This document shows, one piece after another, positions 1 to 64,000 of a stretch of 64,000 bases of DNA (position 1 is its first letter; every line of letters starts with the position of its first letter). Location of the stretch: positions 22,948-86,947 of the forward strand of contig CAJOMC010000001.1 in NCBI GenBank assembly GCA_905235635.1, read 5' to 3'. The notes under the pieces were generated by a model. That model did not search any database. It was not told the DNA's origin and worked only from the letters and a program-made list of their open reading frames with translations. Made by a program: the position numbers and the translations under genes. Source of the stretch: an uncultured Bacilli bacterium. Its GTDB lineage: Bacteria; Bacillota_I; Bacilli_A; Izemoplasmatales; UBA1188.

Positions 1-2
1 AT

Positions 3-2567
3 GATGATGGACCAATTAAAGATGCTCCTAAAATCAAAAGATATCGTGTTTCATACTATGTACCTGGTTCTGCAGAACTATTTAACTCATCAATTGATAG
101 AGTAGATAAAAACCCAGCAGTTGCATCTTTCTTTGAAAGAATGACGTTCTTACCTTTAGAGCATATTACCGCAAATGTAATGCCAGGTGGAATGGGTATT
201 GGTATGCATGTTATCCCAGTTGAAAAAGAAGTTCAAATGTCTAATGAAGCAGTAAAACTTGAAAAAATTTCTTACTGGTTAAAGAAGTATGAAGGTCATT
301 TATCTGCGGGTATTTGTTCTTGTAGATATTCTAGAACTGTTCTAGGCGATGGCTGTGCTGATGATCCTAATGATTGGTGTATCCAAGTTGGTGATATGGC
401 TGACTACACTGTTGAAACAGGTAGAGCTCACTATATAACTAAAGAAGAAGCACTCGCAATTCTCAAGAAAGCTGAGGATAATGGTTATGTTCATCAAATC
501 ACTAATATTGATGGTGAAGACCATATATTTGATATTTGTAACTGTAATGTTGAAATATGTAATGCATTAAGAACATCGCTTTTATTCAATACTCCTCATA
601 TGAGTAGAAGTGCCTATACTGCAAAAGTTGATCCTAAAAACTGTGTTGCTTGTGGTAGATGTGTTGAAGTATGTCCTGCTGGTGCAGTTAAATTAGGTCA
701 AAAACTTTGTACTTCTAAAGGTCCAGTTGAATATCCTAAAGCAATTCTCCCAGATAAAATTAGATGGGGCAAATATGCGTGGGATGAGAACTATCGTGAC
801 ACTGCAAGAATCAATACATATCCTACAGGTACTGCACCTTGTAAGACTGCATGTCCTGCCCATGTTCCAGTACAAGGCTATCTTAAAATGGCAAACCAAG
901 GAAGGTATAGAGAAGCTCTTGCATTAATTAAGAGAGAAAATCCATTCCCAGCTGTATGCGGTAGGGTATGTAATAAGAGATGTGAAGATGCTTGTACTAG
1001 AGGCACAATTGATAAAGCAGTATCTATCGATGCGGTTAAAAAGTTCGTTGCTGATTTAGATTTAAATAGTAAAACTAAATATGTTCCTGAAAAGGTAATA
1101 TCTAAAGTTAATGGCGAATTTGATGAAAAGATAGCTATTATTGGTGCAGGTCCTGCTGGACTTTCATGTGCATATTATCTTGCATGTATGGGTTATAGAC
1201 CTACTGTATTTGAGAAAAATGCTAGACCTGGTGGTATGCTTGTATATGGTATTCCTTCATATAAACTTGAAAAAGATGTAATTGATGCTGAAATCGATGT
1301 TATGAGAGAACTTGGTGTTGAAATAAAATGCAATACTGAAGTTGGAAAAGATATCACTATCCAGGAATTAAAAGATCAAGGTTATAAGGCATTCTATGTT
1401 GCAATAGGTTGCCAAGGTGGCAAACGCCCTGGTGTTAAAAATGATAATGCAAATGGCACAGATATTGCTGTTAATTTCTTAAGAAATTCTTTCGAAAATA
1501 TACAGGATATTGATGGTGATGTTGTAGTCATTGGTGGTGGTAATGTTGCTATCGACTGTGCTAGAGTAGCACATAGATTACATGCAAATAGTGTTTCGAT
1601 GTATTGTCTTGAAACAAGAGATACAATGCCTGCTTCTAATGAAGAAATCGCTGAAGCTCTTGAGGAAGATGTAAAAATCGAAAACTCTTGGGGACCTAAA
1701 GAAGTTATCGTTGATGAAGATGGTAATGTTTCAGGCATCGTATTAATGAAATGTATCCAAACTATTGATCCTGAAACTAAGAAATTTAGCCCTAAGTATG
1801 ACGAAAATAATACTATTGAAGTTTCTTGCAAGAAAATTATCTTTGCAATCGGTCAAGAAATTGTTTGGGGAGATTTATTAAAAGGCACCAAAGTTACATA
1901 CTGGCATGGCAACTATCCTATATCTGATAAGTTCACATATCAAACTGCTGACCCAGATATCTTCGTTGGTGGTGATGTGAATACTGGACCTAAGTTTGTT
2001 ATTGATGCGATTGCTCAAGGCCATGAAGCTGCTGAGTCTTTAAATAGACACGTACATCGCAATGCTTCATTAACTATTGGTAGAGATAGAAGAAGATTTA
2101 TCGAATTCAATAAACATGATATCGTTCTTGAAGATTCATATGATAAAGCTGGTCGTCAAGAAGCTGGTATGGATACTTCATTCGATTATAAGATGTCATT
2201 TAAAGATGCTCATAAGACTTTAACCGAAGAGCAAGTTAAGATTGAAACTTCAAGATGCTTATCTTGTGGTGCATCAATTGTTGATCCTAATAAGTGTATA
2301 GGTTGTGGTCTTTGTACAACACGTTGTGAATTCGATGCAATTCACCTATATAGAGATCATCCAGAAATGACAAATATGAGAATGGCTGAAGATAAGATAA
2401 CAGGTCTTTTAGGATATGCATTAAAACGTGGAGTTAAGATTCTCTTTAACAGTGGCTCTAAAGAAGCTAAGATTATGAGAGCTAGACGCAAAGCATATCT
2501 TAAATCAACTAAAGAATTCAGAAAAGAAAATCCTCATACTGGATATGGCGTAGAAATAGATGCATGA
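3..2567 (+). CDS. Multi-[4Fe-4S] FAD/NAD(P)-dependent oxidoreductase (GltD/NfnB-like core with extra ferredoxin and Cys-rich domains); 5' end truncated by the window edge
   Basis: Frame is open from position 3 (DDGPIKDAPK...) into the track ORF at 141. Motifs: CVACGRCVEVCP, CKTACP, CGRVCNKRCEDAC, GAGPAG, GGGNVA, GGD, CLSCG...CIGCGLCTTRC. Confidence 0.85.
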   Translation, partial: DDGPIKDAPKIKRYRVSYYVPGSAELFNSSIDRVDKNPAVASFFERMTFLPLEHITANVMPGGMGIGMHVIPVEKEVQMSNEAVKLEKISYWLKKYEGHLSAGICSCRYSRTVLGDGCADDPNDWCIQVGDMADYTVETGRAHYITKEEALAILKKAEDNGYVHQITNIDGEDHIFDICNCNVEICNALRTSLLFNTPHMSRSAYTAKVDPKNCVACGRCVEVCPAGAVKLGQKLCTSKGPVEYPKAILPDKIRWGKYAWDENYRDTARINTYPTGTAPCKTACPAHVPVQGYLKMANQGRYREALALIKRENPFPAVCGRVCNKRCEDACTRGTIDKAVSIDAVKKFVADLDLNSKTKYVPEKVISKVNGEFDEKIAIIGAGPAGLSCAYYLACMGYRPTVFEKNARPGGMLVYGIPSYKLEKDVIDAEIDVMRELGVEIKCNTEVGKDITIQELKDQGYKAFYVAIGCQGGKRPGVKNDNANGTDIAVNFLRNSFENIQDIDGDVVVIGGGNVAIDCARVAHRLHANSVSMYCLETRDTMPASNEEIAEALEEDVKIENSWGPKEVIVDEDGNVSGIVLMKCIQTIDPETKKFSPKYDENNTIEVSCKKIIFAIGQEIVWGDLLKGTKVTYWHGNYPISDKFTYQTADPDIFVGGDVNTGPKFVIDAIAQGHEAAESLNRHVHRNASLTIGRDRRRFIEFNKHDIVLEDSYDKAGRQEAGMDTSFDYKMSFKDAHKTLTEEQVKIETSRCLSCGASIVDPNKCIGCGLCTTRCEFDAIHLYRDHPEMTNMRMAEDKITGLLGYALKRGVKILFNSGSKEAKIMRARRKAYLKSTKEFRKENPHTGYGVEIDA

Positions 2568-2913
2568 GTTAGGAGTTGTTTTCTATGTGATAAAGGAAGC
2601 AGAGGAAGCAGCGAAAGCTAACAACGTTAAACATATTTCAAGAATTACGCTTGAAGTAGGAGAAGTATCTACCATTGTTAAACATTATTTTGAAGAATGT
2701 TTTACTTGGGCAAAAGAAAAAAATGAATATACTAAAGGCTGCGATTTAAATTATATAACTATCAAAGCCTTTAGTTATTGTAATAACTGCAATCAAACTT
2801 TTGAAACGGTTAAGAACGGTAAAACATGTCCTCACTGTGCTTCAACTGATACTTATTTATATATAGGAAATGATGTAAGTATAAAATCAATAGAAACAGA
2901 AGAAGAAAGCTGA
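2560..2913 (+). CDS. hypA: Nickel metallochaperone HypA
   Basis: N-terminal MHE Ni motif; CNNC and CPHC zinc pairs; start overlaps the upstream CDS by 8 nt. Confidence 0.9.
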   Translation: MHELGVVFYVIKEAEEAAKANNVKHISRITLEVGEVSTIVKHYFEECFTWAKEKNEYTKGCDLNYITIKAFSYCNNCNQTFETVKNGKTCPHCASTDTYLYIGNDVSIKSIETEEES

Positions 2914-2932
2914 CCATTGGTCAGCTTTCTTC
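2902..2932. terminator. Hairpin overlapping the stop codons of convergent hypA and rsmE; probable bidirectional terminator or RNase barrier
   Basis: gaagaaagctgacca-t-tggtcagctttcttc, a perfect 15-bp inverted repeat; no classical U-tract. Confidence 0.65.
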
Positions 2933-3646
2933 ACATTCGATTATATATGCAAGCATCGCCATAAGAGATATGGTTGCAGTCTCGCTCCTTAATATTCTTT
3001 TACCAAGCGATATACTTTTAAAGCCCTTATTAATAAGTGTATCGTATTCATCTTTAGTAATACCACCCTCAGGGCCTATTACTATCGATATCTTCTCTGC
3101 ATTTTTAATATCTTTTTTTAACTCTGATAATGACTTAGTATCTTTATTATTTTCATATGCAACTAGCCCGATTTCATCATCCTCAAGCACAATATCTTTC
3201 ACTTTAATAGGATTCGAAACCTTAGGAATAAAATCCCTTTTAGATTGGTTTACAGCCATATTTACAATAGATTGATATCTATTAATTTTAGATTCTTCCT
3301 TAGATTTATCTATTTTCACAACGTTTCTCTCAAATATAGTTGGGAATATTTCTTTTGCGCCTAATTCCGTAACTTTTTGAATAGTTAAATCAAAGTTTTC
3401 GTTTCTAATCAGTGCTTGATATACTTTTATATATATAGGGAGTTCACTGTCTCTATCCATTTCACAAATGAGTTCTATATAATAATCCGATTCCTTTATT
3501 CTATATGAAGAAAGATATAGTTTATCGTCTAATACACCGATAAACTGATATCCATCTTTCGCCCTTAATACCACCTTTAGATGGTATAAGTCATTATCAT
3601 TTAATTTATATTTGTTTGAATCTTTAATAAGAAAATATTGTTGCAT
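2921..3646 (-). CDS. rsmE: 16S rRNA m3U1498 methyltransferase RsmE
   Basis: HLKVVLR, QKVTELG, EQ-like NQSKR, IGPEGG, LGKRILRSETA SPOUT motifs. Confidence 0.95.
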   Translation of the reverse strand: MQQYFLIKDSNKYKLNDNDLYHLKVVLRAKDGYQFIGVLDDKLYLSSYRIKESDYYIELICEMDRDSELPIYIKVYQALIRNENFDLTIQKVTELGAKEIFPTIFERNVVKIDKSKEESKINRYQSIVNMAVNQSKRDFIPKVSNPIKVKDIVLEDDEIGLVAYENNKDTKSLSELKKDIKNAEKISIVIGPEGGITKDEYDTLINKGFKSISLGKRILRSETATISLMAMLAYIIECEES

Positions 3647-3695
3647 ACATCATTATAATATCACAAATATGTCTTTATTATGTTATACTTTGCTT
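3647..3695. promoter_or_regulatory. Compact divergent promoter region with two -10 boxes placed for leaderless initiation
   Basis: + strand: TG-t-TATACT (3681-3689), 6 nt before in-frame GTG 3696. - strand: TATAAT (3657-3652), 5 nt before ATG 3646. No SD for either gene. Confidence 0.5.
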
Positions 3696-5015
3696 GTGAA
3701 AAAAGATAATAATTTAAAAACTTTTAAAATAATATCTTTAGGATGCAAGGTTAATTACTATGAGAGAGAATATCTTTCATCTTTACTCAAAGATAATGGA
3801 TATATAGAAGTTAGCGATGATGAGGCTGCGGATATTTCTATAATTAATACCTGTGCGGTTACTGAAGAAGCATCACGTAAATCTAGGCAAATGATTAGAC
3901 GAACTATTAAGGGAAACCCATCTGAACTGTGTGTTGTAATGGGGTGCCTTTCTCAAATTGATAGAAAGATTAAAGATATTCCTGGTGTTGATATTGTGAT
4001 GGGCACTTTTTCTAAAGGTAGAGTTCTTGAATTAATTAATCAATTTGTTGAAACTGGTGAAAAAATCAACATAGTAAAAGATGATAAATATGCAATTTTT
4101 AAAGAAAAATATGATAATTATACCGTTTATAGATTTGAAGCACATACAAGGGCATTTTTAAAGATAGAAGATGGTTGTAATATTTTCTGTAGCTACTGTA
4201 TAATTCCTTATGCTAGAGGAAGTGTTAGATCAAAACCACTTGATACATGTATAGAAGAAACTAAAGAATTGGTCAAAAATGGACATAAAGAGATAATTCT
4301 TTCTGGAATACATACAGGCGCATATGGTCAAGATTTAGGAATTACGATGTATGACCTTTTGAAAGAATTAGATAAAATTGATGGTCTTGAAAGAATTAGA
4401 ATTTCATCAATTGAGATTAATCAAATTACTGATGATATTCTTGAACTTGTCAAAAACTCTTCTAAATTAGTTAAACACTTTCATATTCCGCTTCAGGCAG
4501 GAAGCGAAAGAATCTTGAAACTTATGAATAGGCATTATACTAAGAAGGAATTCTTAGATAGAGTTAAAAAGATTAGAGAAGTACTCCCGGATATCTCTTT
4601 AACCACTGATTATATAGTAGGATTCCCTACTGAAACTGATGAAGATTTTGCTGAATCTATTGAAACATTAAAGGAAATAAAATTTGATATGATTCACACA
4701 TTTCCATTCTCAAAAAGAGAAGGGACTCCAGCAGCTAAGATGAAAGACGTAGATCCTATAGTGAAAAAAGAAAGATCTAAGCTTGTTAGAGATTTATCTA
4801 AGATAGGATATAAGAATCTTGTTGAAAGAAATATTGGTAATACATTAGATGTTATATTTGAAGTTTATAAAGATGGTTATATTTATGGACATTCAGGTAA
4901 CTACATCTATATTAAAGCTAGGGGAGAAATTGGTGATTTAAACAAACTTCTCCAGGTTAAATTAATTAATGATGATAAAGATGCTGCAATAGGCATAATT
5001 GTGGATAAATCCTAA
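3696..5015 (+). CDS. mtaB: tRNA t6A37 methylthiotransferase MtaB (radical SAM); start uncertain (GTG 3696 preferred, ATG 3669 possible)
   Basis: SLGCKVN, INTCAVT, GC, CNIFCSYC radical-SAM triad, C-terminal TRAM-like region. Confidence 0.93.
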   Translation: MKKDNNLKTFKIISLGCKVNYYEREYLSSLLKDNGYIEVSDDEAADISIINTCAVTEEASRKSRQMIRRTIKGNPSELCVVMGCLSQIDRKIKDIPGVDIVMGTFSKGRVLELINQFVETGEKINIVKDDKYAIFKEKYDNYTVYRFEAHTRAFLKIEDGCNIFCSYCIIPYARGSVRSKPLDTCIEETKELVKNGHKEIILSGIHTGAYGQDLGITMYDLLKELDKIDGLERIRISSIEINQITDDILELVKNSSKLVKHFHIPLQAGSERILKLMNRHYTKKEFLDRVKKIREVLPDISLTTDYIVGFPTETDEDFAESIETLKEIKFDMIHTFPFSKREGTPAAKMKDVDPIVKKERSKLVRDLSKIGYKNLVERNIGNTLDVIFEVYKDGYIYGHSGNYIYIKARGEIGDLNKLLQVKLINDDKDAAIGIIVDKS

Positions 5016-5054
5016 AATAAAGCACGCATATTAAGGTTTTTTGATATCGAATTG

Positions 5055-5102
5055 TTTACTTTTACCTCGTAATTTTATACAATAATAGTAGAATTACGAG
5101 GT
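5055..5102 (+). promoter_or_regulatory. Sigma70-type promoter embedded in an SD-sequestering inverted repeat
   Basis: TTTACT(5055-60)-17-TACAAT(5078-83); IR acctcgtaatt(5064-74)/aattacgaggt(5092-5102) whose 3' arm contains GAGGT. Confidence 0.55.
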
Positions 5103-5108
5103 TTTATT

Positions 5109-6560
5109 ATGTCAAGAGATGTACCTATAACTTATAGAAAAAGTTTTTTAGCAAAATATATTTTATCTGATGATAGAGTAAAAGAAGTTTATACTATTTT
5201 AAAAAATAGATTACTCCAAATTGAAGGCATGAAATCAAGGATAAGTTGGTTTTATGATGCCTTTAATATTGGAAGATTAAACTTTGCTAAGTTATCTATT
5301 AGAGGCAAATATGTTGCCTTATACTTAAATCTTGACACTAAAGACTATCCTGAAAATATTTATCATCAAGAAGATGTGTCAGATAGAAGAAGATACAAGG
5401 ACACATCTTTTAAAATTCATGTTAAAAGTAATAGAACCATCAAGTATGCATTTAAATTAATTGATGATTGTATAAATAAATTTTCATTAACTAAAGGTGC
5501 TCTACCAAATGAGGACTATTATCTCAAATATGAAGATGAAGAACCACTTGTTAAAAGAGGACTAATTGAGATAGTTGAACCAACAAGATACACCTATAGA
5601 CCTAAGGTACAAATACCTGTTGATACAAAAGTAAGAGAAGATGATGATTATTTATTTGAAGAAAATAATAATCTCCAAGTGATATTTGTTGATGGTTCAA
5701 AAGTATTTATTAAAGAAAGGAAGAGTTTCGAGGCAAAGTTAATCCAGTCTAGCAAAGAAACTCAAAATTACTACAATGTTATTAAAAACAGACTACTATC
5801 TTTCACTAAAGTTAAATCTAAGATTTCTTGGAAATACGAATCTTTCACTATTAATAAAGTAAAACTAGCTAAACTACAAATAAGAGGAAGATTTCTTGTT
5901 TTATATCTAGCACTTGATCTAAAAAAATATCCTAAAGAAAGAAGACTTGAGGATTCATCTAAATATGATTTGTTTAAAGATACGCCCGTAACATTGCGTA
6001 TTAAAGATGATACAAGATTAGAATTTGCCTTAGATTTAATAGAAGATTTAAGAAGAAGATTCCTTCTTGAAGAAGGTTTCTTAAAAGAAGATCATGATTA
6101 CTCAAAAGTATTTGAGAATGATGAGGAATTAAAAAATAAAGGCTTAATTAAAGTTTATGCTAAATTTGGCGATCCTGATGTACCAATGATAATGCAAAAG
6201 AATCAGGATGATAAGAAAAATATTAATTTTAATGTTTATAAAGAAGTAAGTGAATACGTTTTATCTATCGATGAAAACAACGAATTTAAAGAGGTAGAAC
6301 AGATCATTAAGGTGCCATTAAATGGTGTAAAAGATGTCATATATCTTGATGTGCTAAATGATAACTTTACCGAAGATGATGTTATAACACTAAATCTTTT
6401 AAAAGAAAGAAAATTATTACCACAAAATGTAGATTTCTATAAGGTTATATATAGAGGTGGAAATATCACTAAGAAATTACATATTATATCAAGTGCTCAA
6501 AGTACCATAGTTGAAAAAATTGTCACTGATTTTGGGGGAACATTTACCATAAAAGTTTAA
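5109..6560 (+). CDS. Hypothetical protein: two tandem ~150-aa homologous domains plus a C-terminal uL15-like domain
   Basis: Internal repeat YRKSFLAK...KNRLL...SRISW...KLSIRGKYVALYL versus ERKSFEAK...KNRLL...SKISW...KLQIRGRFLVLYL. C-terminus IYLDVLNDNF...ITLNLLKERKLLP...KV...GNITKKL...FGGT. Confidence 0.8.
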   Translation: MSRDVPITYRKSFLAKYILSDDRVKEVYTILKNRLLQIEGMKSRISWFYDAFNIGRLNFAKLSIRGKYVALYLNLDTKDYPENIYHQEDVSDRRRYKDTSFKIHVKSNRTIKYAFKLIDDCINKFSLTKGALPNEDYYLKYEDEEPLVKRGLIEIVEPTRYTYRPKVQIPVDTKVREDDDYLFEENNNLQVIFVDGSKVFIKERKSFEAKLIQSSKETQNYYNVIKNRLLSFTKVKSKISWKYESFTINKVKLAKLQIRGRFLVLYLALDLKKYPKERRLEDSSKYDLFKDTPVTLRIKDDTRLEFALDLIEDLRRRFLLEEGFLKEDHDYSKVFENDEELKNKGLIKVYAKFGDPDVPMIMQKNQDDKKNINFNVYKEVSEYVLSIDENNEFKEVEQIIKVPLNGVKDVIYLDVLNDNFTEDDVITLNLLKERKLLPQNVDFYKVIYRGGNITKKLHIISSAQSTIVEKIVTDFGGTFTIKV

Positions 6561-6564
6561 TTAT

Positions 6565-7437
6565 ATGAATTTACTACTATCAAGAAACTCTATAGTTTTT
6601 ATTATACTAATATCTTCATCTCTACTTGTAGGATTAATCTCCTACATTTCTTTAGTTATATATTTTAAAAAGCACCCAGAGAAAATAAAGAAGATTAAAA
6701 CATTATATAAAAACGAAATAAAATTTAATAGTAATGATCCTATATATAGTTCCTTTGTTATTATAAAAACTCATTTAAATGATTATAGAGTTGAATTATT
6801 TAATAAAGCAGGAAATGTATTATTATTTACTGATTATTTTCATTCCAAATTTGTCGCAAATGATTGTATAAAAAGAATAATAAGTGGCATTACGTGTGCA
6901 CAATTTATTAAAGAATCAGGGGTTAGTGGTGAATATTTCTATTTAATTAAAGTAGATAATAAAATCACGCTTTACTCTACTTTTTTTATCAATTCATCTG
7001 ATATGGAAATTGATATTGAATTAATAAAAAAAGAGGTCTTTAATGCCTCTAAAATGGATGTTACGATAAAAGGAAATGAATCATTTTCTAAAATAATTAA
7101 ACCGATTGATTTAATATCTTTAAAACTGAACAAAGTTGATGGGAAATACTACTTATCTTACAATAAAGGCAAAGAGGAATTGTTTAAAACTATTTCTTAT
7201 AAACATAGGAATGATGTTCTATTATTAAAATCCCAACTTTCCAAATCTTCATCTCTTCTTGAATTTGAAACTACTCAATTAGGCAGTATTCATTTATCAT
7301 ATTTAATGGATAAAAACAAAAAAATCATTATGTTTGGTGGTTATAGTGATAAACCAGAAGATTTAATAAAAAACCCCAGTTTATTAGAAAAAAGATATAG
7401 TTTAATTGAAAGTTTAAAAAACGATTATTACAATTAA
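6565..7437 (+). CDS. Single-pass membrane protein with degenerate YegP/DUF1508-like repeats
   Basis: N-terminal hydrophobic helix (IVFIILISSSLLVGLISYISLVIYF) then a basic stretch; repeated pattern like YRVELFNKAGNVLLFTDYFHSKFVANDCIKRI. Confidence 0.6.
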   Translation: MNLLLSRNSIVFIILISSSLLVGLISYISLVIYFKKHPEKIKKIKTLYKNEIKFNSNDPIYSSFVIIKTHLNDYRVELFNKAGNVLLFTDYFHSKFVANDCIKRIISGITCAQFIKESGVSGEYFYLIKVDNKITLYSTFFINSSDMEIDIELIKKEVFNASKMDVTIKGNESFSKIIKPIDLISLKLNKVDGKYYLSYNKGKEELFKTISYKHRNDVLLLKSQLSKSSSLLEFETTQLGSIHLSYLMDKNKKIIMFGGYSDKPEDLIKNPSLLEKRYSLIESLKNDYYN

Positions 7438-7613
7438 CCTATATCTTTTTTGTTTCTTCTATTCTTTTTTGTGACACTACTTGCTCCTGGGTTACCAGTG
7501 TTATCCTTATGAAAGCCTTTAATTCTTTCGATTCTCCTTTCGTTTGAAAGGCCCAACATTATTAATAATATTGCAATTACAAGTAGTATTCCTACAAATA
7601 TAACTAGTCCCAT
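7434..7613 (-). CDS. Small 59-aa membrane protein (below the ORF-track cutoff)
   Basis: MGLVIFVGILLVIAILLIMLGLSNERRIERIKGFHKDNTGNPGASSVTKKNRRNKKDIG*; SD GAAGG 7 nt upstream; one TM helix and a basic tail. Confidence 0.7.
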   Translation of the reverse strand: MGLVIFVGILLVIAILLIMLGLSNERRIERIKGFHKDNTGNPGASSVTKKNRRNKKDIG

Positions 7614-7722
7614 AATAATACCTTCAACAATATTTTATCAAATTTTTACGATAAATATTATTGTTTTTTAGAATAATATGTTAAAATTGTTTAGTAATCT
7701 TAAGAAAGAGGGGGTGAAATTA

Positions 7723-7905
7723 ATGCCTAAAACAATCTTAAAAGAAAACGAGAAGTTTGATGATCTAGTACGTCGTTTCAAAAGAGATGTAACTAGAGCT
7801 GGTACACTTCAAGAAGCAAAGAAAAGAGAATTTTACCTATCTCCTTCTAAAAAAAGAAAAGAAAAAGATAGAGAAAGCCATAAGAGAAAATACTCTCATA
7901 GGTAA
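7723..7905 (+). CDS. rpsU: 30S ribosomal protein bS21
   Basis: [14 protein letters not shown]...[13 protein letters not shown]; SD GAGGGGG before ATG 7723. Confidence 0.95.
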
Positions 7906-7912
7906 AGATAAG

Positions 7913-7940
7913 AATGTAGCGCGAGCTACATTTTCTTTTC
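7913..7940 (+). terminator. Intrinsic terminator after rpsU
   Basis: aatgtagc-gcga-gctacatt followed by ttcttttc (GNRA loop). Confidence 0.85.
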
Positions 7941-8036
7941 ACACACGCATATGCGCACACAATTTTTTTATTTTTTTATAAAAAAATCAGCTTTTAATTT
8001 GTTTTTCTTAAAAAATAAGTTATCATTATTAGGGAA

Positions 8037-9005
8037 ATGAGAGAAATCAAACTAGATAAATATCCAAACTATTCTGAATCATTCAATATTAATAATATTT
8101 TTGGCGCAAAGGATAGAAACCTAAAGGTTATATCCTCTTTTTATGGTATAAAGGCATCCCTTACTCCTAGCTCATTATTTATTGAGACAGACGATGCTGA
8201 ACTTTCAGACAAAATAGAGAATCTTCTAGATCTATTATTTGAAATTAGTAATTCGGGTGTAGTTCTTACAACAAGAGATATAGTTTATATATTGAGGTCA
8301 TTTGATGAAGTTGATAAGGACTCAATTTACAATTTCTATGTTTCTAAAAGAGAAGAAATTGTGAGGACATATCTTGGTAAACCAATTTATCCTAAAACAA
8401 TATCTCAAGTAAAACTTCTTGAAGAACTAAATAAGAATGAAATTATTATCACATATGGTGTTGCGGGTGTAGGAAAAACATTTATCGCACTATGTGACGC
8501 GATTAAAGAATTTAAAGCTGGACACTATAAAAAGATTATTCTTTCAAGACCTGTAGTTGAGGCCGGAGAATCTCTTGGCTATCTTCCCGGCGATTTAAAA
8601 GAGAAGATTGATCCATATCTTGTTCCATTATATGATGTCTTATATGATGTTATGGGCAAAAAGACAGCTACTAGTTTAATTGAAGAAGGCGTAATAGAAA
8701 TTGCACCACTCGCTTATATGAGAGGTAGAACTCTTGAATCATCATATGTAATACTAGACGAGGCACAAAATGCCACAATCTCTCAGATTAAACTTTTCCT
8801 CACAAGATTAGGCTTTAATTCTAAAATGGTTATAACTGGTGATATCACACAGATAGATTTAATAAACCCAAATAAATCTGGGCTTAAGTATGCCATTGAT
8901 AGGCTAGACGGAATAGAACAAATCAAGATCTTTCCGTTCACTTTAAGAGACGTGGTTAGAAATCCACTTGTCGAAAAGATTATTATGAGGTTATCTGATG
9001 ATTAA
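8037..9005 (+). CDS. phoH: PhoH family ATPase
   Basis: GVAGVGKT, LSRPVVEAGESLGYLPGDLKEK, APLAYMRGRT, LDEAQN, FLTRLG, GDITQIDL. Confidence 0.95.
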   Translation: MREIKLDKYPNYSESFNINNIFGAKDRNLKVISSFYGIKASLTPSSLFIETDDAELSDKIENLLDLLFEISNSGVVLTTRDIVYILRSFDEVDKDSIYNFYVSKREEIVRTYLGKPIYPKTISQVKLLEELNKNEIIITYGVAGVGKTFIALCDAIKEFKAGHYKKIILSRPVVEAGESLGYLPGDLKEKIDPYLVPLYDVLYDVMGKKTATSLIEEGVIEIAPLAYMRGRTLESSYVILDEAQNATISQIKLFLTRLGFNSKMVITGDITQIDLINPNKSGLKYAIDRLDGIEQIKIFPFTLRDVVRNPLVEKIIMRLSDD

Positions 9006-9426
9006 ACTGAATATTATTAATGAAACTGATTATGTCATAGATGCTAAATTGCTAAAGAAAATTGCGAAAACTGCATCTTTTGAACTCTCAATAAGAGAAA
9101 AGTTATTTCTAAATGTTTTATTTACTAGTAACAACACTATACACGACTATAACCTTAAATATAGAAATATCGATTCAGAAACTGATGTATTATCTTTCCC
9201 TTCAGATGAAAAAAGAGAACTAGGTGACATCATCATCTCTATCGAAAAGGCTCGCTCTCAAGCTAAGGAATACAACCACTCCCTTAAAAGAGAGATATCA
9301 TTCTTATTAATTCATGGAATACTCCATTGTATGGGTTATGACCATTCAACAAAAGAAGAAGAAACTATAATGTTTAATCTTCAAGAAAAAATATTAGAAA
9401 AGGCAGGTATCACAAGAAATGACTGA
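8998..9426 (+). CDS. ybeY: rRNA maturation endoribonuclease YbeY
   Basis: TDVLSFP, LGDIIIS, HGILHCMGYDH. Confidence 0.95.
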   Translation: MIKLNIINETDYVIDAKLLKKIAKTASFELSIREKLFLNVLFTSNNTIHDYNLKYRNIDSETDVLSFPSDEKRELGDIIISIEKARSQAKEYNHSLKREISFLLIHGILHCMGYDHSTKEEETIMFNLQEKILEKAGITRND

Positions 9427-9817
9427 AAAAGAATTATTATTTGATAAAGCGAAGAAGGATTCTATTAATTCATATTCTCCATATTCTCACTATATTGTGA
9501 GTGCATCTATTCTCCATAAGGATGGAACCATCATAAGCGGGCAAAATATTGAGAATGCTTCATATGGTTTAACAATGTGCGCTGAGCGCATTGCCCTCTT
9601 TAAATCACGTAGTATGGGATATAAAAATGATGATATTGTTTCGCTTCTTATTTATACACCTATTAAAGACTCTAAACCATATCCTTGTGGTGCATGTAGG
9701 CAAGTGATGGTAGAACTTATGAATATGGATAGTACTATCTATATCGCAAATGATGATTTAATAGAAGAACATAAAGTTTCTGATTTTATGCCTTTTAGTT
9801 GGGAGCTTAAACAATGA
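9419..9817 (+). CDS. cdd: Cytidine deaminase
   Basis: YSPYS, NIENASYGLTMCAER, PCGACRQ. Confidence 0.95.
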   Translation: MTEKELLFDKAKKDSINSYSPYSHYIVSASILHKDGTIISGQNIENASYGLTMCAERIALFKSRSMGYKNDDIVSLLIYTPIKDSKPYPCGACRQVMVELMNMDSTIYIANDDLIEEHKVSDFMPFSWELKQ

Positions 9818-10704
9818 AGTATGGAACTGTTGCACTAATAGGCAAGTGCTCAGTAGGCAAATCCACCTTTATTAATCAGATCCTTAAGATAAAGTTATCT
9901 ATCACATCAGCTAAAGTTCAAACCACAAGGAATTTGATTACTGGTATATACAATGATGATGAAGCTCAAATAGTTATCTATGATACTCCTGGTATCTTTA
10001 AATCATTTAATATGATGAATAAAGAAATGGCTAAAGCCACAAGAAGGTGTCTCTCTAACGCTGATTTAGTTCTATTTATCATTAATTCATACGATAGATT
10101 AAATAAGATAGATAGAGATATCATGGATAACTTTAAAAGACAAAATCTTAAAGTTATGCTTGTGGTAAATAAGAGTGATTTAATAACTGATGAAGATGAT
10201 TTTAGGTCAAGAATAAAGGAATATAAGGATTATTATCCTTTTGTGGATGCAGTTTGCATTAGTTCCCTTCATGGAACTTTTATCGATAATATCATAGAGG
10301 ATATTAAATCCTATATGAGTGATGGAGATGCTTTATATGATGAAGAACTCTTTACCACAGAACCCACAAGATTTCTTATTCAGGAGTATGTAAGAGAAAA
10401 AGTGATCGAACATACCGAAGAAGAAATACCTCATTCTATCACTTGTTTGGTAGAAACCTGGGAAGAAACTGATAACTTAGTAAAAATAGGCGCATCCATC
10501 ATTTGTGAAAAAAATGGCCAAAAAGCTATCATAATAGGCAAAGGTGGAAAAATGATTAAAACCATTGGAACTGAGGCAAGACGTGATATAGAAGAACTTC
10601 TTGGAGTTAAAGTTTTTCTTGATTTATTTGTGAAAGTTAAGGAAGATTGGCGTAACAAAGAAAATTATTTAAAATTATACGGATTATATAACGGCGATGA
10701 CTAA
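9814..10704 (+). CDS. era: GTPase Era
   Basis: GKCSVGKST, QTTR, DTPG, NKSD, KH domain IIIGKGG...IG..AR.DIE. Confidence 0.95.
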   Translation: MKYGTVALIGKCSVGKSTFINQILKIKLSITSAKVQTTRNLITGIYNDDEAQIVIYDTPGIFKSFNMMNKEMAKATRRCLSNADLVLFIINSYDRLNKIDRDIMDNFKRQNLKVMLVVNKSDLITDEDDFRSRIKEYKDYYPFVDAVCISSLHGTFIDNIIEDIKSYMSDGDALYDEELFTTEPTRFLIQEYVREKVIEHTEEEIPHSITCLVETWEETDNLVKIGASIICEKNGQKAIIIGKGGKMIKTIGTEARRDIEELLGVKVFLDLFVKVKEDWRNKENYLKLYGLYNGDD

Positions 10705-11314
10705 TGGTATTGTGCTTAAAAGACATGACTATGAAGAATCATCTATCATTATGTCTATCTTAACTGAAAAAGGTATAGAAAGTGTAATGGCTAAATATGT
10801 AAAAAAAAGTAATAAACAGTATTTGCCTTTAACGGAGCCATTAACTGAAATATCATATATTGCAACTAAATCAGGTGATTTCTATTATTTAAAAAGTGGA
10901 GAGTTAATAAATCCTTATAAGAATACTAAGGAAGAATTAAATAGAATTTGCTTATCAAATGTGGTACTAGAGTATTCTTATCTCTTAAATGATGCGATTA
11001 CAAATAAGAAATCTTACTATGATTTAGTGCTACTTAGTCTTTCGTTAATCGATGAATCAAAAGACCCGGAAGATAGCCTTTTTAGGTACCTAATTCTTCT
11101 CACAAAGGTATTAGGTATAAGCCTTAAAAAAGACTATATTATTGAAACATACAATTTATCAAACGAGTGTATGGAATCTATTAACGATATATTTAGTGGA
11201 GAAAAGCCTAGATATCGAAAAGATTTAAGATTATTTTTAAGAGCCTATTTTGATAAAGAAATGGGCGTAAAGCCTAAAAGCTTTGATTTTTATTTAAATA
11301 TTTATAGTGAGTAG
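10697..11314 (+). CDS. recO: DNA repair protein RecO (short form)
   Basis: N-terminal GIVLKRHDYEE...ILTEKG OB-fold start; canonical position after era. Confidence 0.8.
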   Translation: MTNGIVLKRHDYEESSIIMSILTEKGIESVMAKYVKKSNKQYLPLTEPLTEISYIATKSGDFYYLKSGELINPYKNTKEELNRICLSNVVLEYSYLLNDAITNKKSYYDLVLLSLSLIDESKDPEDSLFRYLILLTKVLGISLKKDYIIETYNLSNECMESINDIFSGEKPRYRKDLRLFLRAYFDKEMGVKPKSFDFYLNIYSE

Positions 11315-11325
11315 GAGAAAGTATT

Positions 11326-12690
11326 ATGACATTAGAAGAATTAGTAAGCTATGCGAATAGATATGGTTTCGTCTTCCCTGGAAGTGAAATATATGGTGGA
11401 CTCGCAAATTCATGGGATTATGGTCCTCTTGGAACACTAATGTGTGAAAACATTAGAAAGGCATGGTTTAAGAAATTTATTGATGAATCAAAAAATAATG
11501 TAAGACTCGATTCACCAATTATAGTAAATCCACGCGTTTGGGAGGCATCTGGCCATCTAAAGAGTTTCAATGACCCAAAGGTTGACTGTGTAGCTTGTAA
11601 GAATAGATTTAGGGCAGATAAACTTATTGAAGATTCACTAGGTATTGATGCGGATGGTATGACACTTGATCAAATCGATAAACTAATTGAAGATAATAAT
11701 ATTAAGTGTCCATCATGTGGTGCACATGATTTTACAAAGGCAAGGACATTTAGTTTAATGTATAAAACATCTCAAGGTGTAGTTGAAGACTCTTCATCAA
11801 CTGTTTACTTAAGACCTGAAACTTGCCAAGGCATCTATATTGATTTTAAAAATGTTCAACGTGCTATGCGCAAGAAGATTCCTTTTGGAATAGGTCAAAA
11901 CGGAAAAGCTTTTAGAAACGAGATTACTCCTGGCAACTTCCTTTTTAGAGTAAGAGAATTTGATCAATGTGAACTTGAGTTTTTCTGCAAACCAGGTACA
12001 GAAAATGAATGGTTTGAGTATTATAAAGATTTTTGTGTTAACTTCCTTAAAGAATTAGGTTTAAAAGATGAAAATTTAAAGTTATATGATCATCCAAAAG
12101 AGAAACTTGCTTTCTATTCAAAAGGTACAACCGACATCCTCTTTAATTATCCTTGGGGATTTGATGAATTATGGGGAATAGCTTCAAGAAGTGACTATGA
12201 TTTATCTAAGCATATAGAATATAGTAAACAAGATTTAACCTATCTTGACCCTGAAACAAACGAAAGATATGTACCATATGTTGTTGAACCATCTGTCGGA
12301 GTAGGTAGACTCTTCCTTGCTTTTTTACTTAATGCATATGAGAATGAAACACTTTTAAATGGTGATACAAGAGAAGTACTTCATATTCATCCATATCTTG
12401 CGCCTTATAAGGCTGTAGTACTTCCATTAATTAAAAAAACACATAGTGAAAAAGCTCTTGAAATATTCAAACTATTATCTGAGGAATTTATTGTGTCATA
12501 TGATGACACTCAAGCTATAGGTAAACGTTATAGAAGAGCGGATGCGATTGGTACACCTTTTGCGGTTACTATAGATGACGACACTTTAGAAAATGGCAAT
12601 GTAACTATAAGAAATAGAGATACAATGCTACAAGATGTAGTAAAAGTATCAGAATTAAAAGACTATCTAAGAGGTAAATTAAAGTATTAA
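11326..12690 (+). CDS. glyQS: Glycine--tRNA ligase, homodimeric (alpha2) type
   Basis: SEIYGG...WDYGPLG, YLRPETCQG, FRNEITP.NF.FRVREF, EPSVGVGR, IGKRYRR.D.IGTP. Confidence 0.97.
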   Translation: MTLEELVSYANRYGFVFPGSEIYGGLANSWDYGPLGTLMCENIRKAWFKKFIDESKNNVRLDSPIIVNPRVWEASGHLKSFNDPKVDCVACKNRFRADKLIEDSLGIDADGMTLDQIDKLIEDNNIKCPSCGAHDFTKARTFSLMYKTSQGVVEDSSSTVYLRPETCQGIYIDFKNVQRAMRKKIPFGIGQNGKAFRNEITPGNFLFRVREFDQCELEFFCKPGTENEWFEYYKDFCVNFLKELGLKDENLKLYDHPKEKLAFYSKGTTDILFNYPWGFDELWGIASRSDYDLSKHIEYSKQDLTYLDPETNERYVPYVVEPSVGVGRLFLAFLLNAYENETLLNGDTREVLHIHPYLAPYKAVVLPLIKKTHSEKALEIFKLLSEEFIVSYDDTQAIGKRYRRADAIGTPFAVTIDDDTLENGNVTIRNRDTMLQDVVKVSELKDYLRGKLKY

Positions 12691-14453
12691 TGGCTACTAA
12701 CATTTTTGAAAAAGTAAATGAAAATGTTGATATTGTAGACGTAGTAAGAGAATACGTCACCTTGGAACAAAAAGGCAAAAACCTTTTTGGTATTTGTCCA
12801 TTCCATGATGACAACAACCCATCCATGAGTGTATCAAGAGAAAAAGGCATCTTTTATTGCTTTACCTGTAAGATGGGTGGCAATGCTATTAAATTCATTC
12901 AAGAATATAAACATATGTCACCATATGATGCAGCACTCTTCCTCGCAAGACAATATCATATAGATGTTAGTGAATTTGTAAATAATAGTGGAGAAAAAAC
13001 ATCCACAAAAAGATATTATGATTTAATGTCTACAACGCAAAGATTCTATTCCTATCTTATGAATAATGTAGAGTATTCTAAAGAGGCAAGGGAGTATCTA
13101 TCTAATAGAGGCATAAATGATAATATAATTAAAGATTTTAATATAGGTTTATCTCCAAGAGATGGAGAAGGTTTAAGAAAGACTATGCTTTCTAAAAACT
13201 TCCTTGATACAGACTTATCAATTTTAGGACTTACAAGTTCCGATAAAGACATATTTGTTGATAGAGTAATGGTTCCAATAAAAGATGAAATGGGAAGAGC
13301 AATTGCCTTTGGTGGAAGAATTTATAAGAAGGATTCTACTCAAGCTAAGTATATTAACTCAAAGGAAACACCTATATTTAAGAAAGGGGAAGTTGTCTTT
13401 AACATTGATAGAGCATCAAAAGATAGGTCGAAGAATTACCTTATCTTAAATGAGGGTTATATGGACGTTATTCAATCAGCATCACACGGTATAGATAACG
13501 CGATAGCTCTAATGGGTACATCAATCACTAAGGAACAAGTACAAACAATCAAGAAATATACTAATAAAGTCGCAATATGTCTTGATGGTGATATGCCTGG
13601 TATGGAAGGTGTTAAAGCTATTATTAGAGAATTTGACCTCGCAAAAATAGAATACACAATTACTATCCTTCCAAATGATATGGATCCAGATGAAGTTTTG
13701 AGAAAACATGGTAAGGATTTCTATCTAGATTTAATCGAAAACAAAAAATTAGATAAAATTGGCTATTACTATGAACTAACCAAAAGAAGATATGGAGAAT
13801 TGAATATATTTAATATTGATACCTTTAAACAAGATATCTTTAGACAAATTAAAGATATTAATAGTAAAACTGCCCTTGAGGCCTATCTTAGAAGATTATC
13901 TATGGATTTAAAAGTATCATTTGAATCTCTCTCACAAGATTTTAAAACTTTTATCTATCAGGAAAATAATGGTGGAACAAGTAAAAAATATGATCAATCT
14001 AGAAGGGATAATCCTTTTATTGTTAAGTCAAAGATTAGAAGTGCAGAAGAACTCGTTATCTCTTATTCAATTGAATCTAAAGAATTTTATGATTTGATTG
14101 TATATAAAATGTCATCAAAATTATTCCTTAAATCAAAAGATTTAAGAGAAGAATTTATATTTATCGGTGACCTATACACAATAAATAAAAATATCACAAA
14201 AGACGAAATTCTTAAGGAATTAAGTCTTAAGAATTATCCGATAATTCCATCAAATAAAACTGAATTTTCAACACTTGATTTAGTTGATAATGTTTTAAAG
14301 ACGTATCATGAATATGAAATAGATGAAGAATTAGAAGAACTAAAAGAACTATTAAAGAGTCCATCGAAAGATATCAATAAGGATGAAATAATCAAACGTC
14401 AGATGGACTTACTTAAAGAGAAAAAAACTCTTAAAGAATCAAAGAGAAAGTAG
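12690..14453 (+). CDS. dnaG: DNA primase
   Basis: CPFHDDNNPS...CFTC zinc finger, KYINSKET, EGYMDV, DGD TOPRIM motif. Confidence 0.97.
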   Translation: MATNIFEKVNENVDIVDVVREYVTLEQKGKNLFGICPFHDDNNPSMSVSREKGIFYCFTCKMGGNAIKFIQEYKHMSPYDAALFLARQYHIDVSEFVNNSGEKTSTKRYYDLMSTTQRFYSYLMNNVEYSKEAREYLSNRGINDNIIKDFNIGLSPRDGEGLRKTMLSKNFLDTDLSILGLTSSDKDIFVDRVMVPIKDEMGRAIAFGGRIYKKDSTQAKYINSKETPIFKKGEVVFNIDRASKDRSKNYLILNEGYMDVIQSASHGIDNAIALMGTSITKEQVQTIKKYTNKVAICLDGDMPGMEGVKAIIREFDLAKIEYTITILPNDMDPDEVLRKHGKDFYLDLIENKKLDKIGYYYELTKRRYGELNIFNIDTFKQDIFRQIKDINSKTALEAYLRRLSMDLKVSFESLSQDFKTFIYQENNGGTSKKYDQSRRDNPFIVKSKIRSAEELVISYSIESKEFYDLIVYKMSSKLFLKSKDLREEFIFIGDLYTINKNITKDEILKELSLKNYPIIPSNKTEFSTLDLVDNVLKTYHEYEIDEELEELKELLKSPSKDINKDEIIKRQMDLLKEKKTLKESKRK

Positions 14454-14462
14454 GAGGAAAGT

Positions 14463-15968
14463 ATGCCTAGAATGAAAGGAAATATTGACGAGAAAAAAAC
14501 TCTCGCTAAGGAATTATTAAATAAAGCGAAAAATCAGGGATATATTGATCTATTCGAATTAGATCAAGCCTTTGATTCATCAGATAAAATTAGAATTGAA
14601 CTTCAAAAAACTCTCGCAAAAAACAATATCGAGATTAGAACTATGGGCGATTCACCTTTTGATGAACCAGTAATTGATGTGAGTCTTGATACCGATGTTA
14701 TAAAAGAAGGGGAGGAATCGAAAAAAGTAGATTTATCATTTCTTAATACTGAAGCCTCACCAAAAAGAAAAAGAGGTCGTCCAAGAAAGACGGAATCTAA
14801 AAATTCTTTATTTGATGATGAAGATGATTTGGATAAAAGAGGTGAAGATGAAGAAGATGAATCATCTGAAGATATAGTGGACTATATTGATCTAGAAGCC
14901 GAAGAAGACGAGGAAGAAGAAAGAAGATTAATCGAAATGGATGAAGACGATTCTTCTTACTATGAACTTGAAGAAGATCTTGATTTTGATGATGACAGTT
15001 TAGATGATTTTCTTAATGTGCATACTTCATCTAAACAAAAAATTACTGATGAAAACTCAGTAAGAATGTATCTAAAAGAAATAGGTCAAATTCCACTTTT
15101 ATCTGTTGAAAGAGAGCGTGAAATTGCGAAAACTATTTATGAAGCAAAGGTAAAAGAGGATGAATTTAACGAAAAAACCTTAAACGGCTACGTTCCAACT
15201 CAAGAAGAAATTGAAGAAATTAATAGAATTAGATTTGAAGGCGATCAAGCTAAAATGATTTTAACTGAATCAAATTTAAGACTTGTTATTCATATCGCTA
15301 AAAACTTCAACACCACCAGTATGGATTTCGCAGACTTAATTCAAGAAGGCTCACAAGGTTTAATGAAAGCTGTGGATAAATTTGACTATACAAGAGGTAA
15401 TAAGTTCTCAACCTATGCAACAGGCTGGATCAAACAAGCTATCACGAGAGCGATTGCCGATCAGGCAAGAACTATACGTATCCCTGTTCATATGAATGAA
15501 ACTATCAATAAACTAAATAAAAAAGAAAGGGAATTAACTCAATCTCTTGGTCGTCGTCCTACAATTGAAGAATTAGCTGAAGCTATGGACATTAAACCTG
15601 ATAAGATTTCAATGATTAAGCGTGTATCTCAAAAGACTAAATCTTTAGAAGATACTGTAGGTGAAGAAGAAGATTCAACATATGGTGATTTTATTCCTGA
15701 TATGGATAACCCAAATCCGGAAGAATACACAATGAATGAAGCTTTAAAAGCTGAACTTGATAATCTTCTTGGAAACCTATCTGATAGGGAAGAAAGAGTT
15801 ATTAAGCTTAGATTTGGTTTAATTGATGGACGTACTAGAACCCTTGAAGAAGTCGGAAGAGAATATGGAATCACAAGAGAACGTATAAGACAAATTGAAG
15901 CTAAAGCTTTAAGAAAACTTAGACATCCATCTAAATCAAATAAACTAAAAGATTTTATTAAACAATGA
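14463..15968 (+). CDS. rpoD: Primary RNA polymerase sigma factor (RpoD/SigA) with a long acidic linker
   Basis: [10 protein letters not shown] (1.2), NLRLV (2.1), [24 protein letters not shown]...[17 protein letters not shown] (4.2). Confidence 0.97.
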
Positions 15969-16621
15969 GATTATCTAAAAGATTAAAGGCAATAAGCGGT
16001 TTAATAGACAAAGATTCTATAGTTTTAGATATAGGGTGTGACCACGCCTATCTTTCAATTGATTTAATAAATTCACATAAATCAACTAAAGTATACGCAA
16101 TAGATAATAAAGAAGCGCCTCTTCTTGAGGCAAAAAAGAATATTAAAGATTTTAATCTAGAATCAAAAATAATCCCTATTTTAAGCGATGGGTTAATGAA
16201 TGTTAATGTTCATGATTACACACACATTGTAATGGCGGGACTCGGTGGAGAATTAATCGCAAATATCCTAAAAAGAGACACAATTAAAGATGATGTAACA
16301 TTAATACTTGAACCTAATATTAACGCTTACGCTGTAAGAGAAGCACTTGTTTCACTTTCATATAGTATTATTAATGAAGTTATGGTGCTTGACTCAAATG
16401 TTTATTATCCCATTATCGTGGCAAGAAAAGAGAGCATATTACCTAACTATTCTTTCACCGAATTAAATTTTGGTCCAATTCTCATTAAAACTAAATCCAA
16501 AGAACTAAAAGGATATCTAGAAAGAAAAATATCGATCCTAGAATCTAAAAATACCGCAAATAATATCGCTTTAACTAATAAAATTAACTTCTATAAGGAG
16601 GCATTAAATGAAATCAAGTGA
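15965..16621 (+). CDS. trmK: tRNA (adenine22-N1)-methyltransferase TrmK
   Basis: [24 protein letters not shown]; canonical position after rpoD. Confidence 0.92.
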
Positions 16622-17366
16622 TGTGATGAACTATTTAGATCAACTCTATCCACAATATCTTAAGGCATCTTATGATAATGTTGGATTAATGATTGGTTCA
16701 AAAAATAAAGAAGTAAAAAGGATTTATCTTTGTCTTGATTTAACAAGAGAAGAGATGAATGAAGCTCTAAAATACAATGCTGATATGATTATCACCCATC
16801 ATCCATTACTTTTCCATCCTCTTTATAGTATTGATTTAGATAATGATCCTGGTTCCATTATCAAGGATTTGGTTATTCATAATATTCCTTTATATGCAAT
16901 GCATACTAACTTTGATACAGTTAGAATGAATGATTTTTTAGGTAAGAAACTTGGATTAAAAGATTTATCTCTATTAAGTGAAAAGGAAAACTGTGGCGTA
17001 GTTGGCACAATTAATCCAATGAATCTTAAAGATTTTATTAATCTTGTAAAAAAAGAATTTGAATTAAAAGAAGTTAGCTATGTAGGAGATTCAGATGTAG
17101 TAATCGAGACTGTTGGTTTAACCGCAGGAAGCGGTTCATCAATGATGGTAGATGCGTTTCTTAAGAATGTTGATATCTTCTTAACCGGTGATTTAAGCTA
17201 TTCAAGAGCGATTGAAGCAAAAAGAATGCATCTTAATGTTTTAAATATTCCTCATTATGTTGAACACCTCTATACTAAAGCTGCAAAAGAAGATTTACTA
17301 AAACTAGACAATACACTTGATGTTATTGAATCTAGTTTCGACTCTGACCCATTCAAAATTTATTAG
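16608..17366 (+). CDS. Nif3-like dinuclear metal centre protein
   Basis: DNVGL, LDLT, ITHHP, MHTNFD, TGD, HYVE. Confidence 0.92.
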   Translation: MKSSDVMNYLDQLYPQYLKASYDNVGLMIGSKNKEVKRIYLCLDLTREEMNEALKYNADMIITHHPLLFHPLYSIDLDNDPGSIIKDLVIHNIPLYAMHTNFDTVRMNDFLGKKLGLKDLSLLSEKENCGVVGTINPMNLKDFINLVKKEFELKEVSYVGDSDVVIETVGLTAGSGSSMMVDAFLKNVDIFLTGDLSYSRAIEAKRMHLNVLNIPHYVEHLYTKAAKEDLLKLDNTLDVIESSFDSDPFKIY

Positions 17367-17374
17367 GAGATAAT

Positions 17375-18151
17375 ATGGAAAACGACAATATTGATATTAG
17401 AAATAGAGAACTAATTAAAAGTATTAAGGAAACTGATGATATAAATAAGATTAATGAATTGTTTGTTGAGCTTGTGTCACTAAATCAAGGCTTAATCACT
17501 AGTGTTGTGAGCCTTTTTAATTCTACTAATGTAGGAAATGATGAGCTTATGCAGGAGGGTTATTTATCTTTTTTTGAAGCGATTAACCATTTTAATCTTG
17601 ATTCTGATACTAAGTTTTCGACATACGCATATAGGTCTATGAAAACAGCTATAAATAGATATGTAAATAAGGTAAAAACAACAATTACTATACCTGAACA
17701 TATCACAAAGACTTTAAACGATATTCAAGATGCCGAAAGAAGACTAAAGGCCGAACTTAAAAGAAACCCTTCTAATAAAGAAGTCGCTAGCATTTTAAAG
17801 ATTACAGAAGAAGAATTAACAAATTTTAGAAACTATGCAATCCATATATTAGATTATAATGAGTCCAATAAAGATGGCACGAATACATTACTCGCAGATA
17901 TAGTTGATCAAAGCTCTAAGACACCTGAAGATCAACTAATAGATGAAGAAATTAAAGAAGAAATTGATGAATATTTTGATTTATTATCAGACCAAGAAAA
18001 GGACATGATTAATCGCTCGTTTGGTTTAAATGGTTTTGTTAAACAAACTAATAAAGAAATAGGTAAACTCTATCATATTACAGGCGAGGCTGTAAGGCAG
18101 AGAGTACAAGTAGCATTAAATAAGATGAGAAAGGCTATGAATGGTGAATAA
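17375..18151 (+). CDS. Alternative sigma-70 family factor (regions 2, 3, 4; RpoD/SigB-like)
   Basis: ELMQEG, FSTYA, TIPEH, RNPS..EVA (region 3), LSDQEK...FGL...TNKEIG..YHITGEAVRQ (region 4). Confidence 0.88.
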   Translation: MENDNIDIRNRELIKSIKETDDINKINELFVELVSLNQGLITSVVSLFNSTNVGNDELMQEGYLSFFEAINHFNLDSDTKFSTYAYRSMKTAINRYVNKVKTTITIPEHITKTLNDIQDAERRLKAELKRNPSNKEVASILKITEEELTNFRNYAIHILDYNESNKDGTNTLLADIVDQSSKTPEDQLIDEEIKEEIDEYFDLLSDQEKDMINRSFGLNGFVKQTNKEIGKLYHITGEAVRQRVQVALNKMRKAMNGE

Positions 18152-18152
18152 G

Positions 18153-19817
18153 ATGTTGTCAGATATTGAAATTTCAAGAAGTGTAAAACTTAGGCAAATA
18201 GAAGAAGTTGCATCTGAATTGTCTCTTAACAAAGATGATTTAGAGCTTTATGGTAAATACAAAGCTAAAATATCAAAAGATGTTTTAAAAGAAAAGAAAA
18301 CAGATTCTAAGTTGATATTAGTTACAGCCATTACACCAACTAAAGCTGGTGAAGGAAAAACAACTGTATCGATTGGTATCGCAGAAGGACTTAGATACTT
18401 AGGAAATAAAGTATGCCTCGCATTAAGGGAACCATCTATGGGACCAGTTATGGGACTTAAGGGTGGCGCAACAGGTGGAGGTTATGCACAGGTTGTTCCT
18501 ATGGAAGATATCAATCTTCATTTTACAGGAGATTTTCACGCTATTACCAGTGCTAATAATCTAATTGCTGCAACTATTGATAATGAATTATATTATGGAA
18601 ATAAACTTAATATTGATAAAGATAGAATAGTCTTTTCTAGATGTCTAGATGTTAATGATAGATCTTTAAGAGATATTAAAATTGGTATGGGCAAAAGAAT
18701 TAATGGTGTTGAAAGATCTGATTTCTTTAAAATAACTGTCGCATCTGAGATAATGGCTATTTTCTGCCTTTCCCGCGATATGAAAGACCTCGAAAATAGG
18801 CTTAATAATATCCTTTTTGGATATAGTTTAGATGGAAAAGAACTATACGTCAAAGATCTTGGAATAACAGGAGCTTTAATGCTTCTTTTAAAAGATGCGT
18901 TTATGCCTAATCTAGTTCAAACTGTAGAAGGTGGCCCTGCCTTAATTCATGGTGGTCCATTCGCAAATATTGCGCATGGATGCAATAGCGTAATGGCAAC
19001 TAAATACGCTATGGCCTTAGCGGACTATACAGTTACAGAAGCAGGTTTTGGTGCAGACCTAGGCGCAGAAAAGTTCCTAGATATTAAATCAAGAATGAAT
19101 GATTTAAATCCTAATGTAGTAGTAATTGTCGCAACAATTCGTGCCCTTAAAATGCACGGTGGTGTAGAACTTGAGAATCTTAAAGAGGAAAATGTAGAAG
19201 CCATGCTTAATGGTGTAGCTAACCTTGAAAAACATATAGATACAATTAAACATTTTAATAAGAAATATATAGTTGCAATTAATAAGTTCTATACAGATAC
19301 TGATGCTGAAATTAAAGCGTTAGAGGACTATCTTGATAGTAAAGGCCACCCATATTCTTTAACACTTGAATTTGAATATGGTTCAAATGGAATGGTTGAT
19401 ATTACAAATAAAATCATCGACATTACTAATGAACCTAATACTAATTTAAAATATCTTTATGATTTAAACGATTCTATTGAAGAAAAGATTGAAAAAATAG
19501 CGAAGAAAGCCTACGGTGCAGGAAACGTTGAATATAGTGATATAGTTAAAGAAAAGATTAAAGAATACACATCTTTAGGCCATGATAAATTACTTATTTG
19601 TGTGGCGAAAACACAGAATTCATTATCAGATGATTCTAAATTACTAAATGCGCCACTTGGGTTTACATTACATGTCAAAGATTTGTCTTTATCATTAGGC
19701 GCAGGATTTATTGTTGTATATACAGGTTCAATTATTACTATGCCAGGTTTACCAAAAATACCTGCAGCTAAGAATATGGGCTTAGATGAAAATGGCGAAC
19801 CATATGGTATATTTTAG
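18153..19817 (+). CDS. fhs: Formate--tetrahydrofolate ligase
   Basis: MLSDIEI, TPTKAGEGKTT, GGATGGGYAQVVP, HGGPFANIAHGCNS, TEAGFGADLGAEKF, TMPGLPK. Confidence 0.97.
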   Translation: MLSDIEISRSVKLRQIEEVASELSLNKDDLELYGKYKAKISKDVLKEKKTDSKLILVTAITPTKAGEGKTTVSIGIAEGLRYLGNKVCLALREPSMGPVMGLKGGATGGGYAQVVPMEDINLHFTGDFHAITSANNLIAATIDNELYYGNKLNIDKDRIVFSRCLDVNDRSLRDIKIGMGKRINGVERSDFFKITVASEIMAIFCLSRDMKDLENRLNNILFGYSLDGKELYVKDLGITGALMLLLKDAFMPNLVQTVEGGPALIHGGPFANIAHGCNSVMATKYAMALADYTVTEAGFGADLGAEKFLDIKSRMNDLNPNVVVIVATIRALKMHGGVELENLKEENVEAMLNGVANLEKHIDTIKHFNKKYIVAINKFYTDTDAEIKALEDYLDSKGHPYSLTLEFEYGSNGMVDITNKIIDITNEPNTNLKYLYDLNDSIEEKIEKIAKKAYGAGNVEYSDIVKEKIKEYTSLGHDKLLICVAKTQNSLSDDSKLLNAPLGFTLHVKDLSLSLGAGFIVVYTGSIITMPGLPKIPAAKNMGLDENGEPYGIF

Positions 19818-19825
19818 GAGGCAAA

Positions 19826-20404
19826 ATGGGAGCTAAAGAAGAGTTTATCGCTATATACCGCGAATATATAAAAAGAGAAGGTTCTAATGAGTTATTAGAT
19901 TATATTATGTCTACAGATTTCTTTACAGCGCCTGCATCTTCCAAATTTCATAATCACTTTAGAGGTGGTTTATGTGAACATTCTATTAATGTATATAAGA
20001 GATTAAAGAAGTTATCTTTAATGGAACCTGAACTATATCAAACATATAGTGAAGAAACATTCGCAATTATTGGTCTCTTACATGATTTATGTAAAGCTAA
20101 CTTCTATATAGAAGATTATAGAAACGTTAAAGAAGACGGAGTATGGGTATCAAAACCATACTATAAAATTAGTGAAGCACTTCCATTTGGCCACGGTGAA
20201 AAAAGTGTCTATCTTATTATGAAATTTATGAAATTAACGGATGAAGAAGCACTCGCGATTAATTGGCATATGGGTGGATATGATGAAAGAGCAAATAAAG
20301 ATGATAGATCTATCACAAAGGTGTTCTACAATCATCCACTTGCCTTTTTGACACATATTGCTGATTCAATGGCAACATATCTAGACGAGGCAATAGATGA
20401 CTAA
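19826..20404 (+). CDS. Standalone HD-domain phosphohydrolase (YhaM-like HD core, no OB fold)
   Basis: APAS..FH...GGL.EHS, LLHDLCK, GHGEKS, WHMG, HIAD. Confidence 0.85.
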   Translation: MGAKEEFIAIYREYIKREGSNELLDYIMSTDFFTAPASSKFHNHFRGGLCEHSINVYKRLKKLSLMEPELYQTYSEETFAIIGLLHDLCKANFYIEDYRNVKEDGVWVSKPYYKISEALPFGHGEKSVYLIMKFMKLTDEEALAINWHMGGYDERANKDDRSITKVFYNHPLAFLTHIADSMATYLDEAIDD

Positions 20405-21131
20405 AATAATCACATCACTTACAAATGATAAGGTTAAATATTTAACTAAATTATATAAAGATTCTTCATTTAGAAGAAAAGAAGGACTATATATTGTTGA
20501 AGGATATAATTTAGTTGATGAAGCCCTTAATACCAATATGGTATCAGAAATATTTATCTCATCTTCATCAAAGTATATAGATAAATATAAAGATGCTACA
20601 TTTGTAACTGATGAAATAATCAATAAGATAACTGATACAGTTCAACCTGAGGGAATTGTCGCAACAGTAAAATTTACAGAAAAACGCGAATTGTCGCCAA
20701 ATATTATTTATCTTGATCGTATTCAGGATCCAGGAAATCTTGGAACAATATTAAGAAGTGCAGTTGCCTTTGGGTTTAACTCTGTTATCCTAGATAACTC
20801 AGTAGATTTATATAATCCTAAGACGATCAGATCATCTTTGGGGGCCATATATAAGTTATCTTTCCCAAAATATAATATTGATGAACTTAAATCATTAGGA
20901 TATGAAATTATTACCACTACAATGAAAGGCAAAAACCCTAAAGATTACACTAAAACTAAAGATAAAATATGTCTCATTTTAGGGAATGAAGGTAATGGTG
21001 TAAGACCTGATTTAACTAAATTATCTGATATAAATTTGACAATACCAATGATTAATACTGAGTCATTAAATGTTGGTGTTGCAGGTTCAATACTAATGTA
21101 TATTCTTCAAGCCAACTTGAAGAACAACTAA
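20397..21131 (+). CDS. TrmH/SpoU family RNA methyltransferase
   Basis: IQDPGNLGTILRSA, LGNEGNG, IPM...ESLNVGVA. Confidence 0.92.
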   Translation: MTKIITSLTNDKVKYLTKLYKDSSFRRKEGLYIVEGYNLVDEALNTNMVSEIFISSSSKYIDKYKDATFVTDEIINKITDTVQPEGIVATVKFTEKRELSPNIIYLDRIQDPGNLGTILRSAVAFGFNSVILDNSVDLYNPKTIRSSLGAIYKLSFPKYNIDELKSLGYEIITTTMKGKNPKDYTKTKDKICLILGNEGNGVRPDLTKLSDINLTIPMINTESLNVGVAGSILMYILQANLKNN

Positions 21132-21173
21132 GTTTAAGATAAAATATTGAATAGTAATTAAAGGAGAATAAAT

Positions 21174-21392
21174 ATGATAGCTTGGTGGGGAGCATTGTTA
21201 ATTGGAATAGGCGCACTACTTGTTGGTGCTGTTCTTGGTTTCTTTATTTCTTTAAGATATTTCAAGAAATATCAAGAAAAAAATCCTCCAATAACAGAAA
21301 ACATGATAAGAGCTATGATGAAACAAATGGGTAGAACTCCAAGTGAGAAACAAGTTCGTCAAGTCATGGATTCTATGAAAAATGCCCAATAA
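21174..21392 (+). CDS. yneF: YneF/UPF0154 small membrane protein
   Basis: TM helix then KNPPITENMIRAMMKQMGRTPSEKQVRQVM. Confidence 0.93.
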   Translation: MIAWWGALLIGIGALLVGAVLGFFISLRYFKKYQEKNPPITENMIRAMMKQMGRTPSEKQVRQVMDSMKNAQ

Positions 21393-21402
21393 TTTATTGA
21401 AG

Positions 21403-21428
21403 AAAAAACCTCTTAATGAGGTTTTTTT
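21403..21428 (+). terminator. Intrinsic terminator after yneF
   Basis: aaaaaacctc-ttaat-gaggttttttt. Confidence 0.8.
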
Positions 21429-21486
21429 CTTTTAATTATTGTGTTAAAATAATTATCGTAATTATATTATTTATATAGGTGATGAT

Positions 21487-23439
21487 ATGGCCAACAATTC
21501 ATATGATGCTTCGAGTATTCAAATACTTGAAGGATTAGAACCCGTTAGAAAAAGACCTGGTATGTATATAGGATCCACTGATTCTCGTGGATTACACCAA
21601 CTTGTTTGGGAAATTTTGGATAATGCTATTGATGAAGCATTATCTGGTTTTTGCAAAAACATTTTAATTACAATCAAACAAGATAATTCAGTAAAAATAG
21701 AAGATGATGGTCGTGGTCTTCCTGTTGGTAAACACCAAAATGGTGATGATGTACTAAATGTTATTTTTACTGTACTTCATGCTGGCGGTAAGTTTACAAA
21801 TGAAGGTGTCTATAAAGTATCTGGTGGTCTCCATGGTGTTGGAGCATCCGTTGTGAATGCGCTTTCTGATTGGCTTGAGATTACAAGTTATAAAGACGGA
21901 AAACAATATCATCAAAGATTCGAAAATGGTGGTTCTAGGTTTTCCAAACAAATAGAATATGTTGGACCAACAAGAAAACATGGCTCCGAAGTATGGTTTA
22001 AACCAGATCATACCATCTTTTCAACTACTCTATTTAACTATCAAACAATACTTGAAAGAGTTAGGTCTAGTGCCTATCTTATTAAAGACCTTCATATAAA
22101 ACTGGTAGATGAAAGATCGGGACAAAAGGATGAATTCTGTTTTGAAGATGGTATTAAAGCTTACTGCGAACATGAAACAGAGGGCAAAAATGTTTTAATT
22201 GAAAAACCAATCTATTTCTTCCAACAGGTTGAAGATACTCAAGTAGAGTTTGCGCTTAACTTTGCGAAAGATGCTTATAACGAATCAATTTCTTCATTTG
22301 TTAATAACGTTAGAACTAGGGATGGTGGTACCCATGAAGCTGGTTTTAAATCAGGTTTAACAAAGATTTTTAATGAGTTTGCTTATAAATCAATAGGTCA
22401 AAACAATCCTATATTAAAAGAGAAAGATGCACCTTTTGAGGGCGTAGATATAAGAGAAGGTTTATTTGCGATTCTCTCTATTCGTATGAAAGAACCTGAA
22501 TTTGAAGGACAAACAAAAGAAAGACTTGGTACTGCATATATCAAAACAATCGTTGAACAAGTAACTACTGATAAACTGCGTACTTTCTTTACAGAGAACC
22601 CTCTTATCGTCTACAACCTTTTAAAAAAGGCTCAATTCGCACGTGATGTGAGAGATAAGGCAAGAAAAGCAAGGGATGAAGCAAGAAACATCAAAACTAA
22701 AACTAAACAAGAACAATCTTTATCCGGAAAGCTTGCCCAAGCAGCAACCAAAAATAATAAAATAAATGAATTATTCTTAGTTGAGGGTGATTCTGCGGGT
22801 GGTAGTGCGAAACAAGGTCGTGATAGACGCTTCCAAGCGATTTTGCCTTTAAGAGGTAAGGTATTAAATACCGAAAAAGCATCTGCGAATGAAGTATTAT
22901 CAAACGAAGAACTACGTACAATGATTGCAACTATTGGTGCTGGATATGGACCATCTTTTGATGTTAAAAAGTCTAATTATAATAAGGTCATAATTATGAC
23001 CGATGCGGATGTCGATGGTTCACACATTCAAATCCTTTTACTTACATTCTTCTTTAGATATATGACTGATTTAATTAAAGAAGGAAAAGTATATATCGCT
23101 CTTCCTCCTCTATATAAAATCCAACAAGTAGGTGTTCAAAAACCTAAATTAATCTATGCTTATAGCGACCATGAAAGAGATGAAATAACCAAAGGATTTA
23201 AAAGATACACTATTCAAAGATATAAAGGTTTAGGTGAAATGAATGCGAGTCAACTCTGGGAAACCACCATGGACCCTAAAACCCGTACCTTAATTCAAGT
23301 TAAAATTGATGACTTTTTTGATGCGGATAATGCAGTATCCACATTAATGGGTGAAGATACCGAGCCTCGTAAAGCTTGGATAGAAAATAACGTTTCATTC
23401 GCTGAAATAGACGATTATAAGATTCAAGGTGGTGAATAA
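21487..23439 (+). CDS. parE: DNA topoisomerase IV subunit B
   Basis: [59 protein letters not shown]; paired with parC next to yneF as in Bacilli. Confidence 0.92.
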
Positions 23440-23440
23440 T

Positions 23441-26077
23441 ATGGCGAAGATTAAGGATTTAATAGATCAATTTGTCAATGAGAAAATACAGGTTGACTAC
23501 CTTGAAAAAATTATGGGTGATAGGTTTGGCGCCTACACAAAATATGTTGTCCAAGATAGAGCTATCCCAGATATTCGTGACGGTCTTAAGCCTGTTCAAA
23601 GAAGAATATTATACGCTATGCATATGGTAGGAATGAACTATGGTACACCATATAAAAAGAGCGCGAGAATAGTTGGCGAGGTTATTGGTAAATACCATCC
23701 TCATGGTGACCAATCTGTTTATGATGCTCTTGTTAGAATGAGTCAAGATTTTAAAATAAATGTTCCTTTAATAGATATGCACGGGAATAATGGTTCTATT
23801 GATGGAGATAGTGCTGCCGCAATGCGTTATACTGAAGCACGTCTTTCACCTGCCGCAATGTATCTTCTTGAGGACATAGATAAAAAGACAGTTCCATTTA
23901 TCCCAAACTATGATGATAGCGAAATAGAACCTGTCATCTTACCATCTAAATTTCCGAATCTTCTAATTAATGGTTCTGATGGTATTGCATCAGGTTATGC
24001 TACAAATATTCCACCATTTAATATGGCTGAAGTTATAAAATTAACTATTGAAAGAATTAAAAATCCATCTTTATCAATTGAAGATGCGATGGCAATAGTC
24101 CCAGCTCCAGATTTTCCTACTGGTGGTGAAATAGTTGAATCAGAATCTGAACTTGATAAGGTGTTTAAAACTGGAAAAGGTAAAGTAATTCTTAGATCTA
24201 AGACAAGAATTGAAGGGAATAATATTATTATTTCTGAAATACCTTATGGAGAAAAGAAATCTGATTTAGTAAAAAGTATTGATCTTCAAAGGGAAAGAAA
24301 AGAAGTTGAAGGAATTATAGAAGTAAGAGATGAGTCTGATAAAGATGGTCTCCGTATCGTGATAGAAACTAAGAGTGAGGCTAACACTGATGTTATCTTA
24401 AATTATCTTTTTAAGAAAACTCATCTTCAGGTTAATTTCCCAGTTAATATGGTCGCAATAGTTGATAGGCTTCCTAAACTTCTTGGTGTACTTGATGTAA
24501 TTGACCAATATATTATCCATGAGAAAGAAGTTATAACTAATAGATCTAACTTTGAAATGGATAAAGCAAAAAAGAGGCTCCATATTGTTGAAGGATACCA
24601 TAAACTATCATCAATTATTAATGAAGTTGTTGAAACAATTAAAAATTCAAAGAATAAGGCAAATGCAAAAGAGAATTTAGTAAATATATATGGCTTTACT
24701 GAACTTCAAGCTGAAGCTATAGTAACTCTCCAATTGTATAGATTAACTAATACTGATATTCAGGAATTTGAAATTGAAAAAGCTAATCTTCAAGCAGAAC
24801 TCGCTAAATTAAATAAGATTTTAACTAGTGAATTAGCCCTTAAGAATGTAATTATTAAGGAACTAGAAGGTATTAATGAAAAAATAGAATCAAAGAGACG
24901 TACTATAATTTCAAGCGTTAGTAGAGATTTATCGTTTAAGGAAGAAGAACTCTTAATACATGAAAACGTACATGTTATTATCACAAGAGACGGATATGTT
25001 AAAAAGTTATCTCTTAGAAGTTATCAGGCATCTTTAAACTCTCAACCAGGCCTTAAAGAGGGAGATTTTATCGCATTTGAGGATGAATGTAACACAATGG
25101 ATACAATAATCCTATTTACAAATAGCGGTGCATATATCAATCTTCCTGTTTATAAGATTCCAGATGCTAAATACAAGGATTTAGGCGAATATGTTGGTGG
25201 AATGTTTGACCTACGGGGAGATGAAAAAGTAATCAATATCTATCATTTTAGGGAAAATCCTAGTGATGATATGGAGATTGTTGTTTCAACAAGAATGTCT
25301 AAGATCAAAAGATTATCTGCGAAAGAAATTTTTGAAAAGAGATTTAAGAAAGGTAGCGTAATTTCTTTAACTGATGATGATAGCGTAGTATCTGTTTCGT
25401 TTACGTTTAAAGATTATAATGAAGTTGTGACAGTTACTAAATATGGACTTATTCTTAAATATCCTAAGAATGAAGTGCCTATCGTTGGTAAAAAGGCTCT
25501 AGGTGTAAGAAATGCTGCACTAAAACCTGGAGATGAAGTTATTAAATCATTCCTCGTTCCTAACTATGTAAAAGAAGAAATTATTCTTATAACTAGTAGG
25601 GGTGGACTAAAGCGAATTCTTCTTAAGAATCTCCAAAGGTCAAAAAGAGCTCAACGTGGTACGCCAACTCTTAAAACCGTTAAAACAAATCCATATCTTT
25701 ATATTGATGCGATTGTTACTAACCCATCTAGATATAAAGAATCAATTCAGATTGATTTAGTTAGCGATAAAGAAATTAAGAAATTTGATGGATTAAGCCT
25801 CCCTAAAGACTCATATGAGAATGGAGCCCCTGTATTTGCGGATAGTGAAAAACCACTTGGTATTTACCATCAAATAGTAAATCTTGATGACTATCTTAAA
25901 TTAACCAAGGATATGTCTAAAGAATTTGAAAAAACTATTGAAGAAAAGAAAGAACAGCACCCTAATTCTCTCCTTGATGAATTAGGAGATATAATCGAGC
26001 AACAGACTTCGATATTTGATTATATCGATGATATTGATTTAAAAGATGATGAGGAATTAAAGAAGGATCTATTCTAA
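23441..26077 (+). CDS. parC: DNA topoisomerase IV subunit A
   Basis: [40 protein letters not shown] (catalytic Tyr); SD-supported ATG at 23441. Confidence 0.92.
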
Positions 26078-26078
26078 G

Positions 26079-27104
26079 ATGTATGCGCTAGATAAAGTAG
26101 ATGATGTCGTTACACCACAAGGTATAGTAATTAAATATATCCATGTATATAAAAAAGCCGGTTTATCAGAAACTATATTTGATAATATCCACGCTGAAGA
26201 TAAGATTTATCACACTCTTTCTAAGAAAGACGATATTTACTATGCATATAAGATTCTTTTTAAAGATTCTCCATTAACTGATGCGAGACTAGAAACAATT
26301 ATCAATAAAAACGGAAACTGTGAACTCAAAAACCAAAATGAAATAATATTAAAAAACCTGATAGATTTCTTTAATAAACTAGATGATACAGATGGCAGGT
26401 TCCTCCCATACGCAAACTTTATCAACGATACCCTTCAATCTATATATTCAAATACTAAACTTAAGCCAAAGTTTAGAGATAAAAGAAATGATGAAACAAA
26501 GAGATCAAGAGAAACCCTCCAAGAGATTTGCGATAAATACAACGTATTAAAGAAAAGAGGAATGGTTGAATATGGCTATTTAAATACATCTTTCTTTATG
26601 GATATGCTTTCAAGTGAACCATTTACCTTTGGTACGATGGAAGTTGCTTTACTTATTTTATATATGCTTATAATTAATAGTGATTTAAGTGTTTTTAGAT
26701 ATGTTTCATTCTTTAAGATGCTATATGATAGAATAAATGTTTTTAATAATTCTATTAATAATGCGAAACTAATGTATGAAATAGGATATCCTAATTTATT
26801 TCCTATTCTTACTATTATTCTTGATATTGAATCTAAAGCTTTAGATGAGTTAAATAGTCTTTATAGTGCAAAAACATTTGATAATGAACTATCTAAAGCC
26901 AAAATAATTGAAACTATCATTTATTCTTTAAATAAACAATTTAAGAAGAGTGATATAAGGGAAGAAGCACCTAATATCTCTGACTCAACAATTGATAGAG
27001 TACTACAAAGACTGAGCCAAGAAGGCAAAATAATGGCTTTTGATAGTGGACGTAATGCATCATGGGTAAGAATAGATGACACCCATGATCATAAATATTT
27101 TTAA
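26079..27104 (+). CDS. Fic-like protein with degenerate active site and C-terminal winged helix
   Basis: EPFTFGTMEVAL occupies the HPFxxGNGRxxR position, followed by the typical hydrophobic helix and YVSF; C-terminal FKKSDIREEAPNISDSTIDRVLQRLSQEGKI...GRNASW HTH. Confidence 0.7.
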   Translation: MYALDKVDDVVTPQGIVIKYIHVYKKAGLSETIFDNIHAEDKIYHTLSKKDDIYYAYKILFKDSPLTDARLETIINKNGNCELKNQNEIILKNLIDFFNKLDDTDGRFLPYANFINDTLQSIYSNTKLKPKFRDKRNDETKRSRETLQEICDKYNVLKKRGMVEYGYLNTSFFMDMLSSEPFTFGTMEVALLILYMLIINSDLSVFRYVSFFKMLYDRINVFNNSINNAKLMYEIGYPNLFPILTIILDIESKALDELNSLYSAKTFDNELSKAKIIETIIYSLNKQFKKSDIREEAPNISDSTIDRVLQRLSQEGKIMAFDSGRNASWVRIDDTHDHKYF

Positions 27105-27118
27105 TAGGGGATTAACTT

Positions 27119-29221
27119 ATGATTCTTTCAAAAGATAGATGGAAAATAAAATATACGAATCCATATGATGATTCTGAAATAATTGATATTTTATATAAAC
27201 AAAAAGGAATTGATGACTACATCAATTACTTTAATCTATCTTTTAAAGATTTTGGCGATCCACTCCTCTTTAAAAATATGGATATTGTCTTAAAAAAGAT
27301 TAAGATGTCGATTAGAAATAATGAGAAAATCCTAATTTATGGTGATTATGACGTTGATGGAATTACCGCAACCGCAATAATGTATCGTTTCTTAAAAGAG
27401 AAAGGGGCTCAAGTATATTATATGGTCCCAAATAGATTCCAGACAGGATATGGTTTATCTGAGGATGCGGTTGAACAAATCATTAAGAATGGATATAACC
27501 TCGTTATCACAGTTGATAATGGCATAACATCTGTAGATGAAATCGATAAATTACTTAATAATAATATTCAGGTAATAGTCACAGATCATCATGAACCAAA
27601 AGAAGAACTTCCACACACAAACTATATAGTCCACTCTTATATCTTTAATGATTATCCATTCGTAAACTTTTGTGGTGCTGGAATTGCCTATAAAATTTGT
27701 GAGGCATGGGATAAAGACCTAGTAAGAAAATATATAGACCTTGCGATGCTTGGGACTATCGCAGATATGATGCCTTTAATAGGTGAAAATAAGGCTATCA
27801 TAAATGAGGGTTTAAAACAAATTAATAATAGTAATGTTAAAGGATTAAAAGAATTACTTAATACCTTAAATATTAATATACTTAATATAAAAGACATATC
27901 TTATAATATAGCTCCTAAACTTAACTCTTTAGGAAGAATTGGTGATGCAACCATCGCAATAGCCCTCCTTACAACCGATAATGAAGAAGAGATTAAAGAA
28001 TATATTAAAAATATTCTTGAGGCAGATAATTTAAGAAAGGAACTCACTATTCAAAACACAGAACTTGCCTATAAGATGATTAATCCAGATGATAGTGTCA
28101 ACCTAATTTATTCTCCTAATTTCTATGAAGGCGTCCTTGGAATTATCGCTCAAAAGATAATGAAGAAGACGGGTAAAATAACTGGTATCTTCAATGTTGA
28201 TTCAGAGAATAACGCAAGAGGTTCTTTCAGGACAGTAGGTGAATATAATATTTTATCTATGCTTGATAAAAATAAAGATCTTCTTGAAAAGTTTGGTGGG
28301 CATGAAAAAGCTTGCGGTGTCAATATGATGGCATCAAAGATAAAAGAACTTAAATCAAGGCTTGAAAATATGGTTAAAGGTGATATTCCATCAACAAATG
28401 AAGTTGAGGTATCACTATCTTTAAATCATTCTCTAATAAATATTGAATTCTTTAAAGAACTTCAAAAATATGAACTTGATGATACTACGTTCTTAATAGA
28501 AGATGTTGAAGTGATGGAATCAACACTCCTCGCTAATAAACACACAAGAATAAGGGCAAGGCTTAATACTGGTAAATATGTAACTATAGTTGTATTTAAT
28601 GACCCTGCGCTTAATTATAATCTCTCGTATGGTGATAAGGTAAACTTTATTGGAACATTAAATATTAATACTCACAATAATTTTACTTATTTCCAGATTA
28701 TCGCAACGGATTATGAGGTAAAAAGAATACAAATTATCGATTATAGATATAGAAAAGATTCAAAAGAAGCTGAGGTATATTTCAATAATACATCTGGCTT
28801 ACAAATTAAAGATAACTTTGATAATATATTAGATTTATCCTTAATTCTTAAGGAACAAACTCCAAATATTATCTATCTTATGCCTATTGAAGGAACATAT
28901 TATAAGTTATCTGATAGGCGAAAACTAAAAGAAGCAATCTTTATAATTTCAAAAAATGTATCAATTTCTGAAATGATACTCCAAAAGGAATTAAGAATTA
29001 CTAGAAATACTTTAAATACTATACTAGATATCTTTACAGAATTAAATTTAATCACAAGAGAAAATGGCACTGTTAAGATTGTCGCATATTCTAAAGGCTA
29101 TAAGGTTGATCTTGAAAACAGTGAAACCTTTAGTAGATATATAGAAAAAGAAGAACTATATAATATTCTTCTTGGACCAATAGAATCGGTCAAAAAATTT
29201 GTAAATGAGTCACTTGAATAG
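27119..29221 (+). CDS. recJ: ssDNA 5'-3' exonuclease RecJ
   Basis: GDYDVDG, PNRF..GYG, TVDNG, TDHH, GTIADMM, GSFR, FGGH..ACG. Confidence 0.95.
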   Translation: MILSKDRWKIKYTNPYDDSEIIDILYKQKGIDDYINYFNLSFKDFGDPLLFKNMDIVLKKIKMSIRNNEKILIYGDYDVDGITATAIMYRFLKEKGAQVYYMVPNRFQTGYGLSEDAVEQIIKNGYNLVITVDNGITSVDEIDKLLNNNIQVIVTDHHEPKEELPHTNYIVHSYIFNDYPFVNFCGAGIAYKICEAWDKDLVRKYIDLAMLGTIADMMPLIGENKAIINEGLKQINNSNVKGLKELLNTLNINILNIKDISYNIAPKLNSLGRIGDATIAIALLTTDNEEEIKEYIKNILEADNLRKELTIQNTELAYKMINPDDSVNLIYSPNFYEGVLGIIAQKIMKKTGKITGIFNVDSENNARGSFRTVGEYNILSMLDKNKDLLEKFGGHEKACGVNMMASKIKELKSRLENMVKGDIPSTNEVEVSLSLNHSLINIEFFKELQKYELDDTTFLIEDVEVMESTLLANKHTRIRARLNTGKYVTIVVFNDPALNYNLSYGDKVNFIGTLNINTHNNFTYFQIIATDYEVKRIQIIDYRYRKDSKEAEVYFNNTSGLQIKDNFDNILDLSLILKEQTPNIIYLMPIEGTYYKLSDRRKLKEAIFIISKNVSISEMILQKELRITRNTLNTILDIFTELNLITRENGTVKIVAYSKGYKVDLENSETFSRYIEKEELYNILLGPIESVKKFVNESLE

Positions 29222-29232
29222 GAGAAAATGAT

Positions 29233-29745
29233 ATGAAACTTAATGAATATATAAAAAATGTACCTAATTTCCCAAAAGATGGAATTCAATTTAAAGACAT
29301 CACCCCACTTCTTGAAGATGGAGATGCCTTTAGAGAAGCTATTGATGAATTAACTACTTGGGCCTCATCTTTAGGTGCGACAAAAGTTGTTGGGCCAGAT
29401 GCGAGAGGTTTTATTTTAGGATGTCCTGTCGCATATGCGCTTAAAACTGGTTTTGTACCAGTAAGAAAACCTGGTAAACTACCAAGAGAAACCATTAGTC
29501 AATCATATGAATTAGAATATGGTTCTAATACTTTGTGTATGCATAAAGACGCTCTTAAAAAAGGTGATAAGGTTGTAATAATCGATGATCTCCTTGCAAC
29601 AGGTGGAACAGTTGTTGCCGCAATCAATCTCTGCGAAAAGCTTGGCGCAGAAGTAATGGGTGTTGGTGTACTCATTGAACTTAGTGAATTAAAAGGAAGA
29701 GAATTCATAGGAAACTATAATATTAAATCTCTAATAAGTTATTAA
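29233..29745 (+). CDS. apt: Adenine phosphoribosyltransferase
   Basis: FKDIT, DARGF, RKPGKLP, LEYG, IIDDLLATGGT. Confidence 0.97.
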   Translation: MKLNEYIKNVPNFPKDGIQFKDITPLLEDGDAFREAIDELTTWASSLGATKVVGPDARGFILGCPVAYALKTGFVPVRKPGKLPRETISQSYELEYGSNTLCMHKDALKKGDKVVIIDDLLATGGTVVAAINLCEKLGAEVMGVGVLIELSELKGREFIGNYNIKSLISY

Positions 29746-29746
29746 G

Positions 29747-31933
29747 ATGGATGCATTATTTTTAACCCTATATGATAAATTTAAAGGGTATATCACAAAT
29801 GAGGATACAAGGCATAGGATAGAAAAGGCCTATATTTTTGCACGTGATGCTCATAAGGGTCAAACCAGAGCATCAGGTGAAGAATATATTATTCATCCTG
29901 TCGCTGTCGCAAAAACATTATGTGATTATTATGCTGATCCAGAAACTATCGAAGCTGCACTTTTACATGATGTAATAGAAGATACTGATAAAACTTTTGA
30001 AGATATTAGAAAGAATTTTTCTATTGGAGTTGCAAATCTTGTAGAAGGATTAACCAAGATTGAAAAGCATCAATATACAGATGAGTTAAACAAGGGAATG
30101 GCTAATTTTGAGGAATTCGCAAACAATTATCAAAAGATGTTATTCTCTATGAGTAAAGATATAAGAATTATTTGGATAAAATTATCTGATAGGTTAAATA
30201 ATATGCAAACGCTTGATTATTTGCCTATAGAAAAACAGGCAAGAATTGCAAATGAAACAATTAAGGTTTATGCACCAATTGCGCATAAACTAGGTATGAA
30301 TAGAATAAAAGCAGAGCTTGAAGATTTATCCTTTAAATATCTTTATCCTGATGAGTATGAAGACTTAGCAAAAAAACTCCAACAGACTAAGAAACAAAGA
30401 GAAAAAGATATTGAAAAGATGATTTCTAATTTAAGAAATATGATGGAATCTGAAGGCGTCAAATGTGAAATATCAGGAAGAGTTAAGAATTTATGGTCTA
30501 TAAGAAACAAAATAATAACTAAAGGAACATCTTTTGAAAATATTTATGACCTTCAAGCATTAAGAATAATAGTTGATACAGTAATGGATTGTTATAAAGC
30601 GATTGGTATAGTCCATTCTAAATACACTCCTCTACCAAAGCGTATAAAGGATTATATCGCTATGCCTAAACCAAATATGTATCAATCTCTTCACACAACT
30701 ATAGTATCTGATGGACGTCCCTATGAAATTCAAATTAGAACCCATGAAATGGATGAAATAGCTGAGGTTGGTATCGCAGCTCACTGGGCATATAAAGAAG
30801 GTATTAAACAGAATAAGAATTTTTATATAGAAACTGCATCTAAACTTAGATGGTATAGTGATCTCCAAAAGTTTACCGATAAACATTCAGATAATACTAA
30901 GGATGAGGTTACAACTTTATTTGATGAAGATGTATTAAACGCAAATGTATATGTATTCACTCCAAAGAATACAGTAATCTCATTGCCAGAAGGTTCAACT
31001 CCAATTGATTTCGCTTATAGAATTCACTCAAAAATAGGTGATAAATTCGTAGGTGCGATAGTAAACGGTAAAATTGTCCCAATGAGCTATGAGTTAAAGA
31101 CTGGTGATATCTGTGAAATTAAGACTTCTCAATCATCAATTGGCCCTAATGAAAACTGGCTAAAAATAGCGAAAACTGCATCCGCAAGGGGTAAAATTAA
31201 ACAATTCTTGAATAAGAAGAATCATGATTTACTATTTGAGGAAGGGCGCTCTCTTTTAAAAGAGGAATTAAAGGCACAAAAATGTGATATAAATATCACA
31301 GATGATTTAGTAAAAGAAAAATTCATTAAAGATAAAGGGATTAATAATCTTGAGGATTTATATATCGCAATCGCAAAGAAAGTTGTTTCAGCTCAAGCTT
31401 TTGTCCAAGCTATTAAAACTGATAACTTATCTGAAGATGAAAAACTAATTGCCCTTATAAACACAAGAAATAAGAATCAAATATATCATGATGATATTGA
31501 TATTATCGTCGAAGGATTAACTACTCCAAGTGTAAAACTATCTAAATGTTGCGAGCCAATCCCAGGTGATGAAATAATCGGTTTTGTCACAAAAGGTGTC
31601 GGTATCGCGGTACATAGAAAGAATTGTAAGAACTGTAAAGCATTTGATGAGAATAGGTTAATCAATGTTTATTGGGCTAAATCCGGTGATAAACGTTTCC
31701 CAGTAGGACTAAAGATTAATGTATTTAATAGAGATAACATTCTTGCGGATATTCTAAATACCGCAATCACATGCAATGCTAAAGTTGATAAAGTGAGCGC
31801 AAGAATTACTAATAGAGAAGAAGGCTTAATCACATTAACTATTGGCGTATATAATAAAGAGAATTTGGATGTACTCATATCTAATTTAGAAAAAATTAAA
31901 GGGGTATATCAAATTATTAGGGCATCTAGATAA
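29747..31933 (+). CDS. rel: Bifunctional (p)ppGpp synthetase/hydrolase Rel
   Basis: H.GQ.R.SGE.YI.HP, LHDVIEDT, KDYIAMPKPNMYQSLHT, EIQIRT, TGS (TPIDFAYRIH), ACT domain. Confidence 0.97.
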   Translation: MDALFLTLYDKFKGYITNEDTRHRIEKAYIFARDAHKGQTRASGEEYIIHPVAVAKTLCDYYADPETIEAALLHDVIEDTDKTFEDIRKNFSIGVANLVEGLTKIEKHQYTDELNKGMANFEEFANNYQKMLFSMSKDIRIIWIKLSDRLNNMQTLDYLPIEKQARIANETIKVYAPIAHKLGMNRIKAELEDLSFKYLYPDEYEDLAKKLQQTKKQREKDIEKMISNLRNMMESEGVKCEISGRVKNLWSIRNKIITKGTSFENIYDLQALRIIVDTVMDCYKAIGIVHSKYTPLPKRIKDYIAMPKPNMYQSLHTTIVSDGRPYEIQIRTHEMDEIAEVGIAAHWAYKEGIKQNKNFYIETASKLRWYSDLQKFTDKHSDNTKDEVTTLFDEDVLNANVYVFTPKNTVISLPEGSTPIDFAYRIHSKIGDKFVGAIVNGKIVPMSYELKTGDICEIKTSQSSIGPNENWLKIAKTASARGKIKQFLNKKNHDLLFEEGRSLLKEELKAQKCDINITDDLVKEKFIKDKGINNLEDLYIAIAKKVVSAQAFVQAIKTDNLSEDEKLIALINTRNKNQIYHDDIDIIVEGLTTPSVKLSKCCEPIPGDEIIGFVTKGVGIAVHRKNCKNCKAFDENRLINVYWAKSGDKRFPVGLKINVFNRDNILADILNTAITCNAKVDKVSARITNREEGLITLTIGVYNKENLDVLISNLEKIKGVYQIIRASR

Positions 31934-32367
31934 TGAGACTACTTATCGAAAGAGTTAAAAAGGCAAATTGTATTATAGATGGCATCTCTCATTCATCAAT
32001 TGATGAAGGTCTTTTAGTTTATGTTGCATTTACATCTTTAGATAATAAAGAATTAATAGATAAGGCAGTATCTAAGCTTATAAAACTTAGAATATTCAGT
32101 GATTCAAATGATAAAATGAACCTCTCAGTTAAAGATGTTAATGGAATGATATTAGTCATTAGTTCATTCTCTTTATATGGTGATACTAAAGGAAATAATA
32201 GACCATCTTTTACGAAGTCACTCTCATATAATGATGCATTACCATTATATAATTATTTTATTAGTAAGCTTGAAAATGAGGTTATCGCCAAAACTGGCGT
32301 TTTTGGGGCAGATATGAAAATAGAGGCCATAAATGATGGCCCTGTATCCATTATTATGGATTTATAA
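31933..32367 (+). CDS. dtd: D-aminoacyl-tRNA deacylase
   Basis: KLRIF.D...MN.S, GNNRPSF, TG.FGADM, NDGP. Confidence 0.95.
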   Translation: MRLLIERVKKANCIIDGISHSSIDEGLLVYVAFTSLDNKELIDKAVSKLIKLRIFSDSNDKMNLSVKDVNGMILVISSFSLYGDTKGNNRPSFTKSLSYNDALPLYNYFISKLENEVIAKTGVFGADMKIEAINDGPVSIIMDL

Positions 32368-32409
32368 GAATAATAATTGATTAAATTAATAAATTATTAT
32401 AAACTAATA

Positions 32410-32645
32410 ATAGCGTTGAAATAGAGGAGTAAATACTTTATATTCTTTTAAGAGAAATAGCGGTTGGTGAAAGCTATAGAATATAGGTATCGAAGGTAGC
32501 TATTGAGCTATAAATCTGAGTTTAGTAAGATTTACGGGTTTGCCCGTTATAGCTATGAATTGAGTGCACATTAATATGTGAATTAAGGTGGTACCACGAG
32601 CATTTTCGTCCTTAAACGTTTTTTTTGTTTAGGGACTTATTTTAT
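32410..32645 (+). ncRNA. T-box riboswitch (valine specifier)
   Basis: Stem I with AGAGA and GGTGnAA; specifier GTA (Val) at 32496-32498; T-box AAGGTGGTACCACG at 32585-32598; terminator gtccttaaac/gtttagggac plus U-rich tail; directly upstream of valS. Confidence 0.93.
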
Positions 32646-32663
32646 TTTTAAGGATGGTGTTCT

Positions 32664-35243
32664 ATGAAAGAAATGAAACCGAAATATGACCATTTAGAAG
32701 TTGAACAGGGTAAATATGATAAATGGTTGAAAAAAGATATATTTAAATCTGGTGTATCAAATGGACCAAAATATACAATTGTTATACCACCACCAAATGT
32801 CACAGGTATCTTACATATAGGACACGCATATGACTTTTCTCTACAAGATATTATTATTAGAAGAAAAAGAATGCAAGGCTATGATGCCCTATATTTACCT
32901 GGTATGGATCACGCAGGTATTGCAACACAAGCAAAAGTTGATAAGAGACTAAAAGATAGAGGTATAAATAAATCATTAATTGGTAGGGAAAAATTCTTAG
33001 AATATGCTTGGGAATGGAAAGAAGAATATGCTAAAACCATTAGAAAACAATGGGGTTCTTTGGGTCTTTCTCTTGATTATTCTAAAGAAAGGTTTACTCT
33101 TGATGATAATCTATCTAAAACCGTTCAAAAAGTATTTAAAGCCTTATATGATAAAGGTTTAATATATCACGGAACTAGAATGGTTATCTGGGATATAGAA
33201 GAAAATACTGCCTTATCTGATATAGAAATAGAACATATAGATACAAAAGGTTCTCTTTGGTATATTAAATACCCTTTAGTTGATGGAAGTGGTGAAATCG
33301 TTGTCGCAACGACTCGTCCTGAGACTATGTTTGCTGACCAGGCAGTTATGGTAAACCCAGAAGATGATAGATATAAATCATTTATAGGCAAAATGGTGCA
33401 TCTTCCATTAACAAATAGAGTTATTCCTATTATCGAAGATTCTTATGTTGATATATCATATGGTACTGGTGCAGTTAAAGTTACTCCAGCACACGATCCT
33501 AACGACTACGAAGTTGGATTAAGGCACAAGCTAGAGATGCCAGAATGTATAGATAAAACTGGCAAGATGACTAAACTCGCAGGTAAATACGAAGGTCTTG
33601 ATAGATTTGAATGTAGGGACAAAGCTGTAGAAGAGTTAAAAGAAAAAGGATATCTTTTAAAAATAGAAGAAATAGTACATGCAGTTGGCTTTAGTGAAAG
33701 AACTCACACTATGATTGAACCAAGAGTATCACTTCAATGGTTCGTTAAGATGAGACCACTCGCAGACCAAGCTCTTAAAAACTCTAATGTTAAATGGTGG
33801 CCTGAAAGATTTTATAACACATGGAAGACTTGGATGGATAATGTTGAAGACTGGTGTATCTCACGTCAACTTTGGTGGGGTCACAGAATTCCTGTTTATT
33901 ATAGAGGCGAGGAAGTATATTGCGGTGATAAGCCATCTGGTGATGGTTGGGTACAAGATGAAGATGTACTAGATACTTGGTTTAGTAGCGCGCTTTGGCC
34001 ATTTTCTACCCTAGATTGGTATAATAACTCAAAACTATTCAATGATAGGTATCCTACTGATTGTCTTGTAACTGGATATGATATCATCTTTTTCTGGGTA
34101 TCTAGAATGATTTTCCAATCAGAAGAGTTTACTAAAACAATTCCATTTAAAGACGTTGTTATTCACGGTCTTATAAGAGATTCTTTAGGTCGTAAGATGT
34201 CTAAATCTTTAGGCAATGGTATTGACCCAATGCAGGTTATTGAAACATTTGGTGCCGATACATTAAGATATTTTATCTCAACATCAGCTACTCTTGGCCA
34301 AGACTTAAATTATAATGAAGAAAAAGTTAAATCAACTTGGAATTACCTTAATAAGATATGGAATGTTTCAAGATACATTTTATCTATAACTCAAGACCTA
34401 GATTATAATAGGTTATCGCTAGATATGGCGAAACTCTCGATACTAGATAAATGGATGCTGACAAAGATTAATACACTTATTGAAGAGGTTGATAAGTCAT
34501 ATGAGAGATATGATTTTGTTGAAGCATCTAAAGAGATATATGATTTCTTATATGATTCTCTCGCATCTATTTATGTCGAATTATCTAAGATAGATCAAGA
34601 TAATATAGAAACTAAAAAGCTTTTAACATATTCTCTTGTTACAGTCTTAAAACTTCTTCAACCAATATGCCCATTTATTACCGATGACATATATTCAAGA
34701 ATGTATGATGAGGATATCGCTTTAGCGAAATGGCCAGAAGTCGTTTATCCTTCATTTAAGAAAGATGAAGAAGCCATGGAATTAATTATTGATTTAATTA
34801 AGAAGGTTAGAACCTTAAGAGCTGACTATAAGGTTTCATTATCTAAACCTCTTGAGATGAATATTGTTTGTTTAAAAGAGGATAATTTAGTTTTATTTAA
34901 CGAATCTAAGCCTTATCTCACTAAGTTCTTAAACCCTGAACCACTACACATTCTTAGTAACGATATAGATATTAGTGATTCATTTACTATAGTAGGTGAT
35001 TCATATAAAGTTTATATTCCTTTAAGTGGATTAATTGACAAAGACGAAAAACTTGCTAAACTAAGACAAGAATATGAGCTAAATGAAAATGAGATTAAGC
35101 GTTCAGAAACCATTCTTTCTAACCCTAACTTTACTTCAAAAGCACCAAAAGAGAAAGTTGATAAAGAGAAAGAAAAATATAAAATATATTTGAATAAAAG
35201 AGTTGAACTCTTAAATGAAATAAAGAAGACAGAATGTTTATAA
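32664..35243 (+). CDS. valS: Valine--tRNA ligase
   Basis: PPPNVTG.LHIGH (HIGH), DWCISRQLWWGHRIP, KMSKS, C-terminal coiled coil. Confidence 0.98.
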   Translation: MKEMKPKYDHLEVEQGKYDKWLKKDIFKSGVSNGPKYTIVIPPPNVTGILHIGHAYDFSLQDIIIRRKRMQGYDALYLPGMDHAGIATQAKVDKRLKDRGINKSLIGREKFLEYAWEWKEEYAKTIRKQWGSLGLSLDYSKERFTLDDNLSKTVQKVFKALYDKGLIYHGTRMVIWDIEENTALSDIEIEHIDTKGSLWYIKYPLVDGSGEIVVATTRPETMFADQAVMVNPEDDRYKSFIGKMVHLPLTNRVIPIIEDSYVDISYGTGAVKVTPAHDPNDYEVGLRHKLEMPECIDKTGKMTKLAGKYEGLDRFECRDKAVEELKEKGYLLKIEEIVHAVGFSERTHTMIEPRVSLQWFVKMRPLADQALKNSNVKWWPERFYNTWKTWMDNVEDWCISRQLWWGHRIPVYYRGEEVYCGDKPSGDGWVQDEDVLDTWFSSALWPFSTLDWYNNSKLFNDRYPTDCLVTGYDIIFFWVSRMIFQSEEFTKTIPFKDVVIHGLIRDSLGRKMSKSLGNGIDPMQVIETFGADTLRYFISTSATLGQDLNYNEEKVKSTWNYLNKIWNVSRYILSITQDLDYNRLSLDMAKLSILDKWMLTKINTLIEEVDKSYERYDFVEASKEIYDFLYDSLASIYVELSKIDQDNIETKKLLTYSLVTVLKLLQPICPFITDDIYSRMYDEDIALAKWPEVVYPSFKKDEEAMELIIDLIKKVRTLRADYKVSLSKPLEMNIVCLKEDNLVLFNESKPYLTKFLNPEPLHILSNDIDISDSFTIVGDSYKVYIPLSGLIDKDEKLAKLRQEYELNENEIKRSETILSNPNFTSKAPKEKVDKEKEKYKIYLNKRVELLNEIKKTECL

Positions 35244-36499
35244 GTTTAAATGATGCGATAGCCTGGATCGAATCCAAGAAAAGGTCTAGAAAAAGAGAAA
35301 ATTTAGATAATTATAGGGAAGCACTTAAAGAACTCGGTAATCCACACGAGTCCTTTAAGTGTATTCATATTGGTGGAACAAACGGAAAAGGCTCAACTTC
35401 GGTATATCTTTCAAGTATTATGAAAGAAAAATATGAAAAGGTAGGACTTTATATTTCACCATATGTATTATCTTTTAATGAGAGGATCCAACTAAATAAT
35501 ACACCTATCAGTAAAAGTGATTTACTGGTATATATAAACTTTATCAAATCATTTAGTGATAAGTTCGAAGAAACACATGATACTTTATCATTTTTTGATT
35601 TAATAACTCTTATTGCATTCCTTTACTTTAAAGATATGAAAGTTGATATCGCAATAATAGAGGTGGGACTAGGCGGAAGGCTTGATTCTACTAACGTTAT
35701 TAACCCACTAACTTCAATTATTACTTATATTTCAAGAGACCATTCTAAAGAACTAGGCAATACTAACGCTAAAAGAGCGATGGAAAAGCTTGGTATAGTA
35801 AAAGAAGGAATACCTCTTTTAACTTTTGAACATAAGCCAAGAATTTTAAGCATATTTAGTGAATTTTGTCGGAAAAAGAATTCAGATTTCATTCCTATAA
35901 AAAACCTTTCTAAGCCAAAAATAATAGAAAACGGAATGGAGTTTAAGTATAGAGGAAAATATTGGAAAATCCCTCTTCTTGGCGATTATCAAGTATTAAA
36001 TGCTTCTTTAGTAATTGAAACTATTAATCTATTAAACACTAGGTATGATCTTGGAATAACGGATGAAATGATAGAGAATGGTCTTTTAAAGACTAAGATG
36101 CCTTGTAGGTTTGAAGTATTTAATAAAGATGGCGTAATTATTGATGGTGCCCATAATCCAAATGCGATAAGAAATCTTTTTAGGTTCTTAAAAAAATATA
36201 CTAAAAAAGATATAATAGTCATATATGGCGCAATGAAGGATAAAGATTATGATTTAATTTTAAGAATTATATCTAGATTCACAAGTAATATTATATTCAC
36301 AAGAGTCGATTATCCACGCGCTGAAAGTGAAAACCATCTCTATCAAATTTGTAACATAGAGAACAAATGGGCATTTAGCGATATAAATAAAGCAATTAAG
36401 TTTGCGAAAAAAATCCGAAAGGATAGATTAATTATAGTGACTGGGTCACTTTATCTTGCGAGTGATGCAAGGAAGGTATTAGTAGGTGATGTATGTTAG
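35234..36499 (+). CDS. folC: Folylpolyglutamate synthase/dihydrofolate synthase
   Basis: GGTNGKGS, EVGLGGRLDSTN, DGAHNP, TGSLYL; canonical position after valS. Confidence 0.95.
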   Translation: MFISLNDAIAWIESKKRSRKRENLDNYREALKELGNPHESFKCIHIGGTNGKGSTSVYLSSIMKEKYEKVGLYISPYVLSFNERIQLNNTPISKSDLLVYINFIKSFSDKFEETHDTLSFFDLITLIAFLYFKDMKVDIAIIEVGLGGRLDSTNVINPLTSIITYISRDHSKELGNTNAKRAMEKLGIVKEGIPLLTFEHKPRILSIFSEFCRKKNSDFIPIKNLSKPKIIENGMEFKYRGKYWKIPLLGDYQVLNASLVIETINLLNTRYDLGITDEMIENGLLKTKMPCRFEVFNKDGVIIDGAHNPNAIRNLFRFLKKYTKKDIIVIYGAMKDKDYDLILRIISRFTSNIIFTRVDYPRAESENHLYQICNIENKWAFSDINKAIKFAKKIRKDRLIIVTGSLYLASDARKVLVGDVC

Positions 36500-39213
36500 A
36501 GATTAGAGGATTAACTAAAGATTATTTAGCTGGAGATAATAAAGTACATGCGCTAAAGGGAATAAGTGTTTCATTAAGAGACTCTGAATTTGTATCTATT
36601 TTAGGTCCGTCTGGATGTGGTAAAACCACAACATTAAATATTATTGGTGGTCTTGATAGATATACTAAAGGGGATTTAGTAATTAATGGTGTATCAACTA
36701 AAGAATATGATGATTCAGACTGGGATAGATATCGTAATAGAAAAGTAGGATTTGTTTTTCAATCATATAATCTAATTCCCCATCAAACGATATTATCTAA
36801 TGTTGTTCTCGCATTAACAATAGGTGGTATCGACAAAAAAGAAAGAGTCAAGCTTGCAAAAGAAGCACTTTTTAAAGTTGGTCTTGAAAATGAGATTTAT
36901 AAATACCCAAGACAACTATCTGGTGGACAGATGCAAAGAGTCGCAATCGCCAGGGCAATTGTGAATAAACCTGAAATACTTCTCGCAGATGAGCCTACAG
37001 GAGCCCTTGACTCAAATACATCAATTCAAGTATTAGATTTATTAAAAGAACTATCTTTAGACCATTTGGTTGTCATGGTTACTCATAATGCAGAACTCGC
37101 GAGAAGATATTCTACAAGAATAATAACTCTTAAAGATGGACTAATTACGGGTGATTCAAATCCATTTAACCCAACATTTAAAGAAAGAGAAATTTTAATA
37201 AAAAAACAAAGAGATAAAGAAAAAGCATATTTTGATGAAACAGGTAAGAAAGAGAAAGTTGGTATGCCTTTTAAAACATCCTTAAAACTTTCTTTATCTA
37301 ACCTTAGGAGTAAAATAGGTAGAACTATTCTCACGTGTTTCGCTGGATCAATTGGTATTATCGGTATTGCGCTTGTTATATCTTTATCAAATGGATTCCA
37401 AAAATATGTTGATAAGGTAGAGGAATCTGCACTTCAATCATATCCAGTAGCTGTAACATCATCTAATGTTGATATGTCTGCAATTATGACTTCTTTACTT
37501 AATTCAATGGTGAAGAGTGACAAAAAGGATAGTGAAAGAGAAGAAGTAATACCATCTTATGTAATGGTTGATTTACTTGGATCTCTCGCAAAAACAAGTC
37601 AATCAAATGATTTGTCGAAACTTAAATCATATATTGAAACGAACTATGATAAAATTGAACCTTATGTTACTCATATTAAATACTCCTATTCTGTGAATCT
37701 GACTGCATATGATGCATTAAGAATGGACAGCGACGGAAACTTCCTCTTAAAACAGCTTGAACCATTCACTCTACCTCAGTCTACTCCATCACTTCTTGGT
37801 GGTATCGTTGGTAGAAGCACTATGGAAACATTTATGCGTACCTATGATATATGGGGAGAGATTTATGGTGATAGTGAAAATGCAGTAAGTAAAATTATTC
37901 AAGATCAATATGATTTACTTGAAGGAAGATGGCCTACATCTAAGGATGAATTTATTTATGTCGTTGAAAATGATAAAACCATAAATGACTTCGTAATCTA
38001 TGCGACAGGCCTAACTGATGATGAAGAAGGCAAAGATATTGGAGATGAATATATTATTCAATTATTCCACTATGTAAATGGTGATGTTGATAGTGAGGGA
38101 AATAAATATACAAATCCTGCGCTTGATCCTAAATATAACGAATTATTTAAATGGTCATATGAGAAGATTGTTGACTCTGTATCATTCTATATCGTTCCTG
38201 AGTCATCTTATTTTATAGAAGATGAAGAAAAAATTGAATTAGAAGATGGTTCATTTTTAACCACATTTTCATCTATTAAAGGGAATAATGATAAAATAAA
38301 AGAACTTGTTCAAAATGAATCAAATGGTGTACTTAAGATGAAATGTGTTGGTGTTGTTATGCCTAGTTCATCAAGTGATACTCATTCAATACAAGGTACA
38401 ATAGGTTATACATCACTTCTAACTGATTATATTATTGATACTAATAATAAATCCGCTGTAGTTAGATATCAAAATGAACAAATGGATTATTGTATTAGTG
38501 ACTACACCTTAGGCTATTTAAACTTTAAGGGTAAATCATGGGAGGAAATCCATGATACTCTTAGACAATTAGGCCAACCACAGACAGTACTTGATAGATT
38601 TAGTGCAAAACAAATGCTTTCAAGCTATGGCTATGTCGATAGAAATAATCCATCTACAATATCCTTCTATCCTAAATCATTTGAGAATAAAGATGATGTC
38701 ATCAAGTTTATTGATGAATATAACTCTACAAGAGAATCAAACGATGATACTGTAGGATATAATGATTATTTAGGCGCTATAATGGGGTCAATCACAAAGA
38801 TTATTAACGCAATAACCTATGTATTAATTGCCTTTGTCTCAATCTCTCTTGTTGTATCATCAATTATGATTGCGATAATTACCTACATTTCTGTTCTAGA
38901 AAGAACAAAAGAAATAGGTATTTTAAGAGCGATGGGTGCATCTAAGAGAGACGTTAGAAACATCTTTAATGCTGAAACATTTATTACTGGCTTAATCGCA
39001 GGTCTTTTAGGTATATTAATATGCATTATATTAAATATTCCTATCTCACTAATAGTAGAAAAACTCGCAAGTATTAAGAATATCGCTACACTTCCTTGGT
39101 ATGTCGGAATTATTCTTGTCGCAATAAGCTTCCTACTTTCAGTAATTAGTGGCTTAATACCATCATCATTCGCATCAAAATGTGATCCTGTTGAAGCACT
39201 AAGAAGTGAATAA
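36493..39213 (+). CDS. MacB/FtsX-type ABC transporter, fused ATPase and permease
   Basis: [27 protein letters not shown]; permease with a large extracellular loop and [17 protein letters not shown]. Confidence 0.93.
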
Positions 39214-39264
39214 TTATTAAAAAAATGCACCTCATAAACGTATATATAATTGAGGTGCTTTTTT

Positions 39265-39933
39265 ATGAATTATGGTCCAAGAGAAAAATTATTAAAAGAA
39301 GGTATAAATTATTTATCAGATCAAGAATTATTAGCGATATTGCTTAATACTGGTACTAAGAATCAAAATGTATTAGAATTGTCAAATATAGTATTAGAAG
39401 AGATATCAAATATATCAATTATTTCAACTCTTGATATGGAAGATTTACTAAAGATAAAAGGAATAGGATACGCAAAAGCATCTAGAATTGTCGCATCATT
39501 TGAACTATATAAAAGAATTATTAATAGATCTATTTCTACAAACCAGATATCATCACCTCAATCTATTTATAATGCTATATCTGGCAATTTCAAGGGATTA
39601 ATAATAGAAAAAGCATATGCATTATTTCTGGATAATAAAAAGAATATACTATCTATAAAGGAAGTTGGTAGGGGCATTTCAAATAAACTATTAATTGATG
39701 AAAATGAATTAATTAGAAAAGCTATTGTATTAAACGCAAGATTTGTTGCTTTAATACATAATCACCCATATGGAAGCCTAAAACCGTCAAATGAAGATTT
39801 AATAACCACAAAAGATATTGAAAATAAATTGGCTCTTTTTAATGTGATTTTATTTGATCATTTAATCTATACAGATGAAGGTTATTATTCAATCAAATAT
39901 GGTATAAAGAAAATTCTCAAAAATTCTTCATAA
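39265..39933 (+). CDS. radC: RadC family JAB-domain protein
   Basis: PREKL...LSD.ELLAILL.TG, GIG.AKA, HNHP.G...PS..D, DH; ATG 39265 follows SD GAGGTG. Confidence 0.92.
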   Translation: MNYGPREKLLKEGINYLSDQELLAILLNTGTKNQNVLELSNIVLEEISNISIISTLDMEDLLKIKGIGYAKASRIVASFELYKRIINRSISTNQISSPQSIYNAISGNFKGLIIEKAYALFLDNKKNILSIKEVGRGISNKLLIDENELIRKAIVLNARFVALIHNHPYGSLKPSNEDLITTKDIENKLALFNVILFDHLIYTDEGYYSIKYGIKKILKNSS

Positions 39934-39940
39934 ATTATAC

Positions 39941-39969
39941 TTGCGAAAATTTTAACTAATTGTTAAAAT
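39941..39969 (+). promoter_or_regulatory. Promoter of the rplU-rpmA operon
   Basis: TTGCGA-17-TAAAAT with extended TG. Confidence 0.75.
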
Positions 39970-39973
39970 AATT

Positions 39974-40050
39974 TACGTGCGTAATGTAACCGCATTGAAA
40001 AGGTCATAAATCTCATTAAATTGAGTACCTTAAAAGCGAGTCTTAACTTA
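39974..40050 (+). ncRNA. Probable L21 ribosomal-protein leader RNA
   Basis: 5' UTR of rplU containing ACCGC...GCGAGT just before the SD, as I recall for Bacillota L21 leaders; not covariance-checked. Confidence 0.55.
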
Positions 40051-40061
40051 GGAGGAATAAA

Positions 40062-40370
40062 ATGTACGCAATTATTGAAACTGGCGGAAAACAATTAAAA
40101 GTTGAAGTTGGCTCTACAATCTACGTTGAAAAATTAGATGTAGAAGAAGGCAAAAAATATACTTTTGATAAAGTTCTCGCTGTTAAAAACGAAAAACTCG
40201 TATTAGGTAGTCCTTATATTGAAGGGGCTAAAGTTGTCGCTAAGGTTGAAAAACAAGGTAGAGGCAAAAAGGTTGTTGTTTTCAAATATGAACCAAAGAA
40301 ACAACATCACAACACTAAAGGCCACAGACAAGCTTATACTAAGCTTACTGTTGAGTCTATCAGTTTATAA
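40062..40370 (+). CDS. rplU: 50S ribosomal protein bL21
   Basis: [18 protein letters not shown]. Confidence 0.98.
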
Positions 40371-40381
40371 GAGGTATAGAT

Positions 40382-40660
40382 ATGTTTAGATTATTAATCG
40401 CTCTTGCATCACATAAAGGTGTTGGTTCTACTAAGAACGGCCGTGATAGTGCTGGTAGAAGACTTGGTGCTAAATTAGGTGATGGACAATACTGTTCAGC
40501 AGGATCTATCATTTATCGTCAAAGAGGAACTAAGGTTCTTCCAGGCAATAATGTTGGAAAAGGTGGAGACGATACACTCTTCGCAAAAGTATCAGGCGTT
40601 GTAAAATACGAGAGAGTTGGAAGAACTAAGAAACAAGTATCGGTTTATCCAGTTCAATAA
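40382..40660 (+). CDS. rpmA: 50S ribosomal protein bL27 with N-terminal extension
   Basis: [34 protein letters not shown]. Confidence 0.98.
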
Positions 40661-40664
40661 AACA

Positions 40665-40685
40665 AACTGCTTCGGCAGTTTTTTT
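40665..40685 (+). terminator. Intrinsic terminator after rpmA
   Basis: aactgc-ttcg-gcagtt followed by a U-run (cUUCGg loop). Confidence 0.9.
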
Positions 40686-40717
40686 ATTTCTATATTGCAT
40701 TAATTATTCCCTTAATC

Positions 40718-40764
40718 TTGAATAACTCATATTTTCAATATATAATTGAACATATGAGGTTATT
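40718..40764 (+). promoter_or_regulatory. Near-consensus promoter inside an SD-sequestering inverted repeat
   Basis: TTGAAT(40718-23)-17-TATAAT(40741-46); IR aataac-tcatat...ttcaa / ttgaa...atatgaggttatt. Confidence 0.6.
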
Positions 40765-40766
40765 AA

Positions 40767-41948
40767 ATGAATATTAAAGATGTAGAGACAAAAAACCGGT
40801 CTATATTCGCAACTATTTCTATTTTTTTAGTCTTTATAGTCTATCTCGGATACAATATTCCGCTCTGTATAGATCTATTTAATTCAAAACCAGCTATTTT
40901 GGCTGAATTTTTAATATCTATACCATTAGTATTCATTTTATCGATTATTTTTCATGAGGCAGGTCATTTAATACTTGGACTGATATCTCACTTTAGATTC
41001 TTGAGTTTTGAGGTATTAGGTCTAAAGATTATTAAAATTAATGGAAAGATAAAACTTAAACGAGGTAATTTCGTCGCATTGGGTCAGTGTCTTTTAGGCC
41101 TTGATAAGGAAAAAAGAGATATAGTAAACACAAAGCTTTACTTATCTGGGGGTATTATCTTAAATGGTGTTTTATCTTCTTTAGGTTTAATCCTATCAAT
41201 AATTTCAGTATTTAAAAGAGACTTTATATCGCCATATGCCTCTACTATTTTATTTTGTAATCTTTATTTTTTAGTAAATAATGCGATTCCTTTAAATATT
41301 GGCGGTATATATAATGATGCCTTAAATATAAGACTATCCAAAAAATATTATGAAGTTGAAAGGACTTTGGTTAATTCTATAGTATTAAACACATATATGG
41401 AAGAAAAAGAATCATTGGCTGACTTTGATGAAGATATTCTTTTAAACGATGGAATAACTACACCAGCTTGGTATGCGTATGATTATCCTTTCATCCAATT
41501 ATCAGTTTATAAAAATATCTTAAATAAAGATTATTACTCTGCATTATCGCTCAATACTCCAAGGTTTACTAATAGATATTATTATCCTAAAGTTTATTTT
41601 AAAAATATAGTATCTCACCAAATGTATTTAAAAATACTTACCGGTGATACATATGAATATCTATTTAAATCTAAAGAAGGCGAATCATTAGTTAAATCAT
41701 CCTACAACAATATGGTTTTATGTGGAGATGTCTTATATCACTATGATAAAGGTGAATTCACTAGTTCCTATGCTTATATGATTCTAAATCAATACGAAGA
41801 AGACACTAAAAATATGTATAATAACATGAAGGTTCAAAAAGAACTAGAACTAGCCGTTATTAACTCTGCGATAGAGTATATTCAAACGAAAGAATTAAAA
41901 AAAATAGAAATTATAGATGTGGAGGAAGAGGATGATCCACAAAAATAA
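40767..41948 (+). CDS. M50-like (site-2) membrane zinc metallopeptidase
   Basis: TM helices; FHEAGH zinc motif; GG..LN; NNAIP...YNDA third-ligand motif; helical C-terminus. Confidence 0.75.
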   Translation: MNIKDVETKNRSIFATISIFLVFIVYLGYNIPLCIDLFNSKPAILAEFLISIPLVFILSIIFHEAGHLILGLISHFRFLSFEVLGLKIIKINGKIKLKRGNFVALGQCLLGLDKEKRDIVNTKLYLSGGIILNGVLSSLGLILSIISVFKRDFISPYASTILFCNLYFLVNNAIPLNIGGIYNDALNIRLSKKYYEVERTLVNSIVLNTYMEEKESLADFDEDILLNDGITTPAWYAYDYPFIQLSVYKNILNKDYYSALSLNTPRFTNRYYYPKVYFKNIVSHQMYLKILTGDTYEYLFKSKEGESLVKSSYNNMVLCGDVLYHYDKGEFTSSYAYMILNQYEEDTKNMYNNMKVQKELELAVINSAIEYIQTKELKKIEIIDVEEEDDPQK

Positions 41949-41999
41949 TTTATATCAAAAAAAGATTATTCATAAATGTATTATTAGAGGAGGCATAAG

Positions 42000-44900
42000 A
42001 TGACAAATATATTTTTAGCCGATTTTGAAGAAATGACAGAAATACTAGAAAAAATCGTTGACATATCGAGTTGGGCTGTCCATTTGCTTATATTCTTGCC
42101 TATTGTTGTCGGGTTACTTGTAGGTATGATGAAAGGCTTTAGAAAGAGTGCAACACGTTTTTTCTTTAGATTATTTATTTTATTAGTATTTATTTTAACC
42201 TTAAATCCTATTGCTAAACTACTATATGGTAGTAGTCTTTTTGGTCAAGCAGGTAAAATTGGTGCCCGTTTAATGAATGGCGCATCATCCACAGACTTTA
42301 CCACTTTAAAGGATGTATTAAGAGGCTACGTAATGTCACTTGTGACCGTCTCTAATGAAGGTATGGCTGAATCTTTAAATAATCCTTATTTCCTATCACT
42401 TATCGACTCAATAGGTGTATTTGCGTTAAAAATTGCTTGGGGATTAATTTTCTTTACTGTAATATTCTTTATTCTCTGGATAATAAAATGTATTGTTTAT
42501 TCATCCGTTATTAAAATTAAGGACAGAAAAGAAAGAAGAGCCAAGAAATCACCTCTTGTTGGTGGAATGTTTGGCATATTAAATGGTCTTATGATGACAA
42601 TCATCTATATGACCTTCCTAGGTGGGCTCTTAAATGTTGTATCTTATACTAAAAAGATAGAAGACATTAAAAAAGAAGCAATAAGTGAAAACGAAAATAA
42701 TAGTGAAAATGCATCTTTAAAAGAAACTATCAATGTATATCTAGATGATGAAGATGAAACTAAAGAAATTACCATAGATGTTTCATCATTTATGGAGACA
42801 TATAATAGCGTAAAAGAAGTGACAGGTACAATTGATACTGTCGCTGAATTCTACAATAAAAATCCTCTAATTAAAGGATTAAATGCATTAAAGATAAAAG
42901 ATAAGACAGGAAGAAAAAGAGGCTTACTTGACGCTAATTTTGATGCCTTAGTCTATATGGAGTATAGAGTAGAATCGGAAAATGAAGATGAAGAAGACCT
43001 CCTTGTCAGAGTAGACGTTCTTGAAGAAGTTGGCGATTTATATGGTGCATTAATGTATCTAATCACAGCTGATGGATTAATCGATAGTGAAGGTAAAATG
43101 CATCTAAATAAACTCACAAGAGAATCAGTTGAAAGCGTATTTAACGCAGTTTCTGAAATAGATCTAATTAGAGTATCACTTGCGGTAGGTTTATCCGTTG
43201 GAGTTGATGCATTTAAAGACAAAATAGAAGGCGTTGAAATATCTAATGATGATATAAATAAGATTTCAAGGACTGATATCTTAGGTGACGTGAAAAACCT
43301 AGGTAAAGTAGTTGGCACCCTTATGGATATGGGTCTAATTGAAACCCTTTCTAAATTTATGAATTCAGAAACCAAAGATCCACTCCTATTCCTTGAAATC
43401 TTTGATTCCACAAAAGAGGGGGCTACTGCCTTAAGAGATGAATTAATTAATGAAATAAAGGGATTTGATTTACTTAAAACGGCTAGCGATGTAATTGCAC
43501 CAATAATAATTGATTACACAACAAAATCAATAGTTGATGAATATAGTTTAGATGATGTTGACTTAAATAGTATTGAAAACGATTCATATATTGACGCAAT
43601 TAAACGTTCGATTGATTTAAATGGAGATATATCTGAGATTGTTAAAATCATTTTTGATGTCGCCAAATTTAATGGTTCAACAAATAATATTTCTTACCTA
43701 AAAGACAACTACAAAAACTTAACAAAACTATTTGAGGAAGAAGAAAATGAGGAAGGAGAATTAATTCCATTCACAAAAGATGATTTATCCGAACTTATGA
43801 ATTCACTTCTTTCAAGGCTTTCATCACTATCATTTATTAATGCAGGAATGGATGTGGGTGTAAAGATATTGGTTGAAACATTAGAAACTAACGAGGAAAA
43901 TAACTATAAAGAATATCTAACTGAAGAAAATATCTTTGCGTCTCACATTAAATGGGACGAAGAGCTTGGTTCAAAGATACCAAACCTTGTTGATACGATA
44001 ATTGATTCTAATGTTATATCAATGGTTTTAAATGTATCTGAGATAAAAGATTCTTTATGGGAAAAGAGTAAAACAAGTGAAACTGATAGTGGTTTAACTG
44101 GTTTACTTGAACCTACTATTAATGCATTATTCTCACTCACTTTATTATCTAATTTAGAAGATACATGCCTAATACCACTTCTTGAATCATACACAAGTAA
44201 GTTATCCGAAACTGTTCAGATAACTTTTAGAGATGATTTTGGCACATCAGGACATAAAGTTAAAGATGAATTACTTTTAGTACTTGGAATAGTAGATGAT
44301 TTAATTTTAGGTGCTAAAGAGGAGGGTGCAGCATCTTTTGAAGATATATTTAATACAGAAAATATATCTATCTTATTAGGCGCTATTGCATCTCTTGACC
44401 CAGCAAAATTAGAAAATAGTACTATATTGAGTGCTACGATGGTTAACTATCTAAGTACTTTTGAAAATGATACTATCAAAGTACCATACATCTATGAAGA
44501 TAGTGCTTGGTGGAGCACTGAAACTGAAAAAGGTGAATTATATAAACTTGTAGAAGCAATAGAAGAAGTCGCAAAAACAGATTCTATTAAGGATATTATT
44601 TCAAGTGGTGCACAAGATAGTTCTTCTATGATGAATTCAATTAAGAACATAGATTTAGATGCAGTGGATAAAATATTTTCATCTGCGACTATTAGATACA
44701 CAATTACTAATCTATTAGACGGATTTGAATCAACAGGATCTGAAAGTGGTTTCAGCATTAAGATTCTAAATGCTGCAAAATCAGATATAAAAGTATCTAA
44801 TTATAAAGTTGATGAGGAAGGAAACCCAATCGATTCAAATCTCGTCCAAATTGATGAAGAAATTAAAGATAAAGATGGAAATACAATCACTAAACTCGCA

Positions 44901-47900
44901 ACTATTAGCGCTTTAAAACCAGTTGAATTTAAGGCAATTATTAAAGCTTTATGGCAAATAGGTGATATAGATGATTTATTATCTTCAAATAATATTGTAG
45001 AAACAATTAAAAGTCTTGGTGGATATGAACTTGATTCAAAAGGCGAAAGAGCATTAGATGATAATAATAATCCATCAGAAAAGAAGAGATACGAAGTACT
45101 TCTTGAATCAAATGTATTATATCCAACACTATCTCATTTCTTAACAGGTGATAAGTTTGATACATTCAATAATACATTTAAATTCCCTGTAACATCAATT
45201 GACTCAAATCTCCTTCAAAGTGATGGAATGTATTACATTAATAGAAAAAAATTAAACAAACTATTCGACTCATTATTCCTAATTCTTGATAAAACTGAGC
45301 TTGATAACTTCGAAAATATTAACGTTGAAAACTTTAAGAATTTAGGCAATCTATCTGATGATGATTTAAATGTACTCACATCTAGTGAGATAGTTGTATC
45401 CACTTTATCTGAACTATTAAATAGTGCATTTGGCGATAGTTCATCTCAATCAATTCTTATTCCATTTAGTGTTACAAGTGATTCACCAAAATATAAATAT
45501 GATGAAGAATTAGGTGAAATTGTCGTAAATGATAAATATAGAGATATCACTAAAACAGAAGTTAAATCATTGCTTAAATCTATTGGAGAATTTGATTTTA
45601 GCAAACTTGGAAGCACCGATGATGCATTTGACTTCTTAAAAGACTTACTCGAAGTTCCAAGTGGTTCAACTAAATCCAAACTTGATACTCTCCTTGAATC
45701 AAGTATTATTCATACAACCTTATCCGACATTGTATTAAATATGGACTTAGGCTCTGTGAATGATTATATCTTCGTTCCAAATAGCGCAATAGAAGATAAT
45801 CAAATAGAACTATATTCATATGGTAAAGGTTCAGAAGAAAAAGAATTAGTATATAGAATTTCAAGTACTCAAATCTATAAGATGATTAAAGGTTTAAACT
45901 ATATAGATATTAATGCGATAGGCGAATCATCTTCTAACCAATTTGATAGTTTTAAAACTTTAACTCAAGATTCAGAAATTCCAGGAAAGACAAAACTTGA
46001 TGTGATATTTGATTCTGAAATATTGAAGTGTACTATCTCTAATTTAATCCTAAATTTAAACCTAGATTCAATTGATTCACTCGTGATACCTTCAAGTACA
46101 CTTACTACTGTAAAAGCGTATGACAAGACATTAAAAACTATCTCAACAAGTGATACATATGTATTAACTAATACAGAAATGACAAAACTAGTTTCAGGTC
46201 TTACATACCTTGATTTAAGCAAGATTGGTGATTCAACAAGTTCATCACAATTTGATTATTTCAAAGAATTAAATGCGCCAGCTGATAGTAGTAACCCAGG
46301 TGTATCAAAATTAGATAAAATATTTGAGTCAGATATCCTTGAATCAACATTCTCTAAATTAGTTCTTAAGATGAACCTAAGTTCTCTTAAACTAGTTGTC
46401 CCTGAAAATGAAATTGAAGATTCAACAAAGAAAGTATTACTAACAATTAACACATATGATACAACAAACAAGGTAATATCAACGGATAATACTTATATAA
46501 TTAATAAATCTGAGATGAAGAAACTTGTGAACTCTCTTACATATCTTGATCTCGATAATATAGGTGCATCTACAGCTAATCAATTTGATTACTTTAAGAC
46601 ACTAAATCAAAAGACAGGAAATGGAAGTGAAACAAAATTAGATATCGTATTTGAATCTGAAATCCTTCAAGCTACTATTTCAGATTTAGTACTAAATATG
46701 AACCTTGATTCTCTTAATTTAATCATTCCAATGAGTGTTTTAAATGATCCTATTAAGGTATGGGAAACTGATCATGTGGGTAGTGAAGCTAATACATATA
46801 TTATTACTCGTGATGAAATAAAGGCTTTAATTAAGGCTCTTACATACCTTGATTTAACAAGTGTAGGTAATGCAGCATCATCATTCTCATCAATCTCTAA
46901 ATTAACAAAAGAAACAACTGATGGTTCAACTTTAAAGATTGATGTGGTAATGTCATCCGAAATACTTGTCGCAACAATATCAGATGTAATATTCAAGATG
47001 GACTTAAGTTCTTTATCACTTATTATTAGAGATAATGCGGTAATCCCTGAAGATGAAACACCACTAGTATATAAGAATACTGGTTCAGGCTTTATAGCTA
47101 ACTCGCCTCTTAATGGCGCAATTATTAGGACAGATGAAATAAAATCAATGCTTAACGCTTTAAATTATCTTGATATTGATAATTTCGGTACAGGAGATAA
47201 TGTATTCAACTCATTAAAAGCCTTAGTTAAACCAGTATCATTAAAAGATAGAAATGTTTTAAAGATAAATAAAATACTAGAATCAGATATTCTATATTCA
47301 ACTATCGCAAACTATATCGCAACACTTCATGTTGATTCAATAGATTTAAAACTTCCAAAAAATGCATTCATACTTGAAAATAGTGAGCTTAAGGAATTCC
47401 CTAACCTAGTAAACACATATAATTATGTAGCTGGTTCACAGGATAAAGCGTGCTTAATAACAAAAGATGAGATTACAGCCTTCGTTATTGCATCAAGTAG
47501 TTTAGACCTTAATAAACTTGAAACTAACGCTCAAGGCTCAATTACGACACTTAAAAATAAGGTTAGAATAGGATCTAACAACCTTATGTCAATTGAATAT
47601 ATTAATAATAGTTTAATTCTTAAAGCATCAATATCTAATTATTTAGTAGATAAGAGTAGTAGTTTTGGTTTTACTGAACTTGTGATACCACATTCAGCAT
47701 ATAATGGAACATCTACTAAGATTATTAAGGAAACTATTAATGATTCAACAAAAGAATTATCATATGCTGAAAAATATTCAATTGTAATTGATTCAGAGGA
47801 GTTAAAAGCACTTGTTGTTGCACTTGCATATATTGACTTCTCAAATATTGGTTCTGATACTCTTGGCGCAATTAGAGGATTAAATGAAACAAAGTTACAA

Positions 47901-49913
47901 TATCTCCTTGAATCAAGTATTATTAAATATACATTATCAAGTCAGATCATTGAAAGTGCAGGCGATAATTCAACAACTAAATTCTACTTACCTAAACAAG
48001 CATTTGAATTAACTAATACTGACGCAATAGCATTCTATGATACTTATAGAAACCTAAATCAAGATACTGGTAAGATAAGTAAGGGTTCTCAAAAGGTATT
48101 AAGTAGTACAGAAATCAAGAATCTAATTGCGACTCTTTCTATCATTGACTTAAATAACGTTCATGAAGACGAGATTTTAGCTTTAACTGATAAAGATTTA
48201 GGTACATTACTAGCTTCATCAATCGTTGTTTCTAATATTTCAGAGAAATTCTATGAAGCATTAAGTTCAAACGCTAATGTAAATTCAGGTATAAATGATT
48301 ATATGAAGAACAACGAAATACTCTATAGTAATACAAATGATTACAACAATTTATCTTCTGAAGCGATAAGTCGTCAAGAAATACTTGATATCTTTAAAGC
48401 ATTGAATATTCTTGGAGTTAAAGAAATGAGTTCATTCTCAATTGACTTAAATACATTATTTATGCTTGATGATGATAACAAAAATACAAATGATGATTAT
48501 GATGATAACATAGATAAAGAATCAAGGGTTGATTTCTTAAGATCCATATTTATAAGAACATTCCTAACAAATGATTCAAGAATTGGTACTTATTTCACAT
48601 CAAAAGCATCTAACGATTCAAACTGTGAAAAGTTTATGACTACCCCAGAAACAAAACCTTATCTTTATATTCATGTATTAACTGATACTCTAGATAATGA
48701 AGTATATGATAATACTGTAGCACATACTTACCCAAGTGATAGTAATCCTAATGAAAGACAAATTAAAATTGATCCAGATAACGGTAGAATTACTTGGAAT
48801 CCAATTACTTATGGTGGATCCAATCCGGTTCATGCTATTATGTATTTCGTTTATATTGATGGTGCAACTCAATATGATGTTGATAATGACAATAATCCTG
48901 ATTATCAATTCGTATCAACAAATGACAACTACTCAACAAGCGCATATGACTACTTGATGTACTTGAAGGACAATAACGCTGTAGGAAAGCATACAATCAA
49001 GGTAGTTGGTTTTGTTGAAGAAGGTTATCCACTAGTTAAAATGACTAAACCATGTATTTATGATGAAACAACTTATGAAGTAACTGGTACTTTAGCTAAT
49101 TTAACAGATGTAGCATATAACTCTGACGAAATGTCTATATCATTTACTAATGTAGTAAATGCTAATGAATATGAATTTATCTTCACTGATGAAAATAGTA
49201 ATACTATCACTCAAGTAGTTAAAGCACCTTATGATAAAAGATCATTTAAGGATATTCTTGAAGAAGGACATACTTATAGTTATAAAATTACCGCTAGATC
49301 AAATAATTCTTCATATAGTAGTTCAACTTACACTTCAACTCAAAATATTGATTATACAGGCGAAATTAAGGACTTTGACGCAGAATATGAAGATGGTGAG
49401 GTTATCTTTACTAATCTAGACTTCGATAAGTCTCTTAGTACATATAACTATAGGGTATTATTAAACGGTAATACCTATAACTTAATAGACCTAGTGGCTA
49501 ATGTAGAAAAAGAAGATGATTACTATGTATTAGATTTAAGTAGCTTAAGTTTAGTACCAGGCGCAAATACTCTAAAAGTTGTCGCAAGAAAGACTAATTA
49601 TAACGATAGCTTAGTAGATCTTGGAAATATTATCTATATTACTGGCATAACTTTAGATACCACATCTATAGAAAAGAATATAGTATTTACTGATGCATCT
49701 GATTTATCTAATAAACTAGTTGTTATTGTATATGATAGTGAAGATAATTTGCTTTCATACAATGAACTATCTATTAATACAGTAGATCATACTTATACTC
49801 TAGATTTATCAACATATAGTGCTAATACATATAGGATTACTTATTATCCTATAAATTCAGGCAATCAATACTATAGCACTATAGAAGAAATAGCTTCATA
49901 TGTTATAGAATAA
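42000..49913 (+). CDS. Giant 2637-aa membrane-anchored surface protein (CvpA-like TM N-terminus, ~105-aa repeats, C-terminal beta-sandwich domains)
   Basis: GLLVGMMKGF and LVGGMFGILNG CvpA-like helices; repeat anchors at 45678, 45993, 46308, 46635, 46935, 47262; Fn3-like segments (ITWNPI...YFVYIDG; YSYKITARS). Confidence 0.85.
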   Translation: MTNIFLADFEEMTEILEKIVDISSWAVHLLIFLPIVVGLLVGMMKGFRKSATRFFFRLFILLVFILTLNPIAKLLYGSSLFGQAGKIGARLMNGASSTDFTTLKDVLRGYVMSLVTVSNEGMAESLNNPYFLSLIDSIGVFALKIAWGLIFFTVIFFILWIIKCIVYSSVIKIKDRKERRAKKSPLVGGMFGILNGLMMTIIYMTFLGGLLNVVSYTKKIEDIKKEAISENENNSENASLKETINVYLDDEDETKEITIDVSSFMETYNSVKEVTGTIDTVAEFYNKNPLIKGLNALKIKDKTGRKRGLLDANFDALVYMEYRVESENEDEEDLLVRVDVLEEVGDLYGALMYLITADGLIDSEGKMHLNKLTRESVESVFNAVSEIDLIRVSLAVGLSVGVDAFKDKIEGVEISNDDINKISRTDILGDVKNLGKVVGTLMDMGLIETLSKFMNSETKDPLLFLEIFDSTKEGATALRDELINEIKGFDLLKTASDVIAPIIIDYTTKSIVDEYSLDDVDLNSIENDSYIDAIKRSIDLNGDISEIVKIIFDVAKFNGSTNNISYLKDNYKNLTKLFEEEENEEGELIPFTKDDLSELMNSLLSRLSSLSFINAGMDVGVKILVETLETNEENNYKEYLTEENIFASHIKWDEELGSKIPNLVDTIIDSNVISMVLNVSEIKDSLWEKSKTSETDSGLTGLLEPTINALFSLTLLSNLEDTCLIPLLESYTSKLSETVQITFRDDFGTSGHKVKDELLLVLGIVDDLILGAKEEGAASFEDIFNTENISILLGAIASLDPAKLENSTILSATMVNYLSTFENDTIKVPYIYEDSAWWSTETEKGELYKLVEAIEEVAKTDSIKDIISSGAQDSSSMMNSIKNIDLDAVDKIFSSATIRYTITNLLDGFESTGSESGFSIKILNAAKSDIKVSNYKVDEEGNPIDSNLVQIDEEIKDKDGNTITKLATISALKPVEFKAIIKALWQIGDIDDLLSSNNIVETIKSLGGYELDSKGERALDDNNNPSEKKRYEVLLESNVLYPTLSHFLTGDKFDTFNNTFKFPVTSIDSNLLQSDGMYYINRKKLNKLFDSLFLILDKTELDNFENINVENFKNLGNLSDDDLNVLTSSEIVVSTLSELLNSAFGDSSSQSILIPFSVTSDSPKYKYDEELGEIVVNDKYRDITKTEVKSLLKSIGEFDFSKLGSTDDAFDFLKDLLEVPSGSTKSKLDTLLESSIIHTTLSDIVLNMDLGSVNDYIFVPNSAIEDNQIELYSYGKGSEEKELVYRISSTQIYKMIKGLNYIDINAIGESSSNQFDSFKTLTQDSEIPGKTKLDVIFDSEILKCTISNLILNLNLDSIDSLVIPSSTLTTVKAYDKTLKTISTSDTYVLTNTEMTKLVSGLTYLDLSKIGDSTSSSQFDYFKELNAPADSSNPGVSKLDKIFESDILESTFSKLVLKMNLSSLKLVVPENEIEDSTKKVLLTINTYDTTNKVISTDNTYIINKSEMKKLVNSLTYLDLDNIGASTANQFDYFKTLNQKTGNGSETKLDIVFESEILQATISDLVLNMNLDSLNLIIPMSVLNDPIKVWETDHVGSEANTYIITRDEIKALIKALTYLDLTSVGNAASSFSSISKLTKETTDGSTLKIDVVMSSEILVATISDVIFKMDLSSLSLIIRDNAVIPEDETPLVYKNTGSGFIANSPLNGAIIRTDEIKSMLNALNYLDIDNFGTGDNVFNSLKALVKPVSLKDRNVLKINKILESDILYSTIANYIATLHVDSIDLKLPKNAFILENSELKEFPNLVNTYNYVAGSQDKACLITKDEITAFVIASSSLDLNKLETNAQGSITTLKNKVRIGSNNLMSIEYINNSLILKASISNYLVDKSSSFGFTELVIPHSAYNGTSTKIIKETINDSTKELSYAEKYSIVIDSEELKALVVALAYIDFSNIGSDTLGAIRGLNETKLQYLLESSIIKYTLSSQIIESAGDNSTTKFYLPKQAFELTNTDAIAFYDTYRNLNQDTGKISKGSQKVLSSTEIKNLIATLSIIDLNNVHEDEILALTDKDLGTLLASSIVVSNISEKFYEALSSNANVNSGINDYMKNNEILYSNTNDYNNLSSEAISRQEILDIFKALNILGVKEMSSFSIDLNTLFMLDDDNKNTNDDYDDNIDKESRVDFLRSIFIRTFLTNDSRIGTYFTSKASNDSNCEKFMTTPETKPYLYIHVLTDTLDNEVYDNTVAHTYPSDSNPNERQIKIDPDNGRITWNPITYGGSNPVHAIMYFVYIDGATQYDVDNDNNPDYQFVSTNDNYSTSAYDYLMYLKDNNAVGKHTIKVVGFVEEGYPLVKMTKPCIYDETTYEVTGTLANLTDVAYNSDEMSISFTNVVNANEYEFIFTDENSNTITQVVKAPYDKRSFKDILEEGHTYSYKITARSNNSSYSSSTYTSTQNIDYTGEIKDFDAEYEDGEVIFTNLDFDKSLSTYNYRVLLNGNTYNLIDLVANVEKEDDYYVLDLSSLSLVPGANTLKVVARKTNYNDSLVDLGNIIYITGITLDTTSIEKNIVFTDASDLSNKLVVIVYDSEDNLLSYNELSINTVDHTYTLDLSTYSANTYRITYYPINSGNQYYSTIEEIASYVIE
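45090..48250 (+). repeat. Array of about 10-11 degenerate ~100-110-aa protein repeats
   Basis: Unit K[L/I]Dx[I/L]xxSxI[L/I]xxT[I/L]S...[V/I]P...Y.I...E[I/M]..L...L.Y[L/I]D; spacing 105, 105, 109, 100, 109 aa between the six clearest anchors. Confidence 0.85.
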
Positions 49914-49916
49914 CTC

Positions 49917-49949
49917 TTATACTAGGCACTTTTAAGGTGCCTAGTATAA
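49917..49949. terminator. 13-bp hairpin just after the giant gene; probable terminator or 3' stabiliser
   Basis: ttatactaggcac-ttttaag-gtgcctagtataa; no U-tract on the + strand. Confidence 0.6.
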
Positions 49950-50137
49950 AACTGATACGCTAAAAAGCGTGTGCATAAAACCCAATAAGTATTTCAAATC
50001 AATCACAACATATTTCCATCACATTTCTCTCAAACAAAAATCAAAGTAATTTGACATAAATTTATGTGATGGAAATGATTGAAACAAAAATAATCACTTA
50101 ATATTAATGTATTATAATATAAATATAGGAGGATACT

Positions 50138-51430
50138 ATGTTTGTTGACGAAACCAAACTAAGAATCGCATCTGGAAAAGGCGGTGATGGTGCCGTTGCT
50201 TTTAGACATGAGAAGTATATGCCGAAAGGAGGACCATCAGGCGGTGATGGTGGAGATGGTGGATCAATCATTTTCCGTGCTACATCACACGAAAACACTC
50301 TTCTTGCCTTAAGATACAAAAGATTAATCAAAGCTGAAAATGGTGAAAACGGAAAACATAAAAATATGACAGGTGCTTGTGGAGCTGATACCTATATAGA
50401 TGTTCCACTTGGAACTTTAATATACGATGATGATACAAATATCCTCCTAGCCGATCTCACAAAAGATAAAGAGGAGCGAATTATCCTTAAGGGTGGAAGA
50501 GGCGGAAGAGGTAATCAAAACTTTGCCAATTCAAGAAATCAAGCCCCCAATTATGCAGAAGCTGGTGAAAGGGGGAAAGAACTGTTTGTTAGACTAGAAT
50601 TAAGAGTTTTAGCGGATGTAGGGTTTGTTGGATACCCATCAGTAGGTAAATCTACCCTAATTAGTGCTATCTCTAAGGCAAGGCCAAAAATAGCCGAATA
50701 CCATTTCACTACTCTTGAACCTAATTTAGGACTTGTAGAAGTAAAAGATGGAAGAAGCTTTGTATGCGCAGACCTTCCAGGCTTAATTGAAGGCGCATCA
50801 AAGGGATTAGGTCTTGGATTTGAATTCTTGCGTCATGTTGAGCGAACAAAAATTATTCTCCATATATTAGACGCAAGTGATGTTGATGGTAAATTACTAG
50901 AAAACTATCTCTCAATAAGAAAAGAACTTGAAGAATATGACTTAAATATTCTAAATAAAAAGGAAATAATCGTCCTAAATAAGATGGATGCAGATAACTT
51001 TAAAGAGAATGAATCTAAATTCGTTCATGACTATGAAGCATTATATGGCGTTAAACCATGCTATTTCGCCATTAGCGCGATGAATCACACTGGCCTTGAT
51101 AATTTACTATATAAGGTCGCAAACGCGCTAGAGGAGGAAAATAATAGGCCTAAAGAAGTTGTTCCAGTAAAGACTGTGAAAGAATATATCTTTAATCCAA
51201 AGGATAGAGGCTTTGAAGTAAAGAAAAACTGGGATAAAATGGAATATGAGGTATTAGGACCTAAGATAGACGAAATTATGAGGACATATAATCCTGATAG
51301 TGAAGACGCTATATTAAGAGTCACACGATCACTTAGAAAAATAGGTGTCGAAGAAGAACTTAAAAAGATTGGCTGTAAGGAAGGAGATCTTGTCTTAATA
51401 GGCAATGTTGAATTCGAATTTAGTGAGTAG
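50138..51430 (+). CDS. obgE: GTPase ObgE/CgtA
   Basis: GKGGDG...GGPSGGDGG, GYPSVGKS, YHFTT, DLPG, NKMD, C-terminal OCT domain. Confidence 0.97.
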   Translation: MFVDETKLRIASGKGGDGAVAFRHEKYMPKGGPSGGDGGDGGSIIFRATSHENTLLALRYKRLIKAENGENGKHKNMTGACGADTYIDVPLGTLIYDDDTNILLADLTKDKEERIILKGGRGGRGNQNFANSRNQAPNYAEAGERGKELFVRLELRVLADVGFVGYPSVGKSTLISAISKARPKIAEYHFTTLEPNLGLVEVKDGRSFVCADLPGLIEGASKGLGLGFEFLRHVERTKIILHILDASDVDGKLLENYLSIRKELEEYDLNILNKKEIIVLNKMDADNFKENESKFVHDYEALYGVKPCYFAISAMNHTGLDNLLYKVANALEEENNRPKEVVPVKTVKEYIFNPKDRGFEVKKNWDKMEYEVLGPKIDEIMRTYNPDSEDAILRVTRSLRKIGVEEELKKIGCKEGDLVLIGNVEFEFSE

Positions 51431-51440
51431 GTGATAATTT

Positions 51441-51995
51441 ATGTTTAGTTATTTAAAAGGTAAAGTCACAAATATATATAAGGATTCTATTGATTTAGAG
51501 GTATCCGGAGTAGGTTATAAAATCAACACTCCAAACCCATATGCGTTTAATTTAGATGATGAAGTACTCATCTACACATATCTTTATGTAAAGGATGAAG
51601 TTTTTACCTTATATGGATTTAGTGATAAAGAAGAAAAAGAACTATTTTTGAAACTAATTAGTGTATCAGGAATTGGACCAAAAAGTGCTACTGCAATCCT
51701 CGCAACTGGAAGCGTTAATGTGATAACACAAGCTATCAATAGAGGGGATGCAAAATATCTATGTAAATTCCCCGGCATAGGTACTAAATCAGCCCAACAA
51801 ATCATTCTTGATTTAAAGGGCAAAGTAATATCAAAAGGATATACAGGAAACTATCTATCACTTGAAGATACACACGATGCATTACTCTCTTTAGGATATA
51901 ATGAAAAAGACATCCAAAAAATCCTTCCTAAGCTCGATTCTAAGAAGAGTGTGAATGAATTAATTAGAGATGCATTAAAACTTCTCACGTCTTAA
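51441..51995 (+). CDS. ruvA: Holliday junction branch migration protein RuvA
   Basis: GVGY, LYGF, VSGIGPKSA, PGIG.KSAQQI..DLKGK, ALLSLGY. Confidence 0.96.
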   Translation: MFSYLKGKVTNIYKDSIDLEVSGVGYKINTPNPYAFNLDDEVLIYTYLYVKDEVFTLYGFSDKEEKELFLKLISVSGIGPKSATAILATGSVNVITQAINRGDAKYLCKFPGIGTKSAQQIILDLKGKVISKGYTGNYLSLEDTHDALLSLGYNEKDIQKILPKLDSKKSVNELIRDALKLLTS

Positions 51996-52008
51996 ATTTA
52001 TGCGTTTA

Positions 52009-52036
52009 AAGGGCAGGTATTATTCCTGCCTTTTAT
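52009..52036 (+). terminator. Intrinsic terminator after ruvA
   Basis: ggcagg-tattatt-cctgcc followed by ttttatt. Confidence 0.85.
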
Positions 52037-53331
52037 TATGGATTAAATTCATCTAACATTTACTAAAGCATAGCCTAGATAAACACTAAAGAAAGAACTT
52101 GAATTAGAGTTATAGTGTTGTCTTAGGAAAGAAGGGCTATGATCTTATGACAACATTAAAAACCACACGAATGATACATTGATAATCTGAAATAAAAAAA
52201 CACATTGTATCTAATCAGTGAGGTTAATAAAATGATTATTGATTGTTACCGTAATTATCTATCAATTTGATGACGCAGAAAACAGTTTAAGACAATCACA
52301 TAAAACAGGAACTTTGTTTTTGAATTATGTACACTAAAAAGAGAGGCCAAAAACGCAATTAATACCAAAATAGAAGATTTTTAGTTGATTTTCAAAACCA
52401 TGTTTTTGTGTATAAAAAGTATCATCAAAGGCCTACTATAATTAGGTTTTGAAAAGGTAGATACAAATAGGAGTATATTAATATTAATAATATATAATAT
52501 AAAGAAGCGAATTATAAAATTAGTTTGAAATGTTAAAAATATGTGTAGTAAAAGAAGTAGAAAAGTGTCAAATTCAATGATTTAATACTCTTCTAGAACG
52601 ACACTATTTTTAAATGGATAGATAATTATCAATCTTTTGTTATCTGAGAAGCCATATTTTTATGAGCTAATTTTCTATAATCACTAAGATAAAGCAGAAC
52701 AATACACTTAATCAACCAATCTTTGATAAGTCTTATCTATGAAAATATTTTCAGAAAATTTTTCATAATAGATGTTAATAAGCGTATTGATGCGAGAAAA
52801 AGATCAATAATTAATTAAAATGTATCCTTTTAGAGCAGTAAATATTAATTGACAGATATCAATATAAAACTAAAATGACTAAAATACATCAAATTTACAT
52901 AAAATAACACTCTTAGGCAACCAAGATCAATATATACAACTACAGGCAATCATTTAGTCTTTACATAAAGATTAGCTTTGACATATACGAAACAGGAGAT
53001 TCAATAGAGTAATCATAAGCTAATCATTTTGACATGGTATAAAAAGGCAACACTAATATAGATATAAATATGTATATAACGCGTAGAACGACAAAAACAC
53101 GCATAAGTCGTCACAAAAAGCAAAAATTGTCGCCTGAGAAGAGGTATATATAAATAGGCTAAATATACTGGCAATCGTATAGATCTGAAAATGTAGTTTT
53201 TTGGTGGTTTTCGGGTATGCTGAAAAAAATATGGCTAAATTTAGAGAAAAACAAGAGGATTTTACTAAATTGAGTTTTACCCCCTTTTCCACATATATTT
53301 AAATTATGGCTAAATTCTCACATATATTTAT

Positions 53332-53359
53332 AGTTAACATAATATACATTATAGGAAGT
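53332..53359 (-). other. Chromosomal dif site (XerCD/CodV-RipX recombination site)
   Basis: Minus strand reads ACTTCCTATAA-TGTATA-TTATGTTAACT. As recalled, B. subtilis dif is ACTTCCTAGAA-TATATA-TTATGTAAACT (3 differences) and the E. coli dif centre is TGTATA. Intergenic, single copy in the window. Confidence 0.9.
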
Positions 53360-53726
53360 TAATCGAAAAATCGAAAATAGTGTGAATATGAAATATATTA
53401 TAACTAAAATGAAAATATGAGTATAAAAACAGCCTCTTCTCTAGGTATTTTTATAGCCTAAACACCCTCAAATTATACTATTTGAGTATGTTTATCAAGA
53501 TTGAGATACCAGTTATTAGCAGTTCTCCTCTTTTTGCTCAAAATATGCTCTATTTTGCATTTTTTTGATGAAATACCTATAAATATGCGTCTTAGAACGA
53601 ACTAAAACATATAGATAAAATCACTTCTTCTTCTTTTTTGCTGAGTGTGTGTTATATATTTCACTTAAAATGAACTATAATGGTATATAATAAATTGATG
53701 ATTAATATATTTGACGGAGGATCTAT

Positions 53727-54989
53727 ATGGACTACAAACCACTTGCTGAACGATTAAGACCTTCTAATTTTGACGAAATCATAGGTCAAGATTTCTTAGT
53801 AGGAAAAGATGGTATTATTACAAAAATGCTAGAAAATGATAATCTGGTATCTTTAATTCTTTATGGTAATCCAGGTGTTGGTAAAACAACTATTGCAAGA
53901 ATTATTGCAGATAAATATCCGTTCCAATCCTTCTTCTTCAGTGCATCAAGCGATACAAAAGCTACATTAAAACAGATAATAGATAATTCAAAAGGATATG
54001 GATCTATCATATTAGTTATTGATGAAATTCATAGAATGAATAAAGATATTCAGGATTACCTACTATCATTTATGGAGTCTGGAAAAGCTATTGTAATTGG
54101 CCTTACAACTGTCAATCCTTATATTTCAGTAAATCCTGCGATTAGGTCAAGATGTAACATATTTAGACTTAATGATATTAATGTTGAAGATATAACTAAA
54201 TACTTAGAAAATATAGTACCTAAGTTAGGTCACAAGATTACCTTTGATCATGAAGTTTTAGAGTATATCGCAAACGAATGTGGAAAGGAATTAAGGGTTG
54301 CAATTAATGATTTAGAACTAATAGATTCTATATCGAAAGATGGTGATGTAATACACTTAGATGATGCAGTTAAAGCCTTAAGAACACCTAATTTACACCT
54401 AGATAAAAATGGTGATAATTATTATAATTTACTCTCTGCACTACAAAAATCTATAAGAGGTTCAGACGTTCATGCAGCCATATATTATTGTGCTAGATTG
54501 ATAGAACTAGGAGACCTTGAGATTATATGTAGACGCCTTATTTCATGTGCTTATGAAGATATCGGATTAGCTAATCCAAGCATGGGAATGAAGGTACAAA
54601 TAGCCTCTGAAGCATGTAGGCAACTAGGGCTTCCAGAAGCAAGATTACCACTCGCAAACATTGTTATTGAGATGGCTTTAAGCCCTAAATCCAACAGTGC
54701 ATATCTAGCTATTGATAAGGCATTATCAGTAATTAGAGAGAGGGGAAATGATGATGTTCCAGACCACCTAATTAACATAGAAACATACACAAAAAGAGAC
54801 TCTTATATTTACCCACATGACTTTGAAAATAGTCTTACATATCAACAATATTTACCTGATAATTTAGTAGATATGAAGTTCTATGAACCTAGAATTAATT
54901 CAAAATATGAAGCTCAAATGGCCAAATATTATGAGTATTTAGATGACTATTTTAAGAAGGCAAAAGCTAGTAAAAATATTAAAAAATGA
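53727..54989 (+). CDS. rarA: Replication-associated recombination AAA+ ATPase RarA/MgsA
   Basis: PLAERLRP, GNPGVGKT, IDEIHR, TT.NP, DKNGD..Y..LSALQKSIRGSD, YEDIGLA. Confidence 0.96.
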   Translation: MDYKPLAERLRPSNFDEIIGQDFLVGKDGIITKMLENDNLVSLILYGNPGVGKTTIARIIADKYPFQSFFFSASSDTKATLKQIIDNSKGYGSIILVIDEIHRMNKDIQDYLLSFMESGKAIVIGLTTVNPYISVNPAIRSRCNIFRLNDINVEDITKYLENIVPKLGHKITFDHEVLEYIANECGKELRVAINDLELIDSISKDGDVIHLDDAVKALRTPNLHLDKNGDNYYNLLSALQKSIRGSDVHAAIYYCARLIELGDLEIICRRLISCAYEDIGLANPSMGMKVQIASEACRQLGLPEARLPLANIVIEMALSPKSNSAYLAIDKALSVIRERGNDDVPDHLINIETYTKRDSYIYPHDFENSLTYQQYLPDNLVDMKFYEPRINSKYEAQMAKYYEYLDDYFKKAKASKNIKK

Positions 54990-54999
54990 TTCAAAAAAT

Positions 55000-55023
55000 G
55001 ATAGATTAATTCTATCTTTTTTT
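55000..55023 (+). terminator. Weak terminator after rarA
   Basis: gataga-ttaat-tctatc followed by T7. Confidence 0.5.
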
Positions 55024-55147
55024 GGTTAAATATAGTGATATTTATATATTGCTTGCTTGATATAATTATGATGGCTTTATGTTGTATTCAATCTGAAATA
55101 TTTATGATTATTTATACACACAAATCCTAGCGTATCATATAATATAT

Positions 55148-55180
55148 GAAAAATAGACCCCCCATTTAAGAGGTCTATAT
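55148..55180 (-). terminator. Intrinsic terminator after rnj
   Basis: Minus strand atagacctc-ttaaat-gggggtctat followed by a U-run. Confidence 0.75.
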
Positions 55181-55201
55181 TACATCTTTTTTTGCAAATA
55201 T

Positions 55202-56977
55202 TTAGTTAATTGGTGTCTCAATTGTAACTAATCTTGATAGTTCTTCATCAGATATTTCGTCTGTTAATGAACCCTCTTCTTGTGATGCAGATATATCAAT
55301 TATTACCGGAATTAAGACTGGTTTTTTCTTTGTAACTCTTAAAATTGTTTTAGAAATTGATATCTTAAGATCCTGTCTCAATTCTCTATAATCAATCTTT
55401 TTTTGCTTTAAATATGAGTTGACAACTTCATTAAAAGTCTTTCTAATTTCCTCATAAACTGTTTCTTTTGATATGTCTGAAATGAATCCTGATGATTTGA
55501 TTTCACACTCATCACAAATCTTTCTTTCCTTTAGATTTATCATTCCTGTGACTATCGCAAACCCTTCTTGAGCAAGTGATTCACGTTCTCTTGCGACATA
55601 ATTATTGATATCTGATTCGAGTTCTATACCGAACAATATTTCTTTTGTTTCAATCTTTTCTGGTGCAAAACTATATCCTTCATCATTAAGCAATAGTACT
55701 TCTCCGTTTTCTATATCAATTATGTTTGTTTCATGAAAACCATAGTCAATCGCGAGAGATTTTTGGGCTTGTATCATACGATAATCACCAGATATTGGAA
55801 TTAAATATTCTGGTTGGAATATACTATAAACAAGTTTTAAATCTTCTGATCCAGCACATGCAAGTGGCATTAATTTTGAATCAAAATCAATAATATTAGC
55901 TTCTACATACCAAACGAAATTCCAAGTTTTTGCGAGCTCTTTTTCATATTTTTTAGGAACTTCTAATAGTAAAACTATATTATCATCAGGCCTTAATGCG
56001 TAGTGTTTGTCATTGTATGAAGCTATATCTTGCATCGATTTATAAGGATCAATTTGGTCACCAGCGATAATAATTACACTCTCATCAGAGTTTCTTTTTT
56101 CATCATTTAGTGTTTCTTTTTTAAGATATAATTCATTATTAATTCTTGTATATCCTAACTCCATAGCTAGTTCTACAAGACGCCTTGCCTTATATCCAAT
56201 GATTGTTACGTGACGTCCTTGGTAGTAAATAGCATCGATTACTTGGAGGATTCCGGAGACATTTTCAGCATCCATTAGCGCAAAAATTCTGCCCTTTTGG
56301 CTCATTATTTTTCTTAGAGCTAAATCGAGTTTACCATCAGTTGTCACATGCCCTATTTTTGTTGCGCCAAGTGATGGGCAAAATAGCGCAAGTGTACCCA
56401 TAGAAGCTATTTGAGCTATATGTTTAAAATTGGTTTTAAAGTGTCCCCATATGTTTTGATCAAAACAAAAATCAGGCAAAAATATTACTGCTTTGTTTTC
56501 TACTACATTTGGGTCTTTAGATACATCTACCATAAGCGCAATACCTATTGTATCAGGCATATTAGATGTTAAGGCGAAGATATTTAATTCAATACCATCA
56601 AAGTTTAATACATCACCAGCTTTTATCTCTCTAAAATCTACCTCTAAAGACTCATTAGTTTTTACAAGATATCTTCTTTTAATAGCGTCTATAGTAAATC
56701 TTCCACCAAAAAATGGAACCTTTAAATCTTTAATTATACGCAAAAATGCCCCAGTAGTTCTTTCCCCAAACCTAGTTAGAAAAACTCCCTGTACTCTATC
56801 AATGTTATTTTTAAGGTAAGAATAATCGGCAATTATTGAATCATATCCATCTACGTCATTGACTGGTTCTGCACTACCACATTCAAATACAAATATCTTT
56901 TCCTTATATTCGATAACGTACATATTTTTTCCGACTTCGCCAAGTCCACCTAGCGCAAAGAACTTTAAATTTTCCAT
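55202..56977 (-). CDS. rnj: RNase J family protein, probably catalytically inactive paralog
   Basis: ALGGLGEVGKNMY, beta-CASP region, PISGDYRM, C-terminal KKKPVLIPVI; the HxHxDH motif reads TRFGERT. Confidence 0.88.
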   Translation of the reverse strand: MENLKFFALGGLGEVGKNMYVIEYKEKIFVFECGSAEPVNDVDGYDSIIADYSYLKNNIDRVQGVFLTRFGERTTGAFLRIIKDLKVPFFGGRFTIDAIKRRYLVKTNESLEVDFREIKAGDVLNFDGIELNIFALTSNMPDTIGIALMVDVSKDPNVVENKAVIFLPDFCFDQNIWGHFKTNFKHIAQIASMGTLALFCPSLGATKIGHVTTDGKLDLALRKIMSQKGRIFALMDAENVSGILQVIDAIYYQGRHVTIIGYKARRLVELAMELGYTRINNELYLKKETLNDEKRNSDESVIIIAGDQIDPYKSMQDIASYNDKHYALRPDDNIVLLLEVPKKYEKELAKTWNFVWYVEANIIDFDSKLMPLACAGSEDLKLVYSIFQPEYLIPISGDYRMIQAQKSLAIDYGFHETNIIDIENGEVLLLNDEGYSFAPEKIETKEILFGIELESDINNYVARERESLAQEGFAIVTGMINLKERKICDECEIKSSGFISDISKETVYEEIRKTFNEVVNSYLKQKKIDYRELRQDLKISISKTILRVTKKKPVLIPVIIDISASQEEGSLTDEISDEELSRLVTIETPIN

Positions 56978-57080
56978 AATTAACCCCTTAAAAACATTAA
57001 ATGATTTAATTCTACATATATACTATCATATTTTAATATTTTATGTTTACATAAAAAGAAAATATTTATAAAATTAAAAT

Positions 57081-57674
57081 ATGACATATAACTATCCTAT
57101 TAAAAGAAAATCATACACTGATAGAAAAATATCTACTTCTAATAGAGGCATGCAGTTTGAAGAAATGATTAATTCTTCAAATGAAATATACCTTAATAGA
57201 GACATTGCGGTTATTCATAAAAAACCAACCCCAATCCAAATAGTTGAAGTAGATTACCCTAGACGCAGTATGGCTAAAATTACAGAAGCATATTATAAAA
57301 CTCCATCTACCACTGACTATAATGGTATATATAAAGGATATTATATTGATTTTGATGCGAAACAGTGTAATTCAACTACCTCTTTTAGTCTTGATAATAT
57401 TCACAAACATCAACTAACACACCTACAAAGTGTTACTCGTCATGGAGGAATTGGCTTTATTTTGATTTATTTTGTTAAATTGGGTGAAATATATTTACTT
57501 GAAGAAAAAGACCTTACAGCCTTTTGTTTAAGGTCAGAAAAAGGGGGAAGAAAATCTATTTCAATAGATGAATTAAAATCTTCATCATATTGTTTTAAAG
57601 AATCCTACCCCGTTAGTGTTCCTTATTTAAAAGAGGTTGATAAGATAATTGAAAGATTAGAATCTACTCAATAA
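57081..57674 (+). CDS. recU: Holliday junction resolvase RecU
   Basis: NRGM.FE, HKKPTPIQIV, STTDYNG.YKG.YIDFDAK, HQ..HL. Confidence 0.96.
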   Translation: MTYNYPIKRKSYTDRKISTSNRGMQFEEMINSSNEIYLNRDIAVIHKKPTPIQIVEVDYPRRSMAKITEAYYKTPSTTDYNGIYKGYYIDFDAKQCNSTTSFSLDNIHKHQLTHLQSVTRHGGIGFILIYFVKLGEIYLLEEKDLTAFCLRSEKGGRKSISIDELKSSSYCFKESYPVSVPYLKEVDKIIERLESTQ

Positions 57675-58956
57675 TTTCTGAAATTACTGGGATAGGTTCT
57701 ATTTTTTCTTTACTGAAAGAATAGGCTGAATAAATGTCATCTATAATCCTATCATCCCATTTTTTATTTCTATATATCTTTAATAATTCATCTCCGACTT
57801 TAACTTTATCACCAGGTATATGAGTAAGTTCTATTCCTACATTAAAGTCTACAGGATCTTCTTTTCTTTCTCTTCCTGCGCCAAGTCTCATAGAAACAAG
57901 ACCAAGAGTTAGGGCATCTATATGCTCAATATATTCCTCTTCTTTTGACTTAATAGATAAAACCTCATCTACTTCTATGAAGTTATCGAAATCAACATCT
58001 AGAGCTCCTTGCGCTTTAATCAGTTCAAGGAATTTTTTATATGCGGAACCGTCGTATAATTTCTCTTTAGCAAAACTATATCCTTCTTCTTGAGTTTTGG
58101 TTATACCTGAGAAATAACACATATATCCACAAACTCTAAGACACAGTTCTTCAAGGTCTTTCGGACCTTTTCCCTTAAGACAATCTACCGCTTCTTTTAC
58201 TTCTAGTCTATTACCAATAGTCTTACCTAGAGGGTTATTCATTTCAGAAATAAAACATACCACTTTTTTATTTGCGAGTTTTGCGAGACTAATCATTGCG
58301 TGAGATAGATTTTCCGCATCTTTTATAGTCTTCATAAAAGCACCGCTGCCGTATTTTACATCTATACATATAACATCAGTACCTGATGCAAGTTTCTTAG
58401 ACATAATAGATGATGCGATTAGTGGTAGTGATTCCACAGTAGATGTGACATCTCTTAATGCATATAATAATTTATCTGCGGGTACCAAATTAGCAGTTTG
58501 ACCAGCAATTGCAACACCAATATCCTTTACTTGTTTTATAAATCTATCAAGCGTAAGAGAAATTGTAACACCAGGAATACTTTCAAGCTTATCTAAAGTA
58601 CCGCCTGTATGACCTAATCCCCTTCCAGATAATTTAGCCACTTTGCAGCCACACGCAGCCGCAAGAGGACCTAATACAAGCGATGTTTTGTCTCCTACAC
58701 CACCAGTTGAATGCTTATCTACTTTAATACCATCTATCATAGATAAATCGATAGTATCGCCACTATTAAGCATTGCATCTGTTAAAAAGAATGTTTCTTC
58801 TTTGGTTAAACCATTAAAATAAACAGCCATTAACCATGCGGCAACTTGATAATCTGGAACATCGCCTTTTACATATGATGAAATTAGATATTGTATTTCT
58901 TCTTTTGAAAGAGGTTCTTTATGTTGGGTTTTAGTTATTAAATCAACAGCTCTCAT
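57664..58956 (-). CDS. pdp: Pyrimidine-nucleoside phosphorylase
   Basis: DKHSTGGVGDK, KLSGRGLGHTGGTLDKLESIPG, YALRDVT, SIMSKK; SD AAGGAG before ATG 58956. Confidence 0.96.
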   Translation of the reverse strand: MRAVDLITKTQHKEPLSKEEIQYLISSYVKGDVPDYQVAAWLMAVYFNGLTKEETFFLTDAMLNSGDTIDLSMIDGIKVDKHSTGGVGDKTSLVLGPLAAACGCKVAKLSGRGLGHTGGTLDKLESIPGVTISLTLDRFIKQVKDIGVAIAGQTANLVPADKLLYALRDVTSTVESLPLIASSIMSKKLASGTDVICIDVKYGSGAFMKTIKDAENLSHAMISLAKLANKKVVCFISEMNNPLGKTIGNRLEVKEAVDCLKGKGPKDLEELCLRVCGYMCYFSGITKTQEEGYSFAKEKLYDGSAYKKFLELIKAQGALDVDFDNFIEVDEVLSIKSKEEEYIEHIDALTLGLVSMRLGAGRERKEDPVDFNVGIELTHIPGDKVKVGDELLKIYRNKKWDDRIIDDIYSAYSFSKEKIEPIPVISEIIE

Positions 58957-59956
58957 TAATTTCTCCTTTTTTAGTATCATTTAAGAATTTAATCTTTTTA
59001 ATTAACATAGGATATAAGAATACGGCTACAAATGCCATGATGAAGTATCTTAACATATCAAGTAAATTACATAAATATGTTCCTTCTTGAACTAGATTTT
59101 TGTATGGAAGTTTAAATACTATTTTAATTAATAAAGCAATTCCAACACCTAGTGCAATACGTATTATACCTTTCCATATTGATTTAGTGTTTTCAAGATT
59201 TACATATTTATTCTCGAGCATCATTCCTAATACTATTGCAGCATATATTCCCCATGCAGTAAATAAATCTCTTGATTGATCAGTCCAAAGGGGAGATAAG
59301 AGTGTAATTAACCCAGAAACAGCTATTAAACAAATGCTTAATAATTTAGTATTCTTTATCTTAGATTCCGCAAAATAATATAATTGGACTACTAAAAAAC
59401 CTAGTAAGTATCCGGCCACTACATCCGTTAAAAAGTGAGCGCCTAATACCATTCTTGAAAGCATTACTAAACTGCATAAAACTGATGCGATAATCCATAC
59501 TATCTTCTCTTTCTTTGCGATTGCATATGAATTATATAAGGCACTTGCGCCTGATGAATGTCCTGATGGGAACGAGGTTGACGATGATGCATAATAGTCG
59601 CCCCAATGACCATGTACCAGGATAGGATCTCCATTAGCACCTTCTAATAGAATGTTTGGATCTTTTATTTTGATAGTATCAGGAGATTGTTGATAAGGAC
59701 GCATTCTATTGAAGAATGATTTTGTAACATTATTACATAACATCGCAAAGAATACAGCTGGTCCCATTTTTCGTGCAATTTCTTTATCGAAAGCCCAATA
59801 TAATATTCCAAAAAATATAATTACAGCATATTCTGTGCCAAGGTAACTTATAAGTCTAAATAACGTTGCAACAAATTCACTATTTTGAGCCCATCCGTTA
59901 AAGAACTCAATAATAGAAATATCCCATTGCCAATGCATTGATGTTAATAAATTCAT
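58943..59956 (-). CDS. PAP2-family membrane phosphatase
   Basis: K...RMRP, FPSGHS, SRMVLGAHFLTDV; multiple TM helices. Confidence 0.9.
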   Translation of the reverse strand: MNLLTSMHWQWDISIIEFFNGWAQNSEFVATLFRLISYLGTEYAVIIFFGILYWAFDKEIARKMGPAVFFAMLCNNVTKSFFNRMRPYQQSPDTIKIKDPNILLEGANGDPILVHGHWGDYYASSSTSFPSGHSSGASALYNSYAIAKKEKIVWIIASVLCSLVMLSRMVLGAHFLTDVVAGYLLGFLVVQLYYFAESKIKNTKLLSICLIAVSGLITLLSPLWTDQSRDLFTAWGIYAAIVLGMMLENKYVNLENTKSIWKGIIRIALGVGIALLIKIVFKLPYKNLVQEGTYLCNLLDMLRYFIMAFVAVFLYPMLIKKIKFLNDTKKGEINESC

Positions 59957-60010
59957 TTTAACCTCATATATTTTATATTAATGTATTTTATCTAATTATA
60001 ACATATTAAA

Positions 60011-60038
60011 GGCTTACAGGAGCACTAACCTGTAAGCC
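60011..60038 (-). terminator. GC-rich hairpin, probable terminator ~165 nt downstream of ssb
   Basis: ggcttacagg-N8-cctgtaagcc (10 bp), followed by TTTAAT on the minus strand. Confidence 0.65.
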
Positions 60039-60203
60039 AACATAATCAGCTTATTTTCCTTTATAACAGGGTCAGATAGGATTGTTAGGTATTGTTGTTC
60101 AAATATAGTAGAAAAACAAGAATGAGGATTTTAATAAAAATATTCTTTTCGAGTGATAGATTTAAAAATAAAATAACTAAATGAATAATATATTTGTGCT
60201 TTT

Positions 60204-60569
60204 TTATTCGGAAGGACGTTCTGCCTCTTTATCATCCTTCTGTTGTGACCCTAGGAATATAACTTTTTCCCCTATAATATTTAAAGAATAAATCTTTTTG
60301 CCCATCTCTTTATCAATATAAGTATTTTGCTCAAGGCGTCCTCTTACAATTATTGGACTACCTTTTTTACAGTACTGAGCAACTGACTCTGCAATCCCTT
60401 CCCACATAGTAACTGGTATAAAATCTGTTTCGTAATCTTGTGATCCTTTAGATTTAAAAGGACGTTGCACTGCAAGTACTACTCTGGTCCTTTTATTATT
60501 TGAGCCTTCCTCTACAATTAGTTCAGGATTGTGTGCTAGTCTACCTGCGATAATTACTTGATTAAACAT
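60204..60569 (-). CDS. ssb: Single-stranded DNA-binding protein, short SsbB-like form
   Basis: NQVIIAGRL, LAV.R, ETDFIPV..W, KG..I.V.GRL; 121 aa with no DDxxPF tail. Confidence 0.92.
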   Translation of the reverse strand: MFNQVIIAGRLAHNPELIVEEGSNNKRTRVVLAVQRPFKSKGSQDYETDFIPVTMWEGIAESVAQYCKKGSPIIVRGRLEQNTYIDKEMGKKIYSLNIIGEKVIFLGSQQKDDKEAERPSE

Positions 60570-60601
60570 TAAATATTCCTCCCATAACGTTTTGTACGAC
60601 T

Positions 60602-60630
60602 ATTGTATATATTTTTAAAGCTATTTTCAA
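60602..60630 (-). promoter_or_regulatory. ssb promoter
   Basis: Minus strand TTGAAA-17-TACAAT. Confidence 0.7.
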
Positions 60631-60811
60631 AATATAAAAATGAGTCGAAATTGTATTAATTCGACTCATTTTCTAAGACAGAAACAAAGGGTAGTTAATT
60701 ATAAAAGTGAGTTAATTAGAATTTTCTAGAAAAAACATATAAATATAATATTTAGAAATTATTTTTATATTTTTAAACTGGCTAAAACTGGCCACTTTAT
60801 CTATATTTATA

Positions 60812-60840
60812 TTGCTTAAAAAACCTTTTTATTATAAAAT
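60812..60840 (+). promoter_or_regulatory. Flavodoxin promoter
   Basis: TTGCTT-17-TAAAAT, followed by SD GGAGG. Confidence 0.65.
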
Positions 60841-60882
60841 AATATAGCAATTGCAAAAAATATGTACATATGGAGGATTAAT

Positions 60883-61308
60883 ATGAGCAAAGTTGCAGTA
60901 GTATTCTGGACAAGTGGCGACCACACTAGAGCTATGGCTGAATTTGTAGCTCAAGCTGCAAGAGGAGCTGGCGCTGATGTAGATTTACTAGAAGCTGATG
61001 GCTTCAGCGCAGCTGATGTTGCACAATATGATGCATTAGCATTCGGATGTCCTGCTATGGGTAGTGAAGTTCTTGAAGAAGACGTATTCCAACCTATGTG
61101 GGATGAAGTTAAAGAAGTTCTCGGCGGTAAGAAAGTTGGTTTATTCGGTTCTTATGGCTGGGGTGGCGGCGAATGGATGAGAAATTGGACTGAAGAAGCT
61201 CAAGGTCTCGGATTAAATCTAGTTAAAGATGGCGTTGCTGCTGAAGAATATGAAGAAGGCGCAGCTGAAGAAGCTGACCTACAAGAACTAGGCGAAGCTC
61301 TTGCTTAA
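60883..61308 (+). CDS. Short-chain flavodoxin
   Basis: AFGCPAMGSEVLE, LFGSYGWGGGEWM; SD-supported ATG at 60883; codon choice looks like a highly expressed gene. Confidence 0.92.
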   Translation: MSKVAVVFWTSGDHTRAMAEFVAQAARGAGADVDLLEADGFSAADVAQYDALAFGCPAMGSEVLEEDVFQPMWDEVKEVLGGKKVGLFGSYGWGGGEWMRNWTEEAQGLGLNLVKDGVAAEEYEEGAAEEADLQELGEALA

Positions 61309-61325
61309 TATTTTTAAGTAATAAT

Positions 61326-61355
61326 AAAAGGATGTGATTTGGTTCACATCCTTTT
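61326..61355. terminator. Bidirectional terminator between flavodoxin and the LemA-like gene
   Basis: aaaaggatgtga-tttggt-tcacatcctttt. Confidence 0.88.
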
Positions 61356-61872
61356 ATTCAACTTCCTCTTTTGTGTGTATTTTAAGTATCTTGCCCAATA
61401 TATTATTAGGGAATGTATATAATCTTATATTAAGCTTATTAGCCATAGTATTATACCTATTAATTATACAAAAATGATTACTACAACATTCTTTTAAACT
61501 ATTATAAAGTTTTTCATTATCTGTGTCGTTTAATTGAAGTTGTAGCTCAGTATATAGTAAATCTAATTTGTCTTCAATTAGTTTAATGCTATTATTATAT
61601 TTATTCAGATTAATTCTAATATCTTCTAGTTTAATGTTTGGAATCAATAATGCATAGGATATATGTGGTTTTGATCTATTATTAATTTCATTAATTAAAC
61701 TTAAAATACTATTACCATTTGTTTCTAATTCTTTAATTGTATTAGAAATATTCTTATCTAATTCTTTTAAATCTACAGAAACGTTATAAATCCATAGAAA
61801 TAAAACGAAGATAAGAATTATTGATATTGTTATAATAATTTCAGCAACCCCGATTAAAAAATTAATAATCAT
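61354..61872 (-). CDS. Divergent LemA-like membrane protein
   Basis: N-terminal TM helix then YN; helical body; C-terminal RYNTMANKLNIRLYTFPNNILGKIL resembling the LemA YN...YN...FP.N motif. Confidence 0.6.
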   Translation of the reverse strand: MIINFLIGVAEIIITISIILIFVLFLWIYNVSVDLKELDKNISNTIKELETNGNSILSLINEINNRSKPHISYALLIPNIKLEDIRINLNKYNNSIKLIEDKLDLLYTELQLQLNDTDNEKLYNSLKECCSNHFCIINRYNTMANKLNIRLYTFPNNILGKILKIHTKEEVE

Positions 61873-61912
61873 ATTTAAATATTTAAATTAAACACACGTT
61901 ATGGAACTTATT

Positions 61913-61938
61913 ATAAAAAACTGGCGTATGCCAGTTAT
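61913..61938 (-). terminator. Intrinsic terminator after deoD
   Basis: Minus strand aactggc-atac-gccagtt followed by a U-run. Confidence 0.85.
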
Positions 61939-61943
61939 TATAT

Positions 61944-62657
61944 TTAAAGCTTAATTGCTGCTTCAAGACCTAGAAGCATCATATTATTCATTAGCTTCTC
62001 TCTTTCTTCAGCTGTTGTTTCCTGATGGCTTACTAGTGAATCTGAAATAGTTAGAATACATGAGGCTCTTTTACCTGTTGCTCTGGCATTAGCAAATAGG
62101 GCAAATGATTCCATTTCAACACATGAACAATTATGTTTCTTTACACCATCCATATATTTAGATTCCGGTAGATGATAGAAAACATCTGATGAGTGAATAG
62201 TGCCTACATGAAGATTAAAGTTTAAATCTTTTGCAGTTTCAATAATAACATTATTTAAAGATTCAGATGGTTTTTGAATATCTTCAGTGTAATTTGCCAT
62301 ATCAATTGCATAAGATGATTCGCTATATGCATCTTTTGCAAGCACTAAATCAAATACATTAAGTTCAGGAATATATGACCCTGCGGTACCAATACGAATA
62401 ATATTTTCTACTCCATAGAACTTAAATAATTCATATGAATAGATGCCGACTGAAGGCATACCCATGCCTCCGCCCATTACTGATACTTCTTTTCCTTTGT
62501 ATTTACCAGTATATCCAAACATATTTCTAACCCTATTAATTAGTTTTACATCTGTTAAATAAGTATCAGCTATAAATTTAGCTCTTAATGGATCTCCCGG
62601 CATTAATACTGTTTTTGCTACTTCTCCTAAATTAGCACTATTATGTGGTGTTGACAT
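61944..62657 (-). CDS. deoD: Purine-nucleoside phosphorylase DeoD
   Basis: TPHN, VLMPGDPLRA, GMGMPS..IY, RIGTAG, VEME, TISD. Confidence 0.97.
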   Translation of the reverse strand: MSTPHNSANLGEVAKTVLMPGDPLRAKFIADTYLTDVKLINRVRNMFGYTGKYKGKEVSVMGGGMGMPSVGIYSYELFKFYGVENIIRIGTAGSYIPELNVFDLVLAKDAYSESSYAIDMANYTEDIQKPSESLNNVIIETAKDLNFNLHVGTIHSSDVFYHLPESKYMDGVKKHNCSCVEMESFALFANARATGKRASCILTISDSLVSHQETTAEEREKLMNNMMLLGLEAAIKL

Positions 62658-62658
62658 C

Positions 62659-63309
62659 TTACATTCCTCCTTTAACGATTTCTACGCCCTTTGATGTTCC
62701 TATTCTTGTGGCACCTGCATCTATCATCTTAAGTGCATCTTCTAGTGTACTTACACCTCCAGATGCCTTAACTTCAGCGTTATTTCCAACTACGCTTTTC
62801 ATTAATGCAACATCTTCTTTTGTTGCTCCGCCTGTTCCAAATCCTGTCGATGTTTTAACAAAATCTGCACCTGCTTTAAGTGATAATTCTGACGCTTTCT
62901 TTATTTCATCTTTATCAAGATAACATGTTTCAATAATTACTTTTAATGTCCTATTAAAACAAGCTTGTTTTATCTCTTTTATCTCATTTTCAACATAGTC
63001 ATATTTCTTATCCTTAAGAGCGGCTACATTTATTACCATATCAATCTCGTCGGCACCATTTTTGATTGCATCTAAAGTTTCATATACCTTAACCTCAGTA
63101 GTGTTTTGTCCTAAAGGAAAACCTATTACGGTACATACGAGTACATCTGTGTTTTTTAAAGCATCTTTTGCTTTTTTAACGTTATATGGATTTACGCATA
63201 CACTTTTAAAGTTGTACTCTTTAGCTTCTTCAATTAATTTGTCAATTACGCTATCTCCACCAAAAGCTTTAAGATAGGTATGATCAATATATTTGTTTAA
63301 CTTTTCCAT
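62659..63309 (-). CDS. deoC: Deoxyribose-phosphate aldolase
   Basis: [45 protein letters not shown]. Confidence 0.97.
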
Positions 63310-63318
63310 TTGAACCTC

Positions 63319-63585
63319 CTAGAAAAAATTATAAAAATAAACTAACAAACTTATCATGGAACCAATTAATACAAGGCCAAGTGTTCCACCAAGGTCGAAC
63401 ATCCCGAGTATTAATTTTCCACAAAATACTCTTCTAAAAGGGTAAGATACTTTTAAAAGAAATGAGTAAAACTTAGAATATCTTGTTTCAGGGAATATAT
63501 ATGGTAGGAATAGCGAGAGTAATACAAAAGCTTCATAAGTAATGAGTATTCCTACTAAAATAGTGATAAATATTTTCATTATCAC
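63319..63585 (-). CDS. YggT/YlmG family membrane protein
   Basis: Hydrophobic protein with the P...F..V...P.R...G.FDL pattern; immediately downstream of sepF. Confidence 0.7.
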   Translation of the reverse strand: MIMKIFITILVGILITYEAFVLLSLFLPYIFPETRYSKFYSFLLKVSYPFRRVFCGKLILGMFDLGGTLGLVLIGSMISLLVYFYNFF

Positions 63586-63587
63586 TA

Positions 63588-63878
63588 TTAAACCTCTTTA
63601 TAATCAGAAATAAATCTTTCAAGACCTGGATCTTTTAAGTCTTTTTTTGTAGCAAAAAGGAATACTTTATTCTTTAACTTTATACAATTGCCATCAGTAG
63701 CATAATTAACTCCTTGTAGGAAATGTAGGAGCATTTCACCTATTTTATCAGGGCAATCATTAAAATCTACGCATACTGGGTTACCTAACATTAACTCATT
63801 AGCGGTATCATATGCTTTCTTTTCGTTTTCTATTTTATGAAATTTTAATCTTTTTCCAGCTGGTACAGTTCTTTCCAT
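63588..63878 (-). CDS. sepF: Cell division protein SepF (minimal core)
   Basis: A...L..G.PVCVDF..., L.FLQGVNYA.DG...K....FL pattern; upstream of yggT. Confidence 0.8.
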   Translation of the reverse strand: MERTVPAGKRLKFHKIENEKKAYDTANELMLGNPVCVDFNDCPDKIGEMLLHFLQGVNYATDGNCIKLKNKVFLFATKKDLKDPGLERFISDYKEV

Positions 63879-64000
63879 AATTAATCCTCTTAGCTTAAAT
63901 ATATAAAGTATTATTTATCTATAAATAGTTTATCATTTTAATTACTAATTAATAATATATATTTTATTAATTATTATCTTTATCACATTTAGAAAACTCA

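Follow-up and report, generated by a model that had tools for sequence, protein, structure and literature searches.

Gene X, encoded in the genome of an uncultured member of the Izemoplasmatales, specifies a full-length relative of the class II (SoFic-type) Fic proteins in which a Fic_N domain and a Fic core precede a winged helix. The protein has lost the three elements on which AMP transfer depends, namely the catalytic loop, the glutamate of the SxxxEG motif and the target-docking flap. By every criterion that can be tested on a sequence X is catalytically dead, and no AMPylation of GyrB or ParE by X is predicted. The spread and the conservation of its family support the view that X is an ancient, single-copy and vertically inherited core gene of housekeeping character. 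The reading that we put forward, tentatively, is that of a non-catalytic, DNA-binding pseudo-Fic protein that is co-expressed with topoisomerase IV and probably acts in chromosome topology or segregation. We infer this function from domain structure and conservation, and gene linkage is the one tie between X and topoisomerase IV.

The window analyzed here is the whole stretch of 64,000 nucleotides in which X was noticed. The following features make up the locus:

21442 to 21450, plus strand: putative promoter element of the parE operon, an extended -10 (TGtTAAAAT) read from the sequence
21487 to 23439, plus strand: parE, topoisomerase IV subunit B, 650 amino acids (NCBIfam and Pfam matches)
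23429 to 26077, plus strand: parC, topoisomerase IV subunit A, 882 amino acids (TIGR01061 parC_Gpos, 868 bits, above cut-off)
26079 to 27104, plus strand: pseudo-Fic gene X, 341 amino acids, with a Fic_N-like domain, a degenerate Fic core and a winged helix (open reading frame, AF2 model, Foldseek, hhalign)
27119 to 29221, plus strand: recJ, the downstream neighbor of X in this genus only and the first gene of a recJ-apt-relA block (Pfam DHH, DHHA1, RecJ_OB and ssDNA-exonuc_C)

The best NCBIfam match of the parE product is TIGR01058 parE_Gpos with 847 bits, slightly below the curated cut-off of 899.95, and with 840 bits the product clears NF004189 (cut-off 740), a model that is named after a subfamily of DNA gyrase subunit B. 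It also matches the Pfam domains HATPase_c, DNA_gyraseB, Toprim and DNA_gyraseB_C. We call the gene parE rather than a gyrase gene because it is paired with parC and because the genome contains a separate gyrA at another location. The C-terminal tail of ParC, roughly 125 amino acids long, is acidic, and the TIGR01061 model stops at residue 754. The first-pass annotation had pointed to the tight junction between parC and X, which reads as described: the stop codon TAA of parC (26075-26077) is followed by a single G (26078) and the ATG of X (26079). This spacing is nothing special in the window: at every junction from parE to relA the genes overlap or are separated by 1-14 nt. On the plus strand no terminator-like site was found from the start of parE (21487) to position 32286 except a weak match inside parE (21616-21647). 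The putative extended -10 element lies just 3' of the yneF terminator (21402-21428), and TGcTACAAT / TGCTATAAT are similarly placed in the relatives L001, L004, L024, L025 and L036. No antitoxin-sized or other small open reading frame sits beside X at either junction (1 nt to parC, 14 nt to recJ). Contigs from RNA runs of Acholeplasma laidlawii span parC to X which, as contigs, is weak evidence for co-transcription. No RNA runs containing the sequence of the window itself were found; it is present in the source metagenome only.

X can be divided into the following parts:

26079 to 26393, plus strand: N-terminal Fic_N/DUF4172-like domain, residues 1-105 (hhalign columns)
26448 to 26501, plus strand: remnant of the target-docking flap, approximately residues 124-141, 17 residues shorter than the canonical flap (hhalign gap)
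26616 to 26651, plus strand: degenerate Fic signature EPFTFGTMEVAL, residues 180-191, in place of HPFxDGNGRxxR (HMMER, hhalign)
26889 to 27101, plus strand: C-terminal winged helix-turn-helix (wHTH), residues 271-341 (DSSP on the model, conservation profile)

The all-helical core of the Fido/Fic fold is present in X, as judged by the AF2 model (pLDDT 93, pTM 0.84), the Foldseek search and the profile match. In Foldseek against the PDB the top 50 matches of the model were all Fic proteins with a probability of 1.00, including 4rgl, 8uqu, 8cil, 3eqx/3zcn, 7xux, 7cb8 and 3cuc; against class II Fic structures with a winged helix, E values ranged from 2e-7 to 6e-5 and TM scores reached 0.87 on the target. 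An hhalign comparison of X with 11 canonical Fic-wHTH proteins gave an end-to-end alignment over 341 columns (probability 100, E 1.3e-43), and PDB 8uqu was matched with E 1.9e-5 by phmmer and 3.7e-13 by profile. The identity to canonical class II Fic-wHTH proteins is about 10-18%. Pfam and NCBIfam hold no family that matches X; there are sub-threshold wHTH matches only (FUR, DUF7343 and TBPIP in Pfam), and Pfam Fic (PF02661) gave no match even at E <= 1. The helix after the former catalytic loop (residues 186-199) is retained in the AF2 model, and so is the C-terminal winged helix, as had been proposed from the open reading frame. The latter has the topology H-S-H-H-S-W-S over residues 273-331 (H273-283, E287-289, H290-296, H302-314, E318-320 and E328-331 in the model) and aligns with the canonical wHTH of class II proteins. 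In the N-terminal domain Y24, G28 and E88 are conserved.

The loss of the Fic signature that had been read at this position was borne out, and it extends to the entire family. HMMER and hhalign both place EPFTFGTMEVAL of X opposite HPFPDGNGRMSR of PDB 8uqu and HPFIDGNGRMSR of a canonical Fic protein from the same genome, with the substitutions H>E, D>F, N>T, G>M, R>E and R>L. Where catalytic enzymes have HxFx(D/E)GN(G/K)RxxR, the consensus of the X family is xPFxxxNxxxxL. The motif histidine was found in none of the 103 sequence clusters of the X clade, and in an alignment of the motif over 118 homologues the histidine, both arginines and the glycine-rich anion nest are missing from every X member. 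The inhibitory helix motif (S/T)xxxE(G/N) of class II proteins is absent as well, although the Fic_N/DUF4172 domain is present and aligned: the stretch reads YKILFKDS, with a 2-residue deletion and without a glutamate. The beta-hairpin flap for target docking is likewise truncated, by 17 residues in the protein of the window and by about 8 in the family consensus, with the gap opposite the canonical GGxWK..N.I..(G)..F.P. The flap remnant is the least conserved stretch of the family. It is conceivable that X is still an enzyme, with a new chemistry in a remodelled pocket, and the polar residues E164, K273 and K290, which are conserved specifically in this family, together with the strong constraint on the core would fit such an activity. 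The uniform absence of histidine, arginines and anion nest speaks against it, as does the comparatively high variability of the former catalytic loop. To our knowledge all known activities of the Fic fold (Fic, Doc, AnkX, AvrAC) need the motif histidine, and we regard a remaining enzymatic activity as extremely improbable.

A word-indexed homologue search gave 4-7 relatives of X; the full set was obtained with exhaustive HMMER and genome searches. X is present in 39 of 41 related genomes and in all 19 genera of the order to which the window belongs. In a sample of 300 genomes of the class about 115-120 carry X (at least 247 bits), while canonical paralogues score at most 166 bits. The X sequences form one clade with an SH-like support of 100 and no canonical member inside. 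Hosts are the Izemoplasmatales, the Acholeplasmatales, including A. laidlawii (orthologue ABX81004.1), and allied Mycoplasmatota. X is absent from reduced lineages of the Mycoplasmatales type, and because these retain topoisomerase IV, X is not generally required. A dN/dS of about 0.05 indicates strong purifying selection. The pN is lowest in the N-terminal domain (0.057 against an 84%-identical relative) and in the wHTH, and the N-terminal domain and Fic core are strongly constrained as well. These data uphold the earlier suggestion of a domesticated pseudo-Fic protein. Matches of 150 bits in the families f6, f10 and f23 were considered as divergent copies of X and rejected, since they proved to be canonical Fic proteins with HPFNDGNGRMSR and have other genomic contexts, in one case beside genes resembling a type I restriction-modification system.

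In databases the family is labelled "hypothetical" or, automatically, "Fic family", and of its members those of A. laidlawii and P. brassicae already carry automatic notes on the Fic relation in UniProt. We found no paper on a pseudo-Fic protein linked to parC, on the Acholeplasma/Izemoplasma X or on UniProt A9NF74, and the main text of papers on ciprofloxacin resistance in A. laidlawii does not mention the X gene. The first-pass annotation had spoken of an undescribed system. Since the fold relation is already in UniProt, what is undescribed about X is its function and the linkage to parC, and X is a single gene and not a multi-gene system.

The linkage itself turned out to be widespread. Of 88 genomes, 76 have X on the strand of parE-parC and downstream of the pair (37/39 in the own order and 39/49 in other families), and most free-living wall-less bacteria have kept X beside parC. 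The linkage might nevertheless be historical, because the order plsY-parE-parC is itself very stable. One could hence argue that the gene order was inherited without functional meaning and that X has a housekeeping role unrelated to topoisomerase IV, possibly together with a PHP phosphoesterase or a PRK-like kinase. In f5, f12, f19 and the P0004 lineage X indeed has a PHP-domain gene as its direct neighbor, and in f7 such a gene lies one gene further downstream. Linkage to parC is broken in 8/8 genomes of f19 and in 2/5 of f28; in f19 the adjacency of X and PHP persists though parC is 15-37 kb away, and where X is separated from parC in f28, L020, L021 and L027, a PRK-like gene stays paired with it. 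Moreover, insertions between parC and X are tolerated, as seen in f3, f15, f20 and f28. However, at least nine families have preserved the order parC-X at an identity of 25-30%, whereas the 3' neighbor of X has repeatedly changed (recJ, nadC, PHP, MFS, degV or asparaginase, depending on the lineage), and in the order of the window neither PHP nor PRK is adjacent to X. We therefore consider a purely inherited gene order unlikely. Two features of ParC were followed and discarded: a long or acidic tail does not mark X-bearing lineages (802-913 amino acids without X and 822-940 with X), and the ParC of genome G270 with 1099 amino acids is not a ParC-X fusion, its extra length being an acidic low-complexity tail.

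The proximity of the locus to the replication terminus had also been noted, and for the window we find the following site, given as context only:

53332 to 53357, minus strand: dif-like site at the terminus of replication (a degenerate Firmicute dif pattern is matched with 1 mismatch, against 0.03 such sites expected by chance)

This site is 26.2 kb downstream of X, close to the distance of about 26 kb given before, and it sits at the GC-skew switch near 54 kb, the cumulative skew having its maximum at about 54-56 kb. In complete genomes rough estimates from gyrA-based guesses of the origin place the parEC-X locus anywhere between about 10 kb and more than 300 kb from dif. The distance looks variable, and we do not take closeness to dif as a property of X; in some genomes it seems to follow the parEC locus.

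Conservation in the X family is highest in the wHTH, with a recognition helix SDSTI.R.L and a wing GRSAKW. The median net charge of this domain is +5 and the median pI in the family is 8.0, whereas the X protein of the window is acidic (pI 6.0, wHTH net charge +1) and differs in this respect from the family median. CbFic2 binds DNA through the equivalent domain, and CccR, a Fic-wHTH protein of the same architecture, binds and auto-represses its own promoter (PMC10628234). X might accordingly be a winged-helix transcription factor, a repressor like CccR minus the toxin activity, that controls the parE-parC operon or other genes, in which case autoregulation, and not a partnership with topoisomerase IV, would explain why it lies in the operon. 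The strong conservation of helix and wing and the single-copy housekeeping nature of the family agree with a regulator. A shared palindrome or operator was not found upstream of parE at 11 loci from several families, where only promoter elements were recognized, but this comparison has low power. Constraint on the N-terminal domain and the Fic core also exceeds what a DNA-binding domain would need, and long housekeeping operons do not usually encode a regulator at their distal end. Taken as a whole a role as transcription factor is possible but rather unlikely.

X has the three-domain architecture and the fold in common with class II Fic proteins carrying a wHTH, such as SoFic from Shewanella oneidensis (SO_4266, 3eqx/3zcn), the Fic protein of Bordetella bronchiseptica (8uqu), CbFic2 of Coxiella burnetii (8cil), Dde_2494 (4rgl) and Yersinia CccR, and it shares with them the wing motif GxGRxAxW. 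Unlike SoFic-type proteins, X lacks the catalytic His, the Asp/Glu, the GNG, both Arg and SxxxEG, and its flap is 8-17 residues shorter. X is also inherited vertically as a core gene with a tie to parEC, in contrast to mobile, defense or effector genes. A link between Fic proteins and topoisomerases is established: Fic-1 and Fic-2 of P. fluorescens, FicY of Yersinia and Sa1560 of S. aureus AMPylate GyrB/ParE, Tyr109 of ParE/GrlB being modified with a par phenotype, and Fic-2 and Sa1560 belong to class II, so that class I and class II proteins both provide a precedent for topoisomerase IV as target (PMC7479194). X resembles the FicT/FicA toxins in its Fic fold and in a connection to topoisomerase IV, in the case of X by gene linkage. 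These toxins are active, have an intact motif and usually occur as toxin-antitoxin pairs, while X has neither the motif nor the short toxin with adjacent antitoxin typical of class I, its neighbors being parC and recJ.

The same precedent led the first-pass annotation to consider a decoy. X would then be an immunity factor against Fic toxins of the FicT or SoFic type, occupying the docking site of the toxin on ParE/GyrB or titrating the toxin. Tyr109 of ParE/GrlB is a target of such toxins (PMC7479194), and an active SoFic-type gene with the inhibitory motif SNEIEG is present in the same genome; PADLOC assigns this canonical paralogue to SoFic (PDLC03963, 8.7e-42). This gene is on another contig and not beside X, and PADLOC, including its SoFic defense model, gave no match for X or for the A. 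laidlawii orthologue. A universal, single-copy and slowly evolving gene is unlike defense or immunity genes, and the truncated flap does not favor competition for a docking site. A decoy function is thus very unlikely.

We return to the non-catalytic, DNA-binding pseudo-Fic protein that we prefer. X would work without catalysis and most likely binds DNA via the highly conserved basic winged helix. It is probably a dimer, formed through the conserved N-terminal helix that corresponds to the dimerization helix of SoFic and CbFic2 (PMC10628234), and the dead Fic core might serve as a scaffold. Produced together with topoisomerase IV, X would most likely be an accessory or regulatory factor for this enzyme or for the unlinking and segregation of chromosomes; it could, for instance, recruit or modulate topoisomerase IV on DNA. 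In a more far-reaching version X would represent a new class of Fic pseudoenzymes, which in wall-less relatives of the Bacillota (Izemoplasmatales, Acholeplasmatales) would be bound to DNA and serve topoisomerase IV as a dedicated cofactor. It would derive from a class II regulator AMPylating ParE and would now tether or tune topoisomerase IV non-catalytically during chromosome unlinking. This version is rather doubtful, and because the flap is truncated, it is also doubtful that an enzyme-like mode of docking to ParE was inherited.

Lineage-specific partners and modulators of topoisomerase IV are well known, among them MukB, YejK, SeqA and FtsK in E. coli and GapR and NstA in Caulobacter. The role proposed for X would be of the same kind, a non-essential and clade-restricted targeting or tuning of topoisomerase IV on the chromosome. 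X has no known relation in sequence or fold to any of these proteins, and its role is deduced from operon linkage only. A precedent for a FIC domain that acts by binding instead of catalysis is Bartonella BepC, which has a non-canonical motif and is reported to recruit GEF-H1 by binding (bioRxiv 10.1101/2020.04.17.046482). Unlike X, BepC is secreted, carries a BID domain and acts as an effector on the host; it keeps most of the motif and is unrelated to DNA or topoisomerase IV.

Fic proteins have been studied almost solely as enzymes, be it as toxins, effectors or defense proteins. A lineage without catalysis that is near-universal and constrained across several orders would be a clear case of a bacterial Fic pseudoenzyme, and a family now labelled "hypothetical protein" gains a name that annotation pipelines can use. 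A. laidlawii is culturable and harbors ABX81004.1, so the hypothesis is directly testable. The position of X behind parE-parC offers a concrete hypothesis for how topoisomerase IV may be targeted or regulated in bacteria without MukB-type partners.

The protein encoded directly after parC, the gene for topoisomerase IV subunit A, belongs to a Fido-fold pseudoenzyme family; we refer to it as the pseudo-Fic. The features of its locus and of the replication terminus are:

21442-21450 (+), putative extended -10 (TGtTAAAAT) upstream of parE
21487-23439 (+), parE, from the ORF listing and raw sequence; overlaps the parC start
23429-26077 (+), parC, NCBIfam TIGR01061, 868 bits, above cut-off
26079-27104 (+), pseudo-Fic gene, 341-aa ORF, one base after parC
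27119-29221 (+), recJ, next gene after the pseudo-Fic gene, then apt and relA
53332-53357 (-), dif-like site TTCCTATAATGTATATTATGTTAACT, coinciding with the GC-skew switch

The best NCBIfam match of parE is TIGR01058 (847 bits, just below the cut-off of 899.95), and the gene clears NF004189, a model of the DNA gyrase subunit B subfamily; it is named parE because it is paired with parC and a separate gyrA lies elsewhere in the genome. The gaps from the pseudo-Fic gene to recJ, from recJ to apt and from apt to relA measure 14, 11 and 1 nt, and the plus-strand terminator-like sites of the region are confined to positions after yneF (21402-21428), inside parE (21616-21647, weak), 32286 and 32608. 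These tight junctions and terminator positions therefore place the pseudo-Fic gene within a long packed parE-to-relA unit, apparently a single housekeeping transcription unit of exceptional length. Positions 21487-32300 hold parE, parC, the pseudo-Fic gene, recJ, apt, relA and probably the next gene, with junctions of -11 to +14 nt, and the 1-nt gap after parC is by itself nothing special in the window. In contigs from Acholeplasma laidlawii RNA runs (one from a declared metatranscriptome), parC, a PRK/uridine-kinase-family gene (PRK) and the pseudo-Fic gene are continuous, which is consistent with transcription across the three genes without deciding it. In these lineages ParC continues past the beta-pinwheel into a C-terminal tail that is acidic and probably disordered, of ~125 aa in the window (25700-26074, residues ~755-882) and ~270 aa in the 1099-aa ParC of genome G270 (L054:1154-4453); the length of the tail is unrelated to whether the pseudo-Fic is present. 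Cumulative GC skew peaks near 54-56 kb, at the dif-like site, so that the replication terminus falls inside the window. The distance of ~26 kb between locus and dif, estimated in the first-pass annotation, is borne out by this site and the skew switch.

Pfam and NCBIfam assign the pseudo-Fic to no family and return only sub-threshold winged-helix matches at residues 290-339. A PDB sequence search matched 8uqu, a Bordetella bronchiseptica 'Fido domain-containing protein' (E-value 1.9e-5 with the single sequence, 3.7e-13 with a 4-sequence profile), whose HPFPDGNGRMSR is aligned opposite the degenerate loop. The AlphaFold2 model (72-sequence family alignment; pLDDT 93, pTM 0.84) has a C-terminal domain of classical winged-helix topology (wHTH). 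A Foldseek comparison of the model with the PDB gave Fic proteins at each of the first 50 ranks, led by wHTH-bearing class II members (4rgl, 8uqu, CbFic2 8cil from Coxiella, SoFic 3eqx/3zcn, 7xux, 7cb8). Profile-profile alignment with 11 canonical Fic-wHTH proteins, a paralogue from the own genome among them, runs end to end over 341 columns (probability 100, E 1.3e-43). The signature position, residues 180-191 (26616-26651), reads EPFTFGTMEVAL, as had been noticed earlier, and the earlier designation as a pseudo-Fic holds. All three functional elements of an AMP-transferase are missing from the protein: in the profile-profile alignment the catalytic loop of the window's protein shows H>E, D>F, N>T, G>M, R>E and R>L, the N-terminal inhibitory SxxxEG is substituted and has a 2-residue deletion, and the target-docking flap is 17 residues shorter (~8 in the family consensus). 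That the protein has taken on a new enzymatic chemistry is highly improbable.

An exhaustive HMMER search yielded 311 cluster representatives; the canonical motif is absent from the best ~88 of the 311 matches and from all 103 clade members, and proteins with intact HPFxDGNGRxxR appear only at E > 1e-14, aligned from about residue 145 on. A tree of 128 sequences (FastTree only) unites the 103 representatives of the family in one clade, with SH-like support of 100 and no canonical member within. Whole-genome searches found the full-length intact gene in 39/41 genomes and 19/19 genera of the window's order. Scores in a class sample of 300 genomes are bimodal, at least 247 bits for orthologues, all from families f1-3 of this order and the other families f5, f7, f12, f15, f19, f20 and f28, and at most 166 bits for the remainder, which were rejected as members since inspection showed them to be canonical Fic genes whose contexts are unrelated. 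A phylum-level sample has the gene in 62/299 genomes, all of the same families, and TGA-recoding, strongly reduced lineages have parC without it. Exact-sequence look-ups identified members in Ca. Izimaplasma HR1, Hujiaoplasma nucleasis, A. laidlawii (ABX81004.1), Paracholeplasma brassicae and several 'Mycoplasmatota bacterium' isolates. They are named 'hypothetical protein' at NCBI, once 'helix-turn-helix domain-containing protein', and two are automatically labelled 'Fic family' or 'Fido domain-containing' in UniProt; literature searches for the family found no publication. The gene is functional and strongly constrained rather than a decaying enzyme. Compared with a relative of 84% identity, it has a dN/dS of ~0.05, with dS saturated, and pN for the same pair is higher in the Fic core (0.142) than in the N-domain (0.057) or the wHTH (0.071).

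By our account the pseudo-Fic descends from class II Fic-wHTH proteins and works like them, but it fails their defining motif, inhibitory helix and flap, and should therefore not be classed with the Fic enzymes, the FicT toxins or the SoFic defence genes. Another Fic protein of the own genome, encoded on a different contig (C2:107720-108277 region; L041:2218-3276, -), is of class II and intact; its 352 aa include HPFIDGNGRMSR, an SNEIEG inhibitory motif and a wHTH. That the pseudo-Fic counters Fic toxins as an immunity factor or as a decoy, the latter among the first proposals for the gene, is very unlikely: its gene belongs to the core and is single-copy, PADLOC gives no match for it whereas this active paralogue matches SoFic at 8.7e-42, and the two genes do not adjoin. 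Partly degenerate motifs such as SPFEYGNERIAR and WPFQEDNVKMAK, usually with the last Arg kept, occur in Fic-wHTH proteins outside the clade (P0095, P0106, P0116, P0119, P0125, P0126, P0132, P0134, P0140, P0147, P0148, P0150). Judged from these sequences, the Fic signature seems to have been lost repeatedly.

Coordinates of the pseudo-Fic gene and parC were compared genome by genome. In the window's order it shares the strand of parC and lies downstream of it in 37/39 genomes, the other two being split by contig ends, and in other families in 39/49. It directly adjoins parC in f1 and f2, and adjoins it or lies <1 kb off in f12, f7 and part of f5. A single PRK gene, coding for 551-556 aa, intervenes in f15 and f20, and in f3 one lipoprotein-like gene (412-432 aa; L038:3340-4638 (-), L039:5339-6577, L040:3411-4697), with a GLUG motif in the L038 protein, the sole one tested. 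In f28 the distance is 4-6 kb in three genomes and linkage is lost in two; in f19 it is lost in 8/8 (seven at 15-37 kb on the opposite strand, one on a different contig). The 3' neighbour varies between lineages: recJ in the window, nadC in most Izemoplasmatales, a PHP phosphoesterase gene (PHP) in f5, f12 and f19, an MFS gene in f7, degV in A. laidlawii and asparaginase in P. brassicae. The linkage, whose conservation the first-pass annotation had singled out for a check, is kept in 76/88 genomes, and with the changing 3' neighbour this makes plsY<-parE-parC-pseudo-Fic probably the ancestral order. As plsY-parE-parC is in its own right a highly stable order, inertia has a share in the linkage, and the pairings with PHP and PRK persist where parC is no longer a neighbour. 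A gene order that is simply inherited, with the pseudo-Fic in some unrelated role, perhaps alongside PHP or PRK partners, is an unlikely explanation.

The PRK protein (548-556 aa), whose N-terminal half of ~290 aa is uncharacterised, is encoded directly upstream of the pseudo-Fic in Acholeplasmataceae and allied families, also away from parC (L044:3140-4807, L046:3431-5095, L051:5401-7071, L055:3806-5470, L056:3818-5464). The HisJ-like PHP-domain protein (260-275 aa) follows in several families, often with overlapping stop and start (L004:9022-9804, L048:991-1773, L049:4014-4835, L050:4114-4935, L024:7022-7810, L031:7022-7816, L035:6851-7678); it does so in f19, where parC is non-adjacent, but does not occupy this place in the window's genus. 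In many lineages a convergent pair on the opposite strand, 3-6 kb downstream of the pseudo-Fic gene (L004:15484-17035; also L020, L021, L025, L027, L029, L035, L036), encodes a phosphopentomutase-like metalloenzyme and a tyrosine recombinase (Phage_integrase, XerC/D-like), which may be another terminus-related neighbour. Transposase-like ORFs separate parC from the pseudo-Fic gene, or from the pair of PRK and pseudo-Fic genes, in two complete genomes (L047:3229-4062 (-), L052:3554-4720 (-)); the operon tolerates interruption.

The wHTH is the best conserved segment within the family, with S301, T304, R307, G324, R325 and W329 invariant and a median net charge of +5. In CbFic2, of the same architecture, the wHTH binds DNA and the protein dimerises on DNA, and CccR, another protein of this architecture, acts as a repressor at its own promoter (PMC10628234). 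AMPylation of ParE/GrlB at Tyr109 by Fic enzymes of class I and class II gives a par phenotype (PMC7479194). Together these observations point, tentatively and at less than even confidence, to a non-catalytic, DNA-binding and probably dimeric pseudo-Fic that would be made together with Topo IV, its most likely role being Topo IV targeting or modulation, or chromosome unlinking. The truncated flap, the lost parC linkage in f19 and the acidic pI of 6.0 of the window's own protein count against it. A plain wHTH regulator, as the example of CccR would allow, is a rather doubtful alternative; 11 loci compared upstream of parE share no operator, in a test of low power. The role in Topo IV function that we propose for the pseudo-Fic is open to direct test in Acholeplasma laidlawii.

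Follow-up and report, generated by a model that had tools for sequence, protein, structure and literature searches.

Which role could a single protein of 2,637 amino acids play in a wall-less bacterium? The question is raised by an ORF on the plus strand (42000..49913) of the window, the whole 64,000-nucleotide stretch of DNA that was analysed. From the letters alone, its product had been read as a CvpA-anchored protein whose repeats form a long stalk carrying distal beta-sandwich domains, possibly in place of a wall or S-layer. We re-examined this sequence-only reading by profile searches, structure prediction and comparison with related genomes.

The giant gene and its probable transcription unit

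The 2,637-aa frame was confirmed to be open and intact from an ATG start codon, and it encodes a protein of 294 kDa with a pI of 4.4. The start is preceded, at a distance of 8 nt, by an AGGAGG ribosome-binding site, and the gene is single-copy within its own genome. The ORF is a real gene of a wall-less Izemoplasmatales bacterium. Upstream, a terminator-like site 3' of rpmA (40664-40681) is followed by a promoter-like site (40718-40746) and by a gene for a membrane protein that matches the Pfam model PF02163 below its cut-off (E 2.3e-4, 21 bits). No terminator was found in the 51-nt gap between this M50-like gene and the giant gene, and the pairing is kept in two relatives, G002 and G009. Judged from this arrangement, the two genes are probably co-transcribed. 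A terminator scan flagged the inverted repeat beyond the giant gene on the minus strand; a T-run is missing behind it on the plus strand. It is likely to mark the end of the transcript, and the next gene is obg. Features of the locus are collected in Table 1.

Table 1. Features of the giant gene and its surroundings (window coordinates)
Feature	Position	Strand	Basis or description
Upstream gene	40767..41948	+	393-aa multi-TM protein, HEAGH motif at aa 63, weak Peptidase_M50 match
Acidic N-terminal tail, aa 1-23	42000..42068	+	Predicted outside; mean net charge -1.4 (21 homologues)
CvpA-like four-TM membrane domain, aa 24-215	42069..42644	+	Hydropathy, invariant columns, PF02674 matches in homologues
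Acidic juxtamembrane region, aa 216-801	42645..44402	+	Alignment, composition
13 tandem ~95-110-aa alpha/beta repeats, aa 802-2160	44403..48497	+	HMM iterations, AlphaFold model
Linker, aa 2167-2255	48498..48764	+	Conserved helix RVDFLRSIFIR
About four Fn3/Ig-like beta-sandwich domains (predicted), aa 2256-2352, 2362-2450, 2451-2546, 2547-2637	48765..49910	+	AlphaFold model, Foldseek
Inverted repeat, 15 bp	49915..49951	.	Immediately 3' of the giant-gene stop codon

The predicted membrane anchor and its topology

Hydropathy revealed four hydrophobic segments at approximately aa 24-46, 53-75, 131-170 and 186-215, predicted to be TM helices, in agreement with the multi-TM N-terminus that had been claimed. 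The third segment has 40 residues and might conceivably form a hairpin. The claimed resemblance to CvpA was seen in part of the homologues and not in the window's own copy. PF02674 was matched by 14 of 23 homologous N-termini (best E 7.6e-7), and one paralogue reached 31.6 bits with its pieces summed, above the gathering score of 29.3 bits that the window copy does not reach. The window protein, searched whole or as its first 240 aa, gave no match to this model even at E<=1, and a PF02674 search of the window's genome gave none at E<=0.01. An hhalign comparison of the anchor profile with stand-alone CvpA homologues from the same order aligned TM3-TM4 with 70.7% probability (E 3.8e-5), across just 62 columns. 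The NCBIfam MarP model, too, matches a stand-alone CvpA homologue with its N-terminal part. These results suggest that the four-helix anchor is distantly related to CvpA, with a divergent copy in the window that fails the CvpA HMM. Residues G42, G46, F64, T67, K144, F152, G188 and G192 are invariant in the alignment, and such strict conservation of glycines, lysine and aromatics suggests that the membrane module may do more than hold the protein. To our knowledge, CvpA itself has no established molecular function.

Mean net charges over 21 homologues were -1.4 for the N-terminal tail, +1.8 for loop 1, -4.6 for loop 2, +4.8 for loop 3 and -4.1 for the stretch after TM4, and the basic loops (aa 47-52 and aa 171-185) are predicted to be cytoplasmic. 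Members of family f2 carry a hyper-basic insert of ~70 residues in loop 3 that could hardly be exported, which supports loop 3 lying inside. By these positive-inside counts the giant part of the protein is placed outside. The protein is thus probably N-out with four TM helices, as judged from hydropathy and charge counts only. The low pI and the presence of only 5 cysteines in 2,422 residues have an extracellular character and were counted as support for a surface location, as were the lipoprotein genes beside the giant gene in relatives. MarP, which carries its protease domain outside the membrane, offers a precedent for such an anchor. A reversed topology, with the repeats serving as a scaffold inside the cell, would fit the absence of a cleavable signal peptide and the unusual length of TM3. 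However, it is scarcely credible in view of the consistent charge pattern over the 21 homologues, the loop 3 insert of the f2 members, the FnIII-like domains described below and the lipoproteins encoded by adjoining genes in relatives.

In the arrangement that we favour, a divergent four-helix domain of CvpA type would span the membrane, its two ends lying outside. Helix 4 and the strongly basic loop that precedes it would serve as an internal signal-anchor, from which the Sec machinery would thread the following ~2,400 acidic residues out of the cell. The net charge of these residues is about -180.

The repeats and the C-terminal domains

The long acidic region that had been noted behind the anchor is evident from composition, with 17-24 D+E per 100 aa over aa 201-1200 against 5-13 K+R. 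Across the order, the juxtamembrane region is conserved as far as about aa 450 (N288, L313-F314-D315, S319, R341, E343, S387), and the part from there to aa 801 is specific to the window's genus. Residues 216-801 gave no match in Pfam or PDB sequences, and nothing meaningful came of a PDB-sequence search with the N-terminal profile.

All six repeat motifs that had been named as anchors (at 45678, 45993, 46308, 46635, 46935 and 47262) are present at exactly those coordinates. An HMM seeded on six copies and iterated identified 11 contiguous copies (aa 1030-2166), and a family-wide HMM built from 158 copies added two more, at aa 802-891 (E 5e-6) and aa 889-1009 (E 1.5e-6). The resulting total of 13 exceeds the minimum of ten that had been noted. 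The family consensus reads IDTLLASAILHATISKQ...VVP...YISKTELKALIEAL.VLDI.D. Self-BLASTP of the giant protein gave no off-diagonal matches, the repeats being seen by HMM, and the 11 clear copies were on average 25% identical to one another. TRF found no ~300-nt period in the DNA, so the earlier statement that the repeats are diverged at DNA level holds.

The repeat itself had no match in Pfam, NCBIfam or PDB sequences, and a search of the giant protein, four relatives and 26 repeat triplets yielded no Pfam repeat, FIVAR/GA included. With no characterised Pfam family matched, the view that the repeat is unnamed was upheld. Calcium binding via EF-hand_6 was considered for the relatives and rejected, the matches being weak and below cut-off (E 5e-4). 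An AlphaFold model of three repeats (aa 1332-1645) was confident (pLDDT 81.7, pTM 0.81) and predicted an alpha-alpha-beta hairpin-alpha-alpha arrangement for which Foldseek found no match in PDB or BFVD. The pTM suggests that the repeats pack into one defined array. We conclude that the ~100-residue repeat is undescribed and that its predicted fold has no counterpart in PDB or BFVD.

In the linker that follows, R10, F13, L14, S16, I17 and R20 are invariant in the alignment, and the helix appears in the model at low confidence. The model of the C-terminus is mostly beta, with a pLDDT of 58.5 overall and of 77-90 in the second domain. Foldseek returned 59 PDB matches at E<=1e-3 for aa 2167-2637. 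All 50 that were listed are tandem beta-sandwich arrays, mostly FnIII, and they include cytokine and insulin receptors, complement C3, a bacterial adhesin extender and an S-layer protein; TM-scores did not exceed 0.25 relative to the query or 0.40 relative to the target. PDB 6xi3, a bacterial 'large adhesion protein' extender, ranked first. Pfam Fn3 or Big models did not match the C-terminus (best Pfam match Ig_RIMBP2, E 0.17), and a PDB-sequence search with aa 2167-2637 also gave no match. Three to four Fn3/Ig-like domains had been claimed here. With all 50 listed matches of tandem beta-sandwich type, and a model of low overall confidence, we support this claim with moderate confidence and place about four such domains. 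The earlier report of no LPXTG, SLH or lipobox likewise agrees with our regular-expression searches of the giant protein (LP.[TSA]G and lipobox) and with the Pfam search for SLH, which found none.

Outside the cell, the conserved juxtamembrane region would come first, followed by the 13 alpha/beta repeats, predicted by AlphaFold to be packed as one array; in the window's genus, this stalk would be tipped by the fibronectin-III-like domains. Bacterial surface proteins commonly use such domains as binding modules. The combination of anchor, acidic repeat stalk and FnIII-like tip makes a role as spacer or adhesin the most likely one, and we think it reasonably probable that the giant protein is a membrane-anchored surface fibril of this kind. 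As a long polyanionic spacer or adhesin, it might attach the cell to particles or to surfaces of other kinds, and also cover the bare membrane. The tip is shared only by same-genus homologues and is a lineage-specific decoration, not the core of the repeat family. Since most family members lack it, adhesion through the tip cannot be the family's common function.

Relatives, neighbouring genes and known systems

The repeat family is present in 45 of 61 related genomes, the other 16 being without a detectable homologue, and a search of 1.84 billion representatives gave 592 clusters (E<=1e-3); the source names seen all read 'hypothetical protein'. A whole-protein query for related loci retrieved no relatives; an alignment of closer homologues retrieved them. 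Our literature search found no publication that links CvpA to giant proteins or to these taxa, and the homologue goes unmentioned in the Xianfuyuplasma paper and its supplement. The family is real and conserved, yet unstudied.

The sequence-only reading had raised the possibility of a wall or S-layer substitute, in which many copies would form a polyanionic coat replacing peptidoglycan and teichoic acids in wall-less cells. The large size and strong acidity of the protein are consistent with such a role, as are the frequency of the family in wall-less Izemoplasmatales and the absence of a PBP transpeptidase from the window's genome (97.9% complete). However, full-architecture homologues (anchor plus 7-20 repeats) were found in 6/6 sampled PBP-encoding Haloplasmataceae-like genomes, in PBP-encoding members of f12 and f26, and in G009, a PBP-positive genome of the window's own GTDB family, where the gene occupies a similar rplU-rpmA-M50-like position. 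PBPs were encoded by 12 of 26 repeat-positive and 8 of 14 repeat-negative genomes in a 40-genome sample that was not randomly drawn. The occurrence of the full architecture in transpeptidase-encoding relatives weakens a wall-replacement role. The 16 genomes without a homologue, the lack of support for lateral self-assembly and the single copy in the window's genome also speak against it, and we consider it unlikely. What stands of the earlier interpretation is a stalk anchored in the membrane, made of an unnamed repeat and carrying beta-sandwich domains at its far end.

In 39 of 67 named loci, an HtrA/MarP-like lipoprotein protease (40-62% identity) is encoded divergently upstream. The CvpA-type module might thus work with an adjoining protease, and the ectodomain might be its substrate for processing, be shed, or act as a tether that senses surface stress. 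The M50-like gene of the probable operon, the fusion of a CvpA-like anchor to a similar protease in MarP and the invariant polar and glycine residues of the anchor would all fit this. However, the argument is one of adjacency only; the M50-like and HtrA-like proteases are mutually unrelated, the only trypsin-like gene of the window's genome is distant, on another contig, and no cleavage site was identified in the giant protein. We hold an envelope protease system to be improbable.

A lipoprotein 5'-nucleotidase homologue was confirmed by Pfam downstream of the giant gene in two loci of family f3 (L016 and L021), and a gene of ~470-590 aa occupies its position in the other f3 loci examined, two of these genes being cut by the locus end. 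Short and giant paralogues form a tandem pair in f3. In G009, too, the giant gene or gene pair is followed directly by a nucleotidase or similar-sized gene. Izemoplasmatales have been reported to degrade extracellular DNA (PMC8289736, PMC8397711), and the protein could be a scaffold that keeps nucleic-acid-degrading enzymes at the surface of DNA-foraging cells. This is very unlikely, however, since the window has obg in the downstream position, the strong negative charge speaks against direct binding of nucleic acids and no docking module is recognisable.

The surface fibril that we favour makes this family a conserved ~300-kDa candidate for outward membrane display in free-living wall-less bacteria, for which we know of almost no described surface architecture. 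Its occurrence in wall-gene-bearing relatives argues against a 'pseudo-wall'. The repeat, with a confidently predicted fold and no match in libraries of solved or viral structures, is a good target for structure determination. The family also ties the poorly understood CvpA domain to a concrete cargo and conserved protease neighbours, so that the function of CvpA could be tested in relatives available in culture, among them Xianfuyuplasma coldseepsis and Haloplasma contractile. More speculatively, and with low probability, the CvpA-type module might be the working membrane base of an unrecognised class of surface appendages found in Haloplasmatales, Izemoplasmatales and allied Bacilli. Its tasks would be to export and hold, and perhaps to oligomerise, a rigid rod of a fold not yet in PDB; the neighbouring protease, M50-like in the window and HtrA/MarP-like elsewhere, would be dedicated to processing or shedding the fibre. 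If true, this would give the CvpA domain its first concrete function.

Compared to known systems, the protein shares with the CvpA family (PF02674) a predicted N-terminal four-helix membrane module with a G..KGF-type first loop, but has 2,637 aa instead of ~160-250 and reaches no family-model threshold. MarP-type fusions (NF033740) likewise bear a large domain after helix 4 of a CvpA-like module. In MarP this is a protease domain outside the membrane; the giant protein has a repeat stalk in its place, and no protease domain was found in it. Unlike LPXTG sortase substrates and SLH proteins, it has neither signal, and its genome lacks a PBP transpeptidase. Repeat adhesins of the 6xi3 type also have a long stalk built from or ending in beta-sandwich domains. 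Their stalks consist of beta-sandwich repeats throughout, in contrast to the giant protein, where beta-sandwiches are predicted for only the last ~380 residues, and they are exported by type I secretion and held in the outer membrane. Ebh of Staphylococcus aureus and Embp of S. epidermidis are also giant, acidic, membrane-anchored proteins, with dozens of ~100-residue repeats presumed to form a surface rod. However, their repeats are all-helical FIVAR/GA, whereas the window's repeat is predicted to be alpha/beta with a beta-hairpin and has no Pfam match, and they are anchored by a single C-terminal helix, whereas the window's protein would be anchored by an N-terminal four-helix CvpA-like domain.

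Giant gene and its neighbourhood in the window

The frame is open for 2,637 codons (translation table 11) in a window of ~30% G+C, and its calculated full-length product is 294 kDa with a pI of 4.4. With a ribosome-binding site upstream, the ORF is intact, as the sequence-only reading had it. Kyte-Doolittle analysis over the full length placed four hydrophobic segments at about residues 24-46, 53-75, 131-170 and 186-215, in agreement with the multi-TM N-terminus described there, and no convincing segment beyond residue 215. The long acidic region was likewise recovered, D+E amounting to 16-24 and K+R to only 5-13 per 100 residues across residues 201-1200. Motif scans for LPXTG and lipobox were empty, and neither SLH nor any other significant Pfam or NCBIfam match was found in the protein.

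The genes run in the order valS, folC, an ABC-FtsX fusion, radC, rplU, rpmA, a 393-aa M50-like gene, the giant gene, obg, ruvA and mgsA. The M50-like protein matches Peptidase_M50 weakly (21 bits, below cut-off) and no NCBIfam model. Because terminator-like and promoter-like sites lie upstream of its gene and the gap to the giant gene is just 51 nt with no terminator, the two likely form a two-gene operon. A genome of the same genus (G002) keeps this arrangement, and one of another genus in the same family (G009) keeps the pairing, with a TPR protein inserted between the two genes. In Bacillus subtilis, mreBCD and minCD sit in the radC-obg interval; the window's interval (39250-50138) has no long ORFs for them and contains no genes besides rplU, rpmA, the M50-like gene and the giant gene. 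The fusion between folC and radC is a 906-aa single-chain ABC ATPase and FtsX-type permease (MacB-like; 36493-39213, +), with 56% identity in G002.

Features of the giant-gene locus and of loci in related genomes (window positions unless an L-numbered locus is named)
Feature	Position	Strand	Remark
Giant gene	42000-49913	+	
Ribosome-binding site AGGAGG	8 nt 5' of giant gene's ATG	+	
15-bp hairpin	49915-49951		immediately 3' of giant gene's stop
M50-like gene	40767-41948	+	393 aa, multi-TM, HEAGH motif at aa 63
Terminator-like site	40664-40681		after rpmA
Promoter-like site	40718-40746		5' of M50-like gene
HtrA/MarP-like serine protease gene	L016:15307-16182	+	also at the matching position in 39 loci among L027-L093
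5'-nucleotidase gene	L016:1086-2744	-	lipobox, Ser/Thr-rich linker
5'-nucleotidase gene	L021:13868-15571	+	G009
f2 locus with Lys/Arg-rich loop-3 insert	L024:5476-6825		
f2 locus with Lys/Arg-rich loop-3 insert	L025:8598-9947	-	
f2 locus with Lys/Arg-rich loop-3 insert	L026:4827-6176		

CvpA-like anchor and its predicted topology

The N-terminal block had been likened to CvpA (Pfam Colicin_V, PF02674). The window's own N-terminus does not match this model even at E<=1, and a search of its whole genome gave nothing at E<=0.01. However, 14 of 23 homologous N-termini match (best E 7.6e-7), and several giants or paralogues gave sub-threshold matches in the genome search, one passing the cut-off with its pieces summed. 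Using hhalign, a profile of 21 anchors aligned with one of stand-alone CvpA homologues (six ~245-aa sequences from the same order) at a probability of 70.7% and E 3.8e-5, over TM3-TM4 only. Since the window's copy misses PF02674 while homologues and profiles match, we term the anchor only CvpA-like; the evidence indirectly supports a distant relative of CvpA, not a demonstrated member. Across loci L104-L117, same-genus genomes carry a ~400-aa CvpA-family ORF (the window's genome having no PF02674 match), stand-alone copies of ~245 aa are present in family f3, and family f2 contains CvpA fusions of ~785 aa.

Eight positions are invariant across the 21 anchors (G42, G46, F64, T67, K144, F152, G188 and G192), a conservation that exceeds what a passive anchor would need. 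Mean net charges over the same sequences are -1.4 for the N-tail, +1.8 for loop 1, -4.6 for loop 2, +4.8 for loop 3 and -4.1 for the first ~15 alignment positions after TM4. From these values the positive-inside rule predicts an N-out, C-out topology with four TM helices. In family-f2 homologues, loop 3 (between TM3 and TM4) contains an extra ~70 residues rich in Lys/Arg, which fits this loop being cytoplasmic. Together, basic loop 3 and TM4 would serve as an internal signal-anchor that directs the downstream part to Sec-dependent export. The first 50 positions of the NCBIfam MarP model match a stand-alone CvpA homologue, and MarP therefore provides a named precedent for a CvpA-like anchor with a large domain after helix 4; its protease domain is extracytoplasmic.

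Repeat array and C-terminal tip

All six repeat anchors (6/6) lie exactly where the sequence-only reading had placed them. An iterated HMM seeded with these units found 11 contiguous copies at residues 1030-2166, and a model rebuilt on 158 family-wide copies added residues 802-891 (E 5e-6) and 889-1009 (E 1.5e-6), giving 13 where at least 10 had been counted. Mean identity among the 11 clear copies is 25% (range 12-50%). Tandem Repeats Finder found no ~300-nt period; the array is therefore old, as its divergence at the DNA level had suggested.

Three units (residues 1332-1645) were modelled with AlphaFold2 from an in-register alignment of 26 non-overlapping triplets from eight proteins, with a mean pLDDT of 81.7 and a pTM of 0.81. 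Each modelled unit runs from a short helix through a 12-residue helix (S.I..ATIS motif) and a long beta-hairpin to two further helices. Because pTM is high over three units, the model suggests that they pack together in one defined arrangement, not as beads on a string. Foldseek with this model returned nothing from the PDB (best E 1.7, TM <=0.15 relative to the query) or BFVD (best E 1.4), and the repeat profile matched no PDB sequence. Among the 26 triplets no Pfam family came up twice, none scored above threshold, and no Pfam repeat family appeared in four full-length relatives, so that in Pfam scans the repeat is, as first judged, not a named family. As the structure libraries compared were PDB and BFVD, we describe the predicted fold as not seen in the libraries searched, a weaker statement than 'new'.

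The C-terminus (residues 2167-2637), modelled from an alignment with only four homologues, has a mean pLDDT of 58.5 and a pTM of 0.35. It is mostly beta, with ~30 strands and four short helices, and its second unit reaches pLDDT 77-90. Foldseek gave 59 PDB matches at E<=1e-3, and all 50 of those listed are tandem beta-sandwich arrays, including fibronectin FnIII 4-7 and 10-14, cytokine and insulin-receptor ectodomains, LAR, RPTP, complement C3, an S-layer protein and 6xi3, the extender of a bacterial large adhesion protein. Their TM-scores are low because inter-domain geometry is undefined in the model. Together with a sequence periodicity of four ~90-aa units, these matches support, at moderate confidence, the three to four Fn3/Ig-like domains proposed earlier. 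This FnIII-like tip is common only to same-genus homologues.

Family spread, cell walls and known systems

A word-based protein search returned only seven relatives and understated the family; a six-frame search found homologues in 45 of 61 related genomes. The architecture is uniform in all 14 relatives detailed, with a conserved N-terminal membrane domain and juxtamembrane region up to ~residue 450, then 2-28 repeats. A search of 1.84 billion representative proteins with the repeat profile matched 592 at E<=1e-3, 310 of them at E<=1e-30; among the 150 listed, lengths are mostly 1,000-3,600 aa. Named relatives are almost all Candidatus Izemoplasmatales/Izimaplasma and include Ca. Izemoplasma sp. 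B36, Mycoplasmatota strains zrk2 and WC30, Liberiplasma polymorphum and Haloplasma-labelled MAGs. Source names retrieved for members all read 'hypothetical protein', including QMS84632.1 from the cultured Xianfuyuplasma coldseepsis, and a literature search turned up no publication on the family. Only one copy is present in the window's genome. Family f3 has pairs, a giant of 2,246-3,340 aa being directly followed by a shorter paralogue of 875-1,417 aa.

Of 67 named loci, 39 encode a trypsin/HtrA-like protease of ~290 aa immediately upstream of the giant gene on the opposite strand, most of the others being truncated or centred on the second paralogue. These proteases share 40-62% identity between species, and the one copy inspected (L016) has the lipobox LTGC. 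In L016 and L021, the next gene downstream of the giant gene or gene pair encodes a 5'-nucleotidase of ~550 aa; other f3 loci have a gene of ~470-590 aa at this position, two of them cut by the locus end. Since these neighbours are surface lipoproteins, a location of the giants outside the cell fits, and the nucleotidase is in keeping with reports that Izemoplasmatales forage for extracellular nucleic acids. The window's adjoining protease is M50-like instead of HtrA-like, and the one trypsin-like match in its genome, a distant one at 30% identity, lies on a different contig.

The sequence-only reading had also raised substitution for wall or S-layer functions. The window's genome (1.37 Mb, 97.9% complete) has no match to PF00905, the penicillin-binding transpeptidase (PBP) used as marker of cell-wall genes, which fits a wall-less organism. 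In a class-wide sample of 300 genomes, 78 match the repeat profile. Among 40 of the 300, not drawn at random, PBPs occur in 12 of the 26 with the repeat and in 8 of the 14 lacking it, so the family does not track wall loss. In family f7, each of the six repeat-positive genomes has 3-5 PBP matches, and complete homologues are present in the four f7 loci examined (G143, G107, G079, G154; anchor E 1e-65 to 1e-72, 7-20 repeats). The f7 proteins are 40-62% identical over their first 600 residues to Haloplasma contractile/Haloplasmataceae-labelled records, and a published reconstruction likewise points to a Haloplasmatales ancestor that kept its wall in remodelled form (PMC10868615). Closer to the window, G009 has two PBPs and a homologue at a similar rplU-rpmA-M50-like position. 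In other families the anchor profile matches 1,200-1,760-aa ORFs in PBP-positive (G257, G196) and PBP-negative (G323, G325, G190) genomes. As PBP-positive genomes carry full homologues, a coat-like role cannot be the defining function of the family, though the giant protein may still have one in wall-less members.

Taken as a whole, the finding is real and was well described. On balance, we lean towards a surface fibril or adhesin that is long, polyanionic and anchored in the membrane, its FnIII-like tip being specific to the lineage. In MarP a CvpA-like anchor is fused to a trypsin/HtrA-like protease, whereas relatives of the giant protein encode the protease separately, upstream; given that fusion, adjacency makes a protease partner an attractive idea. 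The protein belongs to a known kind, the giant bacterial surface repeat proteins, from which it differs in its N-terminal CvpA-like four-helix base and in an alpha/beta repeat found in no family or structure library searched.
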